A stretch of 64,000 bases of DNA, taken from Candidatus Bathyarchaeia archaeon (GTDB lineage: Archaea > Thermoproteota > Bathyarchaeia > Bathyarchaeales > Bathycorpusculaceae). The translations under genes were made by a program, and so were the position numbers. Under the pieces are notes generated by a model. It was not told the DNA's origin. It saw only the letters and a list, made by a program, of their open reading frames with translations, and ran no database searches. The stretch is taken from the NCBI GenBank assembly GCA_038882655.1, contig JAVZNT010000001.1:64001-128000 (forward strand), read 5' to 3'. Shown one piece after another: positions 1 through 64,000 of the stretch (positions are counted from its first letter, which is position 1; each line of letters opens with the position of its first letter).

Positions 1-462
1 TGGTCCTTTCAAAATGAGTAAAGGTTTCACGTCAATCTCTAGTGAGGCTTGACTGTTCGAGGCTAGCTCGGCTTCTGCTTTATCGAAAAATCTTCCATGG
101 GGGTTTGTTGATGGAAAGTTTAGAAGGTCTACCCTGTGGTCTTTTGCTGCTTGCCTTGCAACAGCCTTCGACTCGCACATCACGGCTATTATCTCATATT
201 TTCGGCGAAACCGCCTTAAAAGTTGGAGTAGCTCCTTTGGTGTTTTTGGCTTTAAATCTAGGCGTGAAGCAAAGTCTATGGCTTTTTCTTGGCACATACC
301 TTTTAGCTGTTGGGCATATTTTTCGGCAAGGTTTGGCGAAGTTGGCAGTGCCGCAGCTATTAGGCGGTAGCCTAGCTCTGAAGCCTTGGCTATTATCCGC
401 CTTGTCTGTTCTATGGCGCCTAGATTTGGTTGGAGGTGTAAGTCGGCGAAAATTCTCCTCAT
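1..462 (-). CDS. rnp3: Ribonuclease P protein component 3 (Rpp30), 3' end outside the window
   Basis: Not in the ORF track. Manual translation from ATG at 462 (ATGA overlap with the upstream stop): MRRIFADLHLQP...KASELGY...SRLDLKPKTPKELLQLLRRFRRKYEIIAVMCESKAVARQAAKDHRVDLL, typical of Rpp30. Usual context downstream of rpl15e. Confidence 0.85.
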   Translation of the reverse strand, partial: MRRIFADLHLQPNLGAIEQTRRIIAKASELGYRLIAAALPTSPNLAEKYAQQLKGMCQEKAIDFASRLDLKPKTPKELLQLLRRFRRKYEIIAVMCESKAVARQAAKDHRVDLLNFPSTNPHGRFFDKAEAELASNSQASLEIDVKPLLILKGP

Positions 463-905
463 GGAATTATCCCAAGGCTTCTGCATAAGTCAACAATTTC
501 TTTTAAATTGGATTTCTTGAAGTGGATTTTGAAGTGTATGGGGTCTGTTGCGCTAAACTTAAACTCGTTTAAATAAGCCGCCTGCTTGTCGAGTCTTATG
601 TAAAGACAGCCCTTTTCAATGTGTTGTTCAATTTCGCTGCCTAAAATTTCCTTGTCCAAAGTGCTTAGGCTAGAAGCAAGCTTTTCGAGAAACGCCTTAA
701 CATGGTCTCTTTCCTTAATTTTCGCCTCAAAGAGGGTTATTGGGTTTCCATGGTGTCCGCTTAAATTTGACTTTTTAAAGGAAATGTTTTCAGAAACTTG
801 CGGTGGAAGTGTGTTGCGTACTGCGGATAGGACTTTCTCTTCGTCTTCTGTTGCGTGGGCAAACGCCCTCACATCAACATGGGCTACGGGAATTTTAGAA
901 GACAA
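459..905 (-). CDS. Predicted RNA-binding protein of the exosome superoperon (COG1325-like)
   Basis: Motifs HATEDEEKV, GHHGNPI and YIRLDKQAAY; lies between rpl15e/rpl13e and rpp30. Confidence 0.85.
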   Translation of the reverse strand: MSSKIPVAHVDVRAFAHATEDEEKVLSAVRNTLPPQVSENISFKKSNLSGHHGNPITLFEAKIKERDHVKAFLEKLASSLSTLDKEILGSEIEQHIEKGCLYIRLDKQAAYLNEFKFSATDPIHFKIHFKKSNLKEIVDLCRSLGIIP

Positions 906-918
906 AACGGCATCACTG

Positions 919-1200
919 TTATTTGCTATTCTTTTTTTCCTTCCCGCTTTTAGCTTTTCCTCTTGTTTTCTCCACCGCTGGCTTGGAAGTTTTCTTAGGT
1001 TTCACAATGGTTGCTAAAAATTCTTTTAAGGATTTGACGTTATTCTCGTGAACGGTTCTTCTTCGAGAATCAACCGGAATGCCAAGCTTCAAGGCTTGTT
1101 TTAAGCTTAATTTAACCTCTTTCAGCTCTCCAAGGCTGAAGCCTTTCCCTAAACGCTGTTTTCCACCCTTCTTGAAAACTAGCGGCATCGCTTCAGCCAT
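919..1200 (-). CDS. rpl13e: 50S ribosomal protein L13e (eL13)
   Basis: RLGKGFSLGELKEV...LGIPVDSRRRTVHENNV signature. Confidence 0.9.
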   Translation of the reverse strand: MAEAMPLVFKKGGKQRLGKGFSLGELKEVKLSLKQALKLGIPVDSRRRTVHENNVKSLKEFLATIVKPKKTSKPAVEKTRGKAKSGKEKKNSK

Positions 1201-1206
1201 GGTGAG

Positions 1207-1782
1207 CTAGTCTCCTGTTACTGCTTTTCGACTTGGTCTAGCCTTTTCAGCTCCACGCCCCTTTTTCCTCAAGCCTCTAACCTTTTTGCCTGCACTTGTT
1301 AAGCCTCTGAAGGCTCTTCCTTTATGCTGTTTTTGGCATATCCAGTTTATATCCTTGTCCGCCTTAACAGCGGGGTGCTGAGGATCCACCATTATGACCT
1401 CAAACCACTTAAAGCGTCCATCTTCGCCAACCCAGTAGGAGTTTAAGACTTCCAAGTTTGGAAACTTTCTGGCAGCCCGCTCCTCGGCTATAAGCCTTAA
1501 GCTCTTGGCAGGCTTGTACTTTCTAACACCCATTCTTTTTGGTCTTCTGCCGGACCGTGGCCGCTGTTTTCGCAGTCCGCCTCGTCTAACGCGCACACGA
1601 GCGATGATGAAGCCTTGCTTCGCCTTATAACCAAGCTTCCTAGCCCTGTCTAGGCGTGTTGGCTTTTCCACACGTACGATTGCAGGCTCTTTTCGCCACT
1701 CTATGAGCCTCTGCCGTGTCAATTCTTCAATGAAGGATTCTTCAGGCTTTTTCCAAGCTTCTGCAATGTATTTATACGTCAT
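1207..1782 (-). CDS. rpl15e: 50S ribosomal protein L15e (eL15)
   Basis: [41 protein letters not shown]. Confidence 0.98.
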
Positions 1783-1787
1783 TTTTT

Positions 1788-1862
1788 CACCTCACCGTAG
1801 TTTACGGTTCAACCAGGCGGTTACATCCCAGCGGATTCTCATCCGCCATTGGCTCTCAATGA
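1788..1862 (-). promoter_or_regulatory. Structured 5' leader of rpl15e (candidate ribosomal-protein leader)
   Basis: Minus strand reads CATTG-AGAGC-CAATG, GCGGAT-GAGA-ATCCGC (GNRA tetraloop), GGGATGTAACC-GCCT-GGTTGAACC, then ACCGTA-AAC-TACGGT overlapping the SD GGTGAGGTG. Confidence 0.6.
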
Positions 1863-1896
1863 TTCCCCAACCAACAAAATAAACTTTTCCAACGGG

Positions 1897-2583
1897 CTAT
1901 TCGGTCTTTGCCTCAAGTACAGCCTTTTTAACGAGCAGATAGCCACCTTGCCCCCTCCAAGCCTTCTCAGCCTCAACAATTTTCAGCTTCTTCGTGAAGA
2001 ATGGTGCGTCAAGCACTAGGGTTTCGTATTCGCCTCCCTCGCCTACAAGAGAAACGCCGAAACGTTTGTTCAACTCAGTCAATGCGTTAATGGTTTCCTC
2101 GTCGAGTCTTCTTCCAAGCCACTCTTTTGAAAAGCCATAAGCATAAACACCAGTTATTATAACCTCAAAATTGAGGTCTAAAATCTCCTTTAAAACACTT
2201 GCTGGATCCGCCTGCCAAAGGGGTGTTAAACATTTAAGCCTCAACTGTTTGCAGATTTCTTCTATCCTCACCTTCTGATAGTTCGAGGATATAGCTCCGG
2301 AAACAATTCCGTCCACATCAAGCCCCACCAACAAACGCTTCAAATCCTCCACTTCAACCTCTTTCATTCCGGAGGTTTCGCTTTTAACAAGGGGAATTCC
2401 AACAGCTTCCGCGAACAAATCCATCAAGTGGATATTCGGGTAGTGAAACATCCAACTGTCTTCTCTCAGCGGAATCATGCTCACTAAATATTTTACATCA
2501 TAGCCCAAGCGTAAAACTCGGTAAAGAGCAAGAGTAGAATCTTTCCCGCCAGTGGCTAAAACTGCAACTTGCATGCGCTGCAT
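1897..2583 (-). CDS. dph6: Diphthine--ammonia ligase family PP-loop ATPase
   Basis: TGGKDS PP-loop, SWMFH, GEGGEYETLVLDAP. Confidence 0.88.
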   Translation of the reverse strand: MQRMQVAVLATGGKDSTLALYRVLRLGYDVKYLVSMIPLREDSWMFHYPNIHLMDLFAEAVGIPLVKSETSGMKEVEVEDLKRLLVGLDVDGIVSGAISSNYQKVRIEEICKQLRLKCLTPLWQADPASVLKEILDLNFEVIITGVYAYGFSKEWLGRRLDEETINALTELNKRFGVSLVGEGGEYETLVLDAPFFTKKLKIVEAEKAWRGQGGYLLVKKAVLEAKTE

Positions 2584-3941
2584 TATCCCATAAGCTTTGA
2601 TTTTGCCTCTTTAAACAATGCCTCGGTTTCGAGTTGCCACTTCTCAAAGTCTCTAGGTGTTCTTGGATAACTCCGATAATAAGCCTTAACTTTATTCATT
2701 AGGTTGACTGTGACCCTTAACTTATTTAGAAAATGAATACGCTTTATGCCTCTGAAAACTCGTTTTGCCGTTTCAGTTATGTTTAAGTGGAAATCCTCGC
2801 CCAAACCAGCTTTTAAAACATCTTCTTCAGTCAGCAGCTTATATTTCATGCCATAGTTCAGGTCGTCGTTGTTGCACTTTAAGAGTAAAAACCTAAAAAC
2901 GTCTAGTGCCGCCTGTTTCATTCCATAACCTTCCATGTATTTAGCGTTGTATTGCCATAAAGCCTCTTGGCTTACATCGCCTTTCTCCAAAGCCTCTACA
3001 ATGGTCTTTCCAGCCAAATATCCACTCAACATTGAAGGACCTATGCCGCCGCCGTGAATTGGATTAACTAGGCACGCGGCGTCTCCGGTTATTATGACTC
3101 CGTTTCCAACCATGTTGTCTAAAGGTCTCCTTGTGGGGTCATACCATGCCCCGCCGTTAAGCAACAGCGAACCATCAAAGAGGGGTTTGGTTAAGACATG
3201 CTTGTAGAATTGCCCTTTTGGGTTTGGAAACTTGTCCCACATGCAGACCCCTAGTCCAGCGTTAACTTTTGCGCTGCTCTTATAGAAAATCCAGGTGTAG
3301 CCGCCCGGAGTTACCTTTTGGTTCAGATATATTTCGCAGTAGTTTTTGTCCCCAATTTCTTGTTTAAGCTGCCTAATCTCCCTATAACAAGCCTCCACAT
3401 CTTCATTGGTTATTTCCCTTTCAATCCTCATTTCATTTGGGAGTTTACGTCTTATAACAGCTAGAAAGCCGCTTGCATCTACAACGGTTTTACCTTCGAA
3501 GCAGATCTTCTCACCAGTCTTCATGTTTTTAGCTAAAACACCCGTTACAAAGCCTTTCTCAATAATGGGCTCTAAACATTGAGTCGAATCAAACAAGACT
3601 GCCCCGTTGTCTAATGTCATTCTTAAAAGCCACTGTCCAAAAAGGCGTCTATTCAAGAGGTAGCCGGAAAAATCCTCATGCCTAACAGTAAAAACAGTTT
3701 CTAAGTCAGGCGAGTATATTTTGACACCTTCTATTCGCCTCTCCAACTCACCATGTTGAGGAGGCTTCAGCCCAACACTCTTTAAATGATGCTCTCCTAA
3801 GGCGTCTCCACAAACTTTCTCACCAATTTCCCTCTGACTCTTTCGTTCAACCAAACAAACTGTCAAGCCAGCTTCAGCTGCCGTTCTTGCCGCTAGGCAC
3901 CCGGCTGTCCCAGCGCCCACAACTACGACATCAAATTTCAT
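2583..3941 (-). CDS. Geranylgeranyl reductase family FAD oxidoreductase (DGGGPL reductase-like)
   Basis: GAGTAG Rossmann motif, KVCGD, PGGYTWIF, GDAACLVNPIHGGGI. Confidence 0.9.
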   Translation of the reverse strand: MKFDVVVVGAGTAGCLAARTAAEAGLTVCLVERKSQREIGEKVCGDALGEHHLKSVGLKPPQHGELERRIEGVKIYSPDLETVFTVRHEDFSGYLLNRRLFGQWLLRMTLDNGAVLFDSTQCLEPIIEKGFVTGVLAKNMKTGEKICFEGKTVVDASGFLAVIRRKLPNEMRIEREITNEDVEACYREIRQLKQEIGDKNYCEIYLNQKVTPGGYTWIFYKSSAKVNAGLGVCMWDKFPNPKGQFYKHVLTKPLFDGSLLLNGGAWYDPTRRPLDNMVGNGVIITGDAACLVNPIHGGGIGPSMLSGYLAGKTIVEALEKGDVSQEALWQYNAKYMEGYGMKQAALDVFRFLLLKCNNDDLNYGMKYKLLTEEDVLKAGLGEDFHLNITETAKRVFRGIKRIHFLNKLRVTVNLMNKVKAYYRSYPRTPRDFEKWQLETEALFKEAKSKLMG

Positions 3942-4025
3942 GGGTTAACCTCATTCCACTCTTTAATACTCTGTATTTTGAAGCTTTTATAAATATTGAA
4001 AGCTATCTGAACGCATTTTTCTGCA

Positions 4026-4535
4026 TTATCTTTGCTGAAACACTTTTGATGGTATAGGGATAGGTATAGCTGTTGTCTCCTTAGGCGTGTCAAACACCAT
4101 GCATGTTAACGTCTTCTCTACGCCCTTCACGGTTCTCAGCTTGTCTATCACAAATCTTCCAACAGAGTCTACATCCTTGTCTTTAACTTTGATTAAAATA
4201 TCCCAATCTCCTGATATTATGTGGACTTCTTGAACCTCTGGAAACTTTGATATTTGCTCAGCTATAGCCCTCTGGGAAAGTGGCACTTCCTCCTTGTTAG
4301 TTCTGTAAGAGAAGGACGCCAATATGAAGGCTGTCACGCCAAAATCCAATTTTCTATGGTCTAGGACGGCTCTGTACTCCTTTATTATTCCTTGCTGTTC
4401 CATTCTCTTTATTTTTGCGAAGACCGTTGTTATGGGCGAATTTATTTTTCTAGCGATTTCTTTTGCCGTCATCTTGCAGTTTTTCTGTAATAAGCTAAGT
4501 ATCGCCAAATCTTTTTCGTCCAGCTTAATGCTCAT
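4026..4535 (-). CDS. Lrp/AsnC family transcriptional regulator
   Basis: LDEKDLAILSLLQKN N-terminal HTH; RAM domain EVHIISGDWD...GVEKTLT. Confidence 0.95.
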   Translation of the reverse strand: MSIKLDEKDLAILSLLQKNCKMTAKEIARKINSPITTVFAKIKRMEQQGIIKEYRAVLDHRKLDFGVTAFILASFSYRTNKEEVPLSQRAIAEQISKFPEVQEVHIISGDWDILIKVKDKDVDSVGRFVIDKLRTVKGVEKTLTCMVFDTPKETTAIPIPIPSKVFQQR

Positions 4536-4639
4536 GCGAAAAAATTACACAAATTCAAGCTTAAAAAGGTTGCTATTTGATGAAATTACAGAATTTTCAA
4601 TAAAAAATTTAAAAATATTAATCGTCATCTTTCACACCC

Positions 4640-5620
4640 ATGAGTAGCGATTTATCCGAAAGCCTAAAGAAAAGATACATAACGTTTAGAGATAATGGGT
4701 TGGCTAAGGTCTTTAAAGTTCAGGACGAGATAATATCCTCAATTCGGGCGTTTCTAAAAAATGAAGGCTTTATTGAGATTTTGGCGCCTATAATCGGGCC
4801 TGTAACAGATCCCGGCATTAGAGGGGCAAAGCAAGCCACCATAGACTATTATGGTGTTCCCTTCAAAGTTATGAGCAGCATGATACTTTACAAACAAATG
4901 ATTATCACAGCTTTGCCAAAGGTTTTCGCACTATCGCCAAACATACGACTAGAGCCGTTAGAAACCGTGAGAACGCGCCGTCACCTAACAGAATTTAGGC
5001 AAATAGATCTTGAAGTGGCATACGCCACATGCAAAGAGGTTATGGATTTGGGCGAAAGGATGCTTTGTTACGTGGTAGCCAGCGTGAAAAACAAGTGCTG
5101 TGAGGAGCTTGGAGAACACGGAAAAACACTGAAAGTGCCAAGATCGCCATTCAAAAGGTACACGTACAAAGAAGCCCTTGAAATTCTTGAGAGCATGGAA
5201 ATAGATGTGTCATATGGCAGTGAAATTCCATGGGAAGCAGAGGAAGCCATATCGCGAATACATAACGAACCTTTCTGGATAACAAGCTTCCCAACCACAG
5301 CGAGAAGTTTCTATTATATGGAAAGCGAAGAAGAACCTGGCGTTTTAGAAGATTTTGACCTAATATATCCTGAAGGCTTCGGTGAGGCAATTTCAGGTGG
5401 GAAGAGAGAACACCGATATAGCAAGCTTTTAGAAAGGATGTTAAAAAGTGGTGAAAATCTAGCTGATTTTGAATGGTATTTAGACATGTTAAGGAGTGGC
5501 ATCCCGCCTTCAGCAGGTTTTGGAATAGGTGTTGAAAGGCTTACAAGGTTTATTTGCGGTCTTGAAAACATCTGGGATGCTGTTCCGTTTCCTAAAGTCG
5601 CTGGAATATCCTCCCCATAA
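4640..5620 (+). CDS. asnA: Archaeal asparagine synthetase A (AsnRS-like catalytic domain only, AS-AR type)
   Basis: Class II aaRS motifs 2 and 3 (NIRLE...RHLTEFRQID; PSAGFGIGVERL); 326 aa with no anticodon-binding OB domain; PVTDPG. Confidence 0.85.
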   Translation: MSSDLSESLKKRYITFRDNGLAKVFKVQDEIISSIRAFLKNEGFIEILAPIIGPVTDPGIRGAKQATIDYYGVPFKVMSSMILYKQMIITALPKVFALSPNIRLEPLETVRTRRHLTEFRQIDLEVAYATCKEVMDLGERMLCYVVASVKNKCCEELGEHGKTLKVPRSPFKRYTYKEALEILESMEIDVSYGSEIPWEAEEAISRIHNEPFWITSFPTTARSFYYMESEEEPGVLEDFDLIYPEGFGEAISGGKREHRYSKLLERMLKSGENLADFEWYLDMLRSGIPPSAGFGIGVERLTRFICGLENIWDAVPFPKVAGISSP

Positions 5621-5721
5621 CTAGCAAAGTTTAGTTAGAATATGAATTTCTAATTCATAACCGTTAATTATATTTTGGACAAACTGTGAAAAACGTCAAG
5701 ATAAAAAGAAGGCGCAATTAG

Positions 5722-5970
5722 ATGATGAAAAAAGCCACAGTCAAAAAAGGTGAAATGTACACGGTTGACTTGACAAAAATTGATGGAGACGGAGCTTTCC
5801 CATGCCCAAGATGTGGTGTTATAATATCTCCCGATGACGAAACTGAAGAAGTCTACCAGATTGTTGAGACAAAAGTTAAAGGAGACGATTTGGCTGAACT
5901 AGTTCTCCAATGCAACAAATGCGGAAGCACCATAAGGCTAGTGGGTTTCCTACAACCCGTTGAAGGCTAA
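5722..5970 (+). CDS. Small zinc-ribbon protein
   Basis: CPRCG...CNKCG pairs in 82 aa. Confidence 0.75.
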   Translation: MMKKATVKKGEMYTVDLTKIDGDGAFPCPRCGVIISPDDETEEVYQIVETKVKGDDLAELVLQCNKCGSTIRLVGFLQPVEG

Positions 5971-5981
5971 AAGGCGCTTGT

Positions 5982-6236
5982 TTACTTCTCTTTCTCGAAT
6001 TTTCGGCTTACTGCAACGAAAACAAGCCACAATATGGTTCCATAGAAAATTCCGTTAAAAACGGCGCTCATAAACTTTTGGTATTCGTCGGAAATTTTCC
6101 CGATTAAAGTGCATATGAAGTTTCCTGGAAATATGGGTGATGGAATTAAAAGCGAGGCTGCTAAGAACATTGAGAAGAATACTACTAGGATTGGTGCGCC
6201 CTTCATTTTCTCAAAGTTTATATGACATCTTGACAT
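5982..6236 (-). CDS. Small membrane protein (2 TM), hypothetical
   Basis: Two hydrophobic segments and a basic C-terminus; the start may be the internal MKGAP. Confidence 0.6.
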   Translation of the reverse strand: MSRCHINFEKMKGAPILVVFFSMFLAASLLIPSPIFPGNFICTLIGKISDEYQKFMSAVFNGIFYGTILWLVFVAVSRKFEKEK

Positions 6237-6304
6237 TTAATAAGCATTGCTGTAGAATTGTTAAACACAAATACACTTACACCTTAAAAATCAAGCCCCA
6301 AAAG

Positions 6305-7393
6305 TCAGCTTAGAAAATCAATTAATAAATAAAACAAGTCGTACAAAAATGAAGAAAGAACAAAAACCACCATTAAAACCACAAATAAAACTTTTCTACT
6401 TCTCGATAGACTAGAAACATCATCTAAGGGGCCTGGATGCTTAAACATAGACAAAAACAAGACAAAAAGCGCCATCGGCCAACTTACAAGAGCAAGAAAC
6501 CCTATGGAAAGCACCGTCAGAATGCTTCTAACTCGTTCGTTGAAAAGCGATCTTGCAACATGTCCACCATCAAGCATGGCTGCTGGCAACAAATTAAGCA
6601 TCGTCACAAAGAAGCCAATCCACCCGGCTAAGGCAACGGGGTGCAGCGTTACCACTAACATGTAGCCGGGTTCGTGCCCGTTTGTAGGGGGTGATGGAAG
6701 CAGAAGGCGGACGAACAGTCTAAAGAAAAGTGGAGCTGGAAGGGTTGGGGTGTTTATTGGAACCCAGTTGTAAGCTGAAAATGGCAAGCCAACCACTGTG
6801 GCAACAACGGCGACAAGGAAGCCAAATATTGGGCCGCTTGCACCTATGTCGAAGAGGGAATCCTTGTTTGGCGGGAGAGACTTCTGCATTATTACTGCTC
6901 CAAAAGTTCCGAATGGAGGTGGGCCTGGAATAAAATATGGCGGTGTCGCCTCTATACCTTTCTTATTGGCTGTCAACTTGTGGCCCATCTCATGCATTCC
7001 AAGAACAGCCATAATGGCCACTGTAAAGGTTGCTCCACCAATTAATGGGTCTGTGAAGCCCTCTGATAAGAGATAGCCAGCGGCAAATGTTGTCCCAACA
7101 GTTGCAAAAAGCAACAGCCAGTTAAGTAGGATATTGCTTGGTTTAGAAGGCTGCCTAGGGAAAATTCTGAGGACGATTCTCCCATCAGCCCTTCGCAGAT
7201 AAGCCACTAAATTCATCAGCTCAAGCTTTTTAAGCAGTTTTAAAAAGGCTTGTTTTGTTTCTTGGGGTTGTTTAAGGTAGAAGGTGGGAATGTTATGCTC
7301 GATTAGAGCCTCCTCTATTTGGAAGTGCTCGTAAACTATTCCTTTCAGTTTTTCAAATTCCAGCTGGTTTGGTTGTTCTTTTGTTTCGTTCAT
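6305..7393 (-). CDS. Site-2 protease (peptidase M50) membrane metalloprotease
   Basis: HEMGH zinc motif, GTFGAVI, NLLPAAMLDGGH. Confidence 0.95.
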   Translation of the reverse strand: MNETKEQPNQLEFEKLKGIVYEHFQIEEALIEHNIPTFYLKQPQETKQAFLKLLKKLELMNLVAYLRRADGRIVLRIFPRQPSKPSNILLNWLLLFATVGTTFAAGYLLSEGFTDPLIGGATFTVAIMAVLGMHEMGHKLTANKKGIEATPPYFIPGPPPFGTFGAVIMQKSLPPNKDSLFDIGASGPIFGFLVAVVATVVGLPFSAYNWVPINTPTLPAPLFFRLFVRLLLPSPPTNGHEPGYMLVVTLHPVALAGWIGFFVTMLNLLPAAMLDGGHVARSLFNERVRSILTVLSIGFLALVSWPMALFVLFLSMFKHPGPLDDVSSLSRSRKVLFVVLMVVFVLSSFLYDLFYLLIDFLS

Positions 7394-7576
7394 GTCTTGC
7401 CCTTGTAATTTTTAAGTCACCTACTTAGAGTGGTTGTGTATTAGAAAAGCTTATTGGATTTTTATCTGGTTTTTATTCAGATTCCGAACTGCTAAAAACT
7501 TTTTAATAATCGCCAAAGGCAAACGTCAACAGAAGCCCCTGACAGAAGATGTTATCCTCTAAAAGGAGACAAGAAA

Positions 7577-8350
7577 GTGGAAAAGAACGAAGCGAGTGAA
7601 GATGATGATTCTTCGGTCACTATCCTTCTACCAACATACTGTGAAGCTGAAAACATTGAAAACCTAATACATACCATCGAAAAATTAGGAATAAACTCAA
7701 GGATAATAGTAATAGATGATTCCAGCCCTGACGGAACAGGAGAAATCATCAAAAAACTGCAGAAAATTTATGGGAATATAACATTGCTGACGCGTCCTTT
7801 TAAGGCTGGACTTGGAACAGCATTAACTTACGGCTTCCATTTTATTTTATCTCAGAAGGCTCCCTCAAAATATTTGATCACAATGGATGCTGACTACTCC
7901 CACGATCCGAGAGAGATACTAACGCTGCTGCATCAAGCAAGGAAGGGCTGCGACATCGTTATTGGGAGCAGATACTGTAACGGCGGAGTTGTTAAAGGGT
8001 GGCCGCTAACAAGGCTGACGATCAGCAAGATAGCCAATAAGATAACTGCAAAACTTGTAGCTTTGCCAATAACCGACTTTACGAGTGGTTTTAGGTGTTA
8101 TTCTAGGGATTATGTTCAAAAAATTCTTCCAAATCTTCACAGTCAAACATATGAGATTCAAATTGAAACCCTCCGGCAGGCAAGCCTTAACAGGGCTAGA
8201 GTGGTTGAGGCTCCGATAACATTTACTAATAGGAAGAAGGGCAAATCAAAACTCACTAAAAATGAGATATTAAGCTTCATATTGTATATTGTGAAAACAG
8301 CTTTTCGTAGTCTTAAAACCGTAAGTTTTGGTAAACACACGCCCAAATGA
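7577..8350 (+). CDS. GT2 polyprenol/dolichol-phosphate hexose synthase (DPM1-like)
   Basis: LPTYCEAENI, IDDSSPDGT, MDADYSHDP, GSRY, DFTSGFRCY. Confidence 0.9.
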   Translation: MEKNEASEDDDSSVTILLPTYCEAENIENLIHTIEKLGINSRIIVIDDSSPDGTGEIIKKLQKIYGNITLLTRPFKAGLGTALTYGFHFILSQKAPSKYLITMDADYSHDPREILTLLHQARKGCDIVIGSRYCNGGVVKGWPLTRLTISKIANKITAKLVALPITDFTSGFRCYSRDYVQKILPNLHSQTYEIQIETLRQASLNRARVVEAPITFTNRKKGKSKLTKNEILSFILYIVKTAFRSLKTVSFGKHTPK

Positions 8351-8400
8351 TTTTGAAATTTTCAGCTTGAATCTGTTCCTTCCAACAAGAATTTCGCATT

Positions 8401-9360
8401 TTACTCCTTCCTAATTTTCGTCATGATTTTGGGTAACGCTTGGCTTTCTTGTACGTATACGCGCTTTTTAGTTGTTGTTGCTATTTTCCAAACTTTATGA
8501 AGAGATTTTCCCTTTTTGAAGTCGATTCTCGCCATGGCATTTACAATGGCTTCTAAGAAACAGGCTGCAAGTAAGTAATGTAAGGTTTTCCAATTTTTTT
8601 TAAACCATCTTGAAATTATTGCAATTTTGTCGCTTAAGGGACTGGTTTCCAATATCATTGGAGCGACTTTCGTTTCCTTTTCTACTCTCAAATGCCCGTA
8701 GACAACCCTTCTTCTTTGGTTTATATAGTCAGCTATGGTTTCAGGTCCTCGGAAAAGAGCTATTGCTTTTTCTTCAAATACAATCTTATAGTTTTTCTTT
8801 TGGCATATTACTCCCATGTACGCATCATCATTTACAATGTCTTCAGGAATTTTGTCGCATATGCCCCTTTTAATTGCAAACAGAACGCCGCCCAAATGTT
8901 GCGCTTTACCTTTCTGGTGGTAATAACGTTGAGTTTCATTATGTAAACTCCAGATTACTGTGTTTACTCGTCCCATAAAGTTATCAATTTTAATGGGTAT
9001 TTGGCAGCCAGAAACGGCTCCAACTTTAGGGTCATGGAAATGTTTCAATAATCTGTCAATTGCGCCTGGTTCTGGAAGATGGTCAGCGTCTAGGTGGACA
9101 AATATTTTTCCTCGATAAAGACTAAGAATTCGATTCAACGCAGGCGCCTTTCCTCTCCTCTCTTCTTCCAGAATTAGCCTAATTCGCTTATCTTTTCTTG
9201 CGAATTTTTCAACAATGCTGGGAGTGTTGTCTGTACATCCTGAACAGATAACGATGATTTCTGAGTTAGGGGGTAGAAATTGTTTAGTCAAAAGGTTTTC
9301 AAGTAAGGCTCCAATATTTTCCTCTTCGTTGTATGCGCATATGCCGACACTAACATCCAA
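8401..9360 (-). CDS. Glycosyltransferase family 2
   Basis: ICAYNEEENI, GCTDNT, DAD, NDD and QRRR motifs; C-terminal membrane segment. Confidence 0.9.
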   Translation of the reverse strand: MDVSVGICAYNEEENIGALLENLLTKQFLPPNSEIIVICSGCTDNTPSIVEKFARKDKRIRLILEEERRGKAPALNRILSLYRGKIFVHLDADHLPEPGAIDRLLKHFHDPKVGAVSGCQIPIKIDNFMGRVNTVIWSLHNETQRYYHQKGKAQHLGGVLFAIKRGICDKIPEDIVNDDAYMGVICQKKNYKIVFEEKAIALFRGPETIADYINQRRRVVYGHLRVEKETKVAPMILETSPLSDKIAIISRWFKKNWKTLHYLLAACFLEAIVNAMARIDFKKGKSLHKVWKIATTTKKRVYVQESQALPKIMTKIRKE

Positions 9361-9452
9361 AAAGGATACCCGCTTTCAACACTCCGCGCTTCAATTGGAA
9401 AATTTATAAGTATTATGTTGAAAATGGAACACTGACGCTTCTGTCAGGTTTT

Positions 9453-10994
9453 CTAAAAGTGAAAAGCAACGTATTCGTTTTCAGTTTTCACCTTCGATTT
9501 AACTTTTTTCCACAAACATAAAATGAGTAGCGGAACCAAGCAAATGCTGATTGTTGGCATGAGATACGTGTCTATTTCGTTAACAACTGTTAAGATTACT
9601 TCTTCATCTTGCAAAGGCGCAGACTCAACTGTTGATAAATCAAGAAAGCTTGTTTTGGATACGACTTCTCTGCCGTTGAGAAATATTTTTGCGGAATTAT
9701 TTGTAAAGTTGAAGCGGATTCTCTCATCTGCTTTATTGTGAAGTGCAAAAATGTTCCATTCGTATTGTTCGAGCCTTGAAATTTTTGTTAGGAACAATTG
9801 GAAATGTCTTTTCTCTTTGCAAGGCTTCAAGATTGATGTTACATAAAGCCTCGAAACATTAACGCCTTCAAGGCGTATTCTAGAATCCTCCCCCACTTTT
9901 ACTGTTGGCTTTGCCTCCTCAATCAGTTCACCATTAACTTTTAATGGGTAATCAGTTATTTTCGCTAAAAGGAAGTTGGCGGTTACTGTGTTGTCTGCTT
10001 CTGCTCCTACACCGTATTCAACTCTGTTTAAAAATTGTGGATGACTTGAGAAGCTTGTGTAAAAAATATTTGGTAGGGTGAACTGGAAGAACGTCCATTC
10101 AACAGCGCTTCCAAGAAGGTACATTCTCATTTTGTTATCGGCACTGTGGAACATGGAATTTATTGGCTTGTCGTGAAATTTCCAGACGAGGGAAAACTCC
10201 TCACCGTTGTTGGATGAAAAGTCCAGTTTTATGTAGGTCCAAGCAGTGTTGTCAGATGACGGCTCCAATTTCAGCATTAGCATAAGTGTTGTGCTCTCAT
10301 TTACTTTTAGAGGCTTCTCCAACAGGATTTTATTTGCAGACCATCCGTTTAAACCATCGGTGCCGTTTCCGAAAAATTTCATCTCGATTATCTTCTGTCC
10401 AATCGAAGAGTTTCTCAGAGAAAAGTAACTTAAGCCGCCATTTTTTACGCCAAACATGGAGATTTCGCCTATTCCATAAAACGAGAAGGGAGCAGTAAAC
10501 ATCGATTTAGAAAGGTCTAATGTTATTTTGGCTCCTTGTTCCGTATCATTAATTACGAAATATGTAACTAGTCCATCATCGGTGATGCTGTAAGGCGCAT
10601 AATATTTTGAGACTTCTAGTTGTGGACTTGAAGACGGGAGCGAGGCAACTTGGGCGAACTGCAAGACCGCTGCGGCAGAGGAAACTGCCCACACAAACAG
10701 TAGCATAATGCTTAAAACGTCCCTTTTTGAAGGGCGCTTTATCTCAAACGAAATTTGGAACACATCTTTTGCTAGTCGGCAGATTAACCAAACAATTGTA
10801 AGGGCTATAAGTGCATCCCACGCTATACGAGAAGATGCAGATAAATAGTCAAATCCCAACATTTCAAAGAAGGATAGCAGCGCAATGTTTGCTAACAGTT
10901 CCGCAAAGATTTCAACAACTTTTACTAACAGTATCCAAACAATAACTACGTACTGCGTCCTCCTGTCCTTTAGAAGGTTAAACACTCTTCCCAT
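9453..10994 (-). CDS. Hypothetical membrane protein (3 N-terminal TMs, large extracytoplasmic domain, C-terminal TM)
   Basis: 513-aa ORF in the glycosyltransferase operon; several N-x-S/T sequons. Confidence 0.65.
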   Translation of the reverse strand: MGRVFNLLKDRRTQYVVIVWILLVKVVEIFAELLANIALLSFFEMLGFDYLSASSRIAWDALIALTIVWLICRLAKDVFQISFEIKRPSKRDVLSIMLLFVWAVSSAAAVLQFAQVASLPSSSPQLEVSKYYAPYSITDDGLVTYFVINDTEQGAKITLDLSKSMFTAPFSFYGIGEISMFGVKNGGLSYFSLRNSSIGQKIIEMKFFGNGTDGLNGWSANKILLEKPLKVNESTTLMLMLKLEPSSDNTAWTYIKLDFSSNNGEEFSLVWKFHDKPINSMFHSADNKMRMYLLGSAVEWTFFQFTLPNIFYTSFSSHPQFLNRVEYGVGAEADNTVTANFLLAKITDYPLKVNGELIEEAKPTVKVGEDSRIRLEGVNVSRLYVTSILKPCKEKRHFQLFLTKISRLEQYEWNIFALHNKADERIRFNFTNNSAKIFLNGREVVSKTSFLDLSTVESAPLQDEEVILTVVNEIDTYLMPTISICLVPLLILCLWKKVKSKVKTENEYVAFHF

Positions 10995-12319
10995 GGTTAT
11001 TCACCATTTCAGAGAGGATTGTCACCAAAAACAGGTCGAATACCACCGCTATGATGAAGCGTGCCAAATATCTAACGCTTGAGTAGGGTTTTGTAAATGC
11101 CCAGTAGTTGCAGATGTACCATAAATCTGGCTTTACTAAATAGGCGAATGCAAACGGATGCAAATTGATAAAGGCGAAGGCCAAGGCTAAAACCCAGACA
11201 GGCCACCAACCCAAAATTTTCTTCGGCTGCGAGGTTCCCGCTTGAACAACTATTGGAGGGGCTAAGTAGATGACGAATTGTTCTGGAATAAAGGTTCTCG
11301 TCAATAAGAAACCTATAGTTACAAAAATGTATCCCTTCAAAAGTAAGCCTAAATTGTGAGGTTCAGAAGAATCTTTTTGGAGCCTATGGTATAAGAGATA
11401 GCCAACTGTAAGCCCTAAAACCCAAAAATACCGCACCAACGGGAAGGAGAAAACATATTTTAGCGATTCGCTCGAAAAAGTCTTGGGAAACAAATCGCTT
11501 AGCAGCGCACTTAAATTCCAATAGGTTAACACTTCACCAGTTTTTTGGGTCTGGCTAAGGATTGTGATGGCTGCTCTTGAAGTTTCCCAGCCAAAATAAA
11601 TTATCGGAATCATTGTCAAAACGAAAGGGGCAGTCAAGGAGATTAATAGGTAGGTTAATGCTTCTTTGGTGCCTTTCTTATTGTTTAGGTAAAGAAGATG
11701 AATTGGCAAATAGATTATAGGGATAAATTTTATGTAAATGCCCATTCCAAGGCAGAAACCGCTCCAATATATCTTGTCTAGCAGTAATAGTAGCATTGAC
11801 GCCAACGTAAAAGTTAACGATATCGAGTCAAACATTCCCCAGACAGAACTTATGAATATGACAAATGGGCAAAGGAAAAATTTTAGTGCGCTAATTCTGG
11901 CCTTTCGAATATCACCTGTAAAAATCAGAGTCAGCGAATAAATTAGGTTGGTTGAGGCTAAATCTCCAAGAATGGGCGCCAACTTTAGCATAAAATAGTA
12001 AAGGAATGGGGAGAGCGGGAAAAAGTTGTAGATTTTGTATGCGAATGCTGTATATAGTCCCCACGCTGGAAGGTATCCCAGACCTGTTACAGAAGGAAAA
12101 TATTGGTTGACCCAAGCCTTCAGTGTAATAACTTTCCGAGGAGAATGTACCAAAAAGGTTTGAGCCATTAGCCACATGATATCCTACGCGGATAAAAACC
12201 TCAAAATCCCATGGATGTCCAGTCCAAAAACTAAATGCAATCCTAGCTAAGAGTCCTACGAGAATAAGGTTTCTGAACATGCTTGGAGTTTCAACTATTT
12301 TTCGCGGCGTTTTCTTCAC
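10978..12319 (-). pseudogene. GT-C fold membrane glycosyltransferase (GT87/PIG-M-like), split by a 1-nt frameshift at about 12097-12100
   Basis: ORF 11912-12319 holds the N-terminal TM and GHPWDFEVF. ORF 10978-12177 holds GYLPAW, WGMFDSI and the TM core. Removing one T from ATATTTTCCT joins them as ...GQPIFPSVTGLGYLP, collinear with the upstream paralog. Confidence 0.8.
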
Positions 12320-13685
12320 CTTTCGGTAAAACGGAAATTATTCCAACTAAATATATGGCAGCAGCTGCAAATCCAAAAAGCATCAGTGCAGGAAAATATT
12401 CTGGGTATCCTGGAACGAAGTATGGAGAAATGAAGTAGGAAAGGTCTCCGTAATGGGCGAAAATGAACAGCATCGTGGTGAGACTTATTGTCCAGTAAAT
12501 AAACTCCATTTTTGGGCTGTTTTTCACAGCTGCGAGAACCAAAAGGAAGGGTAAAATCCATATTAAATATTGTTCGTTAACAACGGTGTACGTGAGATAA
12601 ATTGCGAAATGAGCCACAGTGATGTAAGAGAAAATTTCAACCATGTCTAGGTTTTTCTTTCGGCTTATTTTAAAGAGTAAGAAAGCGATGGCGACACAAA
12701 TTAGTATCGGCGAGAGTGGGATGTTTGCTTCCACTCTCCATGCTTTGAATGTTTTTTCCAGTGCGTTGAGAGGTGTTAGCCCGAAAAAGATGTTGGAGCC
12801 ATACCAGTTTGGAGATGCTCTCCCCTTAAAAAGCTGCCAGGTAAGCGTGACGGCAGTTTTTAATGGTTCTTGACCGAAAATTAGGGCGAAACAAAAGTTC
12901 GTTAAAAACGTGATTAATAATGTTAAACTTACTGTAACAAGAAGATATTTTGCTGCTTCAGTCTTCTCTCCACTTTTATTATAATGCATGAAGGCGAGTA
13001 TCGGCGCAAACACGATAGGGTACATTTTAAATAGTGCAGCCAAAGCGAGTGATACCGCTGATTTGCCAAGTTTTCCTTCTAAAAAGAGCCAGACAGCCAA
13101 TAGTGTGAAGAGTGTTGGCAATGTGTCAAACATTCCCCAAACAGCTGAAATGAATATAACAAAAGGATTCAAAATCCACATGTAAGCATGCTTTCGGGCT
13201 TTTTCTTTTCCGGAAAGTTTTCCAATTATCTTAAGCAGTAGTAGAGCTATGGCTAAATCTGATAGGATTAGAGGTGTTTTAATTAGCAAGTCTAGTAGTG
13301 GTAAGTTTTCGGGCTTGAAGGAGTGATAGGCTTCACATGGATTTTTGAATGTGTACATGTCGCGCCAAAGTTCGCTGACGTTTGCTGGGAAAGTTGGATG
13401 GGCGACAGAGGCGTAGATGGGGTAGACGGTGAGTAGGCAGAATAGCCATAAGGGTGGGTAGCTCCAGAGGAACGGAGTGGCGTTTTTATCTATCCAGATT
13501 GGCGGGTTCAGCGGGTTGATGTGGTATTGGTAAGCTAATGCCTGATTTAGTCTCCATACATACATGTCATATCTTTGTTCTGTGAGAGGGGCTAGAGAAA
13601 AGCGAATTAAAACTGCGAGGGTTAATATGATGGCTGTTCTTGATTTGAGGAATCTTTTAGCCAAACTTTTCAAGTTCAAAGTCAT
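12291..13685 (-). CDS. GT-C fold membrane glycosyltransferase (GT87/DUF2029-like)
   Basis: First loop EQRYDMYVW, SYPPLW, LNPFVIFISAVWGMFD, KMYP, NEQY; many TMs. Confidence 0.8.
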   Translation of the reverse strand: MTLNLKSLAKRFLKSRTAIILTLAVLIRFSLAPLTEQRYDMYVWRLNQALAYQYHINPLNPPIWIDKNATPFLWSYPPLWLFCLLTVYPIYASVAHPTFPANVSELWRDMYTFKNPCEAYHSFKPENLPLLDLLIKTPLILSDLAIALLLLKIIGKLSGKEKARKHAYMWILNPFVIFISAVWGMFDTLPTLFTLLAVWLFLEGKLGKSAVSLALAALFKMYPIVFAPILAFMHYNKSGEKTEAAKYLLVTVSLTLLITFLTNFCFALIFGQEPLKTAVTLTWQLFKGRASPNWYGSNIFFGLTPLNALEKTFKAWRVEANIPLSPILICVAIAFLLFKISRKKNLDMVEIFSYITVAHFAIYLTYTVVNEQYLIWILPFLLVLAAVKNSPKMEFIYWTISLTTMLFIFAHYGDLSYFISPYFVPGYPEYFPALMLFGFAAAAIYLVGIISVLPKGEENAAKNS

Positions 13686-13751
13686 ACACTTGTTCGATTT
13701 TTGAGATTCAATTTTTATTTGCCAAGAGCCACCCCTTTATATGATTAATGT

Positions 13752-14921
13752 ATGAAATTGAATATTGCCTACCTACTGCTCCACGACCAAAAATTCAGCG
13801 GTTGGCATCTAAACGACTTTGTTTTTCAACGCTACCATTTTGCTAAAGATTATGCCGAAAAAGTTGGCAAAAGAGGTCACAATGTTGTTCTTTTCACCTT
13901 TCACCAAGACTTGAGAGAGGTTAAAGAGTTTCATCTGAACAATTATGGGCTTAAGGTTGTCCCGGTTAAATTTAAGTTTCCACCAATGGTTTCAATAGGT
14001 AATTCTCACAACCTCGAAATAATAAAAGAACTTGTAGAGGGTGACTTTGAAATAGTTCATTTTCACAACTATTACCTTTGGTCCTTTGCCCCCATGCTTT
14101 TTGCTAAACACCGCCATTGTGGATGGAAGCTCGTAGCCCAATATCACGGGGAGCCTGAACTTCAGACAGTAGGAAAGTTCGTTCATAGACCATTTTTTGG
14201 TGTTGTTGACAAGTTTCTCGTGGCATTAGACGAGGAGATTTACTGGCTGAAAAGGTTGCACATTGACAGCGGCAAGCTTTTAAAGTTTCCAAACGTTGGA
14301 GTTGATACTTCCCAGTTCCGCAGAGTTGGCGAGAAAGAGGATGTTCCGCACTTCATTTATGCTGGGAGGATGACTCTTAGGCCCAGAACTTTGAAGGAGC
14401 AGAACCCTTGGCTTATCTTAGAGGTTGCTCAACAGCTTAAGAAAAAGTACGGAGGCAACTTTAAAGTTCTCATGGTTGGAGATGGACCAGGACTTACTGC
14501 ACTGAAACAGCTGTCTAAAAATTTGGGTCTCGAAGAGAATGTTGAATTTCTCGGCTTTGTTCCCCATCATTTGCTGCCAGACCTCTATTCAAAGTGCATC
14601 TTAGCATTCGCTCCAACATCCATGTTGGATTTAAGCCCCTTCTGGGGTGGCGCCTTAAAAGAAGCTTTGGCATGTGAAACGGCTGTGGCAAGCTTTAACG
14701 CTTACATCAAGAGTTGTTGGGAGGCTAGAAGGCGTTTCGGCTTGCTCCTGCCGACGAACACTGACAAGGCTGCAGAATTTTTATGCTCATCTCTGAGAAA
14801 TTGGGATTTCTTGGTTGAAGCTGGCGTGTTTGGTAGAAAGTTTGTAGAGAAATATTGTTCTTGGGAAAGAGTTGTTGAGAGGCTCCTTGAAATCTATAAG
14901 GATTTGTTGTTGGGGCATTAA
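13752..14921 (+). CDS. Glycosyltransferase family 4 (GT-B)
   Basis: GVDTSQF, YAGRM, VGDGPG, VEFLGFVP, EALAC, SWERVVERL. Confidence 0.9.
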   Translation: MKLNIAYLLLHDQKFSGWHLNDFVFQRYHFAKDYAEKVGKRGHNVVLFTFHQDLREVKEFHLNNYGLKVVPVKFKFPPMVSIGNSHNLEIIKELVEGDFEIVHFHNYYLWSFAPMLFAKHRHCGWKLVAQYHGEPELQTVGKFVHRPFFGVVDKFLVALDEEIYWLKRLHIDSGKLLKFPNVGVDTSQFRRVGEKEDVPHFIYAGRMTLRPRTLKEQNPWLILEVAQQLKKKYGGNFKVLMVGDGPGLTALKQLSKNLGLEENVEFLGFVPHHLLPDLYSKCILAFAPTSMLDLSPFWGGALKEALACETAVASFNAYIKSCWEARRRFGLLLPTNTDKAAEFLCSSLRNWDFLVEAGVFGRKFVEKYCSWERVVERLLEIYKDLLLGH

Positions 14922-15010
14922 AGTGGGACCTTAAGATTTTAAAATTTAGTTGGCTGGTTTTTAGGAGGTTTTTCAGAAAAAACCAGGGTAAAGAAAAGGG
15001 GAGATGTGTT

Positions 15011-18000
15011 TTATGGGTCTGGGTGGATTCCGCCTTTAACAAACTCCACTGTTATTTCACTTATTGTCCCTAGAACTTCTGGTATTGTGAATGTTGGATG
15101 TTCCGGATCTGTGTAGTCTATCTCTATTATTATTGATGTTGCGCACAACGGGAAGCGCTGCAGTTCATAAATTATTTCGTTATGTAGAAACTGTGAGGCG
15201 TAGAAGGTGTCTCTAGCGCTAATTCCCCAGACTAGGAAGCCAACTGTTCCGTTTATGTCTCTGTATGTGGCGATGACCGCATAGCCAACGCCTGCGCTGC
15301 CGCTGTACGTATCTTTGCTCCAGCATGACAGTGCTATTATTTTGCTAACCCATGGTGCGTATGGGGTGAAGGGCGCCTCTGTTGTGTTTAGGCCGTAGAA
15401 GGCATCTGTGAAATCGTTATAGTATTCGGATATGTGGTTTGCTAGTGGGCCGCCAACTCCAATTATGTTGGAGCTAGCTATTGGCCATGTGTGGCACCAG
15501 TCGTCTCTTAGGGCTATTCTGTAGATGGTGTCCTTATAGTTGGGCGGCCATCCTGTTCCTGTTCCGCTAAACTTGTGTAGGAGATATGGTATGCTTATTG
15601 AGGCGTATTCCTGGAACATCATGTCGAAACCTGCATTTCCAATTTCGATTTGTTTATTCTTGAAGGCTGCTGAAACTAGGGAGGCACCTATCGAGTCTGC
15701 TGAGTGGGCGTCTCTTCCAACAGTTATCCATTCGTAGCGACCTGGGATGTATTCGCGGTATATTAGTCCGTCGCCACGATAAGGTTCGATTTCGATGGTT
15801 ATGTATGTTGTATAGTTTCCAGTTACGGTGTTGTAGACTGTTGTGAAGTTGTAGGCTATAATAACGTCTAAGTATTCTACGTGGAGGTCTTCGTGGTCCG
15901 GTCCTACTATGCGCCAGTTTACGTCAAGGTCATAGGGGTCAATTTCAGTCGTGTTTCCATTAACCGTCACATTCGCTGACGGTAGTGCCAAATTCCAGAC
16001 TGCAAGCCATGTTATGTCTTCTTTGAAGACTTTGAAGTCGTAGGCGAACGGGTTAAATTCGCCTGTTAAGCTGAAAGTGTAGTTGCCTGTAGTGTCAATG
16101 TTAGTTATGTTCAATTTACCCATTGCCGAAACCGTGTGGGCGGCACCTAACCGATCAGTAAACCCTACACTTGCACTCCAGCTTATATAGACCAAATTGT
16201 TAGCTGGCTTGTCTTCACTTTGGACTGCTAAAGATATTGGATTTGCTGTTACATTGTAGGCGAATTCTGTTTCTGTTGAATAAAGTATTTTGATCATTGT
16301 TCCTGGCAGCGGAACCTTTGATGCTGGGATCCATATGCGGCCAACCCCCGTAGTAGCGTTGACGTAGAGTTCGTAGTCGTAGGGTGTGACAACTGCTCTC
16401 AATGGTATTTTTAGTTTTCCTCCCCATAGGACCCTTTCACTGAAGGCATGATAATCTTCCCATACTGGCTCGAAGAGAACAGGCGTGTGGTCAAGATAAA
16501 TGTATAACGGAATGCCAAACTCCACCGCTAGGTAATAGTCTAATTCTGTGACATTGTAGAATTGTACCCATCTTTTAGTGTCCTTTTCAACTGCATCGCG
16601 GAGGTCCCACGGGTTGAAAACCTCCTCAAGCTGGTATCTAACTTCGATGTCAAGTGCTGCCCTTGGACCGCCAGTCATTTGTGGGTCTTTTGCATCATGA
16701 TAATCTGTTAAGCCAACCACTTCGACTCCTCTGAACTGGACTGGGTATTCTTTTCCTAACGTGAAGTCCCATTCACCAACAACGAAGGGTATGTCCGGCT
16801 CGCTGGCTGCCGGCACCATGTCTTCGTCATCAACCCATATTAAGGGTTGAAGTGATTTGTCCCATGCATCAACGCTGTAGTCAGAAAGAGTCGGCCAGAA
16901 AGCTTTCCAGCCCACATATTTTAGGTCGCTACTAATTATCTGGGCAACATCATAATAGTGAGGAACACCTGTTAAACGTTCCTCTAGCTCATATTTCCAT
17001 AGTTTGTATACAACTGTGATCCAGTCGTTTCCGTCTATAGGTATAAGCCAAGTAATATCACCCGTGGTATAGTTGATGTTGTAGTGGGTTCCCTCTTCCT
17101 TAAAGGTGCCATTCACATAAACCCGAACAGAACCCCTAACTATTGGACCGCCATAACCATCCTTAGTCACTGGAACTTGCCGTAAGTTATAGCCTTCTTG
17201 TATCCATTCTCGCATTATGCCGGGTGCAAGGTGCCATTCAGGACCGTAGCACGTTGTAAGTTGCTGGTGGAAGAAGTGGGCGTAGCTTCCATAGCTTGGC
17301 GGCGGACCAAGGTCCCACTCCTCCCGATTGCTGAATTGTATGTCAAGTGGAGAGTCAAGCTCCTTGCCAGAAATCACCTGCTTAATATCCTTGAAGATTA
17401 TAACATGCTTCTTAACCTTCTCAAAAATGAAGGTCAATACAACATCAACAATTGGCCATGTTTCATCCGGGTGATCAACAACTCCGTCTTGGTCGCTGTC
17501 AAACCAATCGTAGAGATGGGTTACTGAAAGGGCTACATAACGCCTAGGCCCATTATACAGCACTGTTAATGGCTCTGTGTAGGCGTAGCCCGTTGTCTTC
17601 CTACCACCATGAGGCGCCAAGTTAAACGGATATGGGTGACCAACCAGCCAGTCTCCCCCGTAAGCGGCCATATCGGCGAACATTGCCATTGCAAGAACAT
17701 GCCTGTCTCTATAAGTTCTATGGGTGTATCTTATGTCAATGAGCCAACCGTTCAGCCAGAGCTTAGGGTCAATGTACTCGTTGGCGAAGGGGTCCCTAGA
17801 CGTCCCAGCTTTCTGGTCGTACGTTCCAACACTGTCATAGCCTGGATATTGTAGACCAACACCCACGCCTGTTGTAACCGGGTAGTTTATCATTTCGCCG
17901 AACTTTGAAAGCCCAAAGTCTATGCTTTTTGTTGTGAATGGATAAAGCGAATAGTAGTCGCTTGTCAAGACGCCATTTACTTTTGTGTACCAGTTTGTTG

Positions 18001-18106
18001 GGTCTGCTGCTGTTACTGTAACGAAAAGCATCGGCGTAAAGGCTGCTGTCGCGATTATTATGGTTGCTAATAATGCAAATAGCTTTTTCCTTTTTTCCAT
18101 TTTCAT
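15011..18106 (-). CDS. Large secreted protein, probable S-layer (glyco)protein
   Basis: Sec signal peptide; 1031 aa; many N-glycosylation sequons; C-terminal IIGVGGPLAN resembles the S-layer C-domain motif; adjacent to a glycosylation cluster. Confidence 0.6.
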   Translation of the reverse strand: MKMEKRKKLFALLATIIIATAAFTPMLFVTVTAADPTNWYTKVNGVLTSDYYSLYPFTTKSIDFGLSKFGEMINYPVTTGVGVGLQYPGYDSVGTYDQKAGTSRDPFANEYIDPKLWLNGWLIDIRYTHRTYRDRHVLAMAMFADMAAYGGDWLVGHPYPFNLAPHGGRKTTGYAYTEPLTVLYNGPRRYVALSVTHLYDWFDSDQDGVVDHPDETWPIVDVVLTFIFEKVKKHVIIFKDIKQVISGKELDSPLDIQFSNREEWDLGPPPSYGSYAHFFHQQLTTCYGPEWHLAPGIMREWIQEGYNLRQVPVTKDGYGGPIVRGSVRVYVNGTFKEEGTHYNINYTTGDITWLIPIDGNDWITVVYKLWKYELEERLTGVPHYYDVAQIISSDLKYVGWKAFWPTLSDYSVDAWDKSLQPLIWVDDEDMVPAASEPDIPFVVGEWDFTLGKEYPVQFRGVEVVGLTDYHDAKDPQMTGGPRAALDIEVRYQLEEVFNPWDLRDAVEKDTKRWVQFYNVTELDYYLAVEFGIPLYIYLDHTPVLFEPVWEDYHAFSERVLWGGKLKIPLRAVVTPYDYELYVNATTGVGRIWIPASKVPLPGTMIKILYSTETEFAYNVTANPISLAVQSEDKPANNLVYISWSASVGFTDRLGAAHTVSAMGKLNITNIDTTGNYTFSLTGEFNPFAYDFKVFKEDITWLAVWNLALPSANVTVNGNTTEIDPYDLDVNWRIVGPDHEDLHVEYLDVIIAYNFTTVYNTVTGNYTTYITIEIEPYRGDGLIYREYIPGRYEWITVGRDAHSADSIGASLVSAAFKNKQIEIGNAGFDMMFQEYASISIPYLLHKFSGTGTGWPPNYKDTIYRIALRDDWCHTWPIASSNIIGVGGPLANHISEYYNDFTDAFYGLNTTEAPFTPYAPWVSKIIALSCWSKDTYSGSAGVGYAVIATYRDINGTVGFLVWGISARDTFYASQFLHNEIIYELQRFPLCATSIIIEIDYTDPEHPTFTIPEVLGTISEITVEFVKGGIHPDP

Positions 18107-18233
18107 TCCTCTTTTGAGTCACGTATGGGATGGTGGACACGTTTATTAAAAATTTTTTAGAGGTTCTGACTCAGAATTAGAACAAAAACAAAGAAACACA
18201 TCAGAATAAAAATATAATTCAACATTCCAACGT

Positions 18234-18458
18234 TTATTTTCTAAAAAATTTCAAATGTTTAGGCTGTTCTTTCTTTTCGCCAATGGCAAAAACTTCCAAA
18301 AGTTCGAAGCTTGTCCCACAACCTTTACATTGGACGTAAGCGTGGTTGCGTCTTATCCCAAGCCAAAAACCTTCCCTAGAATTACATTTTGGGCACACAT
18401 TGAACTTGCTTGCCGTAGCCAACATTTCATCTAATTTCAAAGCTTCTCCAATCTCCAA
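18234..18458 (-). CDS. Small zinc-ribbon protein
   Basis: CPKC...CKGCG. Confidence 0.65.
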   Translation of the reverse strand: MEIGEALKLDEMLATASKFNVCPKCNSREGFWLGIRRNHAYVQCKGCGTSFELLEVFAIGEKKEQPKHLKFFRK

Positions 18459-18574
18459 AATAAATTATGCGCCATGAAATTTATGAATTACTGTTTGAAC
18501 AGAAATATTCCTCTGCAGACACGACTGCCACCAAGTTTATTAGATGAAACGAATTTTCAAAAGACTGTTCAAAA

Positions 18575-19213
18575 ATGATAATCCAAATGTTCACCGTTGG
18601 CAAGCTTTTCACAAACTGCTACATTGTAGCATGCCAAGAAACAAGAGAAGCCATAATCATCGACCCCGGATTTGATAGCACCTTTGAAGCAGAAAAAATT
18701 TTCAAGTCTATCGGAGAAAACGCTTTAAACCTAAAATATATCGTGAACACCCACGGCCATCCAGACCACGTCTGCGGAAACGGGATAGTTAAAAAGAAGT
18801 TTCAGACGCCAATTTTGGTTCACGAAAAGGATGCCTTTATGCTTGGAACCTTTGGCAGAGTAATCGCAAAATTTTTCGGCTTCAACAGTTCCTCACCATC
18901 CGCAGACACCCTCCTAAAAGACAGAGATTATGTAAAATTTGGCAAAATAACTCTCAAAGTTATGCATACCCCGGGCCACAGTCCGGGAAGCATATCCCTA
19001 ATAGGCAAAAATGAAGTTTTCACTGGTGACACCCTATTTGCTGGTTCCATTGGAAGGACAGACCTTCCACAAAGTTCAGAATCAGACATGAAAGAATCAC
19101 TAAAGAAGCTAGCAAACTTGCCAGACAGTTTTAAGGTTTACCCCGGCCACGGTCCAATAACAACGATTGGAGAAGAGAAACAGAGTAATCCATTCCTCAT
19201 CGTGGAGCGGTGA
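18575..19213 (+). CDS. MBL-fold metallo-hydrolase (glyoxalase II/YcbL-like)
   Basis: THGHPDH, HTPGHSPG, GDTLF, PGHG. Confidence 0.93.
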   Translation: MIIQMFTVGKLFTNCYIVACQETREAIIIDPGFDSTFEAEKIFKSIGENALNLKYIVNTHGHPDHVCGNGIVKKKFQTPILVHEKDAFMLGTFGRVIAKFFGFNSSSPSADTLLKDRDYVKFGKITLKVMHTPGHSPGSISLIGKNEVFTGDTLFAGSIGRTDLPQSSESDMKESLKKLANLPDSFKVYPGHGPITTIGEEKQSNPFLIVER

Positions 19214-19223
19214 CAAGAAGCGT

Positions 19224-19997
19224 TTAAAGAGCCTCTCTAAATAAATCCTCGTCTTTTTCAATTTTCAGCTCTTTTGCGCTTGATTTTTCACTGAATTCTA
19301 CAATGCCCTTTAAGCCTTTTAAGATCACCACTGGCATGGCTTCCTCGGCTTGCCCCATAAGGAGTTCCGCTGCGGCGGCGATTTCATCGACAACAGCTAC
19401 GTTCTTAACCTTCAATACATATCCATAAAGATCCCTTTTACCCCTATAATCCTTGAAGGGTTTGATTCCAGCCAATCCTATAGCAAAGTTTACTTGCCCG
19501 CGTCTAAAAGGTCGGCTATAGGTGTCGCATATTATTATTGCCACATCCTTCCCTGTCAGCCTCCGTATTTCTTTTCGGCATTTTTCTGCTGAAGCGTCTG
19601 GGTCTTCTGGCAGAAGTGTAAAGTTGCTTTCTCCTTTAATGTTTGACTTGTCTATTCCAGCATTTATGCAAACTAAGCCTCGAACATCCTCCACCAGCAA
19701 AATTTCACTGGAGGCTTTTATGACCTCCTTTGTTTCCCTTAAAACAAGCTCCACAAACTTTGAGCTTTTCCCTGTTTTTCTGGCAATTTCTTTAGCCTCT
19801 TCGGATGGGACGACCTCTTTAAGGTTGACAATTCTTCCTTCAGCCTTTGAAAAAATTTTCTGGGCAATAACAATTATGTCTCCGTCTTCGATTTTTAAGC
19901 CGTTTTTCACCGCAGTTTCAACAATTATTTGTGCTACGTTATCTCCGGGATTTATGAAAGGAAAGCCTTCGAGGGCTGTAGCTTTAAACTCTTTCAA
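19224..19997 (-). CDS. cofE: Coenzyme F420-0:L-glutamate ligase (paralog 1)
   Basis: KIFSKAEGR, NAGIDKSN, LLPEDPDASA, DTYSRPFRRG, DEIAAAAELLMGQ. Confidence 0.92.
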   Translation of the reverse strand: MKEFKATALEGFPFINPGDNVAQIIVETAVKNGLKIEDGDIIVIAQKIFSKAEGRIVNLKEVVPSEEAKEIARKTGKSSKFVELVLRETKEVIKASSEILLVEDVRGLVCINAGIDKSNIKGESNFTLLPEDPDASAEKCRKEIRRLTGKDVAIIICDTYSRPFRRGQVNFAIGLAGIKPFKDYRGKRDLYGYVLKVKNVAVVDEIAAAAELLMGQAEEAMPVVILKGLKGIVEFSEKSSAKELKIEKDEDLFREAL

Positions 19998-20176
19998 GGT
20001 TTAACGCCAGCTTTATGTTTTCTAGATGATGTGCTTTCTCTATGTTAAAACTATTGCTTCTTGCCGCATCAAAAACAGACTTCAACGATGTATTTCCAAG
20101 TTTTATTTTGAATTCATAATGCTTAAGCAAGCCTTGGCGAAAGGATAGTTTAACCACAATATATGGATGCAGCCAT

Positions 20177-22855
20177 ATGAAGAACAAAATGAAAATTCTA
20201 GCCTTAATCTTGGTTGTAATCTTCAGTTTAGCAATCTTCCCGCTTAACAGTTTACTCCCAACCGTTAAAGCAACCTATGTTGAAGGAGAAATAACAATAG
20301 ATACTGTTTGGACTCTTGTCGACAGCCCGTTTATCCTTTCTGGAAATGTCACTGTTCGCGATGGTGTAACACTAACGATAGAGCCAGGAGTTGAAGTGAA
20401 ATTCGGAGGAAAATTCTCACTAATCATTAATGGTAGACTCATCGCAAAAGGGACAACCGAATTTGATGGATTAATAAAATTTACTTCAAACAAGGCGATG
20501 CCTGAACCTGGAGATTGGGGGACACTTTATTTTAATGGGACGAGTCAACCTCCCTCGCTGCTGGAAAACTCCATGATAGAGTATGGAGCGAATGGCACGA
20601 CAATAGCAGGTGGTGAACTAACACTTCGAAGCTGCGTTATACGCTTAAACTCTGAAAATGGAGTGATAGCGTTGAACGGTTCAGTAACTATTGGACGTGA
20701 CGTCTTAATATGTAACAACACCTTAAGCGGCATCCACATATCCGGAGGCAACGTAACAGTAGAGGCTGGCCGTATAGAGTTTAATGGAGATGGCATAACC
20801 TTAACAGGAAACCTAACAACATTCAATGTTGACATAACAGGAAACAACGTGAGTCTCAACGAAAAAAGTGGAATATCATTAGCAATGGAAGATTATAACC
20901 CAGGCGGCTTTATCGTTCAAAACAATACGGTTGTCTCAAACTACTACGGGTTCTATGTTCAAACAAACGTAAGCACTCTTATAACACGAAACTACATCAT
21001 CCAAAACGAGGTCGGAGTCTTTTATGCGCTAGGAAATAGACATGAAGCCCATTTCAACAACATTATTGGTAATATTCTTGGCATGGATGTTTCAGCAACA
21101 GCCGCTGTAAATGCAACACGCAACTACTGGGGACACCCGAGTGGTCCATACCATGAATGGTTAAACCCTATTGGAAAGGGTGACCCAGTAGGTGGTGATG
21201 GCGTTAATCTTGACTTCATATTTTTCCTAACAGCGCCAATAGATTATAGAAACAGTCCGCCAACGGCTGTTCTCTGGACAGATAAGATTACGGTTGCCCC
21301 AGGCCGAGAAGTGGCTTTCGTTGGCTTTGACTCTTTTGATGAGGGGCGTGTTGACCGGTACTTTTTCGATTTCGGAGACGGATATGACACCAACTGGACA
21401 ACATTGTCAATATTCTTCCATAACTATAACGCTGTTGGAAGCTACGTTGCTCGCCTATGGGTTATGGATGATTTTGGCGATGTTAGCATCCCGGCTTCCA
21501 CCACTATATATGTGGTGAATTTGTCATCTTTAAATGTGGAACTCGTTCCCAGCGGTAACGGAGTCCCATCTAACGGGGAAATTTCAATAACCGCGTACGT
21601 TTCGCTGGGTGGAAATCCAGTAGAGGGTGCGAATGTAACCTTCTTCTCTATTAAGGGTGGAAATTTTGCGCCACAATATGGTTTGACGAATTCCTCTGGC
21701 TATTTCACAACATCGTTCACGGCGCCAACGGTCGAAGAGATAACGGACGTTAGGGTTATAGCCAGGGCTTCGAAAAGCGGGTTTGTAGATGGCTCCGACC
21801 ACAAGTATTTAACTATTCTCCCACCCCTCAGCGTTGATGTGGAAGCCCAGCCATCTGAAGTTTTGTCGGAAGAAACTTCAACGATAAGCGTTTATGTTTC
21901 TTGGGTTGGTGAACCGGTTGATGGTGCCAATATCACTTTATTCTCAACTAACGGTGGAAGCTTCACAGAGTCTTCAAAGTTAACGAATTCCAGTGGCAAG
22001 GCTTTATTCACTTTTAATGCTCCCTTAACGTCTGAGGAACTTGTAACGGTGATTGTAGCGCATGCTTCGAAAGGAGGATTTGCCGATGGGGAGGCACAGA
22101 CAGTCGTAACGGTCATGCCAAGAATGTTTCAAATAATGGTTACAGCTGAGCGGAACACAACAGTTTCTGAGGAAATTTTGGCGGTAACCGTTCACGTTGA
22201 ATCTGATGGAACATTTGTCCAAGACGCTAACGTTATCTTGTCTGCCGATGCTGGAGCAATTTCACCTACATTTGCCCATACTGACAGTTATGGGAACGCC
22301 ATTTTCACTTTCACAACACCGCCGGTTTCGAAGGAAACAAGCATTACCATAAATGCGACTGTTTCAAAAGCGGGGTTTGCCACCGACACAAGTTCATTAG
22401 TGCTGACCGCAAAGCCTGGAATCTTAACAATAGTTATTGTTCCGAGAGCCTTCTCTGTGCCGTCAGAAACTACTGTTGAAATCGATGTTTATGTAACATG
22501 TGATGGCCGACCAGTGGCTGGTGCAAATGTTTCAGTTGCTCTTGGCGCGGGAACGCTGGTTTCGCAACCAGGTGTGACTGACGCGAATGGCTATTGCATG
22601 TTTTCCATTTTGGTGCCGAGGACTAGTGAAACGATGGATTTGATGGTTACTGTAAGTGCTGCGAAGTTTGGATATGTAGGCGCGCCTACTGGCGTCTCTT
22701 TGACTGTTGTCCCGGAAACTGGTGGGGGAATATCTTGGCTGACGATTCTGCTTGTGCTTATTCCAGCGTTGCTGGTGATTGTGATTGTCGTCTTGGTGAA
22801 GTTAGGGGTTGTTCAGGTTTCGTTTGGTGAGGAAGAGGAAGGTAGCGTTTCGTAA
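20177..22855 (+). CDS. Membrane-anchored surface adhesin-like protein: beta-helix + PKD + four Big-1-like Ig domains
   Basis: Signal peptide; LTIEPGVEVKF and NYWG beta-helix motifs; PKD YFFDFGDG...HNY...GSY; four roughly 100-aa repeats (VEGANVT/VDGANIT/VQDANVI/VAGANVS with TNSSG/TNSSG/TDSYG/TDANG); C-terminal TM. Confidence 0.8.
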   Translation: MKNKMKILALILVVIFSLAIFPLNSLLPTVKATYVEGEITIDTVWTLVDSPFILSGNVTVRDGVTLTIEPGVEVKFGGKFSLIINGRLIAKGTTEFDGLIKFTSNKAMPEPGDWGTLYFNGTSQPPSLLENSMIEYGANGTTIAGGELTLRSCVIRLNSENGVIALNGSVTIGRDVLICNNTLSGIHISGGNVTVEAGRIEFNGDGITLTGNLTTFNVDITGNNVSLNEKSGISLAMEDYNPGGFIVQNNTVVSNYYGFYVQTNVSTLITRNYIIQNEVGVFYALGNRHEAHFNNIIGNILGMDVSATAAVNATRNYWGHPSGPYHEWLNPIGKGDPVGGDGVNLDFIFFLTAPIDYRNSPPTAVLWTDKITVAPGREVAFVGFDSFDEGRVDRYFFDFGDGYDTNWTTLSIFFHNYNAVGSYVARLWVMDDFGDVSIPASTTIYVVNLSSLNVELVPSGNGVPSNGEISITAYVSLGGNPVEGANVTFFSIKGGNFAPQYGLTNSSGYFTTSFTAPTVEEITDVRVIARASKSGFVDGSDHKYLTILPPLSVDVEAQPSEVLSEETSTISVYVSWVGEPVDGANITLFSTNGGSFTESSKLTNSSGKALFTFNAPLTSEELVTVIVAHASKGGFADGEAQTVVTVMPRMFQIMVTAERNTTVSEEILAVTVHVESDGTFVQDANVILSADAGAISPTFAHTDSYGNAIFTFTTPPVSKETSITINATVSKAGFATDTSSLVLTAKPGILTIVIVPRAFSVPSETTVEIDVYVTCDGRPVAGANVSVALGAGTLVSQPGVTDANGYCMFSILVPRTSETMDLMVTVSAAKFGYVGAPTGVSLTVVPETGGGISWLTILLVLIPALLVIVIVVLVKLGVVQVSFGEEEEGSVS

Positions 22856-22915
22856 GACGTAATATTTAATAACTAAAAGTGTATAGATATATAACATAAG
22901 TACAGGAGAAGACAC

Positions 22916-24544
22916 ATGACCAAACTACACCTCAAAGAAAAACTCACAAAAATCAAGAAAATAAGGATAAAATTCAACATTGGAAAACCCAAAAAGGCGA
23001 CCATCCCACCACCACCGCCAAAATCCATTCCTAAAGGCTTCAAAGTTGTTGATCGTTATCCGCTCTATGAGCCCTTCGCTCACGTAGCTATAGTGCAAAA
23101 TCCAAAAACTGGCGAATATAAGTACATTTTAGACGAGTTGCAGCTTGACCCGTTGGAAAGGAGTGTTTACAACCGAATATTGGAAATACTCCTCGCTGAG
23201 ATCGAGTCACCTAAAGAGGAAATATTAGACCCTAGAAAATTCTTTGCAGAGGAAGCCAAAAAGATTGTTGACAAGTATCGCATAAGCTTGGGATGGCTTC
23301 CAGACGTTTCATGGTACAAGATTCTATACCATGCTGAAAGAGATCTTGTAGGGTTTGGAAGAATAGATCCGCTGATGCGTGATCCAAACATCGAAGATAT
23401 TTCATGTGACGGAGTGAAAAAGCCTGTTTACGTTTGGCATAGAAACTATGAAAGCATAGAAACAAACCTAGAATTTGAAAATGACGAAGAACTCGACAAC
23501 ATGGTTGTTAAGCTTGTACACATGGCTGGGAAACACGTAAGCTCAGCCTTTCCAATCGTAGACGCCTCGCTTCCGGGAAAGCATAGGCTTGCTGTCTGCT
23601 ATAGGCGTGAAATTACACCTTTCGGCACAGCCTTTACGATTAGGAAGTTTAGGGAAGACCCCTACTCAATAGTAGATCTCATAAACCTTGGCACTTTCTC
23701 TGAGGAGATGGCTGCTTACTTCTGGCTGTGTCTAGAAAACAGAGCATCAATAATGGTTTTGGGAGGAACGGCAGCCGGGAAAACAACAGCCCTAAACGCT
23801 TTAGCATGTTTAATCAGACCCGGGAGCAAAATAATTACTATAGAGGAGACGGCGGAGCTTAACCTTCCCCACGAAAACTGGGTTTCCCTTATAGCCAGGC
23901 AAAGCTATGGACTTGGAGGAAGCAGCGTCGGCGAGGTAACCCTCTTCGACCTCGTTAAGACATCTATGAGGCACCGCCCAGACGTGCTCATCGTTGGCGA
24001 GGTTAGAGGACAAGAAGCCTATGTGCTTTTCCAGGCGCTTGCCACTGGTCACGGCGGAATGTGCACGATGCACGCTGAAAACCTAGACTCTGCCATAAAA
24101 CGTTTAACCCAGAAGCCAATGGACATTGCACCAGCCTACATTCCATTAATGAACATTGTCTTGTCGGTTCAAAGGGTGCACCTGCAGAAGTCCGGTGAGA
24201 GAAAAGCCTACAGGCGTGTAATGAACGTGAATGAGATAGCTGACTATGAGGATTATAGGTGCACATTCAAATGGCACCCGGTGAAAGATGAGCACCTACA
24301 ATCGATGAACAAAAGCATAATGCTGGCTGGAATTTCAGAACGCCTAGGCGTAAGCAAGAAGGACTTGCTAGAGGAAATTGATAGGCGAAAGCAGATTTTG
24401 CATTGGATGCGGGAACGCAACATAAGAAGCTACAGAGACGTAGCTGCAATAATCGCTGAATATTATGCACGTCCAAAACAGTTCTATGAAAAAGTTCTCG
24501 CCGGGGAGGAGGTGAAAGCTGTTGCCGTTTCTAGAAACCCTTGA
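22916..24544 (+). CDS. Type IV pilus/archaellum-type secretion ATPase (ArlI/TadA/VirB11 family)
   Basis: Walker A GGTAAGKTT, Asp box IEETAEL, RHRPDVLIVGEVRG, TGH...TMHA. Confidence 0.95.
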   Translation: MTKLHLKEKLTKIKKIRIKFNIGKPKKATIPPPPPKSIPKGFKVVDRYPLYEPFAHVAIVQNPKTGEYKYILDELQLDPLERSVYNRILEILLAEIESPKEEILDPRKFFAEEAKKIVDKYRISLGWLPDVSWYKILYHAERDLVGFGRIDPLMRDPNIEDISCDGVKKPVYVWHRNYESIETNLEFENDEELDNMVVKLVHMAGKHVSSAFPIVDASLPGKHRLAVCYRREITPFGTAFTIRKFREDPYSIVDLINLGTFSEEMAAYFWLCLENRASIMVLGGTAAGKTTALNALACLIRPGSKIITIEETAELNLPHENWVSLIARQSYGLGGSSVGEVTLFDLVKTSMRHRPDVLIVGEVRGQEAYVLFQALATGHGGMCTMHAENLDSAIKRLTQKPMDIAPAYIPLMNIVLSVQRVHLQKSGERKAYRRVMNVNEIADYEDYRCTFKWHPVKDEHLQSMNKSIMLAGISERLGVSKKDLLEEIDRRKQILHWMRERNIRSYRDVAAIIAEYYARPKQFYEKVLAGEEVKAVAVSRNP

Positions 24545-26225
24545 AGCATGGTCCTTCCGCATCTTCGGGCGAATAGCGCCATTCTTCCTAAAACATGTTG
24601 TTGAGTTTAAAGACTATTTGGAAAGGGCGAAAATCAAAATTTACCCCGAGACATACGTTTCGCTGATGCTTTTCATATCGGTCTTAACAATTCCAGTAAC
24701 CATAATCTCTGTAATCCTGTTGTACTTCTTCGGTTTTCTTCCAGCCATATTCCTTGTTCCTTTTCCAATTTACGTGATGATAGGTTTCTTCCTAATACCA
24801 TTGTCAAAGGCTGGTGAAAGAGCTTCAAATCTTGAAAGAGAGATGCCCTTCGTAGCCGCATACATCAGCGTAATGGCTTCTGGTGGTATAGCTCCCTACA
24901 CGAGTTTTAAGCGTTTAGCCGAAGTTGAACTAATGCCAGCCATGCGAAGCGAAGCCAGAGAAATAATAAAGGATGTGGAAATCTTCGGAATAGACCCCTT
25001 AACGGCAATAGAAAGCGCAGCTAAAAGAAATCCCCTAGACATTTTCAAAGACTTTTTGGCTGGTTATGCCTCAACAGTCATAATAGGCGGGGACATCGGG
25101 CACTTTCTTGAGAGAAAGGCTGAAGACATTTTCAAAACAAGGGCTATGCGGGTGAAGGCTGCAGCTGAAAGGCTTGGTATGCTCCTAGAAACCTTCATAA
25201 TTGTCATGGTTCTGATGTCCATGTGCTTTTTTATTCTATTTGCTGTGGAAAGCATGCCTAATGTTGGCGGTGGGGGAGGAGTTTCCATGCAGTCTGGCAT
25301 AATACTTTATACCTACATATTCACGCCTATGCTTTCGCTTGTCTTCATTTATTTAGCGCACAGTATGCAGCCTAAAACACCAGTTGTGGATATGCGCCCC
25401 TACAAGGTTTTCGGAGTATTCAGCATAATCGGCATAACGCTGTTACTATTGTTAACGAACTTCTTCGGACTCATCGAAGTTCCTTTCTTCGGTCAGCTTC
25501 AAACAGTTATAGACTTGCCAGTAGCCATAGCAATAGCCTTGTTCGTTGCGACAGCTCCTGCTGCCATAGTGTACCATAAGGTCAGCAGTTATAGGACGAG
25601 TATGGAGCAGGGAATAAACAGCTTTTTAAGAGATTTGACAGAAGTTAGGAAAACTGGTTTATCGCCAGAAAAATGCATAGAAAGTTTGTCCAACCGTGAT
25701 TATGGCGTTTTCAGCAAGGAACTGCGCAAAATAAGCTCTGAAATTTCGTGGGGTGTTCCTGTTAGGAAAGTGATTATGGACTTTGTTAAGCGTACGAAAA
25801 GCTGGTTGGCTCAGCTTGTTATGTTCCTACTTGTTGAAACGATAGATGTGGGTGGCGGAACCATAGCCATGGTTGAATCTCTGGCAAGGTTCAACAACCT
25901 AACACAGGAGGTTGAGAAGGAAAAGAAGATGGCTACACGCCCATATGTGATGATGCCTTACTTCGCTGCAATTCTTTTGGTGGCGACAACAATTATGATG
26001 CTAGACTTCGCTGGCGCCACTAGAGAAGTTGCTGGGGGTAGTCCAGCGGCAGACATGACGGGCATAAAAACAATTTTCACCACGTCGGTGATTTTCCACA
26101 GCTATTTGATAGGCGTTGTAGCTGGCAAAATAAGCGAGGAGTCCGTGGCTGCCGGCTTTAAGCACGCTGCAATACTGGTAATAATTGCTGTTTTAGCCGC
26201 GAAACTCGTGCCCATGTTCCTATAA
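24522..26225 (+). CDS. Type IV pilus platform protein (ArlJ/TadC, T2SS-F family)
   Basis: Two T2SSF-like domains (LEREMPF...; SFLRDLTE...GG); multiple TMs; overlaps the ATPase stop. Confidence 0.92.
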   Translation: MPFLETLEAWSFRIFGRIAPFFLKHVVEFKDYLERAKIKIYPETYVSLMLFISVLTIPVTIISVILLYFFGFLPAIFLVPFPIYVMIGFFLIPLSKAGERASNLEREMPFVAAYISVMASGGIAPYTSFKRLAEVELMPAMRSEAREIIKDVEIFGIDPLTAIESAAKRNPLDIFKDFLAGYASTVIIGGDIGHFLERKAEDIFKTRAMRVKAAAERLGMLLETFIIVMVLMSMCFFILFAVESMPNVGGGGGVSMQSGIILYTYIFTPMLSLVFIYLAHSMQPKTPVVDMRPYKVFGVFSIIGITLLLLLTNFFGLIEVPFFGQLQTVIDLPVAIAIALFVATAPAAIVYHKVSSYRTSMEQGINSFLRDLTEVRKTGLSPEKCIESLSNRDYGVFSKELRKISSEISWGVPVRKVIMDFVKRTKSWLAQLVMFLLVETIDVGGGTIAMVESLARFNNLTQEVEKEKKMATRPYVMMPYFAAILLVATTIMMLDFAGATREVAGGSPAADMTGIKTIFTTSVIFHSYLIGVVAGKISEESVAAGFKHAAILVIIAVLAAKLVPMFL

Positions 26226-26244
26226 CCCAAAAGAGGGAGAAGAA

Positions 26245-27102
26245 TTGAAGTTTAAGCTTCCAAAAAACGCCGGACTGAAAGACAATAGAAAAGCTGTTAG
26301 TCCGGCAATTTCGTCTGTGATTCTTACGGGGGCAGTGGTGGTGCTTGTAATTGTGGCGATGAACTTCGCCATAACTCTTCGTGATTCAAAAATCGCGGAA
26401 AACGAGTTCGCCTCTGTCAAGCAGTTTATGCAGACGGCCGCTGTCCAAATAGATGATATAGCGTGGGTTCCGTGGCGGGCTCAAACTTTTCGCTATTCGA
26501 GAAGCTATGGGAGCATGAGTTTTATTCCTAACATGCTTAATTTCACAATCTATTTCAGGAACGCTTCTGGCGAGTATCGCCTCGGTTCTTATGTTTCCGG
26601 GGTTCTCGCGTTTAACATGCCCATTTCAAGATATAATGTACATGACAACTATTTCGAGTTGATATATCCATCTGATAATTCATTGGCTGATTGTTTCATA
26701 TTTAGTGGAGCTAATGCGCCAGTTACAAGAGTTTATGCCATCGAAAGGTTGTCAACGGGCTCGTTTGTGAGGCTGATTTTAAACCCGTGTGTGAGGATTG
26801 TTGAGGCAGATTTTTCTGGTAAAAAGCAGTATAAGCTTTATCTTCCAATCTTGTATGAATCCAGTTCTAGAGGAAACAATCCAACGGTGACACTCACTTC
26901 TAAGCAAATCTTTTCAGATGTAAGAGATGCGACGAAAATAAGGGTTGTTGTAACCACAACTCCAGCCTATGGCGCCAGCTTCTTTGTGAAGTCACCACAC
27001 GGTCCTAATACAATCATTGATAAGGAAATTGATTTGGGCGGCGTTTCAACCGTCGTTTTTTACTTGAGTAAGGTGGAGGTCGCAGTTGGTGTTAATCCAT
27101 AA
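26245..27102 (+). CDS. Minor pilin-like protein with class III signal peptide
   Basis: NRKA|VSPAISSVILTGAVVVLVIV. Confidence 0.75.
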   Translation: MKFKLPKNAGLKDNRKAVSPAISSVILTGAVVVLVIVAMNFAITLRDSKIAENEFASVKQFMQTAAVQIDDIAWVPWRAQTFRYSRSYGSMSFIPNMLNFTIYFRNASGEYRLGSYVSGVLAFNMPISRYNVHDNYFELIYPSDNSLADCFIFSGANAPVTRVYAIERLSTGSFVRLILNPCVRIVEADFSGKKQYKLYLPILYESSSRGNNPTVTLTSKQIFSDVRDATKIRVVVTTTPAYGASFFVKSPHGPNTIIDKEIDLGGVSTVVFYLSKVEVAVGVNP

Positions 27103-27116
27103 GAGGGTGATGGAAC

Positions 27117-27596
27117 ATGCCACATGTGGCAATTGAATATGTGATTATGGTTCCGATATTGATAGCACAGATATTTCTCTTCCCGTTGGCAGCAAGTGCC
27201 CTCACAAACATTTATGTTGAGTCTAGGAGGAGGCTGACGGCGGAGGCAGCTGCCAGCCGCTTGGCAAGCTCAATACAGCAGCTTTACTTCTCCCTTAACC
27301 ATGAGTCGACTCCGTCTGGCACGGTGACTTTTGATCCTGGATTGCCCAAATACATTGATGGTTACTATTATGTTGCGAGGGGGGAGTTAACGTCCATAAG
27401 GGAGGGTGGAGCGGCTAAGCTGAATATTAGTTTAGCTGTTGCTGGGTTAAACATCAGAGTATCAGCCTATGCTACTCTTGGACCTAATGTGAGCTGGGAC
27501 TCAAATTCTGTTTTTGTCAGCAACTCCACAAGGGCTTTTATTGAAGTGACTAAGGATTCAAACGGCGCCTTTTATTTCCGTTTTGGAGGTGGCTAA
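27117..27596 (+). CDS. Pilus-associated (minor pilin-like) protein
   Basis: N-terminal AIEY followed by a hydrophobic helix; SD GAGGGTGA; in the T4P operon. Confidence 0.65.
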   Translation: MPHVAIEYVIMVPILIAQIFLFPLAASALTNIYVESRRRLTAEAAASRLASSIQQLYFSLNHESTPSGTVTFDPGLPKYIDGYYYVARGELTSIREGGAAKLNISLAVAGLNIRVSAYATLGPNVSWDSNSVFVSNSTRAFIEVTKDSNGAFYFRFGGG

Positions 27597-28826
27597 ATGG
27601 TTAGCGCAACAATTGACCATCTGGCTGCAACAACTGTTCTCATAGTGGCTTTTACCCTCTTCATGGGCTTATTTGCGCAAGTGATGCATGACGCCCTCCT
27701 CTACCAGTTTCACATGCATCTCGCAACTAAGTGTAGCGACATCCTTGACAATATGTTGCTTAGCTTTGGGGATGTGCCCGGCGCGTTTGGGCTGGGCGAT
27801 TATAATCTCGAGCCCTACACCCTAGACCCCTATCTAGTAATGAGGTTATTGTCTGCGTCAGGTCCTCTTGTAGAGTATCCACCTGGCTCTGGGATAAAAT
27901 ATAGCAACATATCTTTTGGCGCTGGTGACTACTTGCTGGTTCCTGTAAGCGAGTGTATTGATTATGAGACTGCTCAAGAGCTGCTTGGTTTGAAGGGGCT
28001 GTATGGTTTTAGGTTGTCGTTAACCCCAATAATCCGGATAAGCTTCGCTAACGTCCAAACTGGTAGCGGCGGGAAATCTATAAGTTTCACAGTTTTCGTG
28101 GAAGGATCTGGTTCACCTATTGGAAATGCGAATGTAACGTGTAGACTTCTCTATGTAAGCGGAGTTGATGAGGATGGCCACCCCATAATTGGTCTGAGGA
28201 GCACGTCAAGTACTACGGACTTGAATGGCAAAGCTCAAATCATCTTCAGCAATGTTGATGTCTCTAAGAACTATGTGATTGTTGCAAGCGTGAGGGTTGG
28301 AAACTTCTATGGCGTTGGCTACATATATAAGCAGGCTTTAACGTCGGCTGGAAACGTCATTCCCTTCATTGAGAATATGGAAACTGGTATGATAATACTT
28401 GCCCACTCCTTTGACGTAAAACAATATAATAATACTGGCGCCATATTTTATAATGCGACCTACTTCGCTATAGATAATAACTGGAACTTGGTAAATGTTC
28501 CATTGCTTGGAAATTATAGCGGTCTCTTGAATTATGGTTCTGGTACACGTGGAAAAACCTTCAACCGAACGCAAATTCCAGAGGAATATCTCGGTCTGCC
28601 TGGGGTTCTCGTTGTGGTTTGCCGTAAGGGCAACGAGTATGGCGTTACTGTTATGCCTTGGCAGGTTCAATCCCTAAGCTTCAGTGTGGAGTTTGGCGGT
28701 AACCCTTATGGTTGGGAGTGGGTTGCCACTGATGTCAGGCATGTTTTAATTGGCGGCGTCCCATACGCGGGGAAGCTTGCCCTATGGAGTTTAACGGGCT
28801 ATCAAGTGGTCACGTATAGGTGGTGA
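27597..28826 (+). CDS. Pilus-associated (minor pilin-like) protein
   Basis: N-terminal TIDH followed by a hydrophobic helix; internal Ig-like PIGNANVT...TDLNGKA; abuts the upstream stop. Confidence 0.65.
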   Translation: MVSATIDHLAATTVLIVAFTLFMGLFAQVMHDALLYQFHMHLATKCSDILDNMLLSFGDVPGAFGLGDYNLEPYTLDPYLVMRLLSASGPLVEYPPGSGIKYSNISFGAGDYLLVPVSECIDYETAQELLGLKGLYGFRLSLTPIIRISFANVQTGSGGKSISFTVFVEGSGSPIGNANVTCRLLYVSGVDEDGHPIIGLRSTSSTTDLNGKAQIIFSNVDVSKNYVIVASVRVGNFYGVGYIYKQALTSAGNVIPFIENMETGMIILAHSFDVKQYNNTGAIFYNATYFAIDNNWNLVNVPLLGNYSGLLNYGSGTRGKTFNRTQIPEEYLGLPGVLVVVCRKGNEYGVTVMPWQVQSLSFSVEFGGNPYGWEWVATDVRHVLIGGVPYAGKLALWSLTGYQVVTYRW

Positions 28827-28833
28827 ATAAGCC

Positions 28834-30177
28834 TTGATGAGGACTATTGAATCCATAATCGTCATTATAATAATGTTGTCAGCCTTTTTCATAGCCTCCT
28901 ACCTCATAGTTCTCCCATCGTCTAGGGCTGTTTCGCCGCTTAATCTAAGGGCATTAGCTCTCACAGTTGTCAAAAACCTTGACACTGGTGGATATTTAAG
29001 CGAGGTTGCCTTCTCCAACGACGACAGCAAGTGGAATGAGCTTCAAACAGTTCTTTCAGCAAGCCTCCCACCCCACATAGCCTATAACCTGACGGTTTAT
29101 GAGATTACCGAGAGTGGAGTTTATGTTCCTATTAAAACCATTTCCAATGCTATTGGGAATGTTGCTTTCACAGAATCCGTATCTTACATGGTTAGTTCTC
29201 CAGACGTCACCTACAAGACCGTTGCCCAGAAAATCTCCGAAGGCGGCAAAAACCTAACATTGTACATATTGAATTGTGCTGACGCCAACGGATGGTGGAT
29301 CACTGGCTATACGGCGCAAATGCTAGCCCAAGATATCTACAGTCTTCTTAGACCATATTTTGAAACAATAATCCTTGTAAATAGCACAGTCCAACTGCTT
29401 AGTCTGCTAGATGGGATAAAGCTAACAACAAGCCCAGCAGAAAGTGTCACAGACGCAATAATAATAAACGCCTTCGGTGAGGTTGTGCCAATCCCCATAG
29501 AGTATACCCAAGGTTACTCCAGACAAAGCGATGGTTACTCCTCAAGCGGGGGTTATGCACGCTACTGCTACACATTGGGCAGAAAAGTTAGACAATACAA
29601 CTGGAAATGGATCAGTATAGTTGGATACCCATTCTTTTACGTGACAAACACTGTGAGATTTAGTAATTTACAGAATAACTATGGGATATACGGAATAGTT
29701 AGCGTTGGAGCGCCGGGTTTAAACGCCTTTCTGCGCGGGTTAAACAACGAGAACTATGCCTCTGACTCAACATGGATAACCACAGATATAACAGCAAGTT
29801 ACGGCGTCCGCGTCCAATTCACATCAGAAGCCTACTACCGCACTAACTATTATGGGATTTACCCTGCATCCGAACAAAGCGCAAGCAGAGCGCTTCCAGG
29901 CCCAGGAGCGCAAAACGATATTACCAGCCGATACAATTTAGCAGTGATGGCACCAGTTTTCAATCCGGTTTATGGGTATTATGCTGCTGCAACTTTTAGG
30001 CATAATAGTGGAAACGGCGCCCTAATCGCCATCGGCCTAACACGAACACCGGACATTAGAATAACCGCCCTGGCCCTACTAATCTACTACAAACCAAACA
30101 TTTTCAAAGAGACTTTTACGGCTCCGGGAAAGTCTAGGCTTATAATCTTACAGCTGGCGGCTTTAGGAGGCGTATAA
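28834..30177 (+). CDS. Pilus-associated (minor pilin-like) protein
   Basis: N-terminal RTIESIIVIIIML; SLPPHIAYNLTVY; in the T4P operon. Confidence 0.65.
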   Translation: MMRTIESIIVIIIMLSAFFIASYLIVLPSSRAVSPLNLRALALTVVKNLDTGGYLSEVAFSNDDSKWNELQTVLSASLPPHIAYNLTVYEITESGVYVPIKTISNAIGNVAFTESVSYMVSSPDVTYKTVAQKISEGGKNLTLYILNCADANGWWITGYTAQMLAQDIYSLLRPYFETIILVNSTVQLLSLLDGIKLTTSPAESVTDAIIINAFGEVVPIPIEYTQGYSRQSDGYSSSGGYARYCYTLGRKVRQYNWKWISIVGYPFFYVTNTVRFSNLQNNYGIYGIVSVGAPGLNAFLRGLNNENYASDSTWITTDITASYGVRVQFTSEAYYRTNYYGIYPASEQSASRALPGPGAQNDITSRYNLAVMAPVFNPVYGYYAAATFRHNSGNGALIAIGLTRTPDIRITALALLIYYKPNIFKETFTAPGKSRLIILQLAALGGV

Positions 30178-30178
30178 A

Positions 30179-32557
30179 ATGCGTGGTGCTGTCAAAGGAC
30201 AGTTTTCAATAATCGCTGCCGCCTTGCTAGCTATAATTCTTATATCCGCCGTTGCCATCACATACTCCATAATTAACTTTTCACTCCCTAAGGAGCAAAC
30301 AAACGTTTCATCATCGGTTTATGAAATTAACAATTCTTTGAAGCAGATGATGGAGTTCGCCGTAGGCTATTACTGCTCTGTATTGCAAGTGACTGGCAAC
30401 TCATCCTTTGCCAGAACCCTAGCACGAGATTACTTAAACAGCGGTTTCGAATTTATTGCAAACTCCCATCCGGAACTCAACCCCTCTATAAGAATTTCTG
30501 ATATGAACTTTTCAGTTCGCTGGTATGAAGCCTCCAGTTATAGTATGGGTTATCTTAAAGCATCCTATGACTTGTTAAGCCTACGCCTAAGCAGCATAAA
30601 CTATGACGTCTTCTGCGCCCTAAGAGTGGAGATAATCGGGATCATGGAAAATAAATACGTCAAGGTTAATGTAACACAAGACGAAAGTCGCCCCTATCTT
30701 GGTCTTGACAAAGCAAACTTCCACTTTTACTACTACAGCAATGCATCATCTAAATGGGTACAAGAACCCACTACAAACTGTTCCATTACTGAAAACAGCG
30801 TATACCGTCTGGGAATTCCAGACGGCATTAATGAAAATTGCTTCCTACTGGAAGTTTCAGACACTAGGGGAATAACTACCATCAGCTTTTATTCGACACG
30901 CAAAAAGCCCCAAATAACTTATGTTTTCGACTGGAACGCCACTGGAATGCAAAGCATCTACACCCAACTAAAAAACGACAAAATCGTTGTTGAAATTCTC
31001 CAAAATGGGACGCTACTATGGCTTGGACAGAAGCTTCTACACGGATATCCTATCCCACAATTACCAATCAAATGCTTAAGAGTAAGCGCAAACGCAGACC
31101 CTAACCATCTGGAAGCCAAACAGATACCGTTCCAAGTTGAAGATTGGGCATCCAACTACAAAGTCCCCCTCGGTAGGAGCAACAGCGAAACACTATTTTC
31201 AAGCAGAAACATGATAGTCTTCCTAGTAGACCACAGCATAAAAAATGTCACTATATGGTGGGATGGAAGAGACAACGCCCAACAAACACCATACTCAACA
31301 ATGAAAAGCTTCAATGATAAAATAGTAAGTGCTAGTGGCGGTGGAGCAGTAGCAGTCTTAAATAACGGTGTAACTCGAGTGAACATAACCTATAACAGTG
31401 GTAGTGGAATTTTCTACGTTAAAACTGCTACAAGCAGAGCTGACTTCATGCAAATAAACGGGCATTCTGCGAACTTCTATGCCTCACCATCATTTCCAAT
31501 AATTAATGGCACTATACGGGATATTATACAGCAAGAGGCTGAATGGTCAGGCTATAATAATTGGGGCTTTCCAAACACATACGCTCAAATAGTTCTAACT
31601 TTCCCAGCAAACGCAACGTACTACACATACGCCTTAAGACTGATTTTTGTAAATGCTTCAACATGCCCAGAAAACAGGGTGATAACCAACCTAACCCCAC
31701 TGACCATCTCAAGCGACTGGAAAACGAAGCTTAAGGTTTTAACTGAAAACGGAACAAGCAATGGAATTCCCTTAACAGTTGAAACGTATGTAGGCAGCTA
31801 TGCATTCTACAATTTCTCTGATGGAAAATGGCAACACCACTGGACGCAATATAACTATACAAGTAACACTGGAGCTGGAATAATGTTTAACGACTTCAAC
31901 AACAAAAACCTCTACCTCTTTGACAACTTTATAGGACAAAAAACTGGCGTCTTAAACGTGGCAACAACCCAGAGCCTACAATGGATTACTCCTAAAACAG
32001 TTTACAACAGATGCAGCGAATCCGGAAGCAACGTTGCTGCGAACTCCATAGATGGAAGCACCTCAACCTATTGGCGACACGACTCAACATGCTACCACTG
32101 GATAATCTACGACCTAGGCGAACCGATGAATATTTCAAGAGTAAGAATCTATCAAGGCCAATACGATTGGGGTAGCACAGCAGGCATAAACATTTACGTT
32201 AGCAACGACTCGCAAAATTGGGGTTCAGCAGTATGGACTGGACGAATTGACGGTGATAATCAATGGGTCGCTAGCGGACAGTTTCAAGCTCAAGGCAGAT
32301 ACATAAAACTTGAAAGCAGAAGCAACTCAGCTTCTCAAAGGTTAATTGAAGTTCAAGTAGAAGTACAGCAAAGAAGCACAACTATCGAGCTTTCTCCAAT
32401 AAGGCTTAGGCAAGTTTCATTTAGGTTTCCGCTTGACGTCACGTGGTTCGGCGCTGTTGTAACCATTGAAAGCAACACTGACTTCATTTACGGTGCGAAT
32501 GGTGTTGGCTTGTGGGTTGTTGTTGATCATCCTCCAAAAGTGGAGGCAATAGCCTAA
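30179..32557 (+). CDS. Large pilin-like protein with class III signal peptide and an F5/8 type C (discoidin/CBM32-like) domain
   Basis: VKG|QFSIIAAALLAIIL; AANSIDGSTSTYW...WIIYDLGEPMNISRVRIY...GRYIKL...EVQV. Confidence 0.75.
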   Translation: MRGAVKGQFSIIAAALLAIILISAVAITYSIINFSLPKEQTNVSSSVYEINNSLKQMMEFAVGYYCSVLQVTGNSSFARTLARDYLNSGFEFIANSHPELNPSIRISDMNFSVRWYEASSYSMGYLKASYDLLSLRLSSINYDVFCALRVEIIGIMENKYVKVNVTQDESRPYLGLDKANFHFYYYSNASSKWVQEPTTNCSITENSVYRLGIPDGINENCFLLEVSDTRGITTISFYSTRKKPQITYVFDWNATGMQSIYTQLKNDKIVVEILQNGTLLWLGQKLLHGYPIPQLPIKCLRVSANADPNHLEAKQIPFQVEDWASNYKVPLGRSNSETLFSSRNMIVFLVDHSIKNVTIWWDGRDNAQQTPYSTMKSFNDKIVSASGGGAVAVLNNGVTRVNITYNSGSGIFYVKTATSRADFMQINGHSANFYASPSFPIINGTIRDIIQQEAEWSGYNNWGFPNTYAQIVLTFPANATYYTYALRLIFVNASTCPENRVITNLTPLTISSDWKTKLKVLTENGTSNGIPLTVETYVGSYAFYNFSDGKWQHHWTQYNYTSNTGAGIMFNDFNNKNLYLFDNFIGQKTGVLNVATTQSLQWITPKTVYNRCSESGSNVAANSIDGSTSTYWRHDSTCYHWIIYDLGEPMNISRVRIYQGQYDWGSTAGINIYVSNDSQNWGSAVWTGRIDGDNQWVASGQFQAQGRYIKLESRSNSASQRLIEVQVEVQQRSTTIELSPIRLRQVSFRFPLDVTWFGAVVTIESNTDFIYGANGVGLWVVVDHPPKVEAIA

Positions 32558-32595
32558 TGCAAAACTTACTTAAAATCCACATTGAAAGTTCATAC

Positions 32596-32607
32596 AAGTT
32601 AAATAAG
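32596..32607 (+). promoter_or_regulatory. Putative BRE/TATA promoter for the major pilin
   Basis: AAGTTAAATAAG in the 91-nt AT-rich gap; SD AAGGTG before the ATG. Confidence 0.4.
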
Positions 32608-32648
32608 TATTCTTTAGATTTCATAAACCAGCAGAAGGTGCACAAACC

Positions 32649-33098
32649 ATGAAAACAAAAACCCTCCTTAAGTCTAGAAAAGGTATATCCCCAATCCTCG
32701 CAACCCTCTTACTAATAGTAATAGCCGTAGCGGCCATAGTCGTTACATACGCATGGATAATGGTATACATGCGCAGCGCAGGACAACAAGCTGGTATACA
32801 ACTAAACATAGAGGCTGTAAACTGGCCAACCAACAGCACCATTAAGCTTTATGTAAGAAACACAGGAACATCAGACGCAACAATAGATGCAGTTTATGTA
32901 GGTACATCTTCAGAAAATCTTGTAAAACAAAATGATGTAACTTTCAACCCGGCTAACAAGGTTGTTACAGCCAATGGAGGAACAATAGAGATAACGATTA
33001 ATTATCAGTGGACGCCCCAAACAACATACTATTTCAAGGTTGCTCCATCAACCGGGCCAGCAGCAGAAGGCAGCACCAAAGCACCAACATCATCCTAA
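32649..33098 (+). CDS. Major type IV pilin
   Basis: SRKG|ISPILATLLLIVIAVAAIVVTYAW; YVRNTG; 149 aa. Confidence 0.9.
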   Translation: MKTKTLLKSRKGISPILATLLLIVIAVAAIVVTYAWIMVYMRSAGQQAGIQLNIEAVNWPTNSTIKLYVRNTGTSDATIDAVYVGTSSENLVKQNDVTFNPANKVVTANGGTIEITINYQWTPQTTYYFKVAPSTGPAAEGSTKAPTSS

Positions 33099-33173
33099 AA
33101 ATCCTTTCAAAACGCTTAAACTCGGCTTTTGTAAAGTGTTTATAAGATACTTTTTCTAAACCCAAAAATAGCA

Positions 33174-34004
33174 GTGACTAAAATGCAAGCCATCTTCGAA
33201 GCCGCTAAAATAGGCTTAACAGCGTCTTTTCTATTCTATGCGTCTTGGAGTGACTATAAAACTCGTGAGGTGAGCAATAACATCTGGATTCTTTTTGCTC
33301 CACTAGCATTCGCATTAACTTTTGCCGAACTCTTCCTTTTTGATTTTTCTGCTTTGCCTTTTTTTGGTTTGTGCTTTGGCTTAACATCAACTTTCGCTAT
33401 AATCCTCTTTTACGCTGGAGGTTTCGGCGGTGCAGACGCTAAAGCTTTGATGTGTCTTGCCTTGGCTTTACCCTCCTACCCGTCAGAGCTTCTAAAACCC
33501 TTAATGCCCTTAATGGGCGAAGCCTCACCAATAATGAACATGTTTTTTCCAGTGACTGTTTTTAGCAACTCTGTTATTTTGGCAGCCCTAACAGCCATAT
33601 ATTTACTGTTCCATAACCTTTTATGGCATCTAAAAACTGGCAGCCCGCTTTTCGAAGGTGAACAGCGAGAAGCGTCAATAGGCAAAAAGCTTCTATTTCT
33701 GGCGACTGGCTACAAGGTTCATGTTAAAAAGTTGAAGGAGAAATGGCACATATACCCCCTGGAAGACGTGGAAGACGTCCAAGAAGGTGAAATAAAAAGG
33801 AAGCTTCTGATTCTGCCAAGAGACGAGGAGAGAGAAGCCATAGTCAAAAGGCTGGAAAAGGCTGTTGAATCTGGAAAAATTCACGAAAAAGTTTGGGCAA
33901 CGCCTGGACTGCCAATGCTCATTTTTATAACCGTCGGTTTGGTCTTGGCGCTGGTTTACGGAGACGTTGTCTGGGCTTTAGTCCGCCTTTTCATGGGTGG
34001 ATAA
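33174..34004 (+). CDS. Prepilin/prearchaellin peptidase (A24, FlaK/PibD family)
   Basis: ASWSDYKTREV, FGGADAK, C-terminal VWATPGLPML. Confidence 0.93.
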   Translation: MTKMQAIFEAAKIGLTASFLFYASWSDYKTREVSNNIWILFAPLAFALTFAELFLFDFSALPFFGLCFGLTSTFAIILFYAGGFGGADAKALMCLALALPSYPSELLKPLMPLMGEASPIMNMFFPVTVFSNSVILAALTAIYLLFHNLLWHLKTGSPLFEGEQREASIGKKLLFLATGYKVHVKKLKEKWHIYPLEDVEDVQEGEIKRKLLILPRDEEREAIVKRLEKAVESGKIHEKVWATPGLPMLIFITVGLVLALVYGDVVWALVRLFMGG

Positions 34005-34064
34005 TGCTCAAAAGAGTTAATTCCGTTTAATGAGCAATACTTTTGGTTTAGGAAGGCGTAAAAC

Positions 34065-35174
34065 TTGCTGGACAAGTGTTTAGACGAAGTTAGAGATTTT
34101 CTAAAAAGCCAGCAGATAGAAGCTGAAGTTGTTGTTATGCCAGACTTCTTCCTTGACAGGTTCGTAAGCTTGAACACAAGTCCAGACCGCCTATTCAAGA
34201 TAATTATTAATGTTGTGGAGAGAAAAGGCGGGAGCATAGACGGAATAAGCCAAAAAGAGTTTAGGGGCGGAAACGCCTTAAACACCGCCGCTGCTCTGGC
34301 AAGCCTTGGTGTGAAGGTCACGCCAATAGTTTGCACCGACAAGTTTGGGCTTCAACTAATCAAATTCTATATGAAATCGCCAAGAATCAATTTAACACAC
34401 ATAAAAGTTGTGGAAAAGCCATCGATAACAACATCCTTAGAATTCAAAACAGACGACGGAAAAGTAAACGTCATGCTTAGGGATGTTGGTTCCCTTGCAG
34501 ATTTTGGACCACGAAACCTTGACGTTAATGACTTTGAAGCCGTAGAAAGGGCTGATTGCACATGTGTTTTCAACTGGGCTGGAACAAGAAAATATGGCAC
34601 GGAGTTGGCTGAAACCATTTTCCACCATATCAAAAAACGCGGGAAGGGCAAAACCTATTTTGACACCGCTGATCCAACCCCAAACAGGAAAGAAGCTAAA
34701 AAACTTCTGGAAAGAGTTCTTTTAAGCGGCTTAGTGGACATTTTAAGCCTAAACGAGAATGAAGCAGTCTTCTTCGCCTTGCTTCTGAAAGGTAAAGCTG
34801 AAGAACCCGATAAAGGCTTGAGTTTTGAAGAGTTAGCGAAGGAGTCCGCAGAGTTTTTGGCTTCCCATTTAAAGGCAAGAGTAGACCTCCACACAACAGA
34901 GTATTCTGCAACCTTTAATGGAGGAGTCGAGACGCTTGTTCCAGCCTTTCATGTCCCGGTTCTAAGGGCAACTGGTGCCGGTGACGCTTGGAACGCTGGC
35001 AACATACTTGGAACAATTTACGGATTGGGCAATGCTGTTAGGCTCACGTTGGCTAATGCTGTTGCAGCCTACTACATATCAAACCCTGAAGGCAAGCACC
35101 CCACCCGAAAAGAGCTTTTCAAGTTCTGCGATAGGCTTAAGGGCTGGTGGAAAACCAAAACAGATAAAAATTAG
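34065..35174 (+). CDS. PfkB/ribokinase family carbohydrate kinase
   Basis: GGNALNTA, NENEA, ATGAGDAWNAG. Confidence 0.88.
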   Translation: MLDKCLDEVRDFLKSQQIEAEVVVMPDFFLDRFVSLNTSPDRLFKIIINVVERKGGSIDGISQKEFRGGNALNTAAALASLGVKVTPIVCTDKFGLQLIKFYMKSPRINLTHIKVVEKPSITTSLEFKTDDGKVNVMLRDVGSLADFGPRNLDVNDFEAVERADCTCVFNWAGTRKYGTELAETIFHHIKKRGKGKTYFDTADPTPNRKEAKKLLERVLLSGLVDILSLNENEAVFFALLLKGKAEEPDKGLSFEELAKESAEFLASHLKARVDLHTTEYSATFNGGVETLVPAFHVPVLRATGAGDAWNAGNILGTIYGLGNAVRLTLANAVAAYYISNPEGKHPTRKELFKFCDRLKGWWKTKTDKN

Positions 35175-35209
35175 ATTGAGGCAAAGAGCATCAGCTTGGA
35201 GACCATAAA

Positions 35210-35404
35210 ATGCCGACGGAAATCCTCGACATAGACAAGTTCGTTGAAATAAGCGAAATAGCCGAATACTGCGCTGTTAAACGCCTAAAAGACGTTGTAA
35301 AACTGAAGCTTCGCACGCCGAGAATACTTTACACACTCAAGGTTGAACCTTTAAAGGCTGAAGAAGTTATAAAGAAACTCAAATGCGAAATCCGCGAAAT
35401 ATAG
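35210..35404 (+). CDS. rpl38e: 50S ribosomal protein L38e (eL38)
   Basis: MPTEILDIDKF...VKLKLRTPRILYTLKV...AEEVIKKL. Confidence 0.85.
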   Translation: MPTEILDIDKFVEISEIAEYCAVKRLKDVVKLKLRTPRILYTLKVEPLKAEEVIKKLKCEIREI

Positions 35405-35408
35405 CCAA

Positions 35409-36335
35409 TTATTCTACTTCCATAACAATTTTCGCGAGGCGAACCGAGTCTTCAAGGCTTTTCATTATAGTGTTTGTCACTGTAACTTTTATTCCAAGCC
35501 TTTCTATGCGGTTTTTCTGCTCTTTATCAATTTCATCGATTATGAAGTGTTTTAGGAGTTTTCCATAAAATTTTGCCACTCCGTAGGCTGAGGGCTCGAA
35601 GCCCATGCTAGCCATAATCATGTCGGCTGGTCCTTTAAGGGCTTTTCCACCTATTATTGGGCTTATGCCTACTATTTGTGCTTCCGATTTTCCCAGCGCC
35701 TTTTTTATGGCTTTTATGGCGAGGATTGGAGCTATGCTTAGGATAGGGTTGCTGGGGCAGATTATTATGCGTTCAGCCCCTTCTATTGCTTGGACAACGC
35801 CCGGTGCTGGCTTAGCCCTTTCGACTCCCTCAAAAATTACGCTTGTGACTGTTTCCGTTGCTCCTCTCTTGACGAAGTATTCTTGGAATTCTAGGAGCAT
35901 GTTGCCAGATTGAATTTTTGTTCGCACTCGATTGTCGCTCATTGGTATAAGACGGGTTTCAACTCCAAACATTTTGCACAGCCCTTCTATGACTTGTGAT
36001 AGCGGCATGCCTTCCCGTAACATTTTGGTTCTTATTATATGAGTTGCTAAGTCTTTGTCTCCTAGGCGGAACCATGTTTCAAACCCTAAGTGTCCCAGCA
36101 TTTCAAGGCAGTTGAAGGTGTCGCCTGCTATTCCCCAGCCTTTTTCTTCGTCCACTATTCCAGCAAGCGTATACATTATTATATCTAAATCTGGGCTTAT
36201 ATGGAGTCCGTAAAGCTCTACGTCGTCGCCCACATTACCAATTATAAAGAGGTCTTTCGGCGACACGATTTTTACAAGTCCTCTTAGAAGTTTTGCTGCA
36301 CCAACGCCGCCAGCAAGCGCCACAACCTTGCCCAT
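35409..36335 (-). CDS. cofD: 2-phospho-L-lactate/PEP transferase CofD (FbiA)
   Basis: Likely start MGKVVALAGGVGAAK at 36335 (the ORF track extends it upstream); NVGDD, SPDLD, WFRLGDKD, FQEYFV, PSNP, KGPAD. Confidence 0.95.
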   Translation of the reverse strand: MGKVVALAGGVGAAKLLRGLVKIVSPKDLFIIGNVGDDVELYGLHISPDLDIIMYTLAGIVDEEKGWGIAGDTFNCLEMLGHLGFETWFRLGDKDLATHIIRTKMLREGMPLSQVIEGLCKMFGVETRLIPMSDNRVRTKIQSGNMLLEFQEYFVKRGATETVTSVIFEGVERAKPAPGVVQAIEGAERIIICPSNPILSIAPILAIKAIKKALGKSEAQIVGISPIIGGKALKGPADMIMASMGFEPSAYGVAKFYGKLLKHFIIDEIDKEQKNRIERLGIKVTVTNTIMKSLEDSVRLAKIVMEVE

Positions 36336-36393
36336 AAAACCACACCTATAAATTGGCTTTTCAATATTAAAAGTTCTTGTTAGGTGCTCAAAA

Positions 36394-37011
36394 TTGGATG
36401 TGATTGAGCTTATTAAGACTAGGCGGAGCATCCGCAAGTTTAAGCCAGCGAAAGTTCCCAGCGAAGTTATAAGCGCCATTTTGGATTTGGCTAAGTGGGC
36501 TCCTTCTGCGCATAATGCCCAGCCTTGGCGCATACTTGTGATAGACGATGACACGGTGAAGGTGAAGCTTGCCACGGCAATGGGAAGAGCTTGGCTTCAA
36601 GACATGCTTAAGGATGGCGTTCCTAAGGAGAAAGCTAAGGAGATTGTTAGGGTTGAAGGTTGGCAGCGGATAACAGAAAGCCCAGTTGTCCTCATAGTTT
36701 GTCTGTCAATGGGTGATATGCATAAATATCCAGATGGGAGGAGGCGGAGGGCAGAATATACGATGGGTGTTCAAAGCGTTGCCGCCTACGTTCAGAATTT
36801 GCTTCTTTTGGCTCATTATTATGAGCTTGGGGCATGCTGGGTTTGTGCGCCTCTATTCTGTCAAAGCGCCGTGAGGAAAGCACTGGGTTTGCCCCGTGAA
36901 ATTGAGCCCCAAGCAATGATCATAATGGGATATCCAGACGAAAAGCCAGAACCCCCGCCGAGAAAGCCTCTAGAGGCTTTTCTGCATTTAATACTTGGGG
37001 TTCAGCGTTAG
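36394..37011 (+). CDS. Nitroreductase-family protein resembling the FbiB C-terminal domain (candidate dehydro-F420 reductase)
   Basis: RRSIRKF, WAPSAHNAQPWR, YPDGRRRRAEYTM, QNLLL...GACW..APLF; divergent from cofD. Confidence 0.75.
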   Translation: MDVIELIKTRRSIRKFKPAKVPSEVISAILDLAKWAPSAHNAQPWRILVIDDDTVKVKLATAMGRAWLQDMLKDGVPKEKAKEIVRVEGWQRITESPVVLIVCLSMGDMHKYPDGRRRRAEYTMGVQSVAAYVQNLLLLAHYYELGACWVCAPLFCQSAVRKALGLPREIEPQAMIIMGYPDEKPEPPPRKPLEAFLHLILGVQR

Positions 37012-37059
37012 GAATAATATGTGGGACAAAAGAGTGAGTGTTTGGCAGTTTGGCGGATT

Positions 37060-37785
37060 CTATTTTCTAAACTTTTGAAGTCTTGTTAAGAGTTCTTTGT
37101 CGCCTTCATAGTCTCCAGCGCACGTTGCTATTAAGCCGTCCACCAAGCCCTCAAGTTTTGATGCTATTTCCTCAACTTTTTCCATTGTTGTTGTCACTGG
37201 CCACCCGATTAGTTTGACCATTTCCGCGTTTTTTGGTGTTCCAACAAGGAAGTATGTATAGATTGGTTTGTTTAGGCGTTTGCACTCTTTTGCCACTTGT
37301 TCCAGTGCTGGGAAGGTTTTGTCTTCAAGCCTCATGAAGAAGACGAAATCCCATGGCTCTTTTGCTCTAGCTATGGTTTCCTCGATGGTTCGGCGCGCGG
37401 TTAGCAAGCATCCTAATTTAACGTTTTTTAGGCGTATTGTTGTGCGTAGGAAGTCTCTGGCTTCCTCTGAAGATTTAAACATTTTTATTGGTTCTCCATA
37501 TTTTGGTATGTCTCCCATTGTGATTACGAGTCCGTCTAAGCCAACAGCATCTGCGGCTAAAGCCAAGCCTCCAACTTCGACTGGTCCTTTGTAGTGGAGT
37601 ATGAATATTGGTATGACAATTTTCCCCGGGTATTTGGTTTTGAGGACGCAGCCCACTGCTGTTCCACTGGGCGCTGGCATTCCGGCGGCACTATCGGTTA
37701 TGTTCCATCCATCAACAAGGTCTTTAACTTCCTCTGCAAGTTTCAAAAATTTACGTGTTGGGACAAACTCATGCAATATTTTCAT
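37060..37785 (-). CDS. Divergent MetF/MTHFR-like TIM-barrel flavoprotein
   Basis: HEFVP, VDGWNITDSAAG and GLDGLVITMGDIP align by eye with MetF motifs (E..P, D.V.ITD, L.LTGD.P). Confidence 0.5.
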   Translation of the reverse strand: MKILHEFVPTRKFLKLAEEVKDLVDGWNITDSAAGMPAPSGTAVGCVLKTKYPGKIVIPIFILHYKGPVEVGGLALAADAVGLDGLVITMGDIPKYGEPIKMFKSSEEARDFLRTTIRLKNVKLGCLLTARRTIEETIARAKEPWDFVFFMRLEDKTFPALEQVAKECKRLNKPIYTYFLVGTPKNAEMVKLIGWPVTTTMEKVEEIASKLEGLVDGLIATCAGDYEGDKELLTRLQKFRK

Positions 37786-37935
37786 TGAAGCTCATCTCGC
37801 CTTTTAGAGAGAACAACTTTAGCATTAAAAATTTTTGCATTCAAACCACTGAAACCATTGTTAAAACGCCATTTTGTGCTAAAAAGGGTGGAAATTATAA
37901 AGAACACTAGCATAAAGACATGTGTTGGGTGTTTC

Positions 37936-38694
37936 ATGAACATAATCCAAATAATTGGTGTTGAGGGCTTGCCAATTATAAAAGCTGGAGACAACCTTGC
38001 AAAGCTTATATGCAGAGCTGCTGAACGTCAAGGGACACCAATACAAGATGGTGACATAATAGTTGTTACACATGTTGTTGTTTCAAGGGCTGAGGGTCGC
38101 GTTATAAACTTAGATGAGGTTACGCCCTCGCTTTTTGCGAAAACCGTTGCTGAACTTTATGATAAGGACCCCGCCTTGGTTGAGGTTGTCCTCAGAGAGG
38201 CGAAGAGCATTAGGCGCATGACCGATGGCAAAATAATAACCGAGACAAGACACGGTTTTGTCTGTGCCAACTCAGGAGTTGACAAGTCCAACGTGCCAGG
38301 AGAACGCTATGTTGCTTTGCTTCCAGAAGACCCTGACGCCTCCGCCGCTAGGATTAGACGGGAGATAAAGCGTTTAACTGGCTGTGATGTGGCTGTCATA
38401 ATTTCTGATACGCATGGCAGACCCTTAAGAGAAGGTGAAATAAATGTTGCTGTTGGCGTTTCAGGCTTAAAGCCTATAAGAGATCGTAGGGGCGAAAAGG
38501 ACTTGTTTGGTTATGTTTTGCGAGTCAAGCAGACAGCCGTTGCCGACGAGCTTTCTTCAGCAGCTGAGCTCGTTATTGGGCAAGCCGATGAGGGTGTTCC
38601 AGCGGCTATAATCCGCGGCTATAGATATATAAAGTCCGAGGATGCTAGGGCTACGGAGCTTATAAGACCACGGGAGAAAGATCTGTTCCTTTAA
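37936..38694 (+). CDS. cofE: Coenzyme F420-0:L-glutamate ligase (paralog 2)
   Basis: Likely start MNIIQIIGVEGLP at 37936; VSRAEGR, CANSGVDKSN, LLPEDPDASA, DTHGRPLREG, ADELSSAAELVIGQ. Confidence 0.93.
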   Translation: MNIIQIIGVEGLPIIKAGDNLAKLICRAAERQGTPIQDGDIIVVTHVVVSRAEGRVINLDEVTPSLFAKTVAELYDKDPALVEVVLREAKSIRRMTDGKIITETRHGFVCANSGVDKSNVPGERYVALLPEDPDASAARIRREIKRLTGCDVAVIISDTHGRPLREGEINVAVGVSGLKPIRDRRGEKDLFGYVLRVKQTAVADELSSAAELVIGQADEGVPAAIIRGYRYIKSEDARATELIRPREKDLFL

Positions 38695-38715
38695 ACGGCG
38701 GGGGTGCTGTGTCGT

Positions 38716-39692
38716 TTGTCTGGCAAAGGTGTCTCGCTTAGGGAGCTGAAAGCATCGAAGTAACATGTTTGATGGATAACTGTGTGGACTTTACGTCTTC
38801 CATTAATCTGCTGGAGGTTCAAAGCGTTCGAAGTTGGGTTGTAAAACGTATAAGCAAGGAATGGGCTTAGGAGAATTTTCACCTACCAATAGCTGAGCAT
38901 GGTTTGTCGATGCTTGTTACAGTGTTTTGTGATGGGAAGTCGCACAGTGTACTCTTCGATGCTGGTGTAAGTCCCCAGGGGGCGGTTTCGAACGCACGGG
39001 GTATGGGCATAGACTTTGGGCAAATAGAGGCTATTGTCTTGTCTCATGGGCATTACGACCATTTCGGCGGACTGCAAAGCTTTGTCAGAGCCATTGGTAG
39101 GGCGGGCTTGCCAATAAGAGTGCATGAGGATATGTTTAAGACGCGAGGTGTAGCCGCTTCAGATGGTTCTGTCAAGCGATATCCAGAATTCCCAAAAGAA
39201 GCGCAAATCAGCCCAGCAAAATTCTTGAAAACAAAGGAGCCTTCCTTATTGGCAGATGGTGCGGTGCTTGTGACTGGCGAAATACCAAGAAAAACGGATT
39301 TTGAGAAGGGCTATACACCGCAACGAGCATTTGTTGATGGCGAGTGGCAGCCAGACTCTTGGGTTTGGGATGACCGTGCATTAGCCGTCCATGTAAAGAA
39401 CAAGGGGCTTGTCATATTGTCTGGATGCGCCCATGCTGGAATAGTTAACACAGTGCTTCATGTCCGGCAGATAACCAGAATCGAGAGAGTCTACGCCATA
39501 ATTAATGGTTTCCACTTGTCCGGGAAAGAGTGTGAAGAGCGTATAGCCAGAACTATGGAGGCGCTTAAACAGTTAAAGCCAGAATTAGTTGCGCCCATGC
39601 ATTGCACCGGTTGGAGGGATGCCTTTGCAATGGCAAAAGCCATGCCGGAAGCCTTCGTCTGGAACAGTGTTGGAAACCTCTACACCTTTTAA
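38716..39692 (+). pseudogene. MBL-fold hydrolase (COG1237-type), disrupted
   Basis: TTG at 38716 after a GGGGTG SD. A frameshift near 38743-38745 and an in-frame TAG at 38868-38870 precede AEHGLS. Downstream: SHGHYDHFGG, DDRAL, SGCAHAG, NGFHL (usually GGFHL), HCTG. Confidence 0.8.
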
Positions 39693-39789
39693 AATTTGGC
39701 ATGGAGTTTGTGGCGGATTTCTGGGAACTAAAAATTTAAAAGTGAGGTTTTGAAAATAAAGCATTCCAAAATTGTGGAGTTGAAATTCG

Positions 39790-40836
39790 GTGATAAGGGA
39801 GAAAAGACAAACTCCATTCTTTAGAAGGAAGCTTGAGCCAATAGAGGTTAAAACTCCGAGGAAAATTTCGGAACTGCTTGCGGAAATGGCTAAAACTGGT
39901 TTTCAAGGCAGAAAACTCGGTGAAGTGGCTGAAGTTTGGGAGGAAATGCTCAAAGACGACGTTGTAATCTTTTTTGGTTATGCTGGCTCCCTGAGCACCA
40001 CGGGGCAGTGGAAAATTGTTAACTGGCTTATTGAGCATCGCTTTATTGACGTTATTGTTTCCACAGGCGCAAATATATCTGAAGACATTTTGGAAGCTAT
40101 GGGAGGAACTTATTGGCAAGGGCACCACATGGTGGATGACCACCAGCTTTTAGAGTATAAGATTGACCGTTTCTACGACGTTTTTGCAGACGAGCTTGAA
40201 TACCGACAAATGGAAAGCCTCATCGCCAACTTTATGAAAAAGTTAAGCTCAAACCGCAAATATTCCTCGGCTGAATTTCTCCATCTTTTCGGAAAAGAAC
40301 TTTCACAATTGGGGATTAAAAGCATAATTGCAACAGCCTACGAGAACAAAGTGCCAGTCTTCTGTCCAGCCATAGTTGACAGCGGCTATGGAATTGCTTA
40401 TCTCCTAAACAGGAAGCTTGAAAGCAATTTCGACATAACTATTGACCAAATGCGGGATTTTGAACAGCTTGTAGATATAAAAGCTAAGGCAGCTCCAGAA
40501 AGTGGGGTAACTTATATTGGTGGCGGTGTGCCGAAAGACTTTATCCAACTAACCACTGTTGGCAGAAGTCTAACAGAGTCGAGAAAATATGAGCGCGTTT
40601 ACCCACACAAATACGCCATACAAATTACGACGGATGCGCCCCATTGGGGCGGCTTGTCCGGCTGCACTTTTGAGGAAGCCATAAGCTGGGGCAAGGAAGC
40701 CAAGGAAGGGCGGAATGTGCAGTGCTACTGCGACGCAACAATAGCCCTACCAATAATTGTTCAAGCTTTGGCAGAGAAAATCGATAAAAGGGCGAAAACA
40801 CCAGACTTGTCTTGGCTGTTTAAGGGTTTAGAATAG
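39790..40836 (+). CDS. Deoxyhypusine synthase family protein (paralog A)
   Basis: STGAN, IGGGVPKDF, GGLSGCTFEEAISWGK, CDATIALP. Confidence 0.9.
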   Translation: MIREKRQTPFFRRKLEPIEVKTPRKISELLAEMAKTGFQGRKLGEVAEVWEEMLKDDVVIFFGYAGSLSTTGQWKIVNWLIEHRFIDVIVSTGANISEDILEAMGGTYWQGHHMVDDHQLLEYKIDRFYDVFADELEYRQMESLIANFMKKLSSNRKYSSAEFLHLFGKELSQLGIKSIIATAYENKVPVFCPAIVDSGYGIAYLLNRKLESNFDITIDQMRDFEQLVDIKAKAAPESGVTYIGGGVPKDFIQLTTVGRSLTESRKYERVYPHKYAIQITTDAPHWGGLSGCTFEEAISWGKEAKEGRNVQCYCDATIALPIIVQALAEKIDKRAKTPDLSWLFKGLE

Positions 40837-40839
40837 CCT

Positions 40840-41775
40840 TTGGCGTTTTCCATGGAGAAAGTGAAGGACTTCGAAATTTCGAAGGATGTTTCCGCAGACA
40901 CGCTTGTCAAGCAGATGCTTGAAAGCGGAGGCTTCACAGCAAAAAACCTCGCCATAGGCGTAGATATCCTTGAAGCGATGCTGAAAGAGCGGGAAATCCT
41001 CAATTTTCTCTCCTTTCCCGCATGCATCATCGCCACCGGCACAAGGGGCATAATCCGCGACATTGTCAAGCATAAATGGTTCCATATGCTAATTACAACT
41101 TGCGGCACTTTGGACCATGATTTGGCACGTTGCTACCGTGACTATTTTCAAGGCGACTTCTACATGGACGATGAGGAACTGCATAAGAAGGGCATAAGTC
41201 GAATCGGCAATGTTCTGGTGCCAAATGCCTCTTATGGCGAAATCATCGAAAAGAAAATGATGGAGTTCTTAAATAGCCTATACGCGGAGGGCAAAAGGGA
41301 ACTTGCCACTTACGAATTATGTTGGGAAGTTGGCAAGCGCCTCAACGAAAACTCCATATTATATTGGTGCTGGAAAAACGGCATACCCGTAATCGTGCCG
41401 GGCATAACAGACGGTGCAGTGGGCTACCAGTTGTGGCAGTTCAGCCAAGATCACAAAGATCTAAAAATAAACGTGCTTAAAGACGAGCAACTCCTAAACG
41501 ACATGATCTGGGAAGCCAAAAAATCCGGAGCCCTAATAATAGGCGGAGGCATATCAAAACACCACGTCTTATGGTGGAACCTATTCAAGAAAGGACTGGA
41601 CTATGCGGTTTACATAACAACAGCCGTAGAATACGACGGAAGCCTATCCGGAGCCCGCCCAAGAGAAGCCGTATCATGGGGGAAAATTCGAGAAAAAGCA
41701 AAAACAGTAACCATAGAAATAGACGCAACAATAGCCCTACCAATAATGTATGCAGCTCTCCTCGAAAGACTCTGA
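40840..41775 (+). CDS. dys: Deoxyhypusine synthase (paralog B, canonical archaeal type)
   Basis: RIGNVLVPN, IGGGISKHH, DGSLSGARPREAVSWGK, DATIALP. Confidence 0.92.
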   Translation: MAFSMEKVKDFEISKDVSADTLVKQMLESGGFTAKNLAIGVDILEAMLKEREILNFLSFPACIIATGTRGIIRDIVKHKWFHMLITTCGTLDHDLARCYRDYFQGDFYMDDEELHKKGISRIGNVLVPNASYGEIIEKKMMEFLNSLYAEGKRELATYELCWEVGKRLNENSILYWCWKNGIPVIVPGITDGAVGYQLWQFSQDHKDLKINVLKDEQLLNDMIWEAKKSGALIIGGGISKHHVLWWNLFKKGLDYAVYITTAVEYDGSLSGARPREAVSWGKIREKAKTVTIEIDATIALPIMYAALLERL

Positions 41776-41791
41776 AACATGTTCGGGCAAA

Positions 41792-42466
41792 TCAGACGAA
41801 ATGTAGGATTTCCTTTAAGTTCTTTATCTTTTTAATGTTCCCATCAACTATTTTGTTTTCTCTGTCAATTAGAAAAGCGTTCAATCCAGCCTTTAATGCG
41901 CCTTCATAATCAATTTCAAATTCGTCTCCAACAAAAACCACTTCACTGGGTTGAAGACCGAGCTTTTTTAAGGCATAATTGAAAATTTCCTTTTCTGGTT
42001 TTGCTTTGCCGGCAACGTCGATGCAAACCTCTACGTCGAAGAAGCCTTTAAGGTTAAGTTTTGAAAGAACCTTTTCCAAATCATATTTAAAAGTGTTTGT
42101 TATTATGCCCATCTTCATTTTTCTTTCCCTAAGCTTCTGCAAAACTTCCGGCACTTCCGGATAAAGCGTTATTTCAGCATATTCCCACCATTCCCTATCA
42201 ATAGCCTCTGCCAATGGTAACGCATCATTTTTTATTCTTAAATAATTGAGAACTATAAGGTTAAGGCTCACCCAAAATTTACTCCCAAACTCCATCATCT
42301 TTTCAACGTCCAATTTTTCTCTCGCTTTCTCCGCCGCCTCACTAATTTTTTCAATAGGCTTGATTGTTCCATACGCTTTAAGGATTTTCTCAAAAACCTT
42401 CGGCGTTGGCTCCGGCTTAACTAACGTTCCACCCATATCAAAAAGAACAGCCCTTATCTTAACCAT
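41792..42466 (-). CDS. HAD-superfamily hydrolase (subfamily IA)
   Basis: FDMGGTL, ITN, KPEKEIF, VGDEFEIDYEGA. Confidence 0.93.
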   Translation of the reverse strand: MVKIRAVLFDMGGTLVKPEPTPKVFEKILKAYGTIKPIEKISEAAEKAREKLDVEKMMEFGSKFWVSLNLIVLNYLRIKNDALPLAEAIDREWWEYAEITLYPEVPEVLQKLRERKMKMGIITNTFKYDLEKVLSKLNLKGFFDVEVCIDVAGKAKPEKEIFNYALKKLGLQPSEVVFVGDEFEIDYEGALKAGLNAFLIDRENKIVDGNIKKIKNLKEILHFV

Positions 42467-42658
42467 TATGGAATACCTTCTCGGTCACACGTTTTTGCAT
42501 GTATAATGCTTTAAACTTTATTAATTCTTATAGATTTAACACAATCTTATCACATCAATAATTGCTCTATCAAAACTCACAAGCCTCTATTAGTTACGTT
42601 GCGTGTTTTTATTCATCACTAACATAATTGGTTGTTTGCTTTTCAAGAAAAAAGCGGG

Positions 42659-42894
42659 CTATTGTGGAGGCGGTTGTGGCGCAGTTCTGGGTTTTACCAT
42701 CATTCTCGTAATGAAAGCTATAGCTATGCCTAAGTCTATTGTGATTGTTAGGAAGGCGTATACCAAAATGGTCATGTTATTGTATGCCGCTTGAAGGTTT
42801 TTAAGTTGTTGTTGCAGCGTTTGCATCAAATAGCAGAGTAGAGAAGATAATTAACGTAACCACTGTTAAACAGATTCTCTTCCATTGTTATCAT
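42659..42894 (-). pseudogene. Relic of a membrane-anchored secreted protein (signal-peptide fragment plus C-terminal anchor)
   Basis: One frame reads WKRICLTVVTLIIFSTLLFDANA (signal-like, no in-frame start). A second frame, 42826-42659, reads MQTLQQQLKNLQAAYNNMTILVYAFLTITIDLGIAIAFITRMMVKPRTAPQPPPQ. Confidence 0.45.
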
Positions 42895-43155
42895 TTTGAT
42901 TCGCCTTTTTATGAAAAATGCTGAACTTTGGATAAAGGACTTATGAATGCTGAATAAAGATTGTAAGCATGTTCCAAAAACCTTTCTTCAATGACTCAAA
43001 ATTAAGCCGCAACATCCAAGAGTAGGTAAGTAGCGCTCTTCAAATCAGAAAGCTTTCACATTTAACTTTTTGGTGTGGGGAAAAGGAAATAAAGAGCAAA
43101 GGATAAAACCAGCAAAAGAGCAGCTTGCTTAATCATCCAATAAAAAGGGTGAAAG

Positions 43156-44652
43156 GTGTTGGAAGCTTCTGTTAAACAGCTTGATGCCTTCTTTAATCCG
43201 AAGTCTGTGGCTGTCGTCGGCGCCACTAAAAAGATAAACAAGGCTGGGCACGTCATATTCAAAAATTTTGTTGAAAACAAGAGAAGAGGGGTTTTTAATG
43301 GGGAGCTTTACCCCGTAAACCCCCACGAAGACTACATTTTAGGCTTTCAGTGTTACCCAAAATTGACAAAAATCTCGGGAAAACTTGAACTCGTCGTCAT
43401 CGTTGTCCCAGCGGAAATCGTGCCAGAAATAATGAAAGACGCCGCAGCCAAAAAGGTTGAGGCTGCTGTTATAATCAGTTCTGGCTTCGGAGAAATTGGA
43501 AACCACGAACTAGAAAGGAAAGTTGTTGAAATTGCGAAAAAGGCGGGGATAAGGGTTCTCGGCCCCAACTGTCTAGGAGTCTACGACTCCAAAACGGGCG
43601 TGGATATGCTATTTCTACCAGAAACAAAGATTTTGACCACTGGTGAGGAGGTTGTTGCAACACCTAGACCAATGAGGGGAAACATAGCCATAGTAACCCA
43701 AAGCGGCGCCTTCGGGGTGGCAGCCCTCGACTATTTGGCTGGCAGACAGATAGGCGTCAGCAAATTTGTAAGTTTCGGGAACAAAAGCGACGTGGACGAG
43801 GCTGAAATGCTCCACTATCTATATTATGACGACGAAACCAAAGTGATACTATTATATGTTGAAGACATTAAGAATGGGAAAACCTTCATAGAGGCGGCCT
43901 CAGAAGTCACAAGGAAAAAGCCTGTAATAGCCCTTAAAGCCGGCAAAACAGAAGCCGGAGCAAGAGCAGCTGCATCCCACACAGGCGCCATGGCTGGCTC
44001 GGATCATATTTACAATGCTGCTTTTGCGCAAACTGGAATTTTAAGGGTTAGGGATATGGAAGAGTTCTTTGACGCAGCGAAAGCTTTTGTTATGCAACCG
44101 CCAGCTGCGGGGAAAAATGTGGCAATAGTAACCGACGCCGGCGGACCGGGAATATTGGCGGCTGACGAATGTGAAACACAAGGACTGATCGTTAAACGGT
44201 TCTCTGAAAAGACTCTTCAAAAATTTGAGAAGCTCAAGCGAGAGGGAAAACTCCCAAAATTCGCAACAAACCTAAACCCTGTTGACGTGACTGGTTCTGC
44301 CACTTCTGAAATGTTCGAGTTGGCAGCCGACATAGTTTTCCAAGACCCGGAAATTCATGGAATACTGCTTCTTGGACTACATCACACGCCAGCACTACAA
44401 GAAGACTATATAGACAGAGTGGCAAAGGTTGTCGGCAAATACGTAAAACCAATCGTCGCATGCGATATAGGTGAAACTGAAATGGCTTTGCATACGCGCT
44501 CCAGATTCGAAAAGCTTGGAATTCCAGCGTACTCCTCCCCAGAAGACGCCGCTAGAGCCATGAGCGCCCTTGCGAAGTATGGATTATACTTGAAAAAGAA
44601 GGGATACTTCAAAGAGTATATACACAACTTCTTCAAAGAAAAACGAAGGTAA
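43156..44652 (+). CDS. acdA: Acetate--CoA ligase (ADP-forming) alpha subunit
   Basis: FNPKSVAVVGA, LGPNCLG, TQSGA, AASHTGAMAG (phospho-His), NPVDVTG. Confidence 0.93.
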   Translation: MLEASVKQLDAFFNPKSVAVVGATKKINKAGHVIFKNFVENKRRGVFNGELYPVNPHEDYILGFQCYPKLTKISGKLELVVIVVPAEIVPEIMKDAAAKKVEAAVIISSGFGEIGNHELERKVVEIAKKAGIRVLGPNCLGVYDSKTGVDMLFLPETKILTTGEEVVATPRPMRGNIAIVTQSGAFGVAALDYLAGRQIGVSKFVSFGNKSDVDEAEMLHYLYYDDETKVILLYVEDIKNGKTFIEAASEVTRKKPVIALKAGKTEAGARAAASHTGAMAGSDHIYNAAFAQTGILRVRDMEEFFDAAKAFVMQPPAAGKNVAIVTDAGGPGILAADECETQGLIVKRFSEKTLQKFEKLKREGKLPKFATNLNPVDVTGSATSEMFELAADIVFQDPEIHGILLLGLHHTPALQEDYIDRVAKVVGKYVKPIVACDIGETEMALHTRSRFEKLGIPAYSSPEDAARAMSALAKYGLYLKKKGYFKEYIHNFFKEKRR

Positions 44653-44654
44653 AC

Positions 44655-45077
44655 CTATTCAAGAGCTATCCTAACTTCCACTTCATCGCCGTCTTTAAGC
44701 TTCAACTTTTTCCTCAAATTTGAAGACGCAACAATTTCCAAAACATCGTTTGGATAATTTTCTACGCATGGCAGTACAACGGCGCATGCCACGTCACGCT
44801 CTATGTACGCCTTAAAACATTTTCCACGGCAGTATCCTGTCTTCGGTAAAATCTCTATGGCTTTTGCATTTTCTAACAGCTTTCTAACTTCCACATACTC
44901 TCCGGCTAGTTTCAAGTTTAGCGTTCCCGGACAAGGGACGAAACCAACCTTTTCCTTTATCTGTCGTCTAACCCATGGAAGTACAGTGAAGTATGCACCC
45001 TCTCCAGAACCAGAGAAGATTTTCCCCTTTACGTGAACTGTTCTTGTCGACGCTTTATTTTCTTCAGTCATGAGCAT
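44655..45077 (-). CDS. ribK: CTP-dependent riboflavin kinase
   Basis: SGSGEGAYF, PGTLNL, LEIVA...LR...LKDGDEV. Confidence 0.9.
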   Translation of the reverse strand: MLMTEENKASTRTVHVKGKIFSGSGEGAYFTVLPWVRRQIKEKVGFVPCPGTLNLKLAGEYVEVRKLLENAKAIEILPKTGYCRGKCFKAYIERDVACAVVLPCVENYPNDVLEIVASSNLRKKLKLKDGDEVEVRIALE

Positions 45078-45085
45078 GTTCCAGT

Positions 45086-45463
45086 TTATGCAGTTTTTCC
45101 CTGCTCTTTCAGCCAGTTTGCAATTTTCCGAAACATGGGGTTTGAGGACATGTCTATAACTGGAACAATTATTTTTTCCCTAGTCTCAATTAACGGCTGG
45201 TATTTTGGCATGGGTGCATACCCAACAAAAGTCCAGTAAACCCTCTTATTTTCAACAAGCACCTTCGCAGCAGTTTCAGTAGACGCTGGAAGTGGGAAAT
45301 AAAGGAATACAACACCCTCAGCCCAGTACAAGCCCGCTGTTTTTCCTCCGGCTATTATTGAGGCGAACCTTGCAATATCTTCTGGCGATGCGAAAAAGTT
45401 GCGCTCCATAATAACAATTTCTTTGAAGGGCTCGAATTTGACGTCTACTTCGCCTTCAGCCAT
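45086..45463 (-). CDS. Hypothetical protein
   Basis: Likely start MAEGEV at 45463; the longer ORF-track version overlaps ino1. Globular-looking 125-aa product in tandem with ribK. Confidence 0.7.
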   Translation of the reverse strand: MAEGEVDVKFEPFKEIVIMERNFFASPEDIARFASIIAGGKTAGLYWAEGVVFLYFPLPASTETAAKVLVENKRVYWTFVGYAPMPKYQPLIETREKIIVPVIDMSSNPMFRKIANWLKEQGKTA

Positions 45464-45585
45464 AACCTTTCGCCTTTCTGATAGTTTGTTAAAGTTCCCT
45501 TTTAATCTTGCCATAAGCCAGAAAAGGTTATAGATCACAAAAGCTAAACCCATCCAATCACAAACACCAAAGGAGGGAACAAAGC

Positions 45586-46665
45586 TTGACTGAAATCCGT
45601 GCGGCAATAGTTGGCGTCGGCAACTCAGCATCAGCTCTAGTCCAAGGAGTAGAATACTACAAAAGCGCAAAAGAAAGCGAGACAGTCCCGGGACTAATGC
45701 ACGTGAACTTTGGTGGATATCACGTTAGAGACATAAAGTTCGTCGCTGCTTTTGACGTGGACAAAAACAAAATTGGAAAGGACTTGGCTGAAGCCATATT
45801 TACAAAGCCGAACTGTTGCGCCAAATTTGCAAATGTGCCACCATTAGGCGTAAAGGTTTTGCCTGGACCAGTTCTTGACGGAGTGGCAAAACACATGAGG
45901 GAACCTTTCAACGTTTATAGCGAAAATGAAGTTAAACCTGCAGACGTTGCAAGCGTCCTAAAAGATTACAAAGCGGAAATTCTCATCAATTATTTGCCTG
46001 TGGGAAGCCACTACGCCACACGTTTTTATGCCCAAGCTGCTTTAGATGCGGGATGCGCCTTCATAAACTGCATACCAGAGTTTATTGCTTCAGACCCGGC
46101 ATGGAGTCGCAAATTTGAGGAGCGATGCCTTCCAGTGGCTGGCGACGACATTAAAAGCCAGCTTGGCGCAACCATACTGCACAGAAACCTTGTGCGGTTA
46201 TGCGTTGACAGAGGCGTAATCGTTGACGAGACATACCAGCTGAACCTAGGTGGGGACACAGACTTCCTAAACATGACTGTTGAAGAACGCCTCAAAACAA
46301 AGCGCATAAGCAAGACAGAAGCCGTTAAAAGCCTAGTGCCCTACGACTTGCCAACTCGCATAGGACCATCAGACTATGTGCCCTTTCTAGGGAACAAAAA
46401 GATATGCTACATATGGCTTAAGGGGAGAAAATTCGGCGACAGACCTTTAACAATAACTGTTAAGCTTGAAGTGGAAGACTCGCCCAACAGTGCCGGAGTA
46501 GTCATAGACATAATAAGGGCTGTAAAACTGGCTTTAGACCGAAAAATAGCCGGACCCCTAATAAGCATATCGTCATATGCTTTCAAACACCCACCAATAC
46601 AGGTACCAGACCCCATTGCAAAAGAATGGGTAGAGGAATACATTAAAGGCAAACGTGAACGCTAA
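45586..46665 (+). CDS. ino1: myo-inositol-1-phosphate synthase
   Basis: GVGNSAS, NYLPVGS, GDDIKSQLGAT, QLNLGGDTDF, KRISKT, DSPNSAG. Confidence 0.96.
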   Translation: MTEIRAAIVGVGNSASALVQGVEYYKSAKESETVPGLMHVNFGGYHVRDIKFVAAFDVDKNKIGKDLAEAIFTKPNCCAKFANVPPLGVKVLPGPVLDGVAKHMREPFNVYSENEVKPADVASVLKDYKAEILINYLPVGSHYATRFYAQAALDAGCAFINCIPEFIASDPAWSRKFEERCLPVAGDDIKSQLGATILHRNLVRLCVDRGVIVDETYQLNLGGDTDFLNMTVEERLKTKRISKTEAVKSLVPYDLPTRIGPSDYVPFLGNKKICYIWLKGRKFGDRPLTITVKLEVEDSPNSAGVVIDIIRAVKLALDRKIAGPLISISSYAFKHPPIQVPDPIAKEWVEEYIKGKRER

Positions 46666-46671
46666 AATATT

Positions 46672-46926
46672 TTAGCTAAGCTTGTCCAAAAGGGAGAGAA
46701 CACTGAAAATAGCTGAAATCCACCTTAAATAAGCGTTTAAAGCTGCCCGTAAAGCTACAGTGTCCTTCGCCTCAATAGCCAAAACTAGAGAAGCGCCCTC
46801 AATTTTCAAGTCTGCTTTGGAACGGATTGTGGCTGGTTTGGCAGTTTCTGGCATAAGTGCCCAATAAGCTATTTCTAGTTCCTTTTTTGACGGAAGTTTT
46901 AGGCGAACAATTGCATTAGCCTTCAT
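46672..46926 (-). CDS. pcc1: KEOPS complex subunit Pcc1
   Basis: ALMPE...RS...AKDTVALRAALNAYLRW; exosome operon position. Confidence 0.9.
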   Translation of the reverse strand: MKANAIVRLKLPSKKELEIAYWALMPETAKPATIRSKADLKIEGASLVLAIEAKDTVALRAALNAYLRWISAIFSVLSLLDKLS

Positions 46927-47480
46927 GAACCCGTCAAGTCCCAGATTAAATGGGATATTCTCATTCTAGGGCCTATTTCCACATTCTCCGGAAGAAGTCT
47001 AAAAGTTGCCACCATTTCTCCGCCTGGAATGGGTGTGATTTGCATTATGGCACTGTATTCCTCATATTCATTTTTTCGGGCAACTGTGGGAATACCGAAG
47101 AAATCCGACATAGCCTTCTCCAGCCTTTTAACGTCTTGGGAAGGTTTTGGGGAAACTGCAATAGCGGTGGATTTTATTCTCCTCCCCCTAGGCATTGTTT
47201 GAAATTCTCTGCGGAGTTTTACGCTTCTTAAGTAAATTAGTGGTGGTATCGGTTGCAGTCTGCTGTCCAACTGATAGAGCTCTATTTTTCCAGGTCCGCC
47301 CTTCCAACGGTCGATAACAACCACTTTTTTTGCGCCAAGTTCTAGGGCTTTTGCCGCCACATCTTCAAGGCTTAGTTTTCCACGGTTTATTCTTAAAATG
47401 TTCGGAAACGTATGCGAGAGATCTTTGCAAAAGGTTCTTATACCCTTTGTTGGTCGCCGCGATGTAGTTAAAAGTATCAA
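46923..47480 (-). CDS. Brix-domain ribosome biogenesis protein (Imp4-like)
   Basis: MILLTTSRRP...RTFCKDL...NRGK...KGGPG. Confidence 0.9.
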   Translation of the reverse strand: MILLTTSRRPTKGIRTFCKDLSHTFPNILRINRGKLSLEDVAAKALELGAKKVVVIDRWKGGPGKIELYQLDSRLQPIPPLIYLRSVKLRREFQTMPRGRRIKSTAIAVSPKPSQDVKRLEKAMSDFFGIPTVARKNEYEEYSAIMQITPIPGGEMVATFRLLPENVEIGPRMRISHLIWDLTGS

Positions 47481-47489
47481 GATTTCAGC

Positions 47490-47789
47490 CTATTCTTCTT
47501 CCGCTGTTGAAGCCTCAACCTCTTCTACTGGAGCCCCCCTAGCAACACGTTTAGCCACTATGCCAAGCTTTGTAGCTGGAGTATAGGCTCCACCGGTGAA
47601 TGTGAAGCCGCATTTACCGCATTTCCAAACGCCGACGCTCTTCCGCTTAACTCTTGGAAGCCCGCATTGAGGACATCTGTGGCTCTTCTTCATTTCGGCA
47701 ACTATTTTTATGTAGCGCTTTCTAACGGTGGCTCCGTATCGGGGTCCCAAACCCCTGGTTGGACCAACCTTCTTTGCTCTTTTACCCAT
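47490..47789 (-). CDS. rpl37ae: 50S ribosomal protein L37ae (eL43)
   Basis: GPRYGATVRK, CPQC, GVWKCGKC, GGAY. Confidence 0.97.
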   Translation of the reverse strand: MGKRAKKVGPTRGLGPRYGATVRKRYIKIVAEMKKSHRCPQCGLPRVKRKSVGVWKCGKCGFTFTGGAYTPATKLGIVAKRVARGAPVEEVEASTAEEE

Positions 47790-47791
47790 CT

Positions 47792-48583
47792 TCACCACCC
47801 TAACTTCTTCCGAATTTCTGCAGATTTTTCTCCGGCAATCTGGACTGCCTCAAACACTTGTTTAGGTGTGAAGTACCCGCTTCCGCCCTTCTGAACCGCA
47901 CATATATTGCCATTATCGTCTATGGTTATAGTCAGTCTGGCATCCATTATTTGTTCCTCTTCAAGCCAAGGGTCTACGACAAGCCTATCATTTATCTTTG
48001 CAAAGGTAACCGATACTGGATGCTTCTTAATCGGAAGCGCCGTGTATCCAGGCTTAATTTTAATTTCGCCTTCCTCAATTTCGTAGTTAAACATCTTCGT
48101 ATTGAGTAAAGCAGCCATGGCGGCTAATGATGACGCGTCAATCAAGTTTCCATCATGGTTAAGCACATAAATGTCCACAAATATCACAAAGACCTTTTTT
48201 CCTGGCGTTATGCAGAGTTTATCCATTTCTATGGCTTTTGACTCTCTAATTCCTCGGTCAACAACTCTTGCCAACTCTATTGAGTTTTCATCAGGTGGTC
48301 CGGGTTCAAAAGTCGGCGATGCTAGGGGTACAAGTTCGGCGTTTACCGTCAACACTCCCTCACTGGGCGTGTCCGGAAATGGTTCTCCAGTCTCAATTTT
48401 AACTCCAACCATAACCTCTGTTTTTCCAAGAAGAACCCGTGCTGAGCCCTCAGCCCTTTCAATTATTCCCTGTTCCACTTTTATCTCTCTATAGTCGTTT
48501 AAGCCTCTGCCGTCAAGCCTCTTCCCCTTAGCAATTAATTGCCCAATCTGCTTTTGTTTTACGCGTGTAACTATTGTCGACAT
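47792..48583 (-). CDS. rrp42: Exosome complex component Rrp42
   Basis: RLDGRGLNDYR, AEGSARV, FEPGPPDENSIELARVVDRGIRES. Confidence 0.97.
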   Translation of the reverse strand: MSTIVTRVKQKQIGQLIAKGKRLDGRGLNDYREIKVEQGIIERAEGSARVLLGKTEVMVGVKIETGEPFPDTPSEGVLTVNAELVPLASPTFEPGPPDENSIELARVVDRGIRESKAIEMDKLCITPGKKVFVIFVDIYVLNHDGNLIDASSLAAMAALLNTKMFNYEIEEGEIKIKPGYTALPIKKHPVSVTFAKINDRLVVDPWLEEEQIMDARLTITIDDNGNICAVQKGGSGYFTPKQVFEAVQIAGEKSAEIRKKLGW

Positions 48584-49317
48584 TACTCTTCAACCTCCTT
48601 AACGCTGACGTACTTGGCTTTTAAGGCTTCCTTCTGCATTGCATAGATTTTCTTACATCCTTCAATGGCGAGGTTAACAGCCTTCTCAAACTCTTCAGGT
48701 GTCAGGATTCCATCCATCTGAAGAAGTGTCACGACGCCTAAGTTCGGCATATAAGCCACTGGGACATCTGCCGAGCCGACTTTATCCTCAACATCCATCA
48801 AGTCTAAGACTATTGTATCCTCAACTTTTCCGGCAGAACACGCAACCACTAGGTCGCGCATGGGTATGCCAGCGTCAGCCAATGCCAGCGAAGCTGCTGT
48901 TATGCTTGTGCATCTCGTGCTTCCATCAGCCTGCAACACCTCAACAAAAATGTCTATTGCTGTGCGTGGATAGTATTCAACGAAAATAGCCGGCTCAATA
49001 GCTTCTCTAATAACCTTCGACAGTTCTATCTCCCTTCTCGACGGCGCTGGTGATTTGCGTTCTTGAACAGAAAATGGCGCCATATGATAACGGCATCTTA
49101 AAACCATGCGGTCTGGCAAGGCCATATGTTTTGGATGCAGCTCTTTCGGACCATAAACCGCCGCCAAAATTTTGTTTTTCCCCTGTTCAATGTAGGCTGA
49201 ACCATCAGCATTTGATAAAACGCCAACCTCAATTTTTATTGGTCTAAGCTCGTCTGGCTTTCTTCCGTCAAGCCTTAAACCTTTTTTATCAATTAACTTT
49301 TCAGGTTTTTGACTCAT
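48583..49317 (-). CDS. rrp41: Exosome complex component Rrp41
   Basis: [33 protein letters not shown]. Confidence 0.97.
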
Positions 49318-49318
49318 T

Positions 49319-50017
49319 TTAACTACCTCCTCTCTTCTCTTTTTCCTTCTTAATCATCTGGGATATGCGGTCTGTTAATCCGGTCGTGTGGGACTCCTCC
49401 TCAATCTTGCGAATTGCCATCATAGCCAGTTCCTCGTCTTCTAGGCTTTTACCGATGATTAGTATGATCCCATTATGCCCTAATATTATGTGACAACCAG
49501 TTTCCTGTTTTATCATGGATATCATTGAACCCTTTTTACCAATGACGCGGGGGATTTTCGTAGGCGTTATTTTCACTATTTGCCCGCGGGTTATTTTCTC
49601 AAGTCCGGGCTCCACGCTTAATTGTGGATTGTGGGTTCGGTCATAGGAGACTATTTTTGCCACCACAAGGTCTCCAACGTCCAACACCTCTGTCAAGTCA
49701 TTTTTCTGCGGTTTAAATGGCCTGTTAAGCACGTCAGAAGCCCTTAAGATGGCTAAGTAAGGCGCGTTTATGTCAACAGTCCATCCGCTAAATCCAACTT
49801 CGACCACTGTTCCTATAACTGTGTCGCCCACCCTTGGGATATAGAAGGCCCTTAGGGCAACAAGGCTTACCTTTTTGTCCTCGTAATCTACAAGCCCTAT
49901 TCTTGCGGCATAAATTCTGTTGTCCTCTTTATACGTGTTTTCTCCGGCTATGTAGTCGCCTTCAGCAAGCAGGTCGCCGGGAGTCGCAATCTGTCTTCTT
50001 TCAAAAAATGTCGGCAT
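49319..50017 (-). CDS. rrp4: Exosome complex RNA-binding protein Rrp4
   Basis: TPGDLL, S1 domain [13 protein letters not shown] domain [23 protein letters not shown]. Confidence 0.96.
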
Positions 50018-50048
50018 AAAACATACACCCAAACAATTTAACCATAAA

Positions 50049-50738
50049 TTATGATATTACTTTCGCCTCAGCATTTCCCTTCGTTACTTCTCCAATTTTT
50101 TCAAGGAAGGGCCCATAAAGGCCTGCGGGCATTTCAAGAACTCCGTGCCATGAGCCGTCCGCCCGCCATTCCTCACGTTTTATCGTTCCAAAGGCTTTTA
50201 GCGTTCCATAGACTCTCGCCGCGTATTCAGCTGGTATGTGCACGCTGACGGAGATTTGTTCCATTTTTAACGGTAGAATCTGCCTAAGCAACTTTATTAT
50301 CTCTCTTGCTTGCTCTTCAGTTGGCTTGAAAGGGTCTATTGAATAGTGAATCTGCTCCATGGCTTGCTCGATACGCATAGGTGGGTGCGGTAGATTCGTC
50401 CTTGGGTCCACGCACTGCCTTGATATGAAGGCCACTATTTGCCTCCGCTTTTCCTCGATCATTTTTCTGCGCTGTTCCGTTGTAAGCTGCAATGTACCCT
50501 TCTTTATGATTATATCCGCCACTTTAAGAGGGTCTATGGTTCCAAAGGCTTTGCGTACAGCTTCTTCGGAAACTTTTGTGCCTTTATTAGCGTCGGAAAA
50601 AATTGTTTCTGTGACGAGAACGTCTGCTATTGAGGATATTTTGCCCAGACGGTAGTCAAGCGCTTTGTCTGGTTTAACAAGAACCTCGAAATGCTCATTA
50701 TCCTTTGTAATACGTGCAACGGTATATTTTTCACTCAT
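50049..50738 (-). CDS. Ribosome maturation factor SBDS/Sdo1
   Basis: HFEVLV, IFSDANKG, QLTTEQRR, DPRTNLPHPPMRIE. Confidence 0.96.
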   Translation of the reverse strand: MSEKYTVARITKDNEHFEVLVKPDKALDYRLGKISSIADVLVTETIFSDANKGTKVSEEAVRKAFGTIDPLKVADIIIKKGTLQLTTEQRRKMIEEKRRQIVAFISRQCVDPRTNLPHPPMRIEQAMEQIHYSIDPFKPTEEQAREIIKLLRQILPLKMEQISVSVHIPAEYAARVYGTLKAFGTIKREEWRADGSWHGVLEMPAGLYGPFLEKIGEVTKGNAEAKVIS

Positions 50739-50745
50739 CCCCTCT

Positions 50746-51474
50746 TCACTTGCCTGAAGCAAACTTCTTTACATATCCCTCAACTTTCTCGTCGCTGAGC
50801 ATCTCCATCTTCTTTGTCACTGATGGTATAACAGCAATCTTTATCCTTGGCGGAAGTTGCCTAGCTTCAAGAGCCTTAACTAAACATTTTACTGCGAGCT
50901 TTGTGGTGTCTTCAAGGCTCATGTCCTCGCGGTACTCTTCCTTCAAAATGTTCATTACAGTTTCTCTTCCAGCACCCACAGCTGTGGCTTTATGCCCCTT
51001 GTATGTCCCGCTTGGATGTGTTATGAAAAGGCGATTTCCAGTTTTGTCAACTCCTCCAAATATAAGTGAAACGCCGAAGGGCCTGACGCCAGCGTGTTGC
51101 GTGTAAAGCTGTTGTATGTCGCATATACGTTTAGTCACAACTTCAACATCTATTGGTTCATCATAGGTTAACCGATTACTCTGCGCATAAATCCGCGCTT
51201 GGTCTATCAAAATCCTCGCATCTGAACTTAAACCAACTATGGCTGCACCTATATGCTCGTCTATTCTGAAAATCTTCCATGAAGAACCCGTTTCTTCAAG
51301 AGGCTCAACCGTTTCTTCAGCCCCCAAAACAACACCTTCAGAACATTTTATTCCCAAAATTGTTGCTCCACGGTTAACAAGTTCCATGGCATACTCAACT
51401 TGGAAAAGCCTTCCATCCGGTGAAAAAACCGTTATAGCACGGTCATATGCTCCTGGAGCTGCAAACACAGACAT
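50746..51474 (-). CDS. psmA: Proteasome alpha subunit
   Basis: YDRAITVFSPDGRLFQVEYA, YTQHAGVRPFGVSL. Confidence 0.98.
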   Translation of the reverse strand: MSVFAAPGAYDRAITVFSPDGRLFQVEYAMELVNRGATILGIKCSEGVVLGAEETVEPLEETGSSWKIFRIDEHIGAAIVGLSSDARILIDQARIYAQSNRLTYDEPIDVEVVTKRICDIQQLYTQHAGVRPFGVSLIFGGVDKTGNRLFITHPSGTYKGHKATAVGAGRETVMNILKEEYREDMSLEDTTKLAVKCLVKALEARQLPPRIKIAVIPSVTKKMEMLSDEKVEGYVKKFASGK

Positions 51475-51870
51475 CCAACATCAACCTCGCATATCAGTCA
51501 CTAAACACTTGCAGAACATATAACAACTTAACTAAAAACCTTTTCCTATAAGATAATTGTTGTATTAGTTTTCAGCTTTTGGTTGGAGATGTGAGTACGT
51601 TGCGTTAGTTGTTTAAGCTTCAACACCGCTAATCTGCAGCCACTTGAAAAATGCTGAAAAAGGTTAAGTAAAAACCAGCCTTTAGAACAATAGGACTTAT
51701 TGGCGATATTTCTTTTCACTATCAGGCGTTAAATAAACGGTAAACCTAAAATTGACTCTTTTGACCAATTAAAAATTAAAATGCCATTCCGAGCCGCGGA
51801 AAGGCTGATCGCCTCTAGATTTTCGCAAGTTTTAAATGTATCCTAACTTATAAAAATATTCTACTTTTGT

Positions 51871-52149
51871 TTGCTGGAAAGGTCGAATATGGGGCGTCAT
51901 CGCCGTGGTGAAGTTCAGATTCTGATGGATATTCTAACTCTGTCTTTAAAAGGAGTTAAGGCAACTCACTTGATGTATAAGGCTAATCTGAGTTATTCTA
52001 CTCTTTGTAAGTATCTTTCCGTGGCGTTAAAGCAAGATCTAATTAAGAAAATATATGACAATGATGGATCCACTGTTTATTGCATAACTGAGAAGGGCAA
52101 GCTTCTTTTAGAGAGGCTCAAAGATATAAAGTATGTTTTATATTCTTAA
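51871..52149 (+). CDS. Winged-helix transcriptional regulator (COG3432/HTH_45-like)
   Basis: RRGEVQILMDIL, KATHLMYKANLSY, YCITEKG. Confidence 0.85.
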   Translation: MLERSNMGRHRRGEVQILMDILTLSLKGVKATHLMYKANLSYSTLCKYLSVALKQDLIKKIYDNDGSTVYCITEKGKLLLERLKDIKYVLYS

Positions 52150-52152
52150 TGT

Positions 52153-52515
52153 TTAGGTTACCTCACATATCGCTATTTCTTTTAGTCTAGCCTTCAATCG
52201 AACTTTTAACTCCAAATCCTTTGTGGTGTAATTTCCAATAATTATATCCTGTATTGCTATTTCCCTGTACTTGGGGAGAATGATCTCTCCGGTTGGGGGT
52301 CTGCTTTTTTCAATCCTTTTGCTAATATCTAGCAGCCATTCAGGCAGTTTTACTTCTCCAGTTTTGGCGTCATATTTTATAAGGTTACGCTGAGTTAGGT
52401 CTGTTAGGATCAAATGAAGTTTTTCTTTTGGAATCTCTGTTTCCTTAGCTAGCTGCTTAATACTTTTTGTTTTCTGCTCTTCGATGAGCGATAAAAGGTC
52501 TGCAACTGTTAGCAT
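52153..52515 (-). CDS. Winged-helix domain protein with a small C-terminal domain
   Basis: SIKQLAKETEIP...LTDLTQRNLIKYD...GEVKL. Confidence 0.7.
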   Translation of the reverse strand: MLTVADLLSLIEEQKTKSIKQLAKETEIPKEKLHLILTDLTQRNLIKYDAKTGEVKLPEWLLDISKRIEKSRPPTGEIILPKYREIAIQDIIIGNYTTKDLELKVRLKARLKEIAICEVT

Positions 52516-52542
52516 AGGTTTAAATTTATGTTTCGTTGATAT

Positions 52543-52619
52543 TAAGGTTAGGAATTTTTCGTCTATCTAAGCTTAGGAATTTTGTAGAAAAATAGAGGAT
52601 TTGTCTAGACAATTATCCT
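52543..52619. promoter_or_regulatory. Candidate operator: 16-bp direct repeat pair plus palindrome in a divergent promoter region
   Basis: TAAG(G/C)TTAGGAATTTT at 52543-52558 and 52568-52583; perfect palindrome TTGTCTAGACAA at 52601-52612 flanked by AGGAT...ATCCT. Confidence 0.5.
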
Positions 52620-52664
52620 AGATTTTTCATACTTAACCATTTAAATACATGTTATATCACTTTA

Positions 52665-53138
52665 ATGAGAGGGCGGGGAAAAGGCGAGGAACCAGTAATA
52701 AGCCTAACCTTTTCGCGTCCGCTCCCTTCAGGGAGGGACTTAATAGTGGAAAACGTTGCGGATAAAGGATTCGTGGAAGAGCTTAAAAAGGAGTGGCGAA
52801 CCCTGTGGCAGGAGCGGATAGACGATAAGATTAGGGCTGAAGCCGTAGCCAACAGAGACTATGCTGCTTTGTTTGTTGAACGGGGCACTGTGATCTTCGC
52901 AACAAAAAAGTTTAAACTGCTAAGCTTAAAAGAAATTTTGCAGATGCACGGCATTTTAGACGCAGACACATTTGTCCCGCCGAATCCGTCCGTTGGCGGG
53001 TGGGGAAAATTCATAAGAACCGTGATAGCTAACCAGCAATGTTCAAAGCGAAGAAAACGGGCACAACAATATATAGAAGACGAAAAGGAGAGGCAGCAGC
53101 TAAAAAAGGGCGGAAGAGGCTGGCTTCACGTAATCTAG
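52665..53138 (+). CDS. Hypothetical basic protein
   Basis: Open frame; probable start is GTG at 52746 after SD GGAGGG; ends QLKKGGRGWLH. Confidence 0.6.
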   Translation: MRGRGKGEEPVISLTFSRPLPSGRDLIVENVADKGFVEELKKEWRTLWQERIDDKIRAEAVANRDYAALFVERGTVIFATKKFKLLSLKEILQMHGILDADTFVPPNPSVGGWGKFIRTVIANQQCSKRRKRAQQYIEDEKERQQLKKGGRGWLHVI

Positions 53139-53159
53139 ATAGCCGCTAAGTAAACTTCC

Positions 53160-53519
53160 ATGTCCCCCCTTCGAGTAAAGTCTGGTTCGAGCGGATTAGT
53201 TTTGGGCAGCTATAGGAGCAGATTGGACATTATAGCTGACATCCTTTCAGTTGTTAGGGGTAATGGAAAGGCTAGAAAAACACAAATTATGTACGGTGCG
53301 AATTTAAGCTACGCTGTTTTGACGCGATATCTATCTGACGTTCTAAATGCTTGTCTAATAAAATTTGAAAGCAGTAAACGCTGTTATGTACTAACAGAAA
53401 AGGGAAGAAAGTTCCTTGAGCATTATCGTGAGTATTCTAGACGTAATAGGCATGTGGAACGCCAACTAGAGACCGTTAACGCGAAAAGAAAAGTTTTGGA
53501 GGAACTCTGCTCTGCATAA
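53160..53519 (+). CDS. Winged-helix transcriptional regulator (COG3432/HTH_45-like)
   Basis: YRSRLDIIADIL, KTQIMYGANLSY, YVLTEKG; likely start TTG at 53202. Confidence 0.88.
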   Translation: MSPLRVKSGSSGLVLGSYRSRLDIIADILSVVRGNGKARKTQIMYGANLSYAVLTRYLSDVLNACLIKFESSKRCYVLTEKGRKFLEHYREYSRRNRHVERQLETVNAKRKVLEELCSA

Positions 53520-53531
53520 GGCTCAGTTAAG

Positions 53532-54005
53532 GTGACAATCTTGCATGTTTCGAAAATTTTGATGGTTGTTCTTTTGATTTCGACTGCGCTTTTCATATCG
53601 CCGGCTGCATGCTCCAGTCAGAGAGAGGCCGAATCACGGATTCAATCGGTTGAGGAAGAGGTTCTAAACTGTTACAGGGCTGCTTATGAGGCTGAAAAGG
53701 CTGGGGCTAATGTAAGCGAATTACTCCATAATTTAAATGAGGCTGGATGGCTTTTATCCCAAGCTAAGCACGCCTATAACTGTGAAGATTATGACTTGGC
53801 GGTTTATTTTGCAAATCTGAGCCTAACAAAGCTAGCGGGTTTAGTTGACAAAGCTAACGGTTTAAGGATAGATGCTGAGCAAACTCACTTTTATGATTTC
53901 ATGATCAATTTCGTAGGTTCAGCTGTCGGCGCTGTAGCTATTCTTGTGGTTGGCTACGGTGTTTGGGTTTTCTTAAAAAGACGAGAAAAAACTGTGAGGG
54001 TGTAA
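53532..54005 (+). CDS. Exported helical protein with C-terminal membrane anchor
   Basis: Signal peptide, AEKAGANVSELL helical core, C-terminal TM followed by KRR. Confidence 0.7.
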   Translation: MTILHVSKILMVVLLISTALFISPAACSSQREAESRIQSVEEEVLNCYRAAYEAEKAGANVSELLHNLNEAGWLLSQAKHAYNCEDYDLAVYFANLSLTKLAGLVDKANGLRIDAEQTHFYDFMINFVGSAVGAVAILVVGYGVWVFLKRREKTVRV

Positions 54006-54008
54006 ATT

Positions 54009-54623
54009 TTGAAAATCGTTGAAAATGGGCTTCTTTATTGGACTGCTGTCGGCGTTTTGGCTTTACTCGTAGCTTCACCTTTCCTTAGCAAGGTTCTGGT
54101 TTATCCTCGAACAGAATTCTTTACGGAACTTTGGATTTTGGATGCTGACCATAAGACTGAAAATTATCCATTTAATGTTACGCCCAATCAACCCTACACT
54201 ATTCATTTGGGCATCGGAAACCGTTTAGGTTATTGCGCCTATTACATGGTTCAAGTGAAGTTTCGAAATCAAACGCAGCCAGAACCGTCAAGTTTCGGAC
54301 CTATTGAAGACCGTGTTCCTAGCAACTTAACCTCACTCTTCAATATTACAGCTTTTGTGGCAGACGAGCAAGTTTACGAGATTCCCTTAACCTTTTCCTT
54401 TAACTATACTTGGGATGAACAGTTTTCAAAAGTTAAGTTCTCATATTTGAGGCTTAATGGTCTATGGTTGAACATGAGCGACTACACGATTTCTTGGGAT
54501 GCTGGAAAAAGAGAGTTTCGGGGATGCTTATTTTTTGAGTTATGGCTATACAATAACGGTGCAAATGATTTTCGATATCATGGGCGTTTTGTTAGGTTAT
54601 GGCTTAACATGACGGTTTATTAA
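54009..54623 (+). CDS. DUF1616-like membrane-anchored protein
   Basis: EFFTELWIL...ENYP...LGIGN...Y.VQVK...FELW...LWLNMT pattern. Confidence 0.75.
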   Translation: MKIVENGLLYWTAVGVLALLVASPFLSKVLVYPRTEFFTELWILDADHKTENYPFNVTPNQPYTIHLGIGNRLGYCAYYMVQVKFRNQTQPEPSSFGPIEDRVPSNLTSLFNITAFVADEQVYEIPLTFSFNYTWDEQFSKVKFSYLRLNGLWLNMSDYTISWDAGKREFRGCLFFELWLYNNGANDFRYHGRFVRLWLNMTVY

Positions 54624-54662
54624 TGGCGTTTGTCATAATGTTTTAGCCATAAGTATTTCTGT

Positions 54663-54736
54663 GCCGGGGTGGCTGAGAAATTAAGCGGCGGCCTGCAGAG
54701 CCGCTTACGTTGGTGAAAATCCAACCCCCGGCTCCA
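54663..54736 (+). tRNA. tRNA-Cys(GCA) with non-canonical D and T loops, encoded CCA
   Basis: Acceptor GCCGGGG/CCCCGGC, U73, CCA. D stem GCT/AGC with loop GAGAAATTA. Anticodon arm GCGGC-CTGCAGA-GCCGC (GCA at 54695-54697). 4-nt variable loop. T arm GTTGG-TGAAAAT-CCAAC. Confidence 0.92.
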
Positions 54737-54757
54737 TACAATTTCGAGGTGTGAACT

Positions 54758-55876
54758 TTGGTTTGTAGGCGAAGTTTAGAATGGCTTAAAGAGAAGGTTA
54801 AAGATATGCGTTCATTTGAGGGTTCACTTCTTAGCTATGTAGGTTTGCCTATAGAAGCTGAAAGCTGTGATGTATTGAAGCTGGATTCGAATGAAAACTT
54901 TTTTGTGGATGCTAATTTTTTGAGGCAGATTTTTATGGAGGCTTTGGGTGATGTTGATTTAAGGCTTTATAATCCCGGTGTTATGGCGTCTTTAAAGGAA
55001 ACTTTGGGCAAGTATGTTGGTGTTCCCGGCGGATGTGTTTGTGTTGGAAGCGGCGCGGAGCATTTGATCGATTTTATTGCTCAGTCTTTTTTGGGTGCTG
55101 GCGATATGGTTGTTTCCATTGTGCCTAGCTTTTTTATGTATGGAAAGAGGGTTTCGCTTTGTGGCGCCAGCATTGCTAATGTTCCCCTTAAAGGTGATTT
55201 GTCTCTTGATGTCGATGAGATTCTAGCCAAATGCACGGATAAGACCCGACTTGTTTTTATCTGTTCGCCGAACAACCCTACAGGGAATGAGTTTAGCTGG
55301 GGTGAGGTTGAGGCTTTAGCTGATGGGTGTTCCGCTCTTATAGTTGTGGATGAGGCGTATGCAGAGTTTGGTGAAGGCTCTGCATGTCCTAATGCGGTTG
55401 AGAAGGAAAACGTTGTTGTTGTGAGGACTTTTTCTAAGGCTTTCGGTTTGGCTGGGTTGCGTTTTGGCTTTTTGGTTGCAAATGAGAAATTGGCTTCTGC
55501 GTTTTCTGAGGTTATTCCATACACTGTTGGCACTGTTGTGGCGCGTTTTATTGAAAGATTGCTTGAAAAGTGTGATGTTGTGGTAGGCTGGGTTAACGAG
55601 GTCAAAAAGGAGAGGGAGAGGTTGATAAGGGAATTGCGTTCTATTAGCGAAGTTGAAGTTTTTGATTCTAAGGCGAATTTTGTTACTTTTCGACCAGATA
55701 TGAATGCGAACCGCGTTTATAATGGGCTTCTTAAGAGAGGTGTTGTTGTCAAGAACCTTGGCGATTTGCCGGTTATTGGACACTGTTTGAGGGTTACTGT
55801 TGGGCTTCCAGAAATGAACGACAAGTTCCTCAACATGTTAAGGCAAGTTTTAAAAGAAAATGGGCACGGCCCTTAA
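54758..55876 (+). CDS. HisC/CobD-family PLP enzyme (class I/II aminotransferase fold)
   Basis: LDSNEN, SPNNPTG, DEAYAEF, RTFSKAFGLAGLRFG, LRVTVG; SD GAGGTG just after the tRNA. Confidence 0.9.
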   Translation: MVCRRSLEWLKEKVKDMRSFEGSLLSYVGLPIEAESCDVLKLDSNENFFVDANFLRQIFMEALGDVDLRLYNPGVMASLKETLGKYVGVPGGCVCVGSGAEHLIDFIAQSFLGAGDMVVSIVPSFFMYGKRVSLCGASIANVPLKGDLSLDVDEILAKCTDKTRLVFICSPNNPTGNEFSWGEVEALADGCSALIVVDEAYAEFGEGSACPNAVEKENVVVVRTFSKAFGLAGLRFGFLVANEKLASAFSEVIPYTVGTVVARFIERLLEKCDVVVGWVNEVKKERERLIRELRSISEVEVFDSKANFVTFRPDMNANRVYNGLLKRGVVVKNLGDLPVIGHCLRVTVGLPEMNDKFLNMLRQVLKENGHGP

Positions 55877-55888
55877 GGCAGCATTTTT

Positions 55889-57766
55889 ATGGGCGGAATT
55901 TGCGGCTTTTTAGATTTAGGCGATAAATCGTTACTTAAAAGAATGTCTCAAGAAATTTCACATAGAGGTTTCCACGAAGACTTTTTCGTAGACAAATATG
56001 TGGGCATGTGCTCAAGAAGCATAACCAAAGAAGATGGTTTAGGCAAAAATGAGGACGGTAGCTTACGGGTAGCCTTTGATGGCGAGATTTTCAACGTGGA
56101 AGATTTGCGAGGCGATTTAGAGAAAAGGGGGCATAGTTTTTCTTCTTCTTGCACGGCGGAATTAATAGCCCACCTTTATGAAGAACATGGCTATTCATTA
56201 GTCGATGAGCTTAGAGGAGGTTTTTCCTTCGCTTTATGGGATACCGATAAAAAATTGCTTTTGCTGGCGAGGGATAGGGAAGGCGAAAAATCGGTTTTCT
56301 ACGCTTTTCTTAATGGAAGCATCTATTTTGCGTCTGAAATAAAGCCACTTTTATGCTGCGAGGCAATAGAGAAGAAGTTAAACCCTAGCGGTTTGGACTA
56401 TTATTTTTCATGGGGGCACGTTCCAGCCCCAGAAACCCTTTTTATAGACGTGAAGAAACTTCCTCCTTCACATTTATTAATATATAATTTTGGCGATAAA
56501 AAAATAGTCTTGCATAAGTATTGGGATTTAGACCTTTCAAAAATTGAATACAGTGTTAGCGAAGAGGAGTGGTGTAAAAGAATATATAGTATGCTTGTTG
56601 AATCCGTTTCCATACGATTAAAAGAGAGCCCCTTCGGAATTCTTTTAGGCGGACTTGATTCTAGTGCAGTAGTAGCGTTAATGAAGAAGTTGACGGATAA
56701 ACCGATGAGCTCCGTAACCATAATGTTTGAAAATGAAGAATTTAACGAATCTTACTCTAAATACGTTGCTGAATGGTTAGGAATAGAAGCATATGAGAAG
56801 ACATTGTGTGCAAAGGACTTTATCCGAATAACCCAAAAATTAGCGCAAATTTTTGACGATTTGAGAATAGATCTGCTTATTACAATACCTTCTTTTTTGG
56901 CTCTTGAAACAGCTAAGGAAAAAGCTAAAACAGTGTTTACTGGAGATGGTGCTGATTGCACCTTTTGGAGTTGGGGATGGGACTTTAAACCAAGGAAGTT
57001 GAAAATGCTCTCCATTCGCTCCAGTCTTAAGATGATACGAGAGCATTCGATAAGTTCTTATGAGCTAATGAATGCATCGTTAAAAGTTTGGCATGCCTTC
57101 AAAGATGCTGTTAAGGCAAGGGTATTAACTGTGCATCTTCCGTTTGAATTGCAATCGCTTTATAGTGAACAATACTTTCATGAAGATGAACTTCAAGAAC
57201 TGCTAGGACGCAATTGCACCGTAAATGTATATTCCCCGTTTCTTGAATGTTTGATAAGTCCTGCCGACAATCTTGGGAGTAAGATGAACAAGATGCGATT
57301 AATAAATAGGAAGTTTGAAGTTATTGGAGGATGGGGTGTGGAAAGACTTGGGAATATATGCTCGCATTTTCATCTAGGACTGAGAACCCCTTTTGAAGAT
57401 CATAAGTTAAGAGAACTGGCTGCACGTATTCCACCACAATTAAAACAGCCTAACGTTTTACTTGACAAATTCATCTTTAGGAAGACGTTGTTAAAGTACT
57501 CGCTTTTACCAAAAGAGGTCGTTAAACAGAAGAAATGGGGATTCGGATGGGGACTTGGCGAAATGGCAGCTAAATGGTTTAAGGGAGAGCTAAAAGATTA
57601 TGTTGAACAAGTCGTTAATGAAGAGGCAGCTCTAATTGAACCGGTGTTAGGGAAAAACGTTGTGAAAAAATATATGTGTAAAGGTCGTCCCTTGCAGGTT
57701 TTATCGCTTGTAACTTTTATGCTTTGGTATAAGCGCTTCTTTGAACAAGATAAAGTGGTGGGATAA
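55889..57766 (+). CDS. Asparagine synthetase B-like amide ligase, lacking the N-terminal nucleophile Cys
   Basis: Starts MGGICG (canonical MCGI); HRG, FDGEIFN, ARDREGEK, FASEIK, GGLDSS, TGDGAD, RTPFED. Confidence 0.88.
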   Translation: MGGICGFLDLGDKSLLKRMSQEISHRGFHEDFFVDKYVGMCSRSITKEDGLGKNEDGSLRVAFDGEIFNVEDLRGDLEKRGHSFSSSCTAELIAHLYEEHGYSLVDELRGGFSFALWDTDKKLLLLARDREGEKSVFYAFLNGSIYFASEIKPLLCCEAIEKKLNPSGLDYYFSWGHVPAPETLFIDVKKLPPSHLLIYNFGDKKIVLHKYWDLDLSKIEYSVSEEEWCKRIYSMLVESVSIRLKESPFGILLGGLDSSAVVALMKKLTDKPMSSVTIMFENEEFNESYSKYVAEWLGIEAYEKTLCAKDFIRITQKLAQIFDDLRIDLLITIPSFLALETAKEKAKTVFTGDGADCTFWSWGWDFKPRKLKMLSIRSSLKMIREHSISSYELMNASLKVWHAFKDAVKARVLTVHLPFELQSLYSEQYFHEDELQELLGRNCTVNVYSPFLECLISPADNLGSKMNKMRLINRKFEVIGGWGVERLGNICSHFHLGLRTPFEDHKLRELAARIPPQLKQPNVLLDKFIFRKTLLKYSLLPKEVVKQKKWGFGWGLGEMAAKWFKGELKDYVEQVVNEEAALIEPVLGKNVVKKYMCKGRPLQVLSLVTFMLWYKRFFEQDKVVG

Positions 57767-57767
57767 A

Positions 57768-59117
57768 ATGAGTGCTGGAGAACATCTCAAGGTCAACGAG
57801 AATAACCACTTAGCACTTCATGAAGTTGATTTAGTTAGTCTGTGCGAGAAGTATGGCACTCCGCTTTTTGTTTTCGATGAGACTAGCTTAGTTGAAAGTT
57901 TTGAGAGGTTTAAGCGGGCTTTTGAGAGTATTTATCCAAAGGTTATGGTTTGTTATTCTATTAAAACCAACAATAACCTAGCTTTATGCAAAATACTCTT
58001 CGAAAGAGGCGCTTACGCGGAAGTTTCTTCAGAACTGGATTTGCACGTAGCTTTGAAAGCTGGATTCCACGGAGACCGAATAATTTATGATGGGCCCTTT
58101 AAGCCTACCAAGACATTGGAAAAGGCCGTTGAAAATGAGGTTCTGCTTATCAACTGTGAGTCTTTTGTTGAGTTGGAAAGGCTTAATGAAGTCGCTGAGA
58201 AGTTTAAGGTTAAGCAATCAATAGGGTTAAGGGTTAATCCTTTTAAGCGTCCAAGTTTTCTGCGAAGTTTGCATCCGAAAACTCTTTTAGAAGAGGCCGC
58301 TTTTTGTTTCCCAAGCTGTAGGTTTGGTTTTTCTATAAGCGAAGTTTATGAAGCTTTTAAATTATTGAAAAAGCTTGAAAATTTGCGTCTTGAGTGTCTT
58401 ATGACGCATCCCTATCACAGGGCGATTAGTGTTCTTATGCCCCTTTTTAAGGAAGCTCATCGGAATCTTGGCTTTGAAATTAAATATCTCAATGTTGGGG
58501 GTGGCTTTAACCCTGGCACAAGTGGTTCAACGGGAGACCTTTTGTTGGCTTTAGACCATGTCAAAAGGGGTTTAAGGATGAAGTCTACTTTAGATCAGGA
58601 GAGGCACATGAGAAGCATCGATGATGTTGCCCGAACAGTTGTAAATGAAGTTAAGCAAAACCTTGAAGGTTTGCCTGAACCAACTTTGATAACTGAGCCT
58701 GGCCGCTTTATTGTCGGTCCTTCTGGGTTGCTGCTTTTGAGGGTTGATCACGTTAAATCTGCTGGTGGTTTCAAATGGATTATTGTGAATGGTGGTACAA
58801 ACATTGTTCCAAGCTTCTATGAGAGGCGTGAAATTCTAGTTGCTAACAATGGTTCTGCTTCGGAGAAGGAGTTAGTTAATGTTGTTGGTCCGCTTTTGTA
58901 TCCTAAGGATTTTATTGCTATCAAGACGTGGCTTCCGAAGGCTAAGGAAGGGGACATACTGGCTGTTCTTGATTGCGGAGCTTATTCGCTTTCAAGTTCC
59001 ACACAGTTTCTTTACCCCAGACCGCCAGCGGTTTTGGTAAACTCGCGTGGAGATGTGTATCTAATTCGTGAAAGAGAGAGTTTTGAAGACGTAACTGCAA
59101 AGGATATAGTTCCCTAA
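57768..59117 (+). CDS. Group IV (LysA/ODC fold) PLP-dependent enzyme, atypical
   Basis: YGTPLFVFD, YSIKTN (PLP Lys), NVGGGF, EPGRFIV, GPLLYPKD (canonical GPLC), GAYS. Confidence 0.88.
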   Translation: MSAGEHLKVNENNHLALHEVDLVSLCEKYGTPLFVFDETSLVESFERFKRAFESIYPKVMVCYSIKTNNNLALCKILFERGAYAEVSSELDLHVALKAGFHGDRIIYDGPFKPTKTLEKAVENEVLLINCESFVELERLNEVAEKFKVKQSIGLRVNPFKRPSFLRSLHPKTLLEEAAFCFPSCRFGFSISEVYEAFKLLKKLENLRLECLMTHPYHRAISVLMPLFKEAHRNLGFEIKYLNVGGGFNPGTSGSTGDLLLALDHVKRGLRMKSTLDQERHMRSIDDVARTVVNEVKQNLEGLPEPTLITEPGRFIVGPSGLLLLRVDHVKSAGGFKWIIVNGGTNIVPSFYERREILVANNGSASEKELVNVVGPLLYPKDFIAIKTWLPKAKEGDILAVLDCGAYSLSSSTQFLYPRPPAVLVNSRGDVYLIRERESFEDVTAKDIVP

Positions 59118-59135
59118 CGCTTTTGGTTGGTTATT

Positions 59136-60251
59136 ATGCTTAGCTTGCGTGTTATCGCCGATTTAGAGGATTTTGAAAATTTAGGAAGCATGTGGAACAA
59201 AATATTAGCAAAGTCTTTAGATAACGATGTCTTTTCCACACGGGAATGGATCTGGTGTTGGTGGAAGCATTTTGGCAAAAAAAGAAGTTTACGAGTGCTT
59301 GTCGCTGAAGAAAATGGCGAGATTGTTGGCTTAGCCCCTTTTGCACTTACAGAATATTCTTTCTTGCGTGTTGGAAAGTTGAGGCGCATCGAGTTTATTG
59401 GTTTCCCTCATGCAGATTATAACAACTTTATTTTAGTCAGAAATCCATCTGATTGTTTAAGGCTCTTTATTGAAGGCTTAATGAAGTTTGCAGACTGGGA
59501 TTTTCTGGATTTAAGGGATATTCGCGAACAAAGTGCATCAGCAAACAGTTTACGTATGCTCCTAAACATTGAAGGAGCAAAGTTAAGGTTAACAAATGGC
59601 ACTCTTTGCCCCTGCATTAATTTGCCAAGATCCATTGAAACCTTCCAAAGCAACTTAAGTCGCAACATGCGGAGAAACCTACGGAAAAGGTTAAGGAAGC
59701 TTCGCGAAAGCTATAAAGTTGAATTTAAGACGCAGCGGGATTTTGACTCTATTGATGAGGCGATGGAAATATTTTTCAACCTCCACCAGAAACGTTGGAA
59801 ATCTAAGGGAAAGCAAGGCGCCTTCGCAGCTGAGGATTTCAGAAAGTTTCATTTGGACGTTGCAAAAGTTTTCGATAAAAAAGGTTGGCTTGACTTGCAT
59901 TTCTTAATGGCAAACGACGAGCCAGTTGCCGCAGCCTACACCTTCGACTATAACTCGAAGAAGTATGGCTATTTAACTGGTTTCGATCCTGAATTTGGGC
60001 ATTTCGGTGTTGGAAATCTGTTAAAGTTGCATCTAATTGAGGAATGCATCAAAAAGGGGTTTAGGGAGTACGATTTAACAAGGGAATTTGAACCCTATAA
60101 GGCGGAGTGGGCAACTGTTATTAGGAAAAATCTGATTGCGAGAATTGTTCGACGGGGCTTGTCCGCCAAAATGTATTGCTGGGCTTTAGAGAACAAGTTT
60201 TCACAATGGCTTTTCACTAGATTGGGTGTTCGTTTATCAGTTAGAGAATAG
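59136..60251 (+). CDS. GNAT/Fem-fold protein, CelD/BcsL (Acetyltransf_6)-like
   Basis: VFSTREW...WWKHF, VGLAP, ADYN, LSRNMRRNLRK, LHQKRW, GFDP...GVGNLL, YD.....EPYKAEW. Confidence 0.85.
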   Translation: MLSLRVIADLEDFENLGSMWNKILAKSLDNDVFSTREWIWCWWKHFGKKRSLRVLVAEENGEIVGLAPFALTEYSFLRVGKLRRIEFIGFPHADYNNFILVRNPSDCLRLFIEGLMKFADWDFLDLRDIREQSASANSLRMLLNIEGAKLRLTNGTLCPCINLPRSIETFQSNLSRNMRRNLRKRLRKLRESYKVEFKTQRDFDSIDEAMEIFFNLHQKRWKSKGKQGAFAAEDFRKFHLDVAKVFDKKGWLDLHFLMANDEPVAAAYTFDYNSKKYGYLTGFDPEFGHFGVGNLLKLHLIEECIKKGFREYDLTREFEPYKAEWATVIRKNLIARIVRRGLSAKMYCWALENKFSQWLFTRLGVRLSVRE

Positions 60252-60266
60252 CTAAATGCCACTTGG

Positions 60267-61298
60267 GTGAGTATCAGAATGACAGAATATCGCGTGATTG
60301 AAGATTCGCCGAAAGATTCATGGGATTCATTTCTACAGAAACATTCTGTTGGGAATTTTGAGCAGTGTTTTGAGTATGGCGAAATATCGAGAAAGGCTTT
60401 TCCAAAAACAAATGTTGTTAGACTAGCGTGTACGCGTGGAAACGAAGTCGCTGGTGTACTTCAAGGAACTTACTCTAAATATTTCGGGTTTGGCATGACT
60501 TTAGGCGTCATGCGTGCTCCTTTTGTGAATTTCGAAGATGAAGACGCTGTAAACATTGTGAAGAGTCTTCTTGAGAGTTTAGAAGACTATGCCAAGAGAA
60601 ACCGGATTATTGAAGTCCGTGTCTTTGTGCCCGAAGCATGGGGTTTCCACAATGTGTTTCAATCTCTTGGGTACACGGTTACTGAACAGCTGAACGAATA
60701 TATCGTGGATTTAGAGAAAGGTGTCGACGAGCTTTGGAAGGGCGTCTCCCATAACAAGAGGAAAAATATTAAAAAGGCTATGAGTCAAGGCGTAGAGGTC
60801 TTCGAATCTCGGAAAAGAGAGGATCTGTTGACTTTTTACTCTATGCTTAGGGCTGCAGAAGAAAGGGGGGGATTTACAAGCTACCCATTGTCTTGGTTTG
60901 AAGCGGCTTTGGAATTGTACAATCCAGACTTGTTAAGGGTTTTTCTTGCAAGCTGGAATGGGAAAGCTGTTTCAGGAGTTTTTACCGTTGCACATGGCAG
61001 GACTGTTTTCGCTTTGGCTGCTGGCTCGTTTAGCGAAGGCTGGAAAGTTAGACCCAACGATATTATGCACTGGAAAGTCATGGAGTGGGCTTGCCAAAAA
61101 GGATACAGCAGGTATCAGATGGGTCTAGTTTCAGAACCACCGCCGAGTGAAGGCTCGAAGGCTTGGGGAATTTGGAGATGGAAAAGGGAATGGGGTGGAA
61201 GCCTAAACAAACTTCAAGTTTACCATAAGTACTTTAAGCCTCGATACAAGCTTATTTTAAAAGCTAAAAAGATTGTAGAAAAGTTTGCTGCACGATGA
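60267..61298 (+). CDS. FemABX-like (aminoacyl-tRNA-dependent transferase fold) protein
   Basis: WDSFLQKH..GNFEQ..EY, YIVDLEKGVDELWK..SHNKRKNIKKA, PNDIMHWKVMEWACQKGY..Y.MG, GIWRWKREWGG (compare Fem G..RFK..FGG). Confidence 0.8.
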   Translation: MSIRMTEYRVIEDSPKDSWDSFLQKHSVGNFEQCFEYGEISRKAFPKTNVVRLACTRGNEVAGVLQGTYSKYFGFGMTLGVMRAPFVNFEDEDAVNIVKSLLESLEDYAKRNRIIEVRVFVPEAWGFHNVFQSLGYTVTEQLNEYIVDLEKGVDELWKGVSHNKRKNIKKAMSQGVEVFESRKREDLLTFYSMLRAAEERGGFTSYPLSWFEAALELYNPDLLRVFLASWNGKAVSGVFTVAHGRTVFALAAGSFSEGWKVRPNDIMHWKVMEWACQKGYSRYQMGLVSEPPPSEGSKAWGIWRWKREWGGSLNKLQVYHKYFKPRYKLILKAKKIVEKFAAR

Positions 61299-61347
61299 TT
61301 CAACCAATTTCCCGTATGAACCGTAAAACCTACAAGAAATGGCTGGG

Positions 61348-62038
61348 ATGAACATCGAACAGAAAGCGAATAATAATATTTGCACCCCACCCCGATGACG
61401 AGACCTTCGGTTGTGGAGGAACAATCGCTAGGCGAGTAAGTGAAGGATACGATGTTTTAATCGTCGTTATGACCGATGGTAGATACGCCTTCCTAAAAAT
61501 GCTAAACATTGATTCCGACCCCACTCCTGAAGAATTGAAAGAGATTAGAAAAGAAGAAGTGAAAAGAGCCACAAAAATTTTGGGAGTACCCGAAGAAAAT
61601 TTAATCTTCCTCAATTTTGAGGACGGAACCCTTCGAAACAGCATGGAAGAAGCTGAAAGAAAAGTTACCGAAATATTAAAGATGTACCGTCCAGTTGAAG
61701 TTTATTTCCCTTATAAAAGTGATGTTCATCCAGATCATCAAGCTGCGTACCACATTGTCAAAGGTGCCGTTGCAAGAGCTGGTTTCCCGATAAATGGCTA
61801 TCAGTATTCCACATTTCATAAGTATATGCGCCTAGGTCCGATTATTGATAGGACACTGGGCATTATTAGGCGTAATATAATTCGAGTCGATGTTTCAAAA
61901 TTTCTTTCAAAAAAGGAAGCAGCCATTAAGGAGTTCAAAAGTGAACTATCGATCATATCAAACGTCCAGAAAAATCCTCTTATAAAAGCCAAAGATATCA
62001 AAAATTATTTGAAAAGTAAAGAGCTGTTTTTAAAATAG
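61348..62038 (+). CDS. PIG-L/LmbE family deacetylase; apparent 1-nt frameshift just after the start
   Basis: The frame of ORF 61469-62038 extends upstream through KRIIIFAPHPDDETFGCGG but has no in-frame ATG/GTG/TTG. ATG at 61348 is one base out of frame. Downstream motifs TDG, RKEE, FEDG, HPDH. Confidence 0.85.
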
Positions 62039-62089
62039 ACTATTAAGTGTGCAATGTGACACGGCTTTTATTGTAAGGAGAAAGAGGAC

Positions 62090-63142
62090 ATGATAAACGT
62101 TGGAATTATTGGCCTTGGCCATATGGGTATACTTCACTTAATGAATTGCCGACATATTGATGGCGTTAAAGTTGTTGCTGTAGCTGACAAGTCTAAAGGA
62201 GCCTTAAAAAAGGCTGAACTTTTTGGTGTGAAAGCTTTTTTCACAGATTATCAAGATTTATTGAAGGGACCTCCTAAGGTTGATACAGTCATTATTGCTT
62301 TGCCTAATTTTATGCATTTTGAGAGCATTCAGAGCGCGCTAGAAGCAGGTGTTGATGTTTTTGTAGAAAAACCGTTGGCAAACACCGTTGAAGAATGCGA
62401 GAAAATCATTAAGCTTGTCGAAAAAAGTGGCAGAAAATTAATGGTAGGTCATAATATGCGATTTATTGAGGCAGTTGCGAAAATGAAGGGGGCCATAGAT
62501 AGAGGACATATTGGCGATGTAGAGGCAATTACACTTGAACAGATATTAAATGGACCCTTTGCTCACGGTGCAATTCCTAGGCCCGTGGCGGAATGGTGGT
62601 TCGATCCTAAACGGGCAGGGGGTGGAGTTTTACTGGACTTGGGATATCACATGCTTGATTTGTTTCGTTTCTTTGTCGGGGAAGATCCAGAAGTGATATT
62701 TTCATATTTAAGCTACAAATTTAACTTACCAACGGAAGACGGCGCAATTGTTATACTACGATCCCCCGTTTCAGGTGCAAGGGGAATAGTCAACGTTGGT
62801 TGGTTTCAAAAATCCGTTTTCCCGGAATACAATTTCCGCGTAGTTCTTCATGGTTGCGCAGGCTTCATTTCCAGTGAAAACCTTGCACCGAGAAACATTT
62901 ACTTTCATGCAATTAAAGAAGGAACGAAAAATATTCTGCGGAAAACTTTCGGGAGGAAAATAAAGCCTTTATCTTGGTCTTACTATTACGAAGCCTATTA
63001 TAAAGAACTCCAAAGCTTTTTCAGTTGTGTAAGGAATGACTCGGAACCGCCTGTTTCAGCTGTTGATGGCCTAAAGACCGTGGAGCTTATCGAGAAGGTC
63101 TACAAAAAGTTTGGTAAAAAAGAACCTCGACGGGACGTATAG
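62090..63142 (+). CDS. Gfo/Idh/MocA family NAD(P)-dependent oxidoreductase
   Basis: GIIGLGHMG, VEKPLA, VGHNMRF, GGGVLLDLGYH. Confidence 0.93.
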   Translation: MINVGIIGLGHMGILHLMNCRHIDGVKVVAVADKSKGALKKAELFGVKAFFTDYQDLLKGPPKVDTVIIALPNFMHFESIQSALEAGVDVFVEKPLANTVEECEKIIKLVEKSGRKLMVGHNMRFIEAVAKMKGAIDRGHIGDVEAITLEQILNGPFAHGAIPRPVAEWWFDPKRAGGGVLLDLGYHMLDLFRFFVGEDPEVIFSYLSYKFNLPTEDGAIVILRSPVSGARGIVNVGWFQKSVFPEYNFRVVLHGCAGFISSENLAPRNIYFHAIKEGTKNILRKTFGRKIKPLSWSYYYEAYYKELQSFFSCVRNDSEPPVSAVDGLKTVELIEKVYKKFGKKEPRRDV

Positions 63143-63146
63143 AAAA

Positions 63147-64000
63147 TTGGGCGACATTGTAGGTTTAGTCCGAACACTAGACTCAAAAGAGGAAATAAAA
63201 AGTTCCATAGGAAAAGCCCTCGACCTCATAAATTTTAAACCAAAGGGTCGTGTAAAAGTTATAGACATCAAGGTTAACTTGTGTTATTATTGGCATGCTT
63301 CTACGGGTTGCACAACAGACCCCCGGGTTGTTAGTGCGATAATAGACTGTGTGCGTGAACGGTATGGTGAGAACGTTCGCATTCGAGTTGTTGAGGCCGA
63401 TGGAACTGCAATGAGAACAAAATATGCCTTTCTGATGCTGGGCTATGAAAAGCTAGCCAAGGAGAAAAATGTGGAACTTTTTAACCTCTCGGAAGACGAG
63501 GTACGTGAAGAAAAGGCTTATGTAAATGGGCATGAAATCCGATTCCAAATACCTACGTCGCTTTTAAAATCTGATCTTTTTATTAATGTGCCAAAACTGA
63601 AAACTCTTAGGGAAACCGGATTCTCATGTGCCCTCAAAAATATTTATGGTTGTATAGCCTATCCCAGGAAGATAATTTATCATCCCATTTTAGATGAAGC
63701 AATCGTTGGAATAAACAAGATACTGCAGCCAAACCTCACGATAGTTGACGGTATTATTGCCCTTGGACGTTTTCCAATTAAGCTTGGGCTTATTATGGCT
63801 GGTAGAGATCCATTTTCTATTGACTGGGTTGCCGCGAAAATAATGGGTTTTAATCCTTCAAAAGTTAAGTTCTTGAAGATCGCTATAAAAGAGAATGTTG
63901 GAAGTTTAAATGGTCTTCAAGTTCAAGGAGACGATATCATTTTTTTCCGGAAATCCTTTCCTAAAGTAGGCTTATTTTCGTCTAAGCGTTGGTGGAATTT
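63147..64000 (+). CDS. DUF362 family protein, 3' end outside the window
   Basis: Manual translation from TTG at 63147: ...IKVNLCYYW...TTDPRVV...VVEADG...FINVPKLKT...CALKNIYGC...IVDGIIAL...DPFSID. Confidence 0.85.
   Translation, partial: MGDIVGLVRTLDSKEEIKSSIGKALDLINFKPKGRVKVIDIKVNLCYYWHASTGCTTDPRVVSAIIDCVRERYGENVRIRVVEADGTAMRTKYAFLMLGYEKLAKEKNVELFNLSEDEVREEKAYVNGHEIRFQIPTSLLKSDLFINVPKLKTLRETGFSCALKNIYGCIAYPRKIIYHPILDEAIVGINKILQPNLTIVDGIIALGRFPIKLGLIMAGRDPFSIDWVAAKIMGFNPSKVKFLKIAIKENVGSLNGLQVQGDDIIFFRKSFPKVGLFSSKRWWN

What the first reader, a model, noticed from the sequence alone, without database searches (positions are those of the whole stretch)
54663..54736. tRNA-Cys with intact stems but a rewired elbow: candidate non-proteinogenic tRNA
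Seen: every stem is perfectly paired, and G1-C72, the GCA anticodon, G37, U73 and CCA are present. The D loop (AGAAAUU) has no G18G19, the T loop is UGAAAAU instead of UUCRAAU, and the T stem has U50-A64 and U51-A63. Changes are confined to the interacting D/T loops and the elongation-factor contact pairs, which is not the pattern of random decay; A56 could pair with a D-loop U. Known: staphylococcal non-proteinogenic tRNA-Gly species lose the D-loop GG and the TPsiC motif, bind EF-Tu weakly and supply FemXAB. Inference: this tRNA is charged (CysRS, or SepRS if present) but diverted from the ribosome.
Basis: partly seen in the sequence, partly recalled or inferred. Interest (0 to 1): 0.9.

Follow-up and report, generated by a model that had tools for sequence, protein, structure and literature searches.

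The report
Spare cysteine tRNA inside Fem-transferase cluster
A hot-spring archaeon carries a second, oddly built cysteine tRNA inside a sugar-polymer gene cluster that encodes Fem-type enzymes, which use charged tRNAs as amino-acid donors, so it looks like an archaeal counterpart of the staphylococcal cell-wall tRNAs that bypass the ribosome.

Summary
Window 54663-54736 (+) is a tRNA-Cys(GCA) with intact stems. Its D loop has no G18G19, its T loop is UGAAAAU, and pair 51-63 is U-A. All 25 other tRNAs found in this 84%-complete Bathyarchaeia genome are canonical at these sites, including a normal tRNA-Cys(GCA) on another contig.

It is not decay. Twelve genomes carry this tRNA type: 11 from at least five families of one order, plus one MAG labelled Aenigmatarchaeota. 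Across them, 239 of 240 stem cells pair, 7 pairs show compensatory double changes, and the T stem is nearly invariant. All 12 genomes also hold a canonical tRNA-Cys.

In 9 of 12 the tRNA sits within 10 kb of Fem-fold aminoacyl-tRNA transferase genes, on the same contig, inside a conserved glycan-type cluster. In the window these are a FemAB-family gene (60267-61298) and a Fem-fold Acetyltransf_6 gene (59127-60251). Two other loci are cut by contig ends and one is eroded.

Staphylococcal non-proteogenic tRNA-Gly shows the same U55-to-G change and weak T-stem pairs.

Best reading (about 0.65): CysRS charges this tRNA and it donates Cys to a Fem-type transferase rather than to the ribosome. Expression, charging, elongation-factor avoidance and the acceptor molecule are all untested. 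I found no published archaeal example.

The parts
54663..54736 (+). Deviant tRNA-Cys(GCA): D loop AGAAAUU (no GG), T loop UGAAAAU (G55, A56), U51-A63, U73, encoded CCA
   Evidence: ARAGORN; Rfam 54.4 bits; family covariation; identical sequence in two other samples
54009..54623 (+). DUF1616-like protein. It is the conserved upstream neighbour of the cluster and ends 39 nt before the tRNA.
   Evidence: Pfam PF07760, 30.3 bits, just under the 31.6 cut-off; homologues at the cluster edge in G038, G275, G396, G394, G056, G068, G132, G316
54758..55876 (+). HisC-like class I/II aminotransferase. It starts 21 nt after the tRNA by my ORF call.
   Evidence: PF00155 158.9 bits; TIGR01141 287.8 bits against a 276.55 cut-off; directly follows the tRNA in G000, G002 (truncated), G038, G275, G394, G132, G068, G136. 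It is the best hisC match in the genome, so a housekeeping role is not excluded.
55889..57766 (+). Asparagine-synthase-type glutamine amidotransferase. Among the loci compared, only G000 has it.
   Evidence: PF00733, PF13537; best NCBIfam hit is the XrtA/PEP-CTERM amidotransferase TIGR03108, 290.3 bits, below its cut-off; no homologue in the other loci
57741..59117 (+). LysA-like PLP decarboxylase (Orn/DAP/Arg family)
   Evidence: PF02784, PF00278; TIGR01048 255.3 bits, below its cut-off; conserved in G038, G275, G068, G136, G097, G132
59127..60251 (+). Acetyltransf_6 protein with a Fem-type double-GNAT fold; candidate aminoacyl-tRNA transferase
   Evidence: PF13480 131.3 bits. hhalign against the FemAB group gives 96.6% probability, E 4.8e-10, over 296 columns. 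AF2 model pLDDT 86.9. The top 11 Foldseek PDB chains are all FemX, FemA or Sbb17/Sba18 aminoacyl-tRNA-dependent transferases.
60267..61298 (+). FemAB-family transferase; candidate user of the tRNA
   Evidence: PF02388 85.8 bits against a cut-off of 24; S. aureus FemX 6snr E 4e-17 and W. viridescens FemX E 5.5e-11; only FemAB locus in the genome
61469..62038 (+). PIG-L/LmbE-type de-N-acetylase. It would expose an amine on a GlcNAc-type sugar.
   Evidence: PF02585 64.4 bits; best NCBIfam hit is BshB1, 69.9 bits, below the 182.5 cut-off
62090..63142 (+). GFO/IDH/MocA sugar oxidoreductase
   Evidence: PF01408, PF02894
63111..64000 (+). DUF362 protein, which runs off the window end. Beyond the window the cluster continues with two GT2 glycosyltransferases, a second GFO/IDH/MocA oxidoreductase, an XrtA-type polysaccharide deacetylase, a methyltransferase and a GH5 enzyme (L069:13083-19012).
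   Evidence: Pfam; TIGR03006 261.1 bits against a 276.2 cut-off

Best explanation
The window's tRNA-Cys is a second, specialised cysteine tRNA that belongs to a surface-glycan or exopolysaccharide-type gene cluster.

Proposed mechanism:
1. It is transcribed with the cluster. It sits 39 nt after the upstream gene and 21 nt before the next one.
2. The single CysRS charges it. The acceptor stem, U73, the GCA anticodon and G37 are the same as in the canonical copy.
3. It hands its cysteine to a Fem-fold aminoacyl-tRNA transferase encoded a few kb downstream (the FemAB-family protein and/or the Acetyltransf_6 protein).
4. That enzyme acylates an amine on a sugar-derived intermediate, plausibly one exposed by the PIG-L deacetylase.
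5. The altered elbow (G55, A56, no G18G19) and the weak U51-A63 pair keep the tRNA away from aEF1A and the ribosome, and/or mark it for the transferase. Glycan decoration would then not drain the translational Cys-tRNA pool.

Shown here: the anatomy, conservation with covariation, coexistence with a canonical copy, and physical linkage to Fem-fold genes.
Inferred: expression, charging with Cys, exclusion from translation, which of the two enzymes uses it, and the acceptor.
For: 1. There are two tRNA-Cys(GCA) genes with the same acceptor stem and anticodon loop, and only this one is deviant. All 25 other tRNAs are canonical: GG in the D loop by script, TTC[A/G]A by my reading.
2. Twelve genomes carry this type: G000, G002, G275, G396, G394, G316 (family f1), G056 (f2), G038 (f3), G068 (f6), G132 and G136 (f7), and L073/G641. 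On their alignment 239 of 240 stem cells pair, 7 of 20 pairs show changes on both sides, and 0 of 500 shuffles reach the observed score. For the 8 closest members the figures are 160 of 160 cells, 4 pairs and 1 of 500. The T stem G49-C65, U50-A64, U51-A63, G52-C62, G53-C61 is kept in 12 of 12, with one U-G at 51-63. G55 occurs in 10 of 12 and A56 in 9 of 12.
3. All 12 genomes also hold a canonical tRNA-Cys.
4. Linkage. The tRNA lies inside the same conserved cluster, immediately upstream of the hisC-like gene, in G000, G038, G275, G132, G068 and G136; gaps to that gene are 4-32 nt by my ORF calls. It lies directly upstream of an Acetyltransf_6 gene in G396, L073 and G316. A Fem-fold gene lies within 10 kb on the same contig in 9 of 12. 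FemAB orthologues of 224.8 bits or more occur in only 14 of 401 genomes of the order.
5. The seventh genome with the syntenic cluster (G097) has a 5'-half remnant of the tRNA at the same position.
6. Both transferases are Fem-like.
7. Precedent, from the abstract, introduction passages and discussion of PMC7826273. Staphylococcal non-proteogenic tRNA-Gly genes have TGC or TGT instead of TTC in the T loop and weak pairs A49-U65, U50-A64, A51-U63. [quoted passage not shown]
8. Cluster proteins are not Cys-rich: 1.53% against 1.37% genome-wide. An extra translational Cys supply is therefore not an obvious need.
Against: - No RNA data: no listed sequencing run is on record as RNA, so expression is unknown.
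- Nothing here measures charging, aEF1A binding or decoding. The EF-Tu T-stem rules come from bacteria.
- Only pair 51-63 differs from the canonical T stem.
- Two cluster-linked members (G136, G068) keep a canonical UUCAA T loop, so G55/A56 is not obligatory for the cluster-linked tRNA.
- Seven of 12 members have a GG directly after A14, which might substitute for G18G19.
- Fem-fold genes were not found anywhere in G002, G394 or G056. These assemblies are 80, 80 and 69% complete. Two of the loci are cut by contig ends and G002's is eroded.
- FemAB-group orthologues are missing from G396 and G641, which have only Acetyltransf_6 types.
- Seven of 14 FemAB-bearing genomes have no intact linked tRNA: G097 (remnant only), G327, G391, G267, G312, G407, G346.
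- The amino-acid specificity of the transferases cannot be read from sequence.
Confidence: 0.65

Rival explanations
1. It is an ordinary translational isoacceptor. An extra tRNA-Cys gene copy travels with a mobile gene cluster, as phage- or island-borne tRNAs do, and the archaeal ribosome and aEF1A tolerate its unusual elbow.
For: Same anticodon and CysRS identity set as the canonical copy. G136 and G068 have canonical T loops. The cluster has a patchy distribution and its tRNA acceptor stem differs from the host's own tRNA-Cys in G132 and G641, which points to transfer together with the cluster.
Against: It brings no new anticodon. Cluster proteins are not Cys-rich, 1.53% against 1.37%. The T arm is the most conserved part, yet it is exactly the part that departs from all 25 other tRNAs. 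The departures match those of the staphylococcal non-proteogenic tRNAs. The tight and repeated adjacency to Fem-fold genes is unexplained.
Confidence: 0.13
2. The tRNA serves a different tRNA-dependent step, or carries something other than plain Cys. For example, the adjacent PLP enzyme could modify the residue while it is on the tRNA, or the tRNA could be mischarged, before a cluster enzyme transfers it.
For: A PLP-dependent HisC-like enzyme directly follows the tRNA in 8 genomes. tRNA-bound amino-acid conversion by PLP enzymes is known for SepCysS (abstract of PMC5424206). The elbow change could be an identity mark for such an enzyme.
Against: No SepRS is present. HisC-type enzymes are not known to act on aminoacyl-tRNA (my knowledge, not a call). 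G396, L073 and G316 lack the hisC-like neighbour and have an Acetyltransf_6 gene there instead.
Confidence: 0.1
3. It is a tRNA-shaped RNA element that works in cis in the operon transcript. It could be an RNase P/Z processing site that separates upstream and downstream mRNAs, or a relic of the attachment site of an integrative element. It would not be an amino-acid carrier.
For: It is embedded between genes with very short spacers. G316 has two identical copies 2.1 kb apart, plus a 3' fragment of a canonical-type tRNA-Cys 4.4 kb away that looks like an att relic.
Against: G34, C35, A36, G37 and U73 are invariant in 12 of 12, and the CysRS-type acceptor stem is kept apart from one C3-A70 mismatch in G068. 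A processing signal would not need these. The elbow, which RNase P reads (my knowledge), is the altered part. The tRNA lies inside the cluster, not at its edge, and I saw no integrase among the neighbours I annotated.
Confidence: 0.07
4. It is a decaying duplicate (pseudogene) of tRNA-Cys.
For: Deviant D and T loops are what decay could produce. Real decayed copies do exist: the second copy in G275 with acceptor and T-stem mismatches and the 5' half in G097.
Against: 239 of 240 stem cells pair and 7 pairs carry compensatory changes across at least five families. The T arm is nearly invariant. The same sequence occurs in independent samples. The true decayed copies look quite different.
Confidence: 0.03

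Closest known systems
Non-proteogenic tRNA-Gly isoacceptors (NP1-3) of Staphylococcus aureus and S. epidermidis, which supply FmhB/FemA/FemB
   Same: - Extra isoacceptors beside canonical ones, charged by the same synthetase.
- U55 replaced by G in the T loop (TGC/TGT there; TGA/TGC here).
- Weak A-U/U-A pairs in the EF-contacting part of the T stem.
- Altered D and T arms, which are the parts the Fem enzyme reads.
- A Fem-family transferase as partner.
(PMC7826273: abstract, introduction passages and discussion read.)
   Different: - Archaeon, not a Firmicute; cysteine, not glycine.
- No peptidoglycan: the context is a glycan/EPS-type cluster.
- The tRNA gene is embedded in the biosynthetic cluster and seems to move with it.
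- Only pair 51-63 is weakened, against 49-65 and 51-63 in staphylococci.
- A56 and a possible U19-A56 re-pairing.
- It is an analogue, not a homologue. That paper states that such tRNAs had so far been detected only in S. aureus and S. epidermidis.
FemABX-family aminoacyl-tRNA transferases (W. viridescens FemX, S. aureus FmhB/FemA) and their natural-product relatives (Sbb17/Sba18, PacB, VlmA, DhpH)
   Same: The 60267-61298 protein passes the Pfam FemAB cut-off and matches FemX chains by sequence. The 59127-60251 protein has the same fold, with FemX as its best structural match. The natural-product relatives are listed in a passage of review PMC12945691.
   Different: Identity to solved Fem proteins is low (10-14% in the structural alignments). 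There is no coiled-coil insert. The acceptor cannot be a murein precursor. Activity is untested.
Bacterial XrtA/PEP-CTERM exopolysaccharide loci with an associated FemAB-family protein, amidotransferase, PLP decarboxylase and polysaccharide deacetylase (NCBIfam TIGR03019, TIGR03108, TIGR03099, TIGR03006)
   Same: Four cluster proteins have these four families as their best or a listed NCBIfam match. The deacetylase reaches 261.1 bits against a 276.2 cut-off.
   Different: All four are below the curated cut-offs. I did not search for exosortase or PEP-CTERM proteins. I know of no dedicated tRNA reported for those loci (no paper found).
Bacillithiol and mycothiol synthesis (glycosyltransferase, LmbE/PIG-L deacetylase BshB/MshB, Cys-adding BshC/MshC, tandem-GNAT MshD)
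   Same: The cluster combines glycosyltransferases, a BshB1-like PIG-L deacetylase, a cysteine donor and tandem-GNAT-fold enzymes. MshD appears at rank 33 among the structural matches.
   Different: The deacetylase is far below the BshB1 cut-off (69.9 against 182.5 bits). Cys would come from tRNA rather than from an ATP-dependent ligase. Many extra sugar-modifying genes point to a polymer. The pathway steps are recalled from my own knowledge, not from a call.

Membership tests
tRNA (Rfam RF00005), cysteine-specific | Cloverleaf with four stems that score above the family threshold | tested here: met
   54.4 bits against a gathering score of 29; ARAGORN call; 239 of 240 cells paired across 12 members
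tRNA (Rfam RF00005), cysteine-specific | GCA anticodon, U73 discriminator and G37, the CysRS identity set (recalled from my own knowledge) | tested here: met
   G34, C35, A36, G37 and U73 are invariant in 12 of 12; same acceptor stem as the canonical copy in G000
tRNA (Rfam RF00005), cysteine-specific | Canonical elbow: G18G19 in the D loop and U54-U55-C56 in the T loop | tested here: not met
   D loop AGAAAUU and T loop UGAAAAU. The other 25 tRNAs of the genome all have both.
tRNA (Rfam RF00005), cysteine-specific | Aminoacylation with Cys | not testable with these tools
   One CysRS is present at 522.9 bits; no SepRS
Non-proteogenic tRNA isoacceptor feeding a Fem transferase (staphylococcal type) | Coexists with a canonical isoacceptor for the same amino acid | tested here: met
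   12 of 12 genomes; G002's copy is cut at a contig end
Non-proteogenic tRNA isoacceptor feeding a Fem transferase (staphylococcal type) | T loop without U55 (TGN instead of TTC) | tested here: met
   10 of 12 members, including the window's. G136 and G068 keep TTC. Staphylococcal feature taken from PMC7826273.
Non-proteogenic tRNA isoacceptor feeding a Fem transferase (staphylococcal type) | Weak T-stem pairs at 49-65, 50-64 and 51-63, and low EF affinity | tested here: inconclusive
   U50-A64 and U51-A63 are present (U-G once) in 12 of 12, whereas canonical copies have G51-C63. 49-65 stays G-C. Affinity for aEF1A was not measured.
Non-proteogenic tRNA isoacceptor feeding a Fem transferase (staphylococcal type) | A Fem-family transferase in the same organism | tested here: met
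   Window 60267-61298 hits PF02388 at 85.8 bits. A Fem-fold gene lies within 10 kb in 9 of 12 genomes. None was found in G002, G394 or G056.
Non-proteogenic tRNA isoacceptor feeding a Fem transferase (staphylococcal type) | Does not take part in ribosomal translation; preferred by the transferase | not testable with these tools
   Needs biochemistry
FemAB family (Pfam PF02388), protein at 60267-61298 | Profile match above the curated cut-off over both domains | tested here: met
   85.8 bits against 24, in three stretches; S. aureus FemX residues 10-223 and 301-405 aligned
FemAB family (Pfam PF02388), protein at 60267-61298 | Aminoacyl-tRNA-dependent transfer to an amine acceptor | not testable with these tools
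   An invariant W-R-W-K stretch aligns with an aromatic-Lys pair of S. aureus FemX. That this pair is catalytic is my recollection, not a call.
XrtA/PEP-CTERM EPS locus | Equivalog-level matches to TIGR03019, TIGR03108, TIGR03099 and TIGR03006 | tested here: not met
   72.1 against 260.35, 290.3 against 816.9, 137.1 against 478.45 and 261.1 against 276.2 bits
XrtA/PEP-CTERM EPS locus | Exosortase and PEP-CTERM proteins in the genome | not tested
   No search made
Bacillithiol/mycothiol pathway | BshB/MshB-type deacetylase at equivalog level | tested here: not met
   BshB1 69.9 bits against a 182.5 cut-off

The most novel reading that the evidence does not exclude
The cluster and its tRNA form a self-contained, transferable 'donor cassette'. 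It would be a naturally insulated tRNA and Fem-type transferase pair that installs cysteine on an amino sugar by a tRNA-dependent route. The product would be either a thiol-decorated archaeal surface glycan or a bacillithiol/mycothiol-like Cys-glucosamine thiol, with the Fem enzyme taking the place of BshC/MshC. The elbow would be re-paired rather than broken: U19-A56 in place of G19-C56, with G-C restored in the G316 variant. That re-pairing would be the mark separating this tRNA from translation.
Probability: 0.15. Interest if true: 0.9.

Novelty: new variant of a known kind. Interest (0 to 1): 0.8.

Why it matters
By the paper read here (PMC7826273), tRNAs set aside for non-ribosomal chemistry had been detected only in two staphylococci, for glycine and peptidoglycan.

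This would be an independent case. It is in Archaea and for cysteine, it sits inside a glycan-type cluster, and it has converged on the same U55-to-G change in the T loop. That would show that partitioning an aminoacyl-tRNA pool by re-shaping the elbow is a general solution.

It would also:
- point to an unknown cysteine-bearing cell-surface or small-molecule product in Bathyarchaeia;
- give a first functional handle on the many uncharacterised Fem-like genes of exopolysaccharide loci;
- offer a natural example of a tRNA made orthogonal to translation.

All of these can be tested directly with recombinant parts.

Tried and rejected
- **Loose pattern scan of the order.** 61 of 401 genomes matched. 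Only 6 matches are the tRNA (G000, G275, G396, G394, G056, G038). ARAGORN found no tRNA-Cys in the 30 loci returned (L033-L062; one unrelated tRNA-Gly). I judged the remaining matches from their printed strings. A motif that recurs in genus g17 is not called a tRNA and I read it as probably protein-coding.
- **Strict scan of genome contigs.** 7 stretches were returned. One, in a Bacteroidota record, is a chance match without a tRNA.
- **SepRS route.** Rejected: no SepRS over the cut-off.
- **Extra Cys supply for Cys-rich cluster proteins.** Rejected: 1.53% against 1.37%.
- **Expression.** No RNA holder was listed for the stretch. Two runs labelled metatranscriptomic are flagged 'probably DNA' and are contigs, so they say nothing about transcription.
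- **Sequence search of the Acetyltransf_6 protein against PDB.** It found nothing. The fold search was needed.
- **Literature.** I found no paper linking Bathyarchaeia or archaea with Fem transferases or non-proteinogenic tRNAs. Mukai et al. 2017 (PMC5424206) does not contain the words T-loop, D-loop or FemAB in its main text. Its supplements, and those of PMC7826273, could not be seen and might list tRNA-Cys variants.
- **Catalytic residues of FemX.** I looked for them in PMC2655667 and found nothing. That point stays a recollection.
- **19-56 tertiary covariation.** 9 of 12 members can form a Watson-Crick pair between one D-loop column and position 56 (U-A in 8, G-C in G316, read). The register is uncertain for G056, G136 and G068, so I treat this as a hint only.
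- **Promoter and terminator scan.** Not run. The tool models sigma-70 promoters, which do not apply to archaea.
- **Completeness of counts.** I did not rescan the whole order sample with the refined pattern. '10 of 401' is therefore a lower bound, and 4 of those 10 were found by looking next to FemAB genes.
Full report
**What is in the window.** ARAGORN finds one tRNA in the 64 kb window, tRNA-Cys(GCA) at 54663-54736 on the + strand. Rfam's tRNA model scores it 54.4 bits against a gathering score of 29. The sequence gives:
- acceptor stem GCCGGGG/CCCCGGC, U73 and an encoded CCA;
- a 3-bp D stem plus a G13-A22 mismatch;
- D loop AGAAAUU;
- anticodon loop CUGCAGA;
- a 4-nt variable loop;
- T stem GUUGG/CCAAC and T loop UGAAAAU.

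So G18G19 is absent, positions 55 and 56 are G and A instead of U and C, and pair 51-63 is U-A. U54 and A58 are kept. The fourth D-stem pair is a mismatch. The differences from the normal copy also include compensatory changes at 12-23 and 29-41, a shorter variable loop, and a G15-C48 pair (my numbering) in place of A15-U48.

**The genome and its other tRNAs.** The window is C1:64001-128000 of a 1.02 Mb, 27-contig, 84%-complete assembly with 44% G+C. Record titles of close relatives name it Bathyarchaeota/Bathyarchaeia. The runs that hold the sequence are hot-spring metagenomes. ARAGORN finds 26 tRNAs, two of them tRNA-Cys(GCA). The second, at C3:51691-51764, has the same acceptor stem and anticodon loop but a normal D loop with GG, G51-C63 and T loop UUCAACU. 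All 25 tRNAs other than the window's have GG in the D loop (script) and TTC[A/G]A in the T loop (read). One CysRS is present at 522.9 bits against a cut-off of 340. No SepRS is present: the best hit is 89.2 bits against 380.65. Contigs from two further samples of two other studies cover the tRNA without any difference, so the sequence is not an assembly artefact.

**A conserved family, not decay.** A BLAST search of 61 relatives found copies of 89-92% identity in G002, G056 and G038. The remaining full-length tRNA-Cys hits were canonical copies. Pattern scans added more:
- G275, G396 and G394 in a 401-genome sample of the order;
- a MAG labelled Aenigmatarchaeota (L073, genome G641) in the 185,579-species collection.

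Looking beside FemAB orthologues added G132, G136, G068 and G316, the last with two identical copies.

On the alignment of the 12 members:
- 239 of 240 stem cells are standard pairs;
- 7 of 20 pairs show changes on both sides;
- none of 500 column shuffles, and none of the slid registers, comes close.

For the 8 closest members the figures are 160 of 160 cells, 4 pairs and 1 of 500 shuffles. These genomes are related, so the shuffle counts are not probabilities. The compensatory changes at 4-69, 10-25, 12-23, 27-43, 28-42, 29-41 and 31-39 nevertheless show selection for the cloverleaf. One caveat applies to 27-43: MAFFT shifts the 3' partner by one column in G056 and G136 (my reading), so its G-U count is slightly overstated.

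The T arm is the least variable part. G49-C65, U50-A64, U51-A63 (U-G once), G52-C62 and G53-C61 occur in 12 of 12.

T loops across the 12 members:

| T loop | Members |
|---|---|
| UGAAAAU | 6 |
| UGAAAGU | 2 |
| UGAAACU | 1 |
| UGCAAAU | 1 |
| UUCAAGU | 1 |
| UUCAAAU | 1 |

Five members have no GG in the D loop. Seven have GG directly after A14, out of the usual register.

Real decay looks different. G275 has a second copy with acceptor and T-stem mismatches. G097 keeps only a 5' half.

Every one of the 12 genomes also has a canonical tRNA-Cys; G002's is cut at a contig end.

The type is rare. At least 10 of 401 sampled genomes of the order have it. In a class-wide sample, 4 of 401 have it, all from the same order, and 0 of 233 genomes from other orders do, with no control matches.

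**Genomic context.** The tRNA is packed between genes on the same strand. A DUF1616-like gene ends 39 nt upstream and a HisC-like aminotransferase starts 21 nt downstream. The genes that follow are:
- an Asn-synthase-type amidotransferase;
- a LysA-like PLP decarboxylase;
- an Acetyltransf_6 protein (59127-60251);
- a FemAB-family protein (60267-61298; PF02388, 85.8 bits against a cut-off of 24);
- a PIG-L de-N-acetylase;
- a GFO/IDH/MocA oxidoreductase;
- a DUF362 protein.

Beyond the window come two GT2 glycosyltransferases, another oxidoreductase, a polysaccharide deacetylase with DUF3473, a methyltransferase and a GH5 enzyme.

The same cluster, with the tRNA immediately upstream of the HisC-like gene (gaps of 4-32 nt by my ORF calls), occurs in G038, G275, G132, G068 and G136. 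G097 has the cluster with only the tRNA remnant at that spot. In G396, L073 and G316 the tRNA is followed directly by an Acetyltransf_6 gene; a radical-SAM/SPASM gene lies nearby in G396 and L073, and an ATP-grasp gene follows the second tRNA copy in G316. Overall, 9 of 12 tRNA-bearing genomes have a Fem-fold gene within 10 kb on the same contig. G394 and G056 are cut by contig ends 1.9 and 0.7 kb downstream. G002 has only a truncated HisC-like gene, and no Fem-fold gene was found in its 80%-complete assembly.

FemAB orthologues of 224.8 bits or more occur in 14 of 401 genomes of the order. Seven of those carry the tRNA type. Six have FemAB in unrelated neighbourhoods with no tRNA within 10 kb. 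The Pfam FemAB model rang in 0 of the 4 archaeal control genomes.

**The two transferases.** The FemAB protein matches S. aureus FemX (6snr, E 4e-17, both domains) and W. viridescens FemX (E 5.5e-11) by sequence. The Acetyltransf_6 group is a full-length homologue of it: hhalign gives 96.6% probability, E 4.8e-10, over 296 columns. Its AlphaFold model has pLDDT 86.9 and pTM 0.85. Its best PDB matches are W. viridescens FemX (E 5.8e-13, TM 0.64/0.70), the aminoacyl-tRNA-dependent peptide synthases Sbb17/Sba18, S. aureus FemX and FemA. After these come a Bacteroides protein of unknown function, then the MprF aminoacyl-lipid synthases interleaved with tandem-GNAT acetyltransferases. Both proteins are therefore credible aminoacyl-tRNA users.

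By NCBIfam, four cluster proteins resemble the families tied to bacterial XrtA/PEP-CTERM exopolysaccharide loci (FemAB-type, amidotransferase, decarboxylase, deacetylase). All four score below the curated cut-offs. The PIG-L protein is closest to bacillithiol BshB1, also below its cut-off.

**How it most likely works.** The identity set for CysRS is intact, and the tRNA is tied to Fem-fold genes in several different gene arrangements. The parts that changed are the elbow and pair 51-63. In S. aureus these same parts separate non-proteogenic tRNA-Gly from the translational pool. In PMC7826273 I read the abstract, introduction passages and discussion. It reports:
- TGC or TGT instead of TTC in the T loop;
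- weak T-stem pairs A49-U65, U50-A64 and A51-U63;
- such tRNAs 'so far only detected in S. aureus and S. epidermidis'.

I therefore read the window's tRNA as a cluster-dedicated cysteine donor. It would be co-transcribed with the cluster, charged by CysRS, poorly taken up by aEF1A and the ribosome, and used by the FemAB and/or Acetyltransf_6 enzyme to acylate an amine on a sugar intermediate. Confidence is about 0.65. Only the anatomy, conservation, coexistence and linkage are shown.

Points against this reading:
- there are no expression data;
- only one T-stem pair differs from the canonical copy;
- two members keep a canonical T loop;
- three genomes carry the tRNA but no Fem-fold gene was found in them;
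- several FemAB loci have no tRNA.

The rivals are an ordinary extra isoacceptor (0.13), use by another tRNA-dependent step or with a modified residue (0.10), a cis processing element or att relic (0.07), and a pseudogene (0.03). They are weighed in the Rival explanations section.

**Transfer with the cluster.** The deviant tRNA keeps the GCCGGGG-type acceptor stem (GCCAGGG in G132) even where the host's own tRNA-Cys differs: GGTGGGG in G132 and GCUCGGG in G641. This suggests either that the tRNA travels with the cluster or, for G641, that the contig was misbinned.

**Novelty.** My searches found no report of archaeal Fem transferases working with a dedicated tRNA, nor of a non-proteinogenic tRNA-Cys. 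Supplements could not be read. I class the finding as a new variant of a known kind: it uses the staphylococcal principle in another domain, for another amino acid and another product, with the tRNA gene built into the biosynthetic cluster.

Noticed in passing
L066:12225-12296 (G275, minus strand): A second, degenerate copy of the deviant tRNA-Cys lies inside the same cluster, between the lysA-like gene and an unannotated 302-aa ORF. It has T loop UGCAAAU, two A-C mismatches in the acceptor stem and a G-A mismatch in the T stem. It shows what decay of this tRNA looks like.
   Followed up: partly
L123: about 5527-5563 (G097): The syntenic cluster has only the 5' half of the tRNA-Cys, up to the anticodon, directly upstream of the hisC-like gene. 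It could be a deletion remnant or, less likely, half of a split tRNA.
   Followed up: partly
L140:10978-11051 and 13141-13214 (G316 C4); G316:C4:79592-79645: Two identical deviant tRNA-Cys copies (T loop UGCAAAU, D loop AGUACGA) flank an Acetyltransf_6 gene and a 235-aa gene. A 54-nt 3' fragment of a canonical-type tRNA-Cys lies 4.4 kb away and looks like an attachment-site relic of an integrative element.
   Followed up: partly
L073:1370-1443 (genome G641, record labelled Candidatus Aenigmatarchaeota): This member has C33 instead of the near-universal U33 (anticodon loop UCGCAGA). Its genome has its own canonical tRNA-Cys with a very different acceptor stem (L152). Either the cluster and tRNA were transferred horizontally or the contig is misbinned.
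   Followed up: partly
L063 (G002:C29), around 15801-16793: In the same-genus relative, the tRNA (with an extra A after position 9 and a G-U pair in the acceptor stem) is followed only by a truncated hisC-like ORF of 298 aa. No Fem-fold gene was found in this 80%-complete genome. The locus looks eroded.
   Followed up: partly
window 1801-1846 (-): Rfam match to the eL15-Euryarchaeota ribosomal-protein leader (40.8 bits against a gathering score of 33.7), although the genome is Bathyarchaeia, not Euryarchaeota.
   Followed up: no
L122, L124, L125, L126, L127, L129 (G327, G391, G267, G312, G407, G346): FemAB orthologues of 38-57% identity sit in other neighbourhoods with no tRNA within 10 kb. 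Weak radical-SAM/SPASM relatives (26-28% identity) lie nearby in G327, G312 and G407, and G346 keeps DUF362, GFO/IDH/MocA and DUF1616 neighbours. G327 also has a FemAB fragment interrupted by a TGA.
   Followed up: no
G000 contigs C1, C6, C7, C8, C11, C18, C24: ARAGORN reports 8 of the 26 tRNA genes with introns, several at non-canonical positions. Some of its amino-acid labels for intron-bearing genes look doubtful.
   Followed up: no
window 54572-54839: In three metagenome runs the summed contig depth over the tRNA is several-fold higher than over its flanks. Contigs break into unrelated sequence at both tRNA borders. Co-occurring relatives appear to share the tRNA in different flanks.
   Followed up: partly

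Follow-up and report, generated by a model that had tools for sequence, protein, structure and literature searches.

In a hot-spring archaeon, a variant tRNA-Cys that heads an island of surface-sugar genes suggests a possible route for cysteine into the sugar coat

Why should a hot-spring archaeon, Candidatus Bathyarchaeia archaeon, carry a second and structurally deviant tRNA-Cys gene at the head of an island of surface-sugar genes? The question was addressed in a window of 64,000 nt (assembly GCA_038882655.1, contig JAVZNT010000001.1, positions 64,001 to 128,000, forward strand), the features of which are collected in Table 1. The reading preferred here, given a probability of roughly 55%, is that this island-borne tRNA would be a dedicated, non-ribosomal donor whose cysteine FemX-type enzymes attach to a sugar amine. 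This suggests that it would feed cysteine into the sugar coat and not into proteins. An earlier sequence-only reading of the same DNA, which had proposed a tRNA-dependent transfer operon, was partly supported.

Table 1. Features of the variant tRNA-Cys locus, in positions of the window
Feature	Position	Strand	Basis and remarks
Strain-specific island, left part	51546-64000		Whole island about 38.3 kb, G000:C1:115546-153872
DUF1616-like membrane protein	54009-54623	+	PF07760 E 3.2e-07, 30.3 bits, just under cut-off 31.6
Variant tRNA-Cys(GCA)	54663-54736	+	ARAGORN, sole tRNA called in window; U73, CCA encoded; D-loop without G18G19; T-loop TGAAAAT (G55 A56); T-stem 51:63 U-A
Spacer	54737-54757	+	21 nt, Shine-Dalgarno-like GAGGTG, no run of five T; read from sequence
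HisC-family PLP enzyme (class I/II aminotransferase)	54758-55876	+	Start TTG 54758; PF00155 158.9 bits
AsnB-like glutamine amidotransferase/ligase	55889-57766	+	Asn_synthase and GATase domains; PF00733 132.8 bits
LysA-fold PLP decarboxylase (Orn/DAP/Arg decarboxylase fold)	57741-59117	+	PF02784 115 bits
Tandem-GNAT protein (Acetyltransf_6, CelD/BcsL type)	59127-60251	+	PF13480 131.3 bits
FemX-like protein (FemAB)	60267-61298	+	PF02388 85.8 bits, cut-off 24
PIG-L family de-N-acetylase	61352-62038 (61469-62038 in the run)	+	PF02585 64.4 bits
Gfo/Idh/MocA oxidoreductase	62090-63142	+	PF01408 102.6 bits
DUF362 protein	63111 to 64000	+	PF04015 129 bits; ORF ends 70 nt beyond window

The variant tRNA scores 54.4 bits with the Rfam tRNA model (gathering score 29). 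Its D-loop, GAGAAATTA, lacks the GG, its T-loop reads TGAAAAT where TTCAAxT is expected, and the G51-C63 pair is also absent. In contrast, the canonical tRNA-Cys of the same genome, located on another contig (C3:51691-51764), has a D-loop with GG and the T-loop TTCAACT; the island copy had rightly been called deviant. The sequence-only reading had also correctly placed it 21 nt before a same-strand run, and profile searches recovered every domain named for that run (HisC, AsnB, LysA fold, GNAT, FemAB, PIG-L, Gfo/Idh/MocA and DUF362). The PIG-L start aside, these genes overlap or are separated by 9-51 nt. Since the spacer is so short, there is no space for a separate promoter between tRNA and operon, and its GAGGTG motif and lack of an oligo-T run suggest that the tRNA is probably co-transcribed with the genes that follow.

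The variant was found again in other Bathyarchaeia genomes and in metagenome contigs. Across 20 aligned homologues, pairing holds in 98.5% of cells, compensatory changes occur in 9 of 20 pairs, and the pairing was equalled in none of 500 shuffles; the variant tRNA is therefore under selection as a cloverleaf. Furthermore, G34, C35, A36 and U73 are invariant among these homologues, and GCA, U73 and the 3' CCA are present in 19-20 of the 20 sequences, while positions 32, 37 and 38 vary. With GCA, U73 and an intact cloverleaf, the variant retains all that charging and decoding require, and tRNA genes are often carried by mobile DNA. The gene could thus be an ordinary translating tRNA-Cys that increases cysteine decoding or replaces an attacked host tRNA, with its odd loops as tolerated drift. 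One operon-linked copy with a normal TTC T-loop (L026) fits this explanation and counts against the preferred one. Nevertheless, an ordinary translating role is considered unlikely, as the same three deviations occur together in 20 distinct sequences. Among 33 distinct tRNA-Cys whose T-loop has TTC, 32 show G-C as the 51:63 pair, L026 being the sole exception, but this pair is never G-C in the 20 distinct sequences with a non-TTC T-loop (C-G in 10, U-A in 9, U-C in 1). In addition, the universal elbow contacts are gone with the loss of both G18G19 and Psi55 C56, and a canonical copy already accompanies the variant in all seven genomes checked (the window genome and six of six other carriers). 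Variant tRNAs share 79-91% identity with one another, compared with 63-81% to the canonical copy in the same genome (6/6 genomes).

The genomic setting of the variant is equally restricted. A covariance-model search was run on 151 order-level genomes, and linkage, defined as cluster homologues within 1.5 kb, was scored on the 30 best tRNA-Cys loci. Such homologues were found at 8/8 variant-type and 0/22 canonical loci, counts that come from related genomes and do not represent independent events. Among 18 metagenome variant tRNAs identified by their T-arm pattern, 16 adjoin clear cluster homologues, one adjoins weak HisC fragments and one has none. The association of deviant tRNA and operon proposed from the window alone thus holds in other genomes, and confinement to one kind of cluster further disfavours an ordinary translating role. 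Upstream, DUF1616-like homologues are the usual neighbour (L005, L023, L039, L041, L044, L048, L087-L090). Downstream, the variant lies 13-42 nt before the first gene in many loci, where its probable co-transcription would also suit a tRNA-shaped element of the operon transcript, either a site of RNase P processing and 3' trimming through which the 5' end of the mRNA is defined or stabilised, or a sensor of cysteine charging, with no donor role. The cluster survives without the tRNA at two loci (L015 and L022), as such an element would allow. However, a processing signal needs no invariant GCA, U73 and 3' CCA amid varying loop positions, and the deviations agree with those described for known Fem-donor tRNAs, so this explanation appears quite unlikely.

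A donor tRNA calls for a transferase, and two candidates are encoded in the run, as had been claimed. The FemAB protein was identified by Pfam and by a PDB sequence search, in which its profile matched Staphylococcus aureus FemX (6snr) with E 9.5e-25 over both domains and its WRWK aligned with FemX WAFK; it is a candidate aminoacyl-tRNA-dependent transferase. The tandem-GNAT protein was recognized by its predicted fold (AlphaFold2 model, pLDDT 82.7, pTM 0.83). Foldseek matched this model to FemX of W. viridescens (E 8e-13, TM 0.63/0.70), and other top matches were S. aureus FemX, the aminoacyl-tRNA-dependent peptide synthases Sbb17/Sba18 and MprF; the protein is thus FemX-like as modelled.

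At 7 of the 10 variant loci with 5.5 kb or more of sequence downstream, a FemX-fold gene lies within 8.6 kb on the same strand, and none was found within range at the other three. In genome G135 a distant Fem-like gene follows the variant tRNA at about 11 kb, and in G442 a GNAT6-type gene follows it at about 100 nt; no FemX-fold gene was found in G111 (89% complete) or G056 (69% complete). Conversely, a search with the Fem profile retrieved 17 loci, of which 2 have the tRNA and 15 lack it, which counts against the preferred reading; five genomes with tRNA-less Fem loci have tRNA-Cys matches in the canonical score range only. Two of these five, L015 and L022, keep the full HisC-LysA-Fem arrangement without the variant, so the cluster can do without the tRNA.

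The PLP enzymes offer a further view of the tRNA. The HisC-family protein exceeds the TIGR01141 hisC cut-off (287.8 bits, cut-off 276.55), no hisD was found in the genome searched, and identity is 50-76% to cluster-linked orthologues versus 33-43% to the unlinked HisC of relatives, which by sequence makes it a subfamily specific to the cluster. The LysA-fold protein, the sole LysA-like gene found in the genome, stays under the TIGR01048 cut-off (255 bits, cut-off 297.9). A HisC-like gene directly follows the tRNA in the window and at eight other loci (L005, L023, L026, L030, L036, L046, L048, L049), and HisC-like and LysA-like genes are tied to the tRNA more tightly than Fem, the tRNA being present at 4 of 6 HisC-LysA-Fem loci and as a remnant at one. 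It may therefore be asked whether the tRNA is a carrier, on which the esterified amino acid would be remodelled by these PLP enzymes or extended by the AsnB-like or an ATP-grasp ligase before transfer; an ATP-grasp gene does replace AsnB at L005. SepCysS chemistry and the ACP-tethered chemistry of butirosin synthesis provide parallels. To our knowledge, no HisC-family or LysA-family enzyme acts on aminoacyl-tRNA, and in many variant loci GT2 or Gfo genes come directly after the tRNA instead, which leaves a carrier role decidedly improbable.

Carboxylate amidation is the likely role of the AsnB-like protein. The oxidoreductase has NF040723 UDP-GlcNAc 3-dehydrogenase as a match (149.5 bits, under the cut-off of 450) and is a candidate sugar 3-dehydrogenase. 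The PIG-L protein is best matched by BshB1 (69.9 bits, under the cut-off of 182.5), and its gene start is disturbed: the frame of the conserved APHPDDE motif has no ATG, GTG or TTG ahead of that motif, nor any before 61469, the ATG at 61348 being in another frame. For 61235-61510, an identical sequence occurs on a contig from a different study.

These genes belong to an island that extends about 25.9 kb beyond the window end. In the congeners G004 and G013, the sequence up to C1:115545 joins directly to the homologue of C1:153873 onward (86-89% identity), and GC content is 40.0% in the island versus 43.2% in the rest of C1. Islands often integrate at tRNA genes, and a strain-specific insertion of lower GC could have left the tRNA as a relic of site-specific integration into a tRNA-Cys gene, with no pathway role. 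This origin is very improbable: in the congeners, no tRNA gene is present at the empty site; the tRNA is set 3.1 kb into the island and flanked by cluster genes; neither tRNA half is repeated in the genome except for one chance 15-mer; the island ends carry no boundary repeat of at least 10 nt; no integrase domain occurs among the island ORFs scanned, which comprised all but a few small ones; and compensatory changes maintain the cloverleaf. Besides numerous glycosyltransferases, the island encodes an exosortase-family protein (PF09721 106.7 bits; TIGR04178 48.1 bits, cut-off 23) and two proteins whose C-terminal sorting signal consists of a motif followed by a transmembrane helix and a basic tail. 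The small thiol once considered as a product fits this glycan and sorting context poorly.

Regarding the amino acid, cysteine and phosphoserine had both been considered. Among six genomes with the variant tRNA, CysRS exceeds its cut-off in all and SepRS in none, so cysteine is favoured. In the donor mechanism preferred here, the tRNA would be transcribed together with the operon and charged with cysteine by the ordinary CysRS, the anticodon GCA, U73 and mostly G37 being retained. The altered elbow (no G18G19; G55 A56 for Psi55 C56) and the T-stem without G51-C63 would keep it off the elongation factor and the ribosome, since, by analogy with a bacterium, such changes may lower its affinity for archaeal aEF1A or the ribosome. 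Cysteine would then be passed to one or both FemX-fold transferases, which would acylate the amino group of a sugar. That amine could be supplied by the de-N-acetylase, or by the Gfo-type oxidoreductase with an aminotransferase, and the rest of the glycan would be built by AsnB-like amidotransferases, PLP enzymes and glycosyltransferases of the island.

Several known systems share parts of this arrangement. In S. aureus and S. epidermidis, extra tRNA-Gly isoacceptors are described as charged by the normal synthetase and used by FemABX-family transferases (PMC7826273, PMC12256121). As in the variant, the T-loop of these FemX/A/B donors carries TGN instead of TTC (no Psi55), TGC or TGT being given for the non-proteogenic genes (PMC7826273), and G51-C63 is lost, which is reported to reduce EF-Tu affinity (PMC12256121). 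Here, in contrast, the host is an archaeon without murein, the amino acid would be cysteine and not glycine, C56 and the D-loop GG are missing as well, the tRNA gene heads the transferase operon instead of lying in a tRNA/rRNA unit as in S. aureus, and the acceptor is presumably a glycan and not lipid II. Mycothiol and bacillithiol synthesis likewise combine a PIG-L deacetylase and glycosyltransferases with cysteinylation of a sugar amine, as proposed here. However, the cysteine donor would be a tRNA, the genes lie in a large island for glycans and sorting, the start of the PIG-L gene is disturbed, and the genome has no MshC- or BshC-type ligase and a single high-scoring CysRS-like gene. A FemX-like fold is also seen in Sba18/Sbb17 (PDB 9wqw, 9wqx, 9wqy), which rank 8-10 among the fold matches of the tandem-GNAT protein (TM 0.56-0.58 on the query and 0.70-0.74 on the target, 13% sequence identity). 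Their PDB titles describe them as aminoacyl-tRNA-dependent enzymes that act on streptothrisamine and were solved with an amino-sugar-containing ligand. Unlike the archaeal island, they belong to bacterial antibiotic pathways, and we know of no dedicated tRNA for them.

The sequence-only reading knew of no similar archaeal system; the enzyme set does have bacterial precedents. One is the XrtA/PEP-CTERM exopolysaccharide loci of bacteria, reportedly set out by Haft et al. in 2006 (PMC1569441). Four island proteins find their best or near-best NCBIfam matches in XrtA/PEP-CTERM families, all under the equivalog cut-offs: TIGR03019 pepcterm_femAB for the FemAB protein (72.1 bits, cut-off 260), TIGR03108 (XrtA/PEP-CTERM system amidotransferase) as the best match of the AsnB-like protein (290, cut-off 816.9), TIGR03099 (exosortase A-associated decarboxylase) for the LysA-fold protein (137, cut-off 478) and TIGR03006 (261, cut-off 276). 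The exosortase-family protein and the sorting-signal proteins are also shared, whereas the host is archaeal, the motif is [VI]P[DEQ][LYF]P..GT and not PEP, and the literature searched records no tRNA gene at the bacterial loci. By analogy, the bacterial Wbp/Vim "linking sugar" comes nearest among known systems. In Porphyromonas gingivalis and Tannerella forsythia, this pathway is described as using a Gfo-type dehydrogenase and an aminotransferase, the AsnB-like amidotransferase WbpS and the de-N-acetylase VimE, after which VimA, a TIGR03019-like transferase, adds Ser or Gly to the freed sugar amine (Veith et al. 2020, PMC7468200). The island follows the same enzyme logic, the likeness to VimA resting on enzyme roles and not on direct sequence comparison. 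The main text of that paper does not contain the word tRNA and thus leaves the VimA donor open, whereas the dedicated tRNA here points to an aminoacyl-tRNA donor and to cysteine. Moreover, the aminotransferase is of HisC type, and the sorting enzyme belongs to the exosortase/archaeosortase family and is not PorU. A sortase-like enzyme uses the Wbp/Vim product to anchor sorted proteins, and it was speculated that exosortase systems act alike (PMC7468200).

In the source genome (1.02 Mb, 27 contigs, 84% complete), the window lies on a contig of 186.6 kb, and ARAGORN detects one tRNA gene in it, a tRNA-Cys(GCA). The sequence-only reading had described this gene as a deviant tRNA heading an operon, and the observation proved to be real: it is a second, altered copy of tRNA-Cys, located 21 nt before the first ORF. 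The intervening stretch holds a GAGGTG box and no oligo-T run, and the TTG start codon at its end opens a series of eight closely packed ORFs on the same strand. All eight previously named domains were recovered in order, namely a HisC-type aminotransferase, an AsnB-like amidotransferase, a LysA-fold decarboxylase, an Acetyltransf_6 tandem GNAT (GNAT6), a FemAB-family protein, PIG-L, Gfo/Idh/MocA and DUF362. When the operon was read on beyond 64 kb, as had been proposed, the same run was found to continue with two genes for GT2 glycosyltransferases, another Gfo-type oxidoreductase, a CE4 polysaccharide deacetylase that bears DUF3473, and a methyltransferase; still farther on come additional glycosyltransferases, another AsnB-like gene and a membrane protein with DUF2206. 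Upstream of the variant tRNA, TTTAAA-like boxes occur at some of the 24 loci inspected, and no conserved promoter element could be called. The positions of the features are collected in the table.

Positions of the features discussed, in window, contig or locus coordinates
Feature	Position	Strand	Remark
Rfam eL15-Euryarchaeota ribosomal protein leader	window 1801-1846	-	40.8 bits, gathering score 33.7
Strain-specific island	G000:C1:115546-153872		window 51546 to about 25.9 kb beyond window end
Variant tRNA-Cys(GCA)	window 54663-54736	+	Rfam tRNA model, 54.4 bits
Last position agreeing with run X6 contig	window 54743		7 nt beyond tRNA 3' end
Start of AsnB-like ORF	window 55889-55910	+	MGGICGF
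GNAT6 gene	window 59127-60251	+	
Fem-like gene	window 60267-61298	+	
Segment identical in a contig from another study	window 61235-61510		
PIG-L gene, start region	window 61340-61470	+	
ATG one base out of the PIG-L frame	window 61348	+	
TGA directly before the PIG-L frame	window 61349-61351	+	
First ATG, GTG or TTG in the PIG-L frame	window 61469	+	
GH5 cellulase-family gene	L001:6756-8012 (G000:C1:132755-134011)	-	
Small secreted proteins	L125:2849-3424 and L125:3489-4190		within G000:C1:148348-151807
Exosortase/archaeosortase-family gene	L125:4251-6308 (C1:149750-151807)		685 aa; outside window
GCGCGC runs near tRNA half	L015:6184-6240		
Fem-exosortase pair without tRNA	L014:13777-15723		another Bathyarchaeota MAG
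Variant tRNA with 8-nt anticodon loop	L043:5824-5898	-	
Extra CysRS-like genes	G132:C3:1437-2657; G136:C7:54458-55681; G135:C14:74705-75970		

Several details of these genes deserve mention in their own right. The AsnB-like ORF begins MGGICGF, versus the MCG usual in class II glutamine amidotransferases, so that, without a different start or the removal of a propeptide, its catalytic Cys would not be N-terminal. A canonical start is missing from the PIG-L gene: the frame for RKRIIIFAPHPDDE opens directly after a TGA, and orthologues begin M(S)NKKRIIVFAPHPDDE. Since the surrounding segment is identical in a contig from another study, the odd start is probably not an assembly slip, and the gene may be broken, frameshifted in translation or unusually started. 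A contig from run X6 agrees with the window to just beyond the tRNA and then shows 50 unlike letters, which points to a related strain with different DNA directly 3' of the tRNA. Contigs of four sequencing runs were compared with window 52000-64000; two runs labelled metatranscriptomic are probably DNA, and the one clear RNA run gave no match. Elsewhere, a GH5 cellulase-family gene sits amid the glycan genes in the opposite orientation, and a leader of the Rfam eL15-Euryarchaeota family was detected in this genome, which named homologues place in Bathyarchaeia.

The tRNA-cluster co-occurrence that the sequence-only reading had put forward for checking is conserved in other genomes. A covariance model was run on 151 genomes of the order and the neighbourhoods of the best 30 loci were inspected; cluster homologues lay within 1.5 kb of all eight operon-type tRNA-Cys genes and of none of the 22 canonical ones. 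As only these best 30 neighbourhoods were considered, 8/151 is a lower bound for the operon-type tRNA. The exact variant pattern was present in three genomes of a class-wide sample of 401. In metagenomes, the T-arm pattern matched 21 contigs, three of them by chance; among the 18 metagenome variant tRNAs, 16 adjoin clear cluster homologues, one adjoins weak HisC fragments and one has none. A Bathyarchaeum sp. MAG (L023) is among the carriers of the cluster. These linkage counts come from related genomes and are thus not independent events.

The Fem-like gene is rare among relatives (3/61 genomes, 0/13 of the same genus). G038 belongs to another family, and its Fem protein shows 47% identity; there, the same cluster is headed by a tRNA-Cys of identical T-loop, 13 nt 5' of the HisC-like gene. 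A Fem profile searched against species-representative genomes yielded 17 loci, two with a tRNA, in both cases a tRNA-Cys immediately upstream of a HisC-like gene, and 15 with no tRNA; a covariance-model search of 18 Fem loci revealed no additional tRNA-Cys-like sequence. Five genomes with tRNA-less Fem loci gave tRNA-Cys matches exclusively within the canonical score range, and two of them carry the HisC-LysA-Fem arrangement, one (locus L015) with the 5' half of a tRNA only and the other (locus L022) with no tRNA. Conversely, a same-strand FemX-fold gene was found within 8.6 kb at seven of the ten variant loci having at least 5.5 kb of downstream sequence. At the other three none occurs within this range; in one of these, G135, a distant Fem-like gene follows the tRNA at about 11 kb. 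The carriers G153 and G442 have two GNAT6-type genes apiece and lack the Fem type. Together, Fem loci without the tRNA and variant loci without Fem indicate that the link of the tRNA is to the cluster as a whole, which can also exist without it.

The half-tRNA of L015 ends after the anticodon-loop CTGC, running into GCGCGCGG, and is read as a remnant. A split tRNA was considered there and rejected: the 5' half has no matching 3' half, and the best covariance-model match in that genome is a canonical-range tRNA-Cys. Around the variant tRNA, rearrangement points repeatedly coincide with or lie close to short GCGCGC runs: in L015, 5' of the tRNA in L035, L037, L038 and L089, and just 3' of it in L042, where GCGCGCGC bridges the tRNA and a C-terminal remnant of the HisC-like gene. 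Fem-like cluster fragments also occur on MAG contigs assigned to Methanophagales (L028, with 75% identity in the last 110 residues) and to Nanoarchaeia (L019, 46%), and named homologues come from Helarchaeota and Hodarchaeales. It seems that the cluster moves between archaeal phyla, or that some bins are mixed.

The tRNA itself bears the marks of a conserved but altered molecule. ARAGORN found 21 tRNA genes in the source genome, including two tRNA-Cys(GCA). The copy on contig C3 is canonical, with a D-loop GG and the T-loop TTCAACT; the window copy has the same acceptor stem and U73, a D-loop reading GAGAAATTA and the T-loop TGAAAAT. A canonical tRNA-Cys accompanies the variant in the source genome and in all six further carriers checked. 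When 20 homologues of the variant were gathered and aligned, cloverleaf pairing was kept in 98.5% of cells and both-sided changes were observed in 9/20 pairs, values reached by none of 500 shuffles, while slid controls were only 27-56% paired. G34, C35, A36 and U73 are invariant, and positions 32, 37 and 38 vary. The determinants common to CysRS and SepRS, according to a review, are the anticodon, U73 and G37 (PMC8762117). Judged from this alignment, the variant is under selection as a tRNA and retains what CysRS reads. That the sequence instead serves as an RNA processing or regulatory element would suit its place at the head of the operon, and is unlikely beside the invariant anticodon and U73.

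Comparison of 53 distinct tRNA-Cys of the lineage, 20 with a non-TTC and 33 with a TTC T-loop, set the variant apart further. The T-loop triplet of the 20 is TGA in 19 and TGC in one, and their 51:63 pair is C-G in ten, U-A in nine and U-C in one, never G-C. G51-C63 is present in 32 of the 33 TTC-type sequences, and the sole exception (L026) is an operon-linked tRNA-Cys that retains the TTC T-loop. Identity among variants is 79-91%, versus 63-81% to the canonical copy of the same genome in all six genomes compared; variants being closer to each other than to their own canonical copy, they form a separate lineage travelling with the cluster. An ordinary extra tRNA-Cys would share the retained cloverleaf and anticodon, and is a rather unlikely explanation next to the lost G51-C63 pair and the linkage to the cluster. 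A gene-encoded CCA was dropped as a special mark of the variant, as most canonical tRNA-Cys of other families encode CCA too. One variant, in L043, has an 8-nt anticodon loop for which ARAGORN calls the four-base anticodon AGCA; GCA is still there.

Two cluster proteins are candidates for using such a tRNA, an aa-tRNA donor being suggested indirectly by the linked tRNA gene. The Fem-like protein matches PF02388 with 85.8 bits (threshold 24), and a profile of 18 homologues matches S. aureus FemX (6snr) with an E-value of 9.5e-25 and W. viridescens FemX with about 3e-12; the match spans both domains of 6snr, and the coiled-coil insert is missing. The GNAT6 protein matches PF13480 only, with a weak PF04339 score of 17.9 bits that is under the threshold of 27, and a PDB sequence search with it gave no match. 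Its AlphaFold2 model (pLDDT 82.7) has FemX chains of W. viridescens (TM 0.63/0.70) and S. aureus as best fold matches; Sbb17/Sba18, peptide synthases that depend on aa-tRNA, come second and MprF-type synthases third, whereas AcCoA-using tandem GNATs such as VipF rank lower (TM 0.35-0.37). A FemX fold of two GNAT domains is thus predicted for GNAT6 by its model and suggested for the Fem-like protein by the sequence match over both domains. W301-K302 is invariant in 18/18 Fem-like sequences, where WRWK lines up with WAFK (F-K of WAFKK) in S. aureus FemX, and Y324-K325 is invariant in 11/11 GNAT6 sequences. The conserved aromatic-Lys pair near the FemABX C-terminus is F304-K305 in W. viridescens FemX, to which these residues may correspond.

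The sequence-only reading had left the amino acid as cysteine or phosphoserine, and the synthetases favour the former. CysRS scored above cut-off in the source genome and five of five other carriers; the best SepRS (TIGR00470) scores in these six genomes, 84-98% complete, reached 61-89 bits where the cut-off is 380.65, in which the carriers differ from the SepRS/SepCysS pathway. With CysRS in 6/6 and SepRS above cut-off in 0/6, cysteine is the likely cargo and phosphoserine the less likely option. Chemistry performed on the tRNA-bound amino acid, for which the adjoining PLP-type genes could be considered, is quite unlikely. The HisC-like protein scores 287.8 bits against TIGR01141 (equivalog cut-off 276.55); just 6/21 relatives have any hisC above cut-off, and cluster-linked copies form their own group, with 50-76% mutual identity. 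A housekeeping hisC/lysA pair lying beside the tRNA by chance was also considered and set aside: hisD was not found in the 84% complete source genome, the unlinked HisC proteins of relatives are 33-43% identical to the linked ones and have no tRNA near, and the LysA-like protein falls below the lysA cut-off. Extra, shorter CysRS-like genes occur in G132, G136 and G135, unlinked to the tRNA; they score 305-315 bits over the first 400 or so of the 466 model positions, in ORFs of about 420 aa, and the G135 copy has in-frame stops. Their length recalls, presumably, MshC-type ligases.

In two congeners, the proteasome-alpha region runs straight into the homologue of C1:153873 onward, which defines a strain-specific island of 38.3 kb around the operon, with 40.0% GC versus 43.2% in the remainder of the contig. 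A tRNA gene left over from integration would accord with such an island, yet this is very unlikely: the empty site in the congeners holds no tRNA, and neither boundary repeats nor a copy of either tRNA half were found. Near the right end lies an exosortase/archaeosortase-family gene (PF09721, 106.7 bits versus 25.7; TIGR04178 signature, 48.1 versus 23), whose product does not reach the XrtA model (68.8 bits versus 208). Directly 5' of it are the genes for two small secreted proteins, the only ones in the genome whose C-terminus consists of [IV]PD[LY]PVVGTAGAV, a transmembrane helix and KKKQ. An exosortase homologue with 50% identity lies about 33 kb 3' of the variant tRNA on the same contig in G038, and another on a different contig from the tRNA in G132; the small neighbours end VPQYPLGT... 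and VPEFPFGT..., respectively, sharing the type VP..P.GT. Among five carriers queried, the exosortase had no match in G111 and G135 and a fragment only in G136. This type of C-terminus looks like an undescribed class of sorting signal. At locus L014, from a further Bathyarchaeota MAG, the Fem-like gene stands 2.8 kb 5' of an exosortase homologue (36% identity over 656 aa), with neither a tRNA nor any other cluster gene close by, so that a Fem-exosortase link exists without the tRNA.

Altogether, we consider the likeliest mechanism, at a probability of about 0.55, to be one in which a sugar amine is cysteinylated in a tRNA-dependent manner, the variant tRNA acting as a non-ribosomal donor to the FemX-fold enzymes. 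Herein, the putative FemX-fold enzymes would take cysteine from the variant Cys-tRNA, and the cysteine would go onto the amine of a sugar. A doubtful extension is that a glycan or glycolipid would thereby gain an N-cysteinyl 'linking sugar', whose free 1,2-aminothiol would be the acceptor for the two sorting-signal proteins transferred by the exosortase. This step would be akin to native chemical ligation, the thiol capturing the acyl-enzyme and an S-to-N shift following. If the linking-sugar extension is true, the long-sought acceptor of an exosortase-type system would be named, TIGR03019/VimA-type enzymes would be aa-tRNA-dependent, and the tRNA would be the first non-ribosomal one of Archaea. 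Dedicated non-ribosomal tRNAs are known from bacterial cell-wall cross-bridges. Our literature search turned up no description of one in Archaea, with cysteine or in glycan decoration, and no paper that joins Bathyarchaeia and Fem-type enzymes or describes such a tRNA. Since exosortase loci were defined, it has been a standing question what their FemAB-like, AsnB-like and decarboxylase genes do and which compound receives exosortase substrates; an operon-embedded tRNA gene offers a concrete hypothesis, with a Cys-tRNA donor, two enzymes acting as a pair and a mass tag predicted for the glycan or for processed C-termini. In addition, the variant illustrates in nature how an archaeal tRNA might be diverted from translation by changes in its elbow and T-stem.

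Three known systems place these features in context. In S. aureus, non-proteogenic tRNA-Gly genes have the T-loop TGC or TGT instead of TTC (PMC7826273), and these tRNAs are described as lacking G49-U65 and G51-C63, with lower EF-Tu affinity as a result (PMC12256121). Like the staphylococcal Fem donors, the archaeal variant is an extra isoacceptor with the equivalent U55-to-G change and a lost G51-C63; unlike them, it has also lost C56 and the D-loop GG. By analogy, the elbow and T-stem changes may have the same effect on archaeal aEF1A. With XrtA/PEP-CTERM systems, the island shares an exosortase-family protein and the architecture of the C-terminal signal (motif, helix, basic tail), although the motif itself is not of the PEP-CTERM form. 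XrtA/PEP-CTERM-system families are the best or near-best NCBIfam matches of four island proteins, all below equivalog cut-offs (TIGR03019, 72.1 versus 260.35 bits; TIGR03108, 290.3 versus 816.9; TIGR03099, 137.1 versus 478.45; TIGR03006, 261.1 versus 276.2). Finally, Veith et al. demonstrated anchoring of T9SS cargo via a 2-N-seryl or 2-N-glycyl uronic 'linking sugar'. This sugar is a product of the Wbp enzymes together with the AsnB-like WbpS, the deacetylase VimE and VimA, the last of which matches TIGR03019 and determines the amino acid; the authors speculate on a similar amino-acid-modified sugar in exosortase systems (PMC7468200). The word tRNA is absent from the main text of that paper. 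The island has the same enzyme logic as this Wbp/Vim pathway plus a dedicated tRNA, a parallel which suggests that the donor is an aa-tRNA and that the amino acid here is cysteine.
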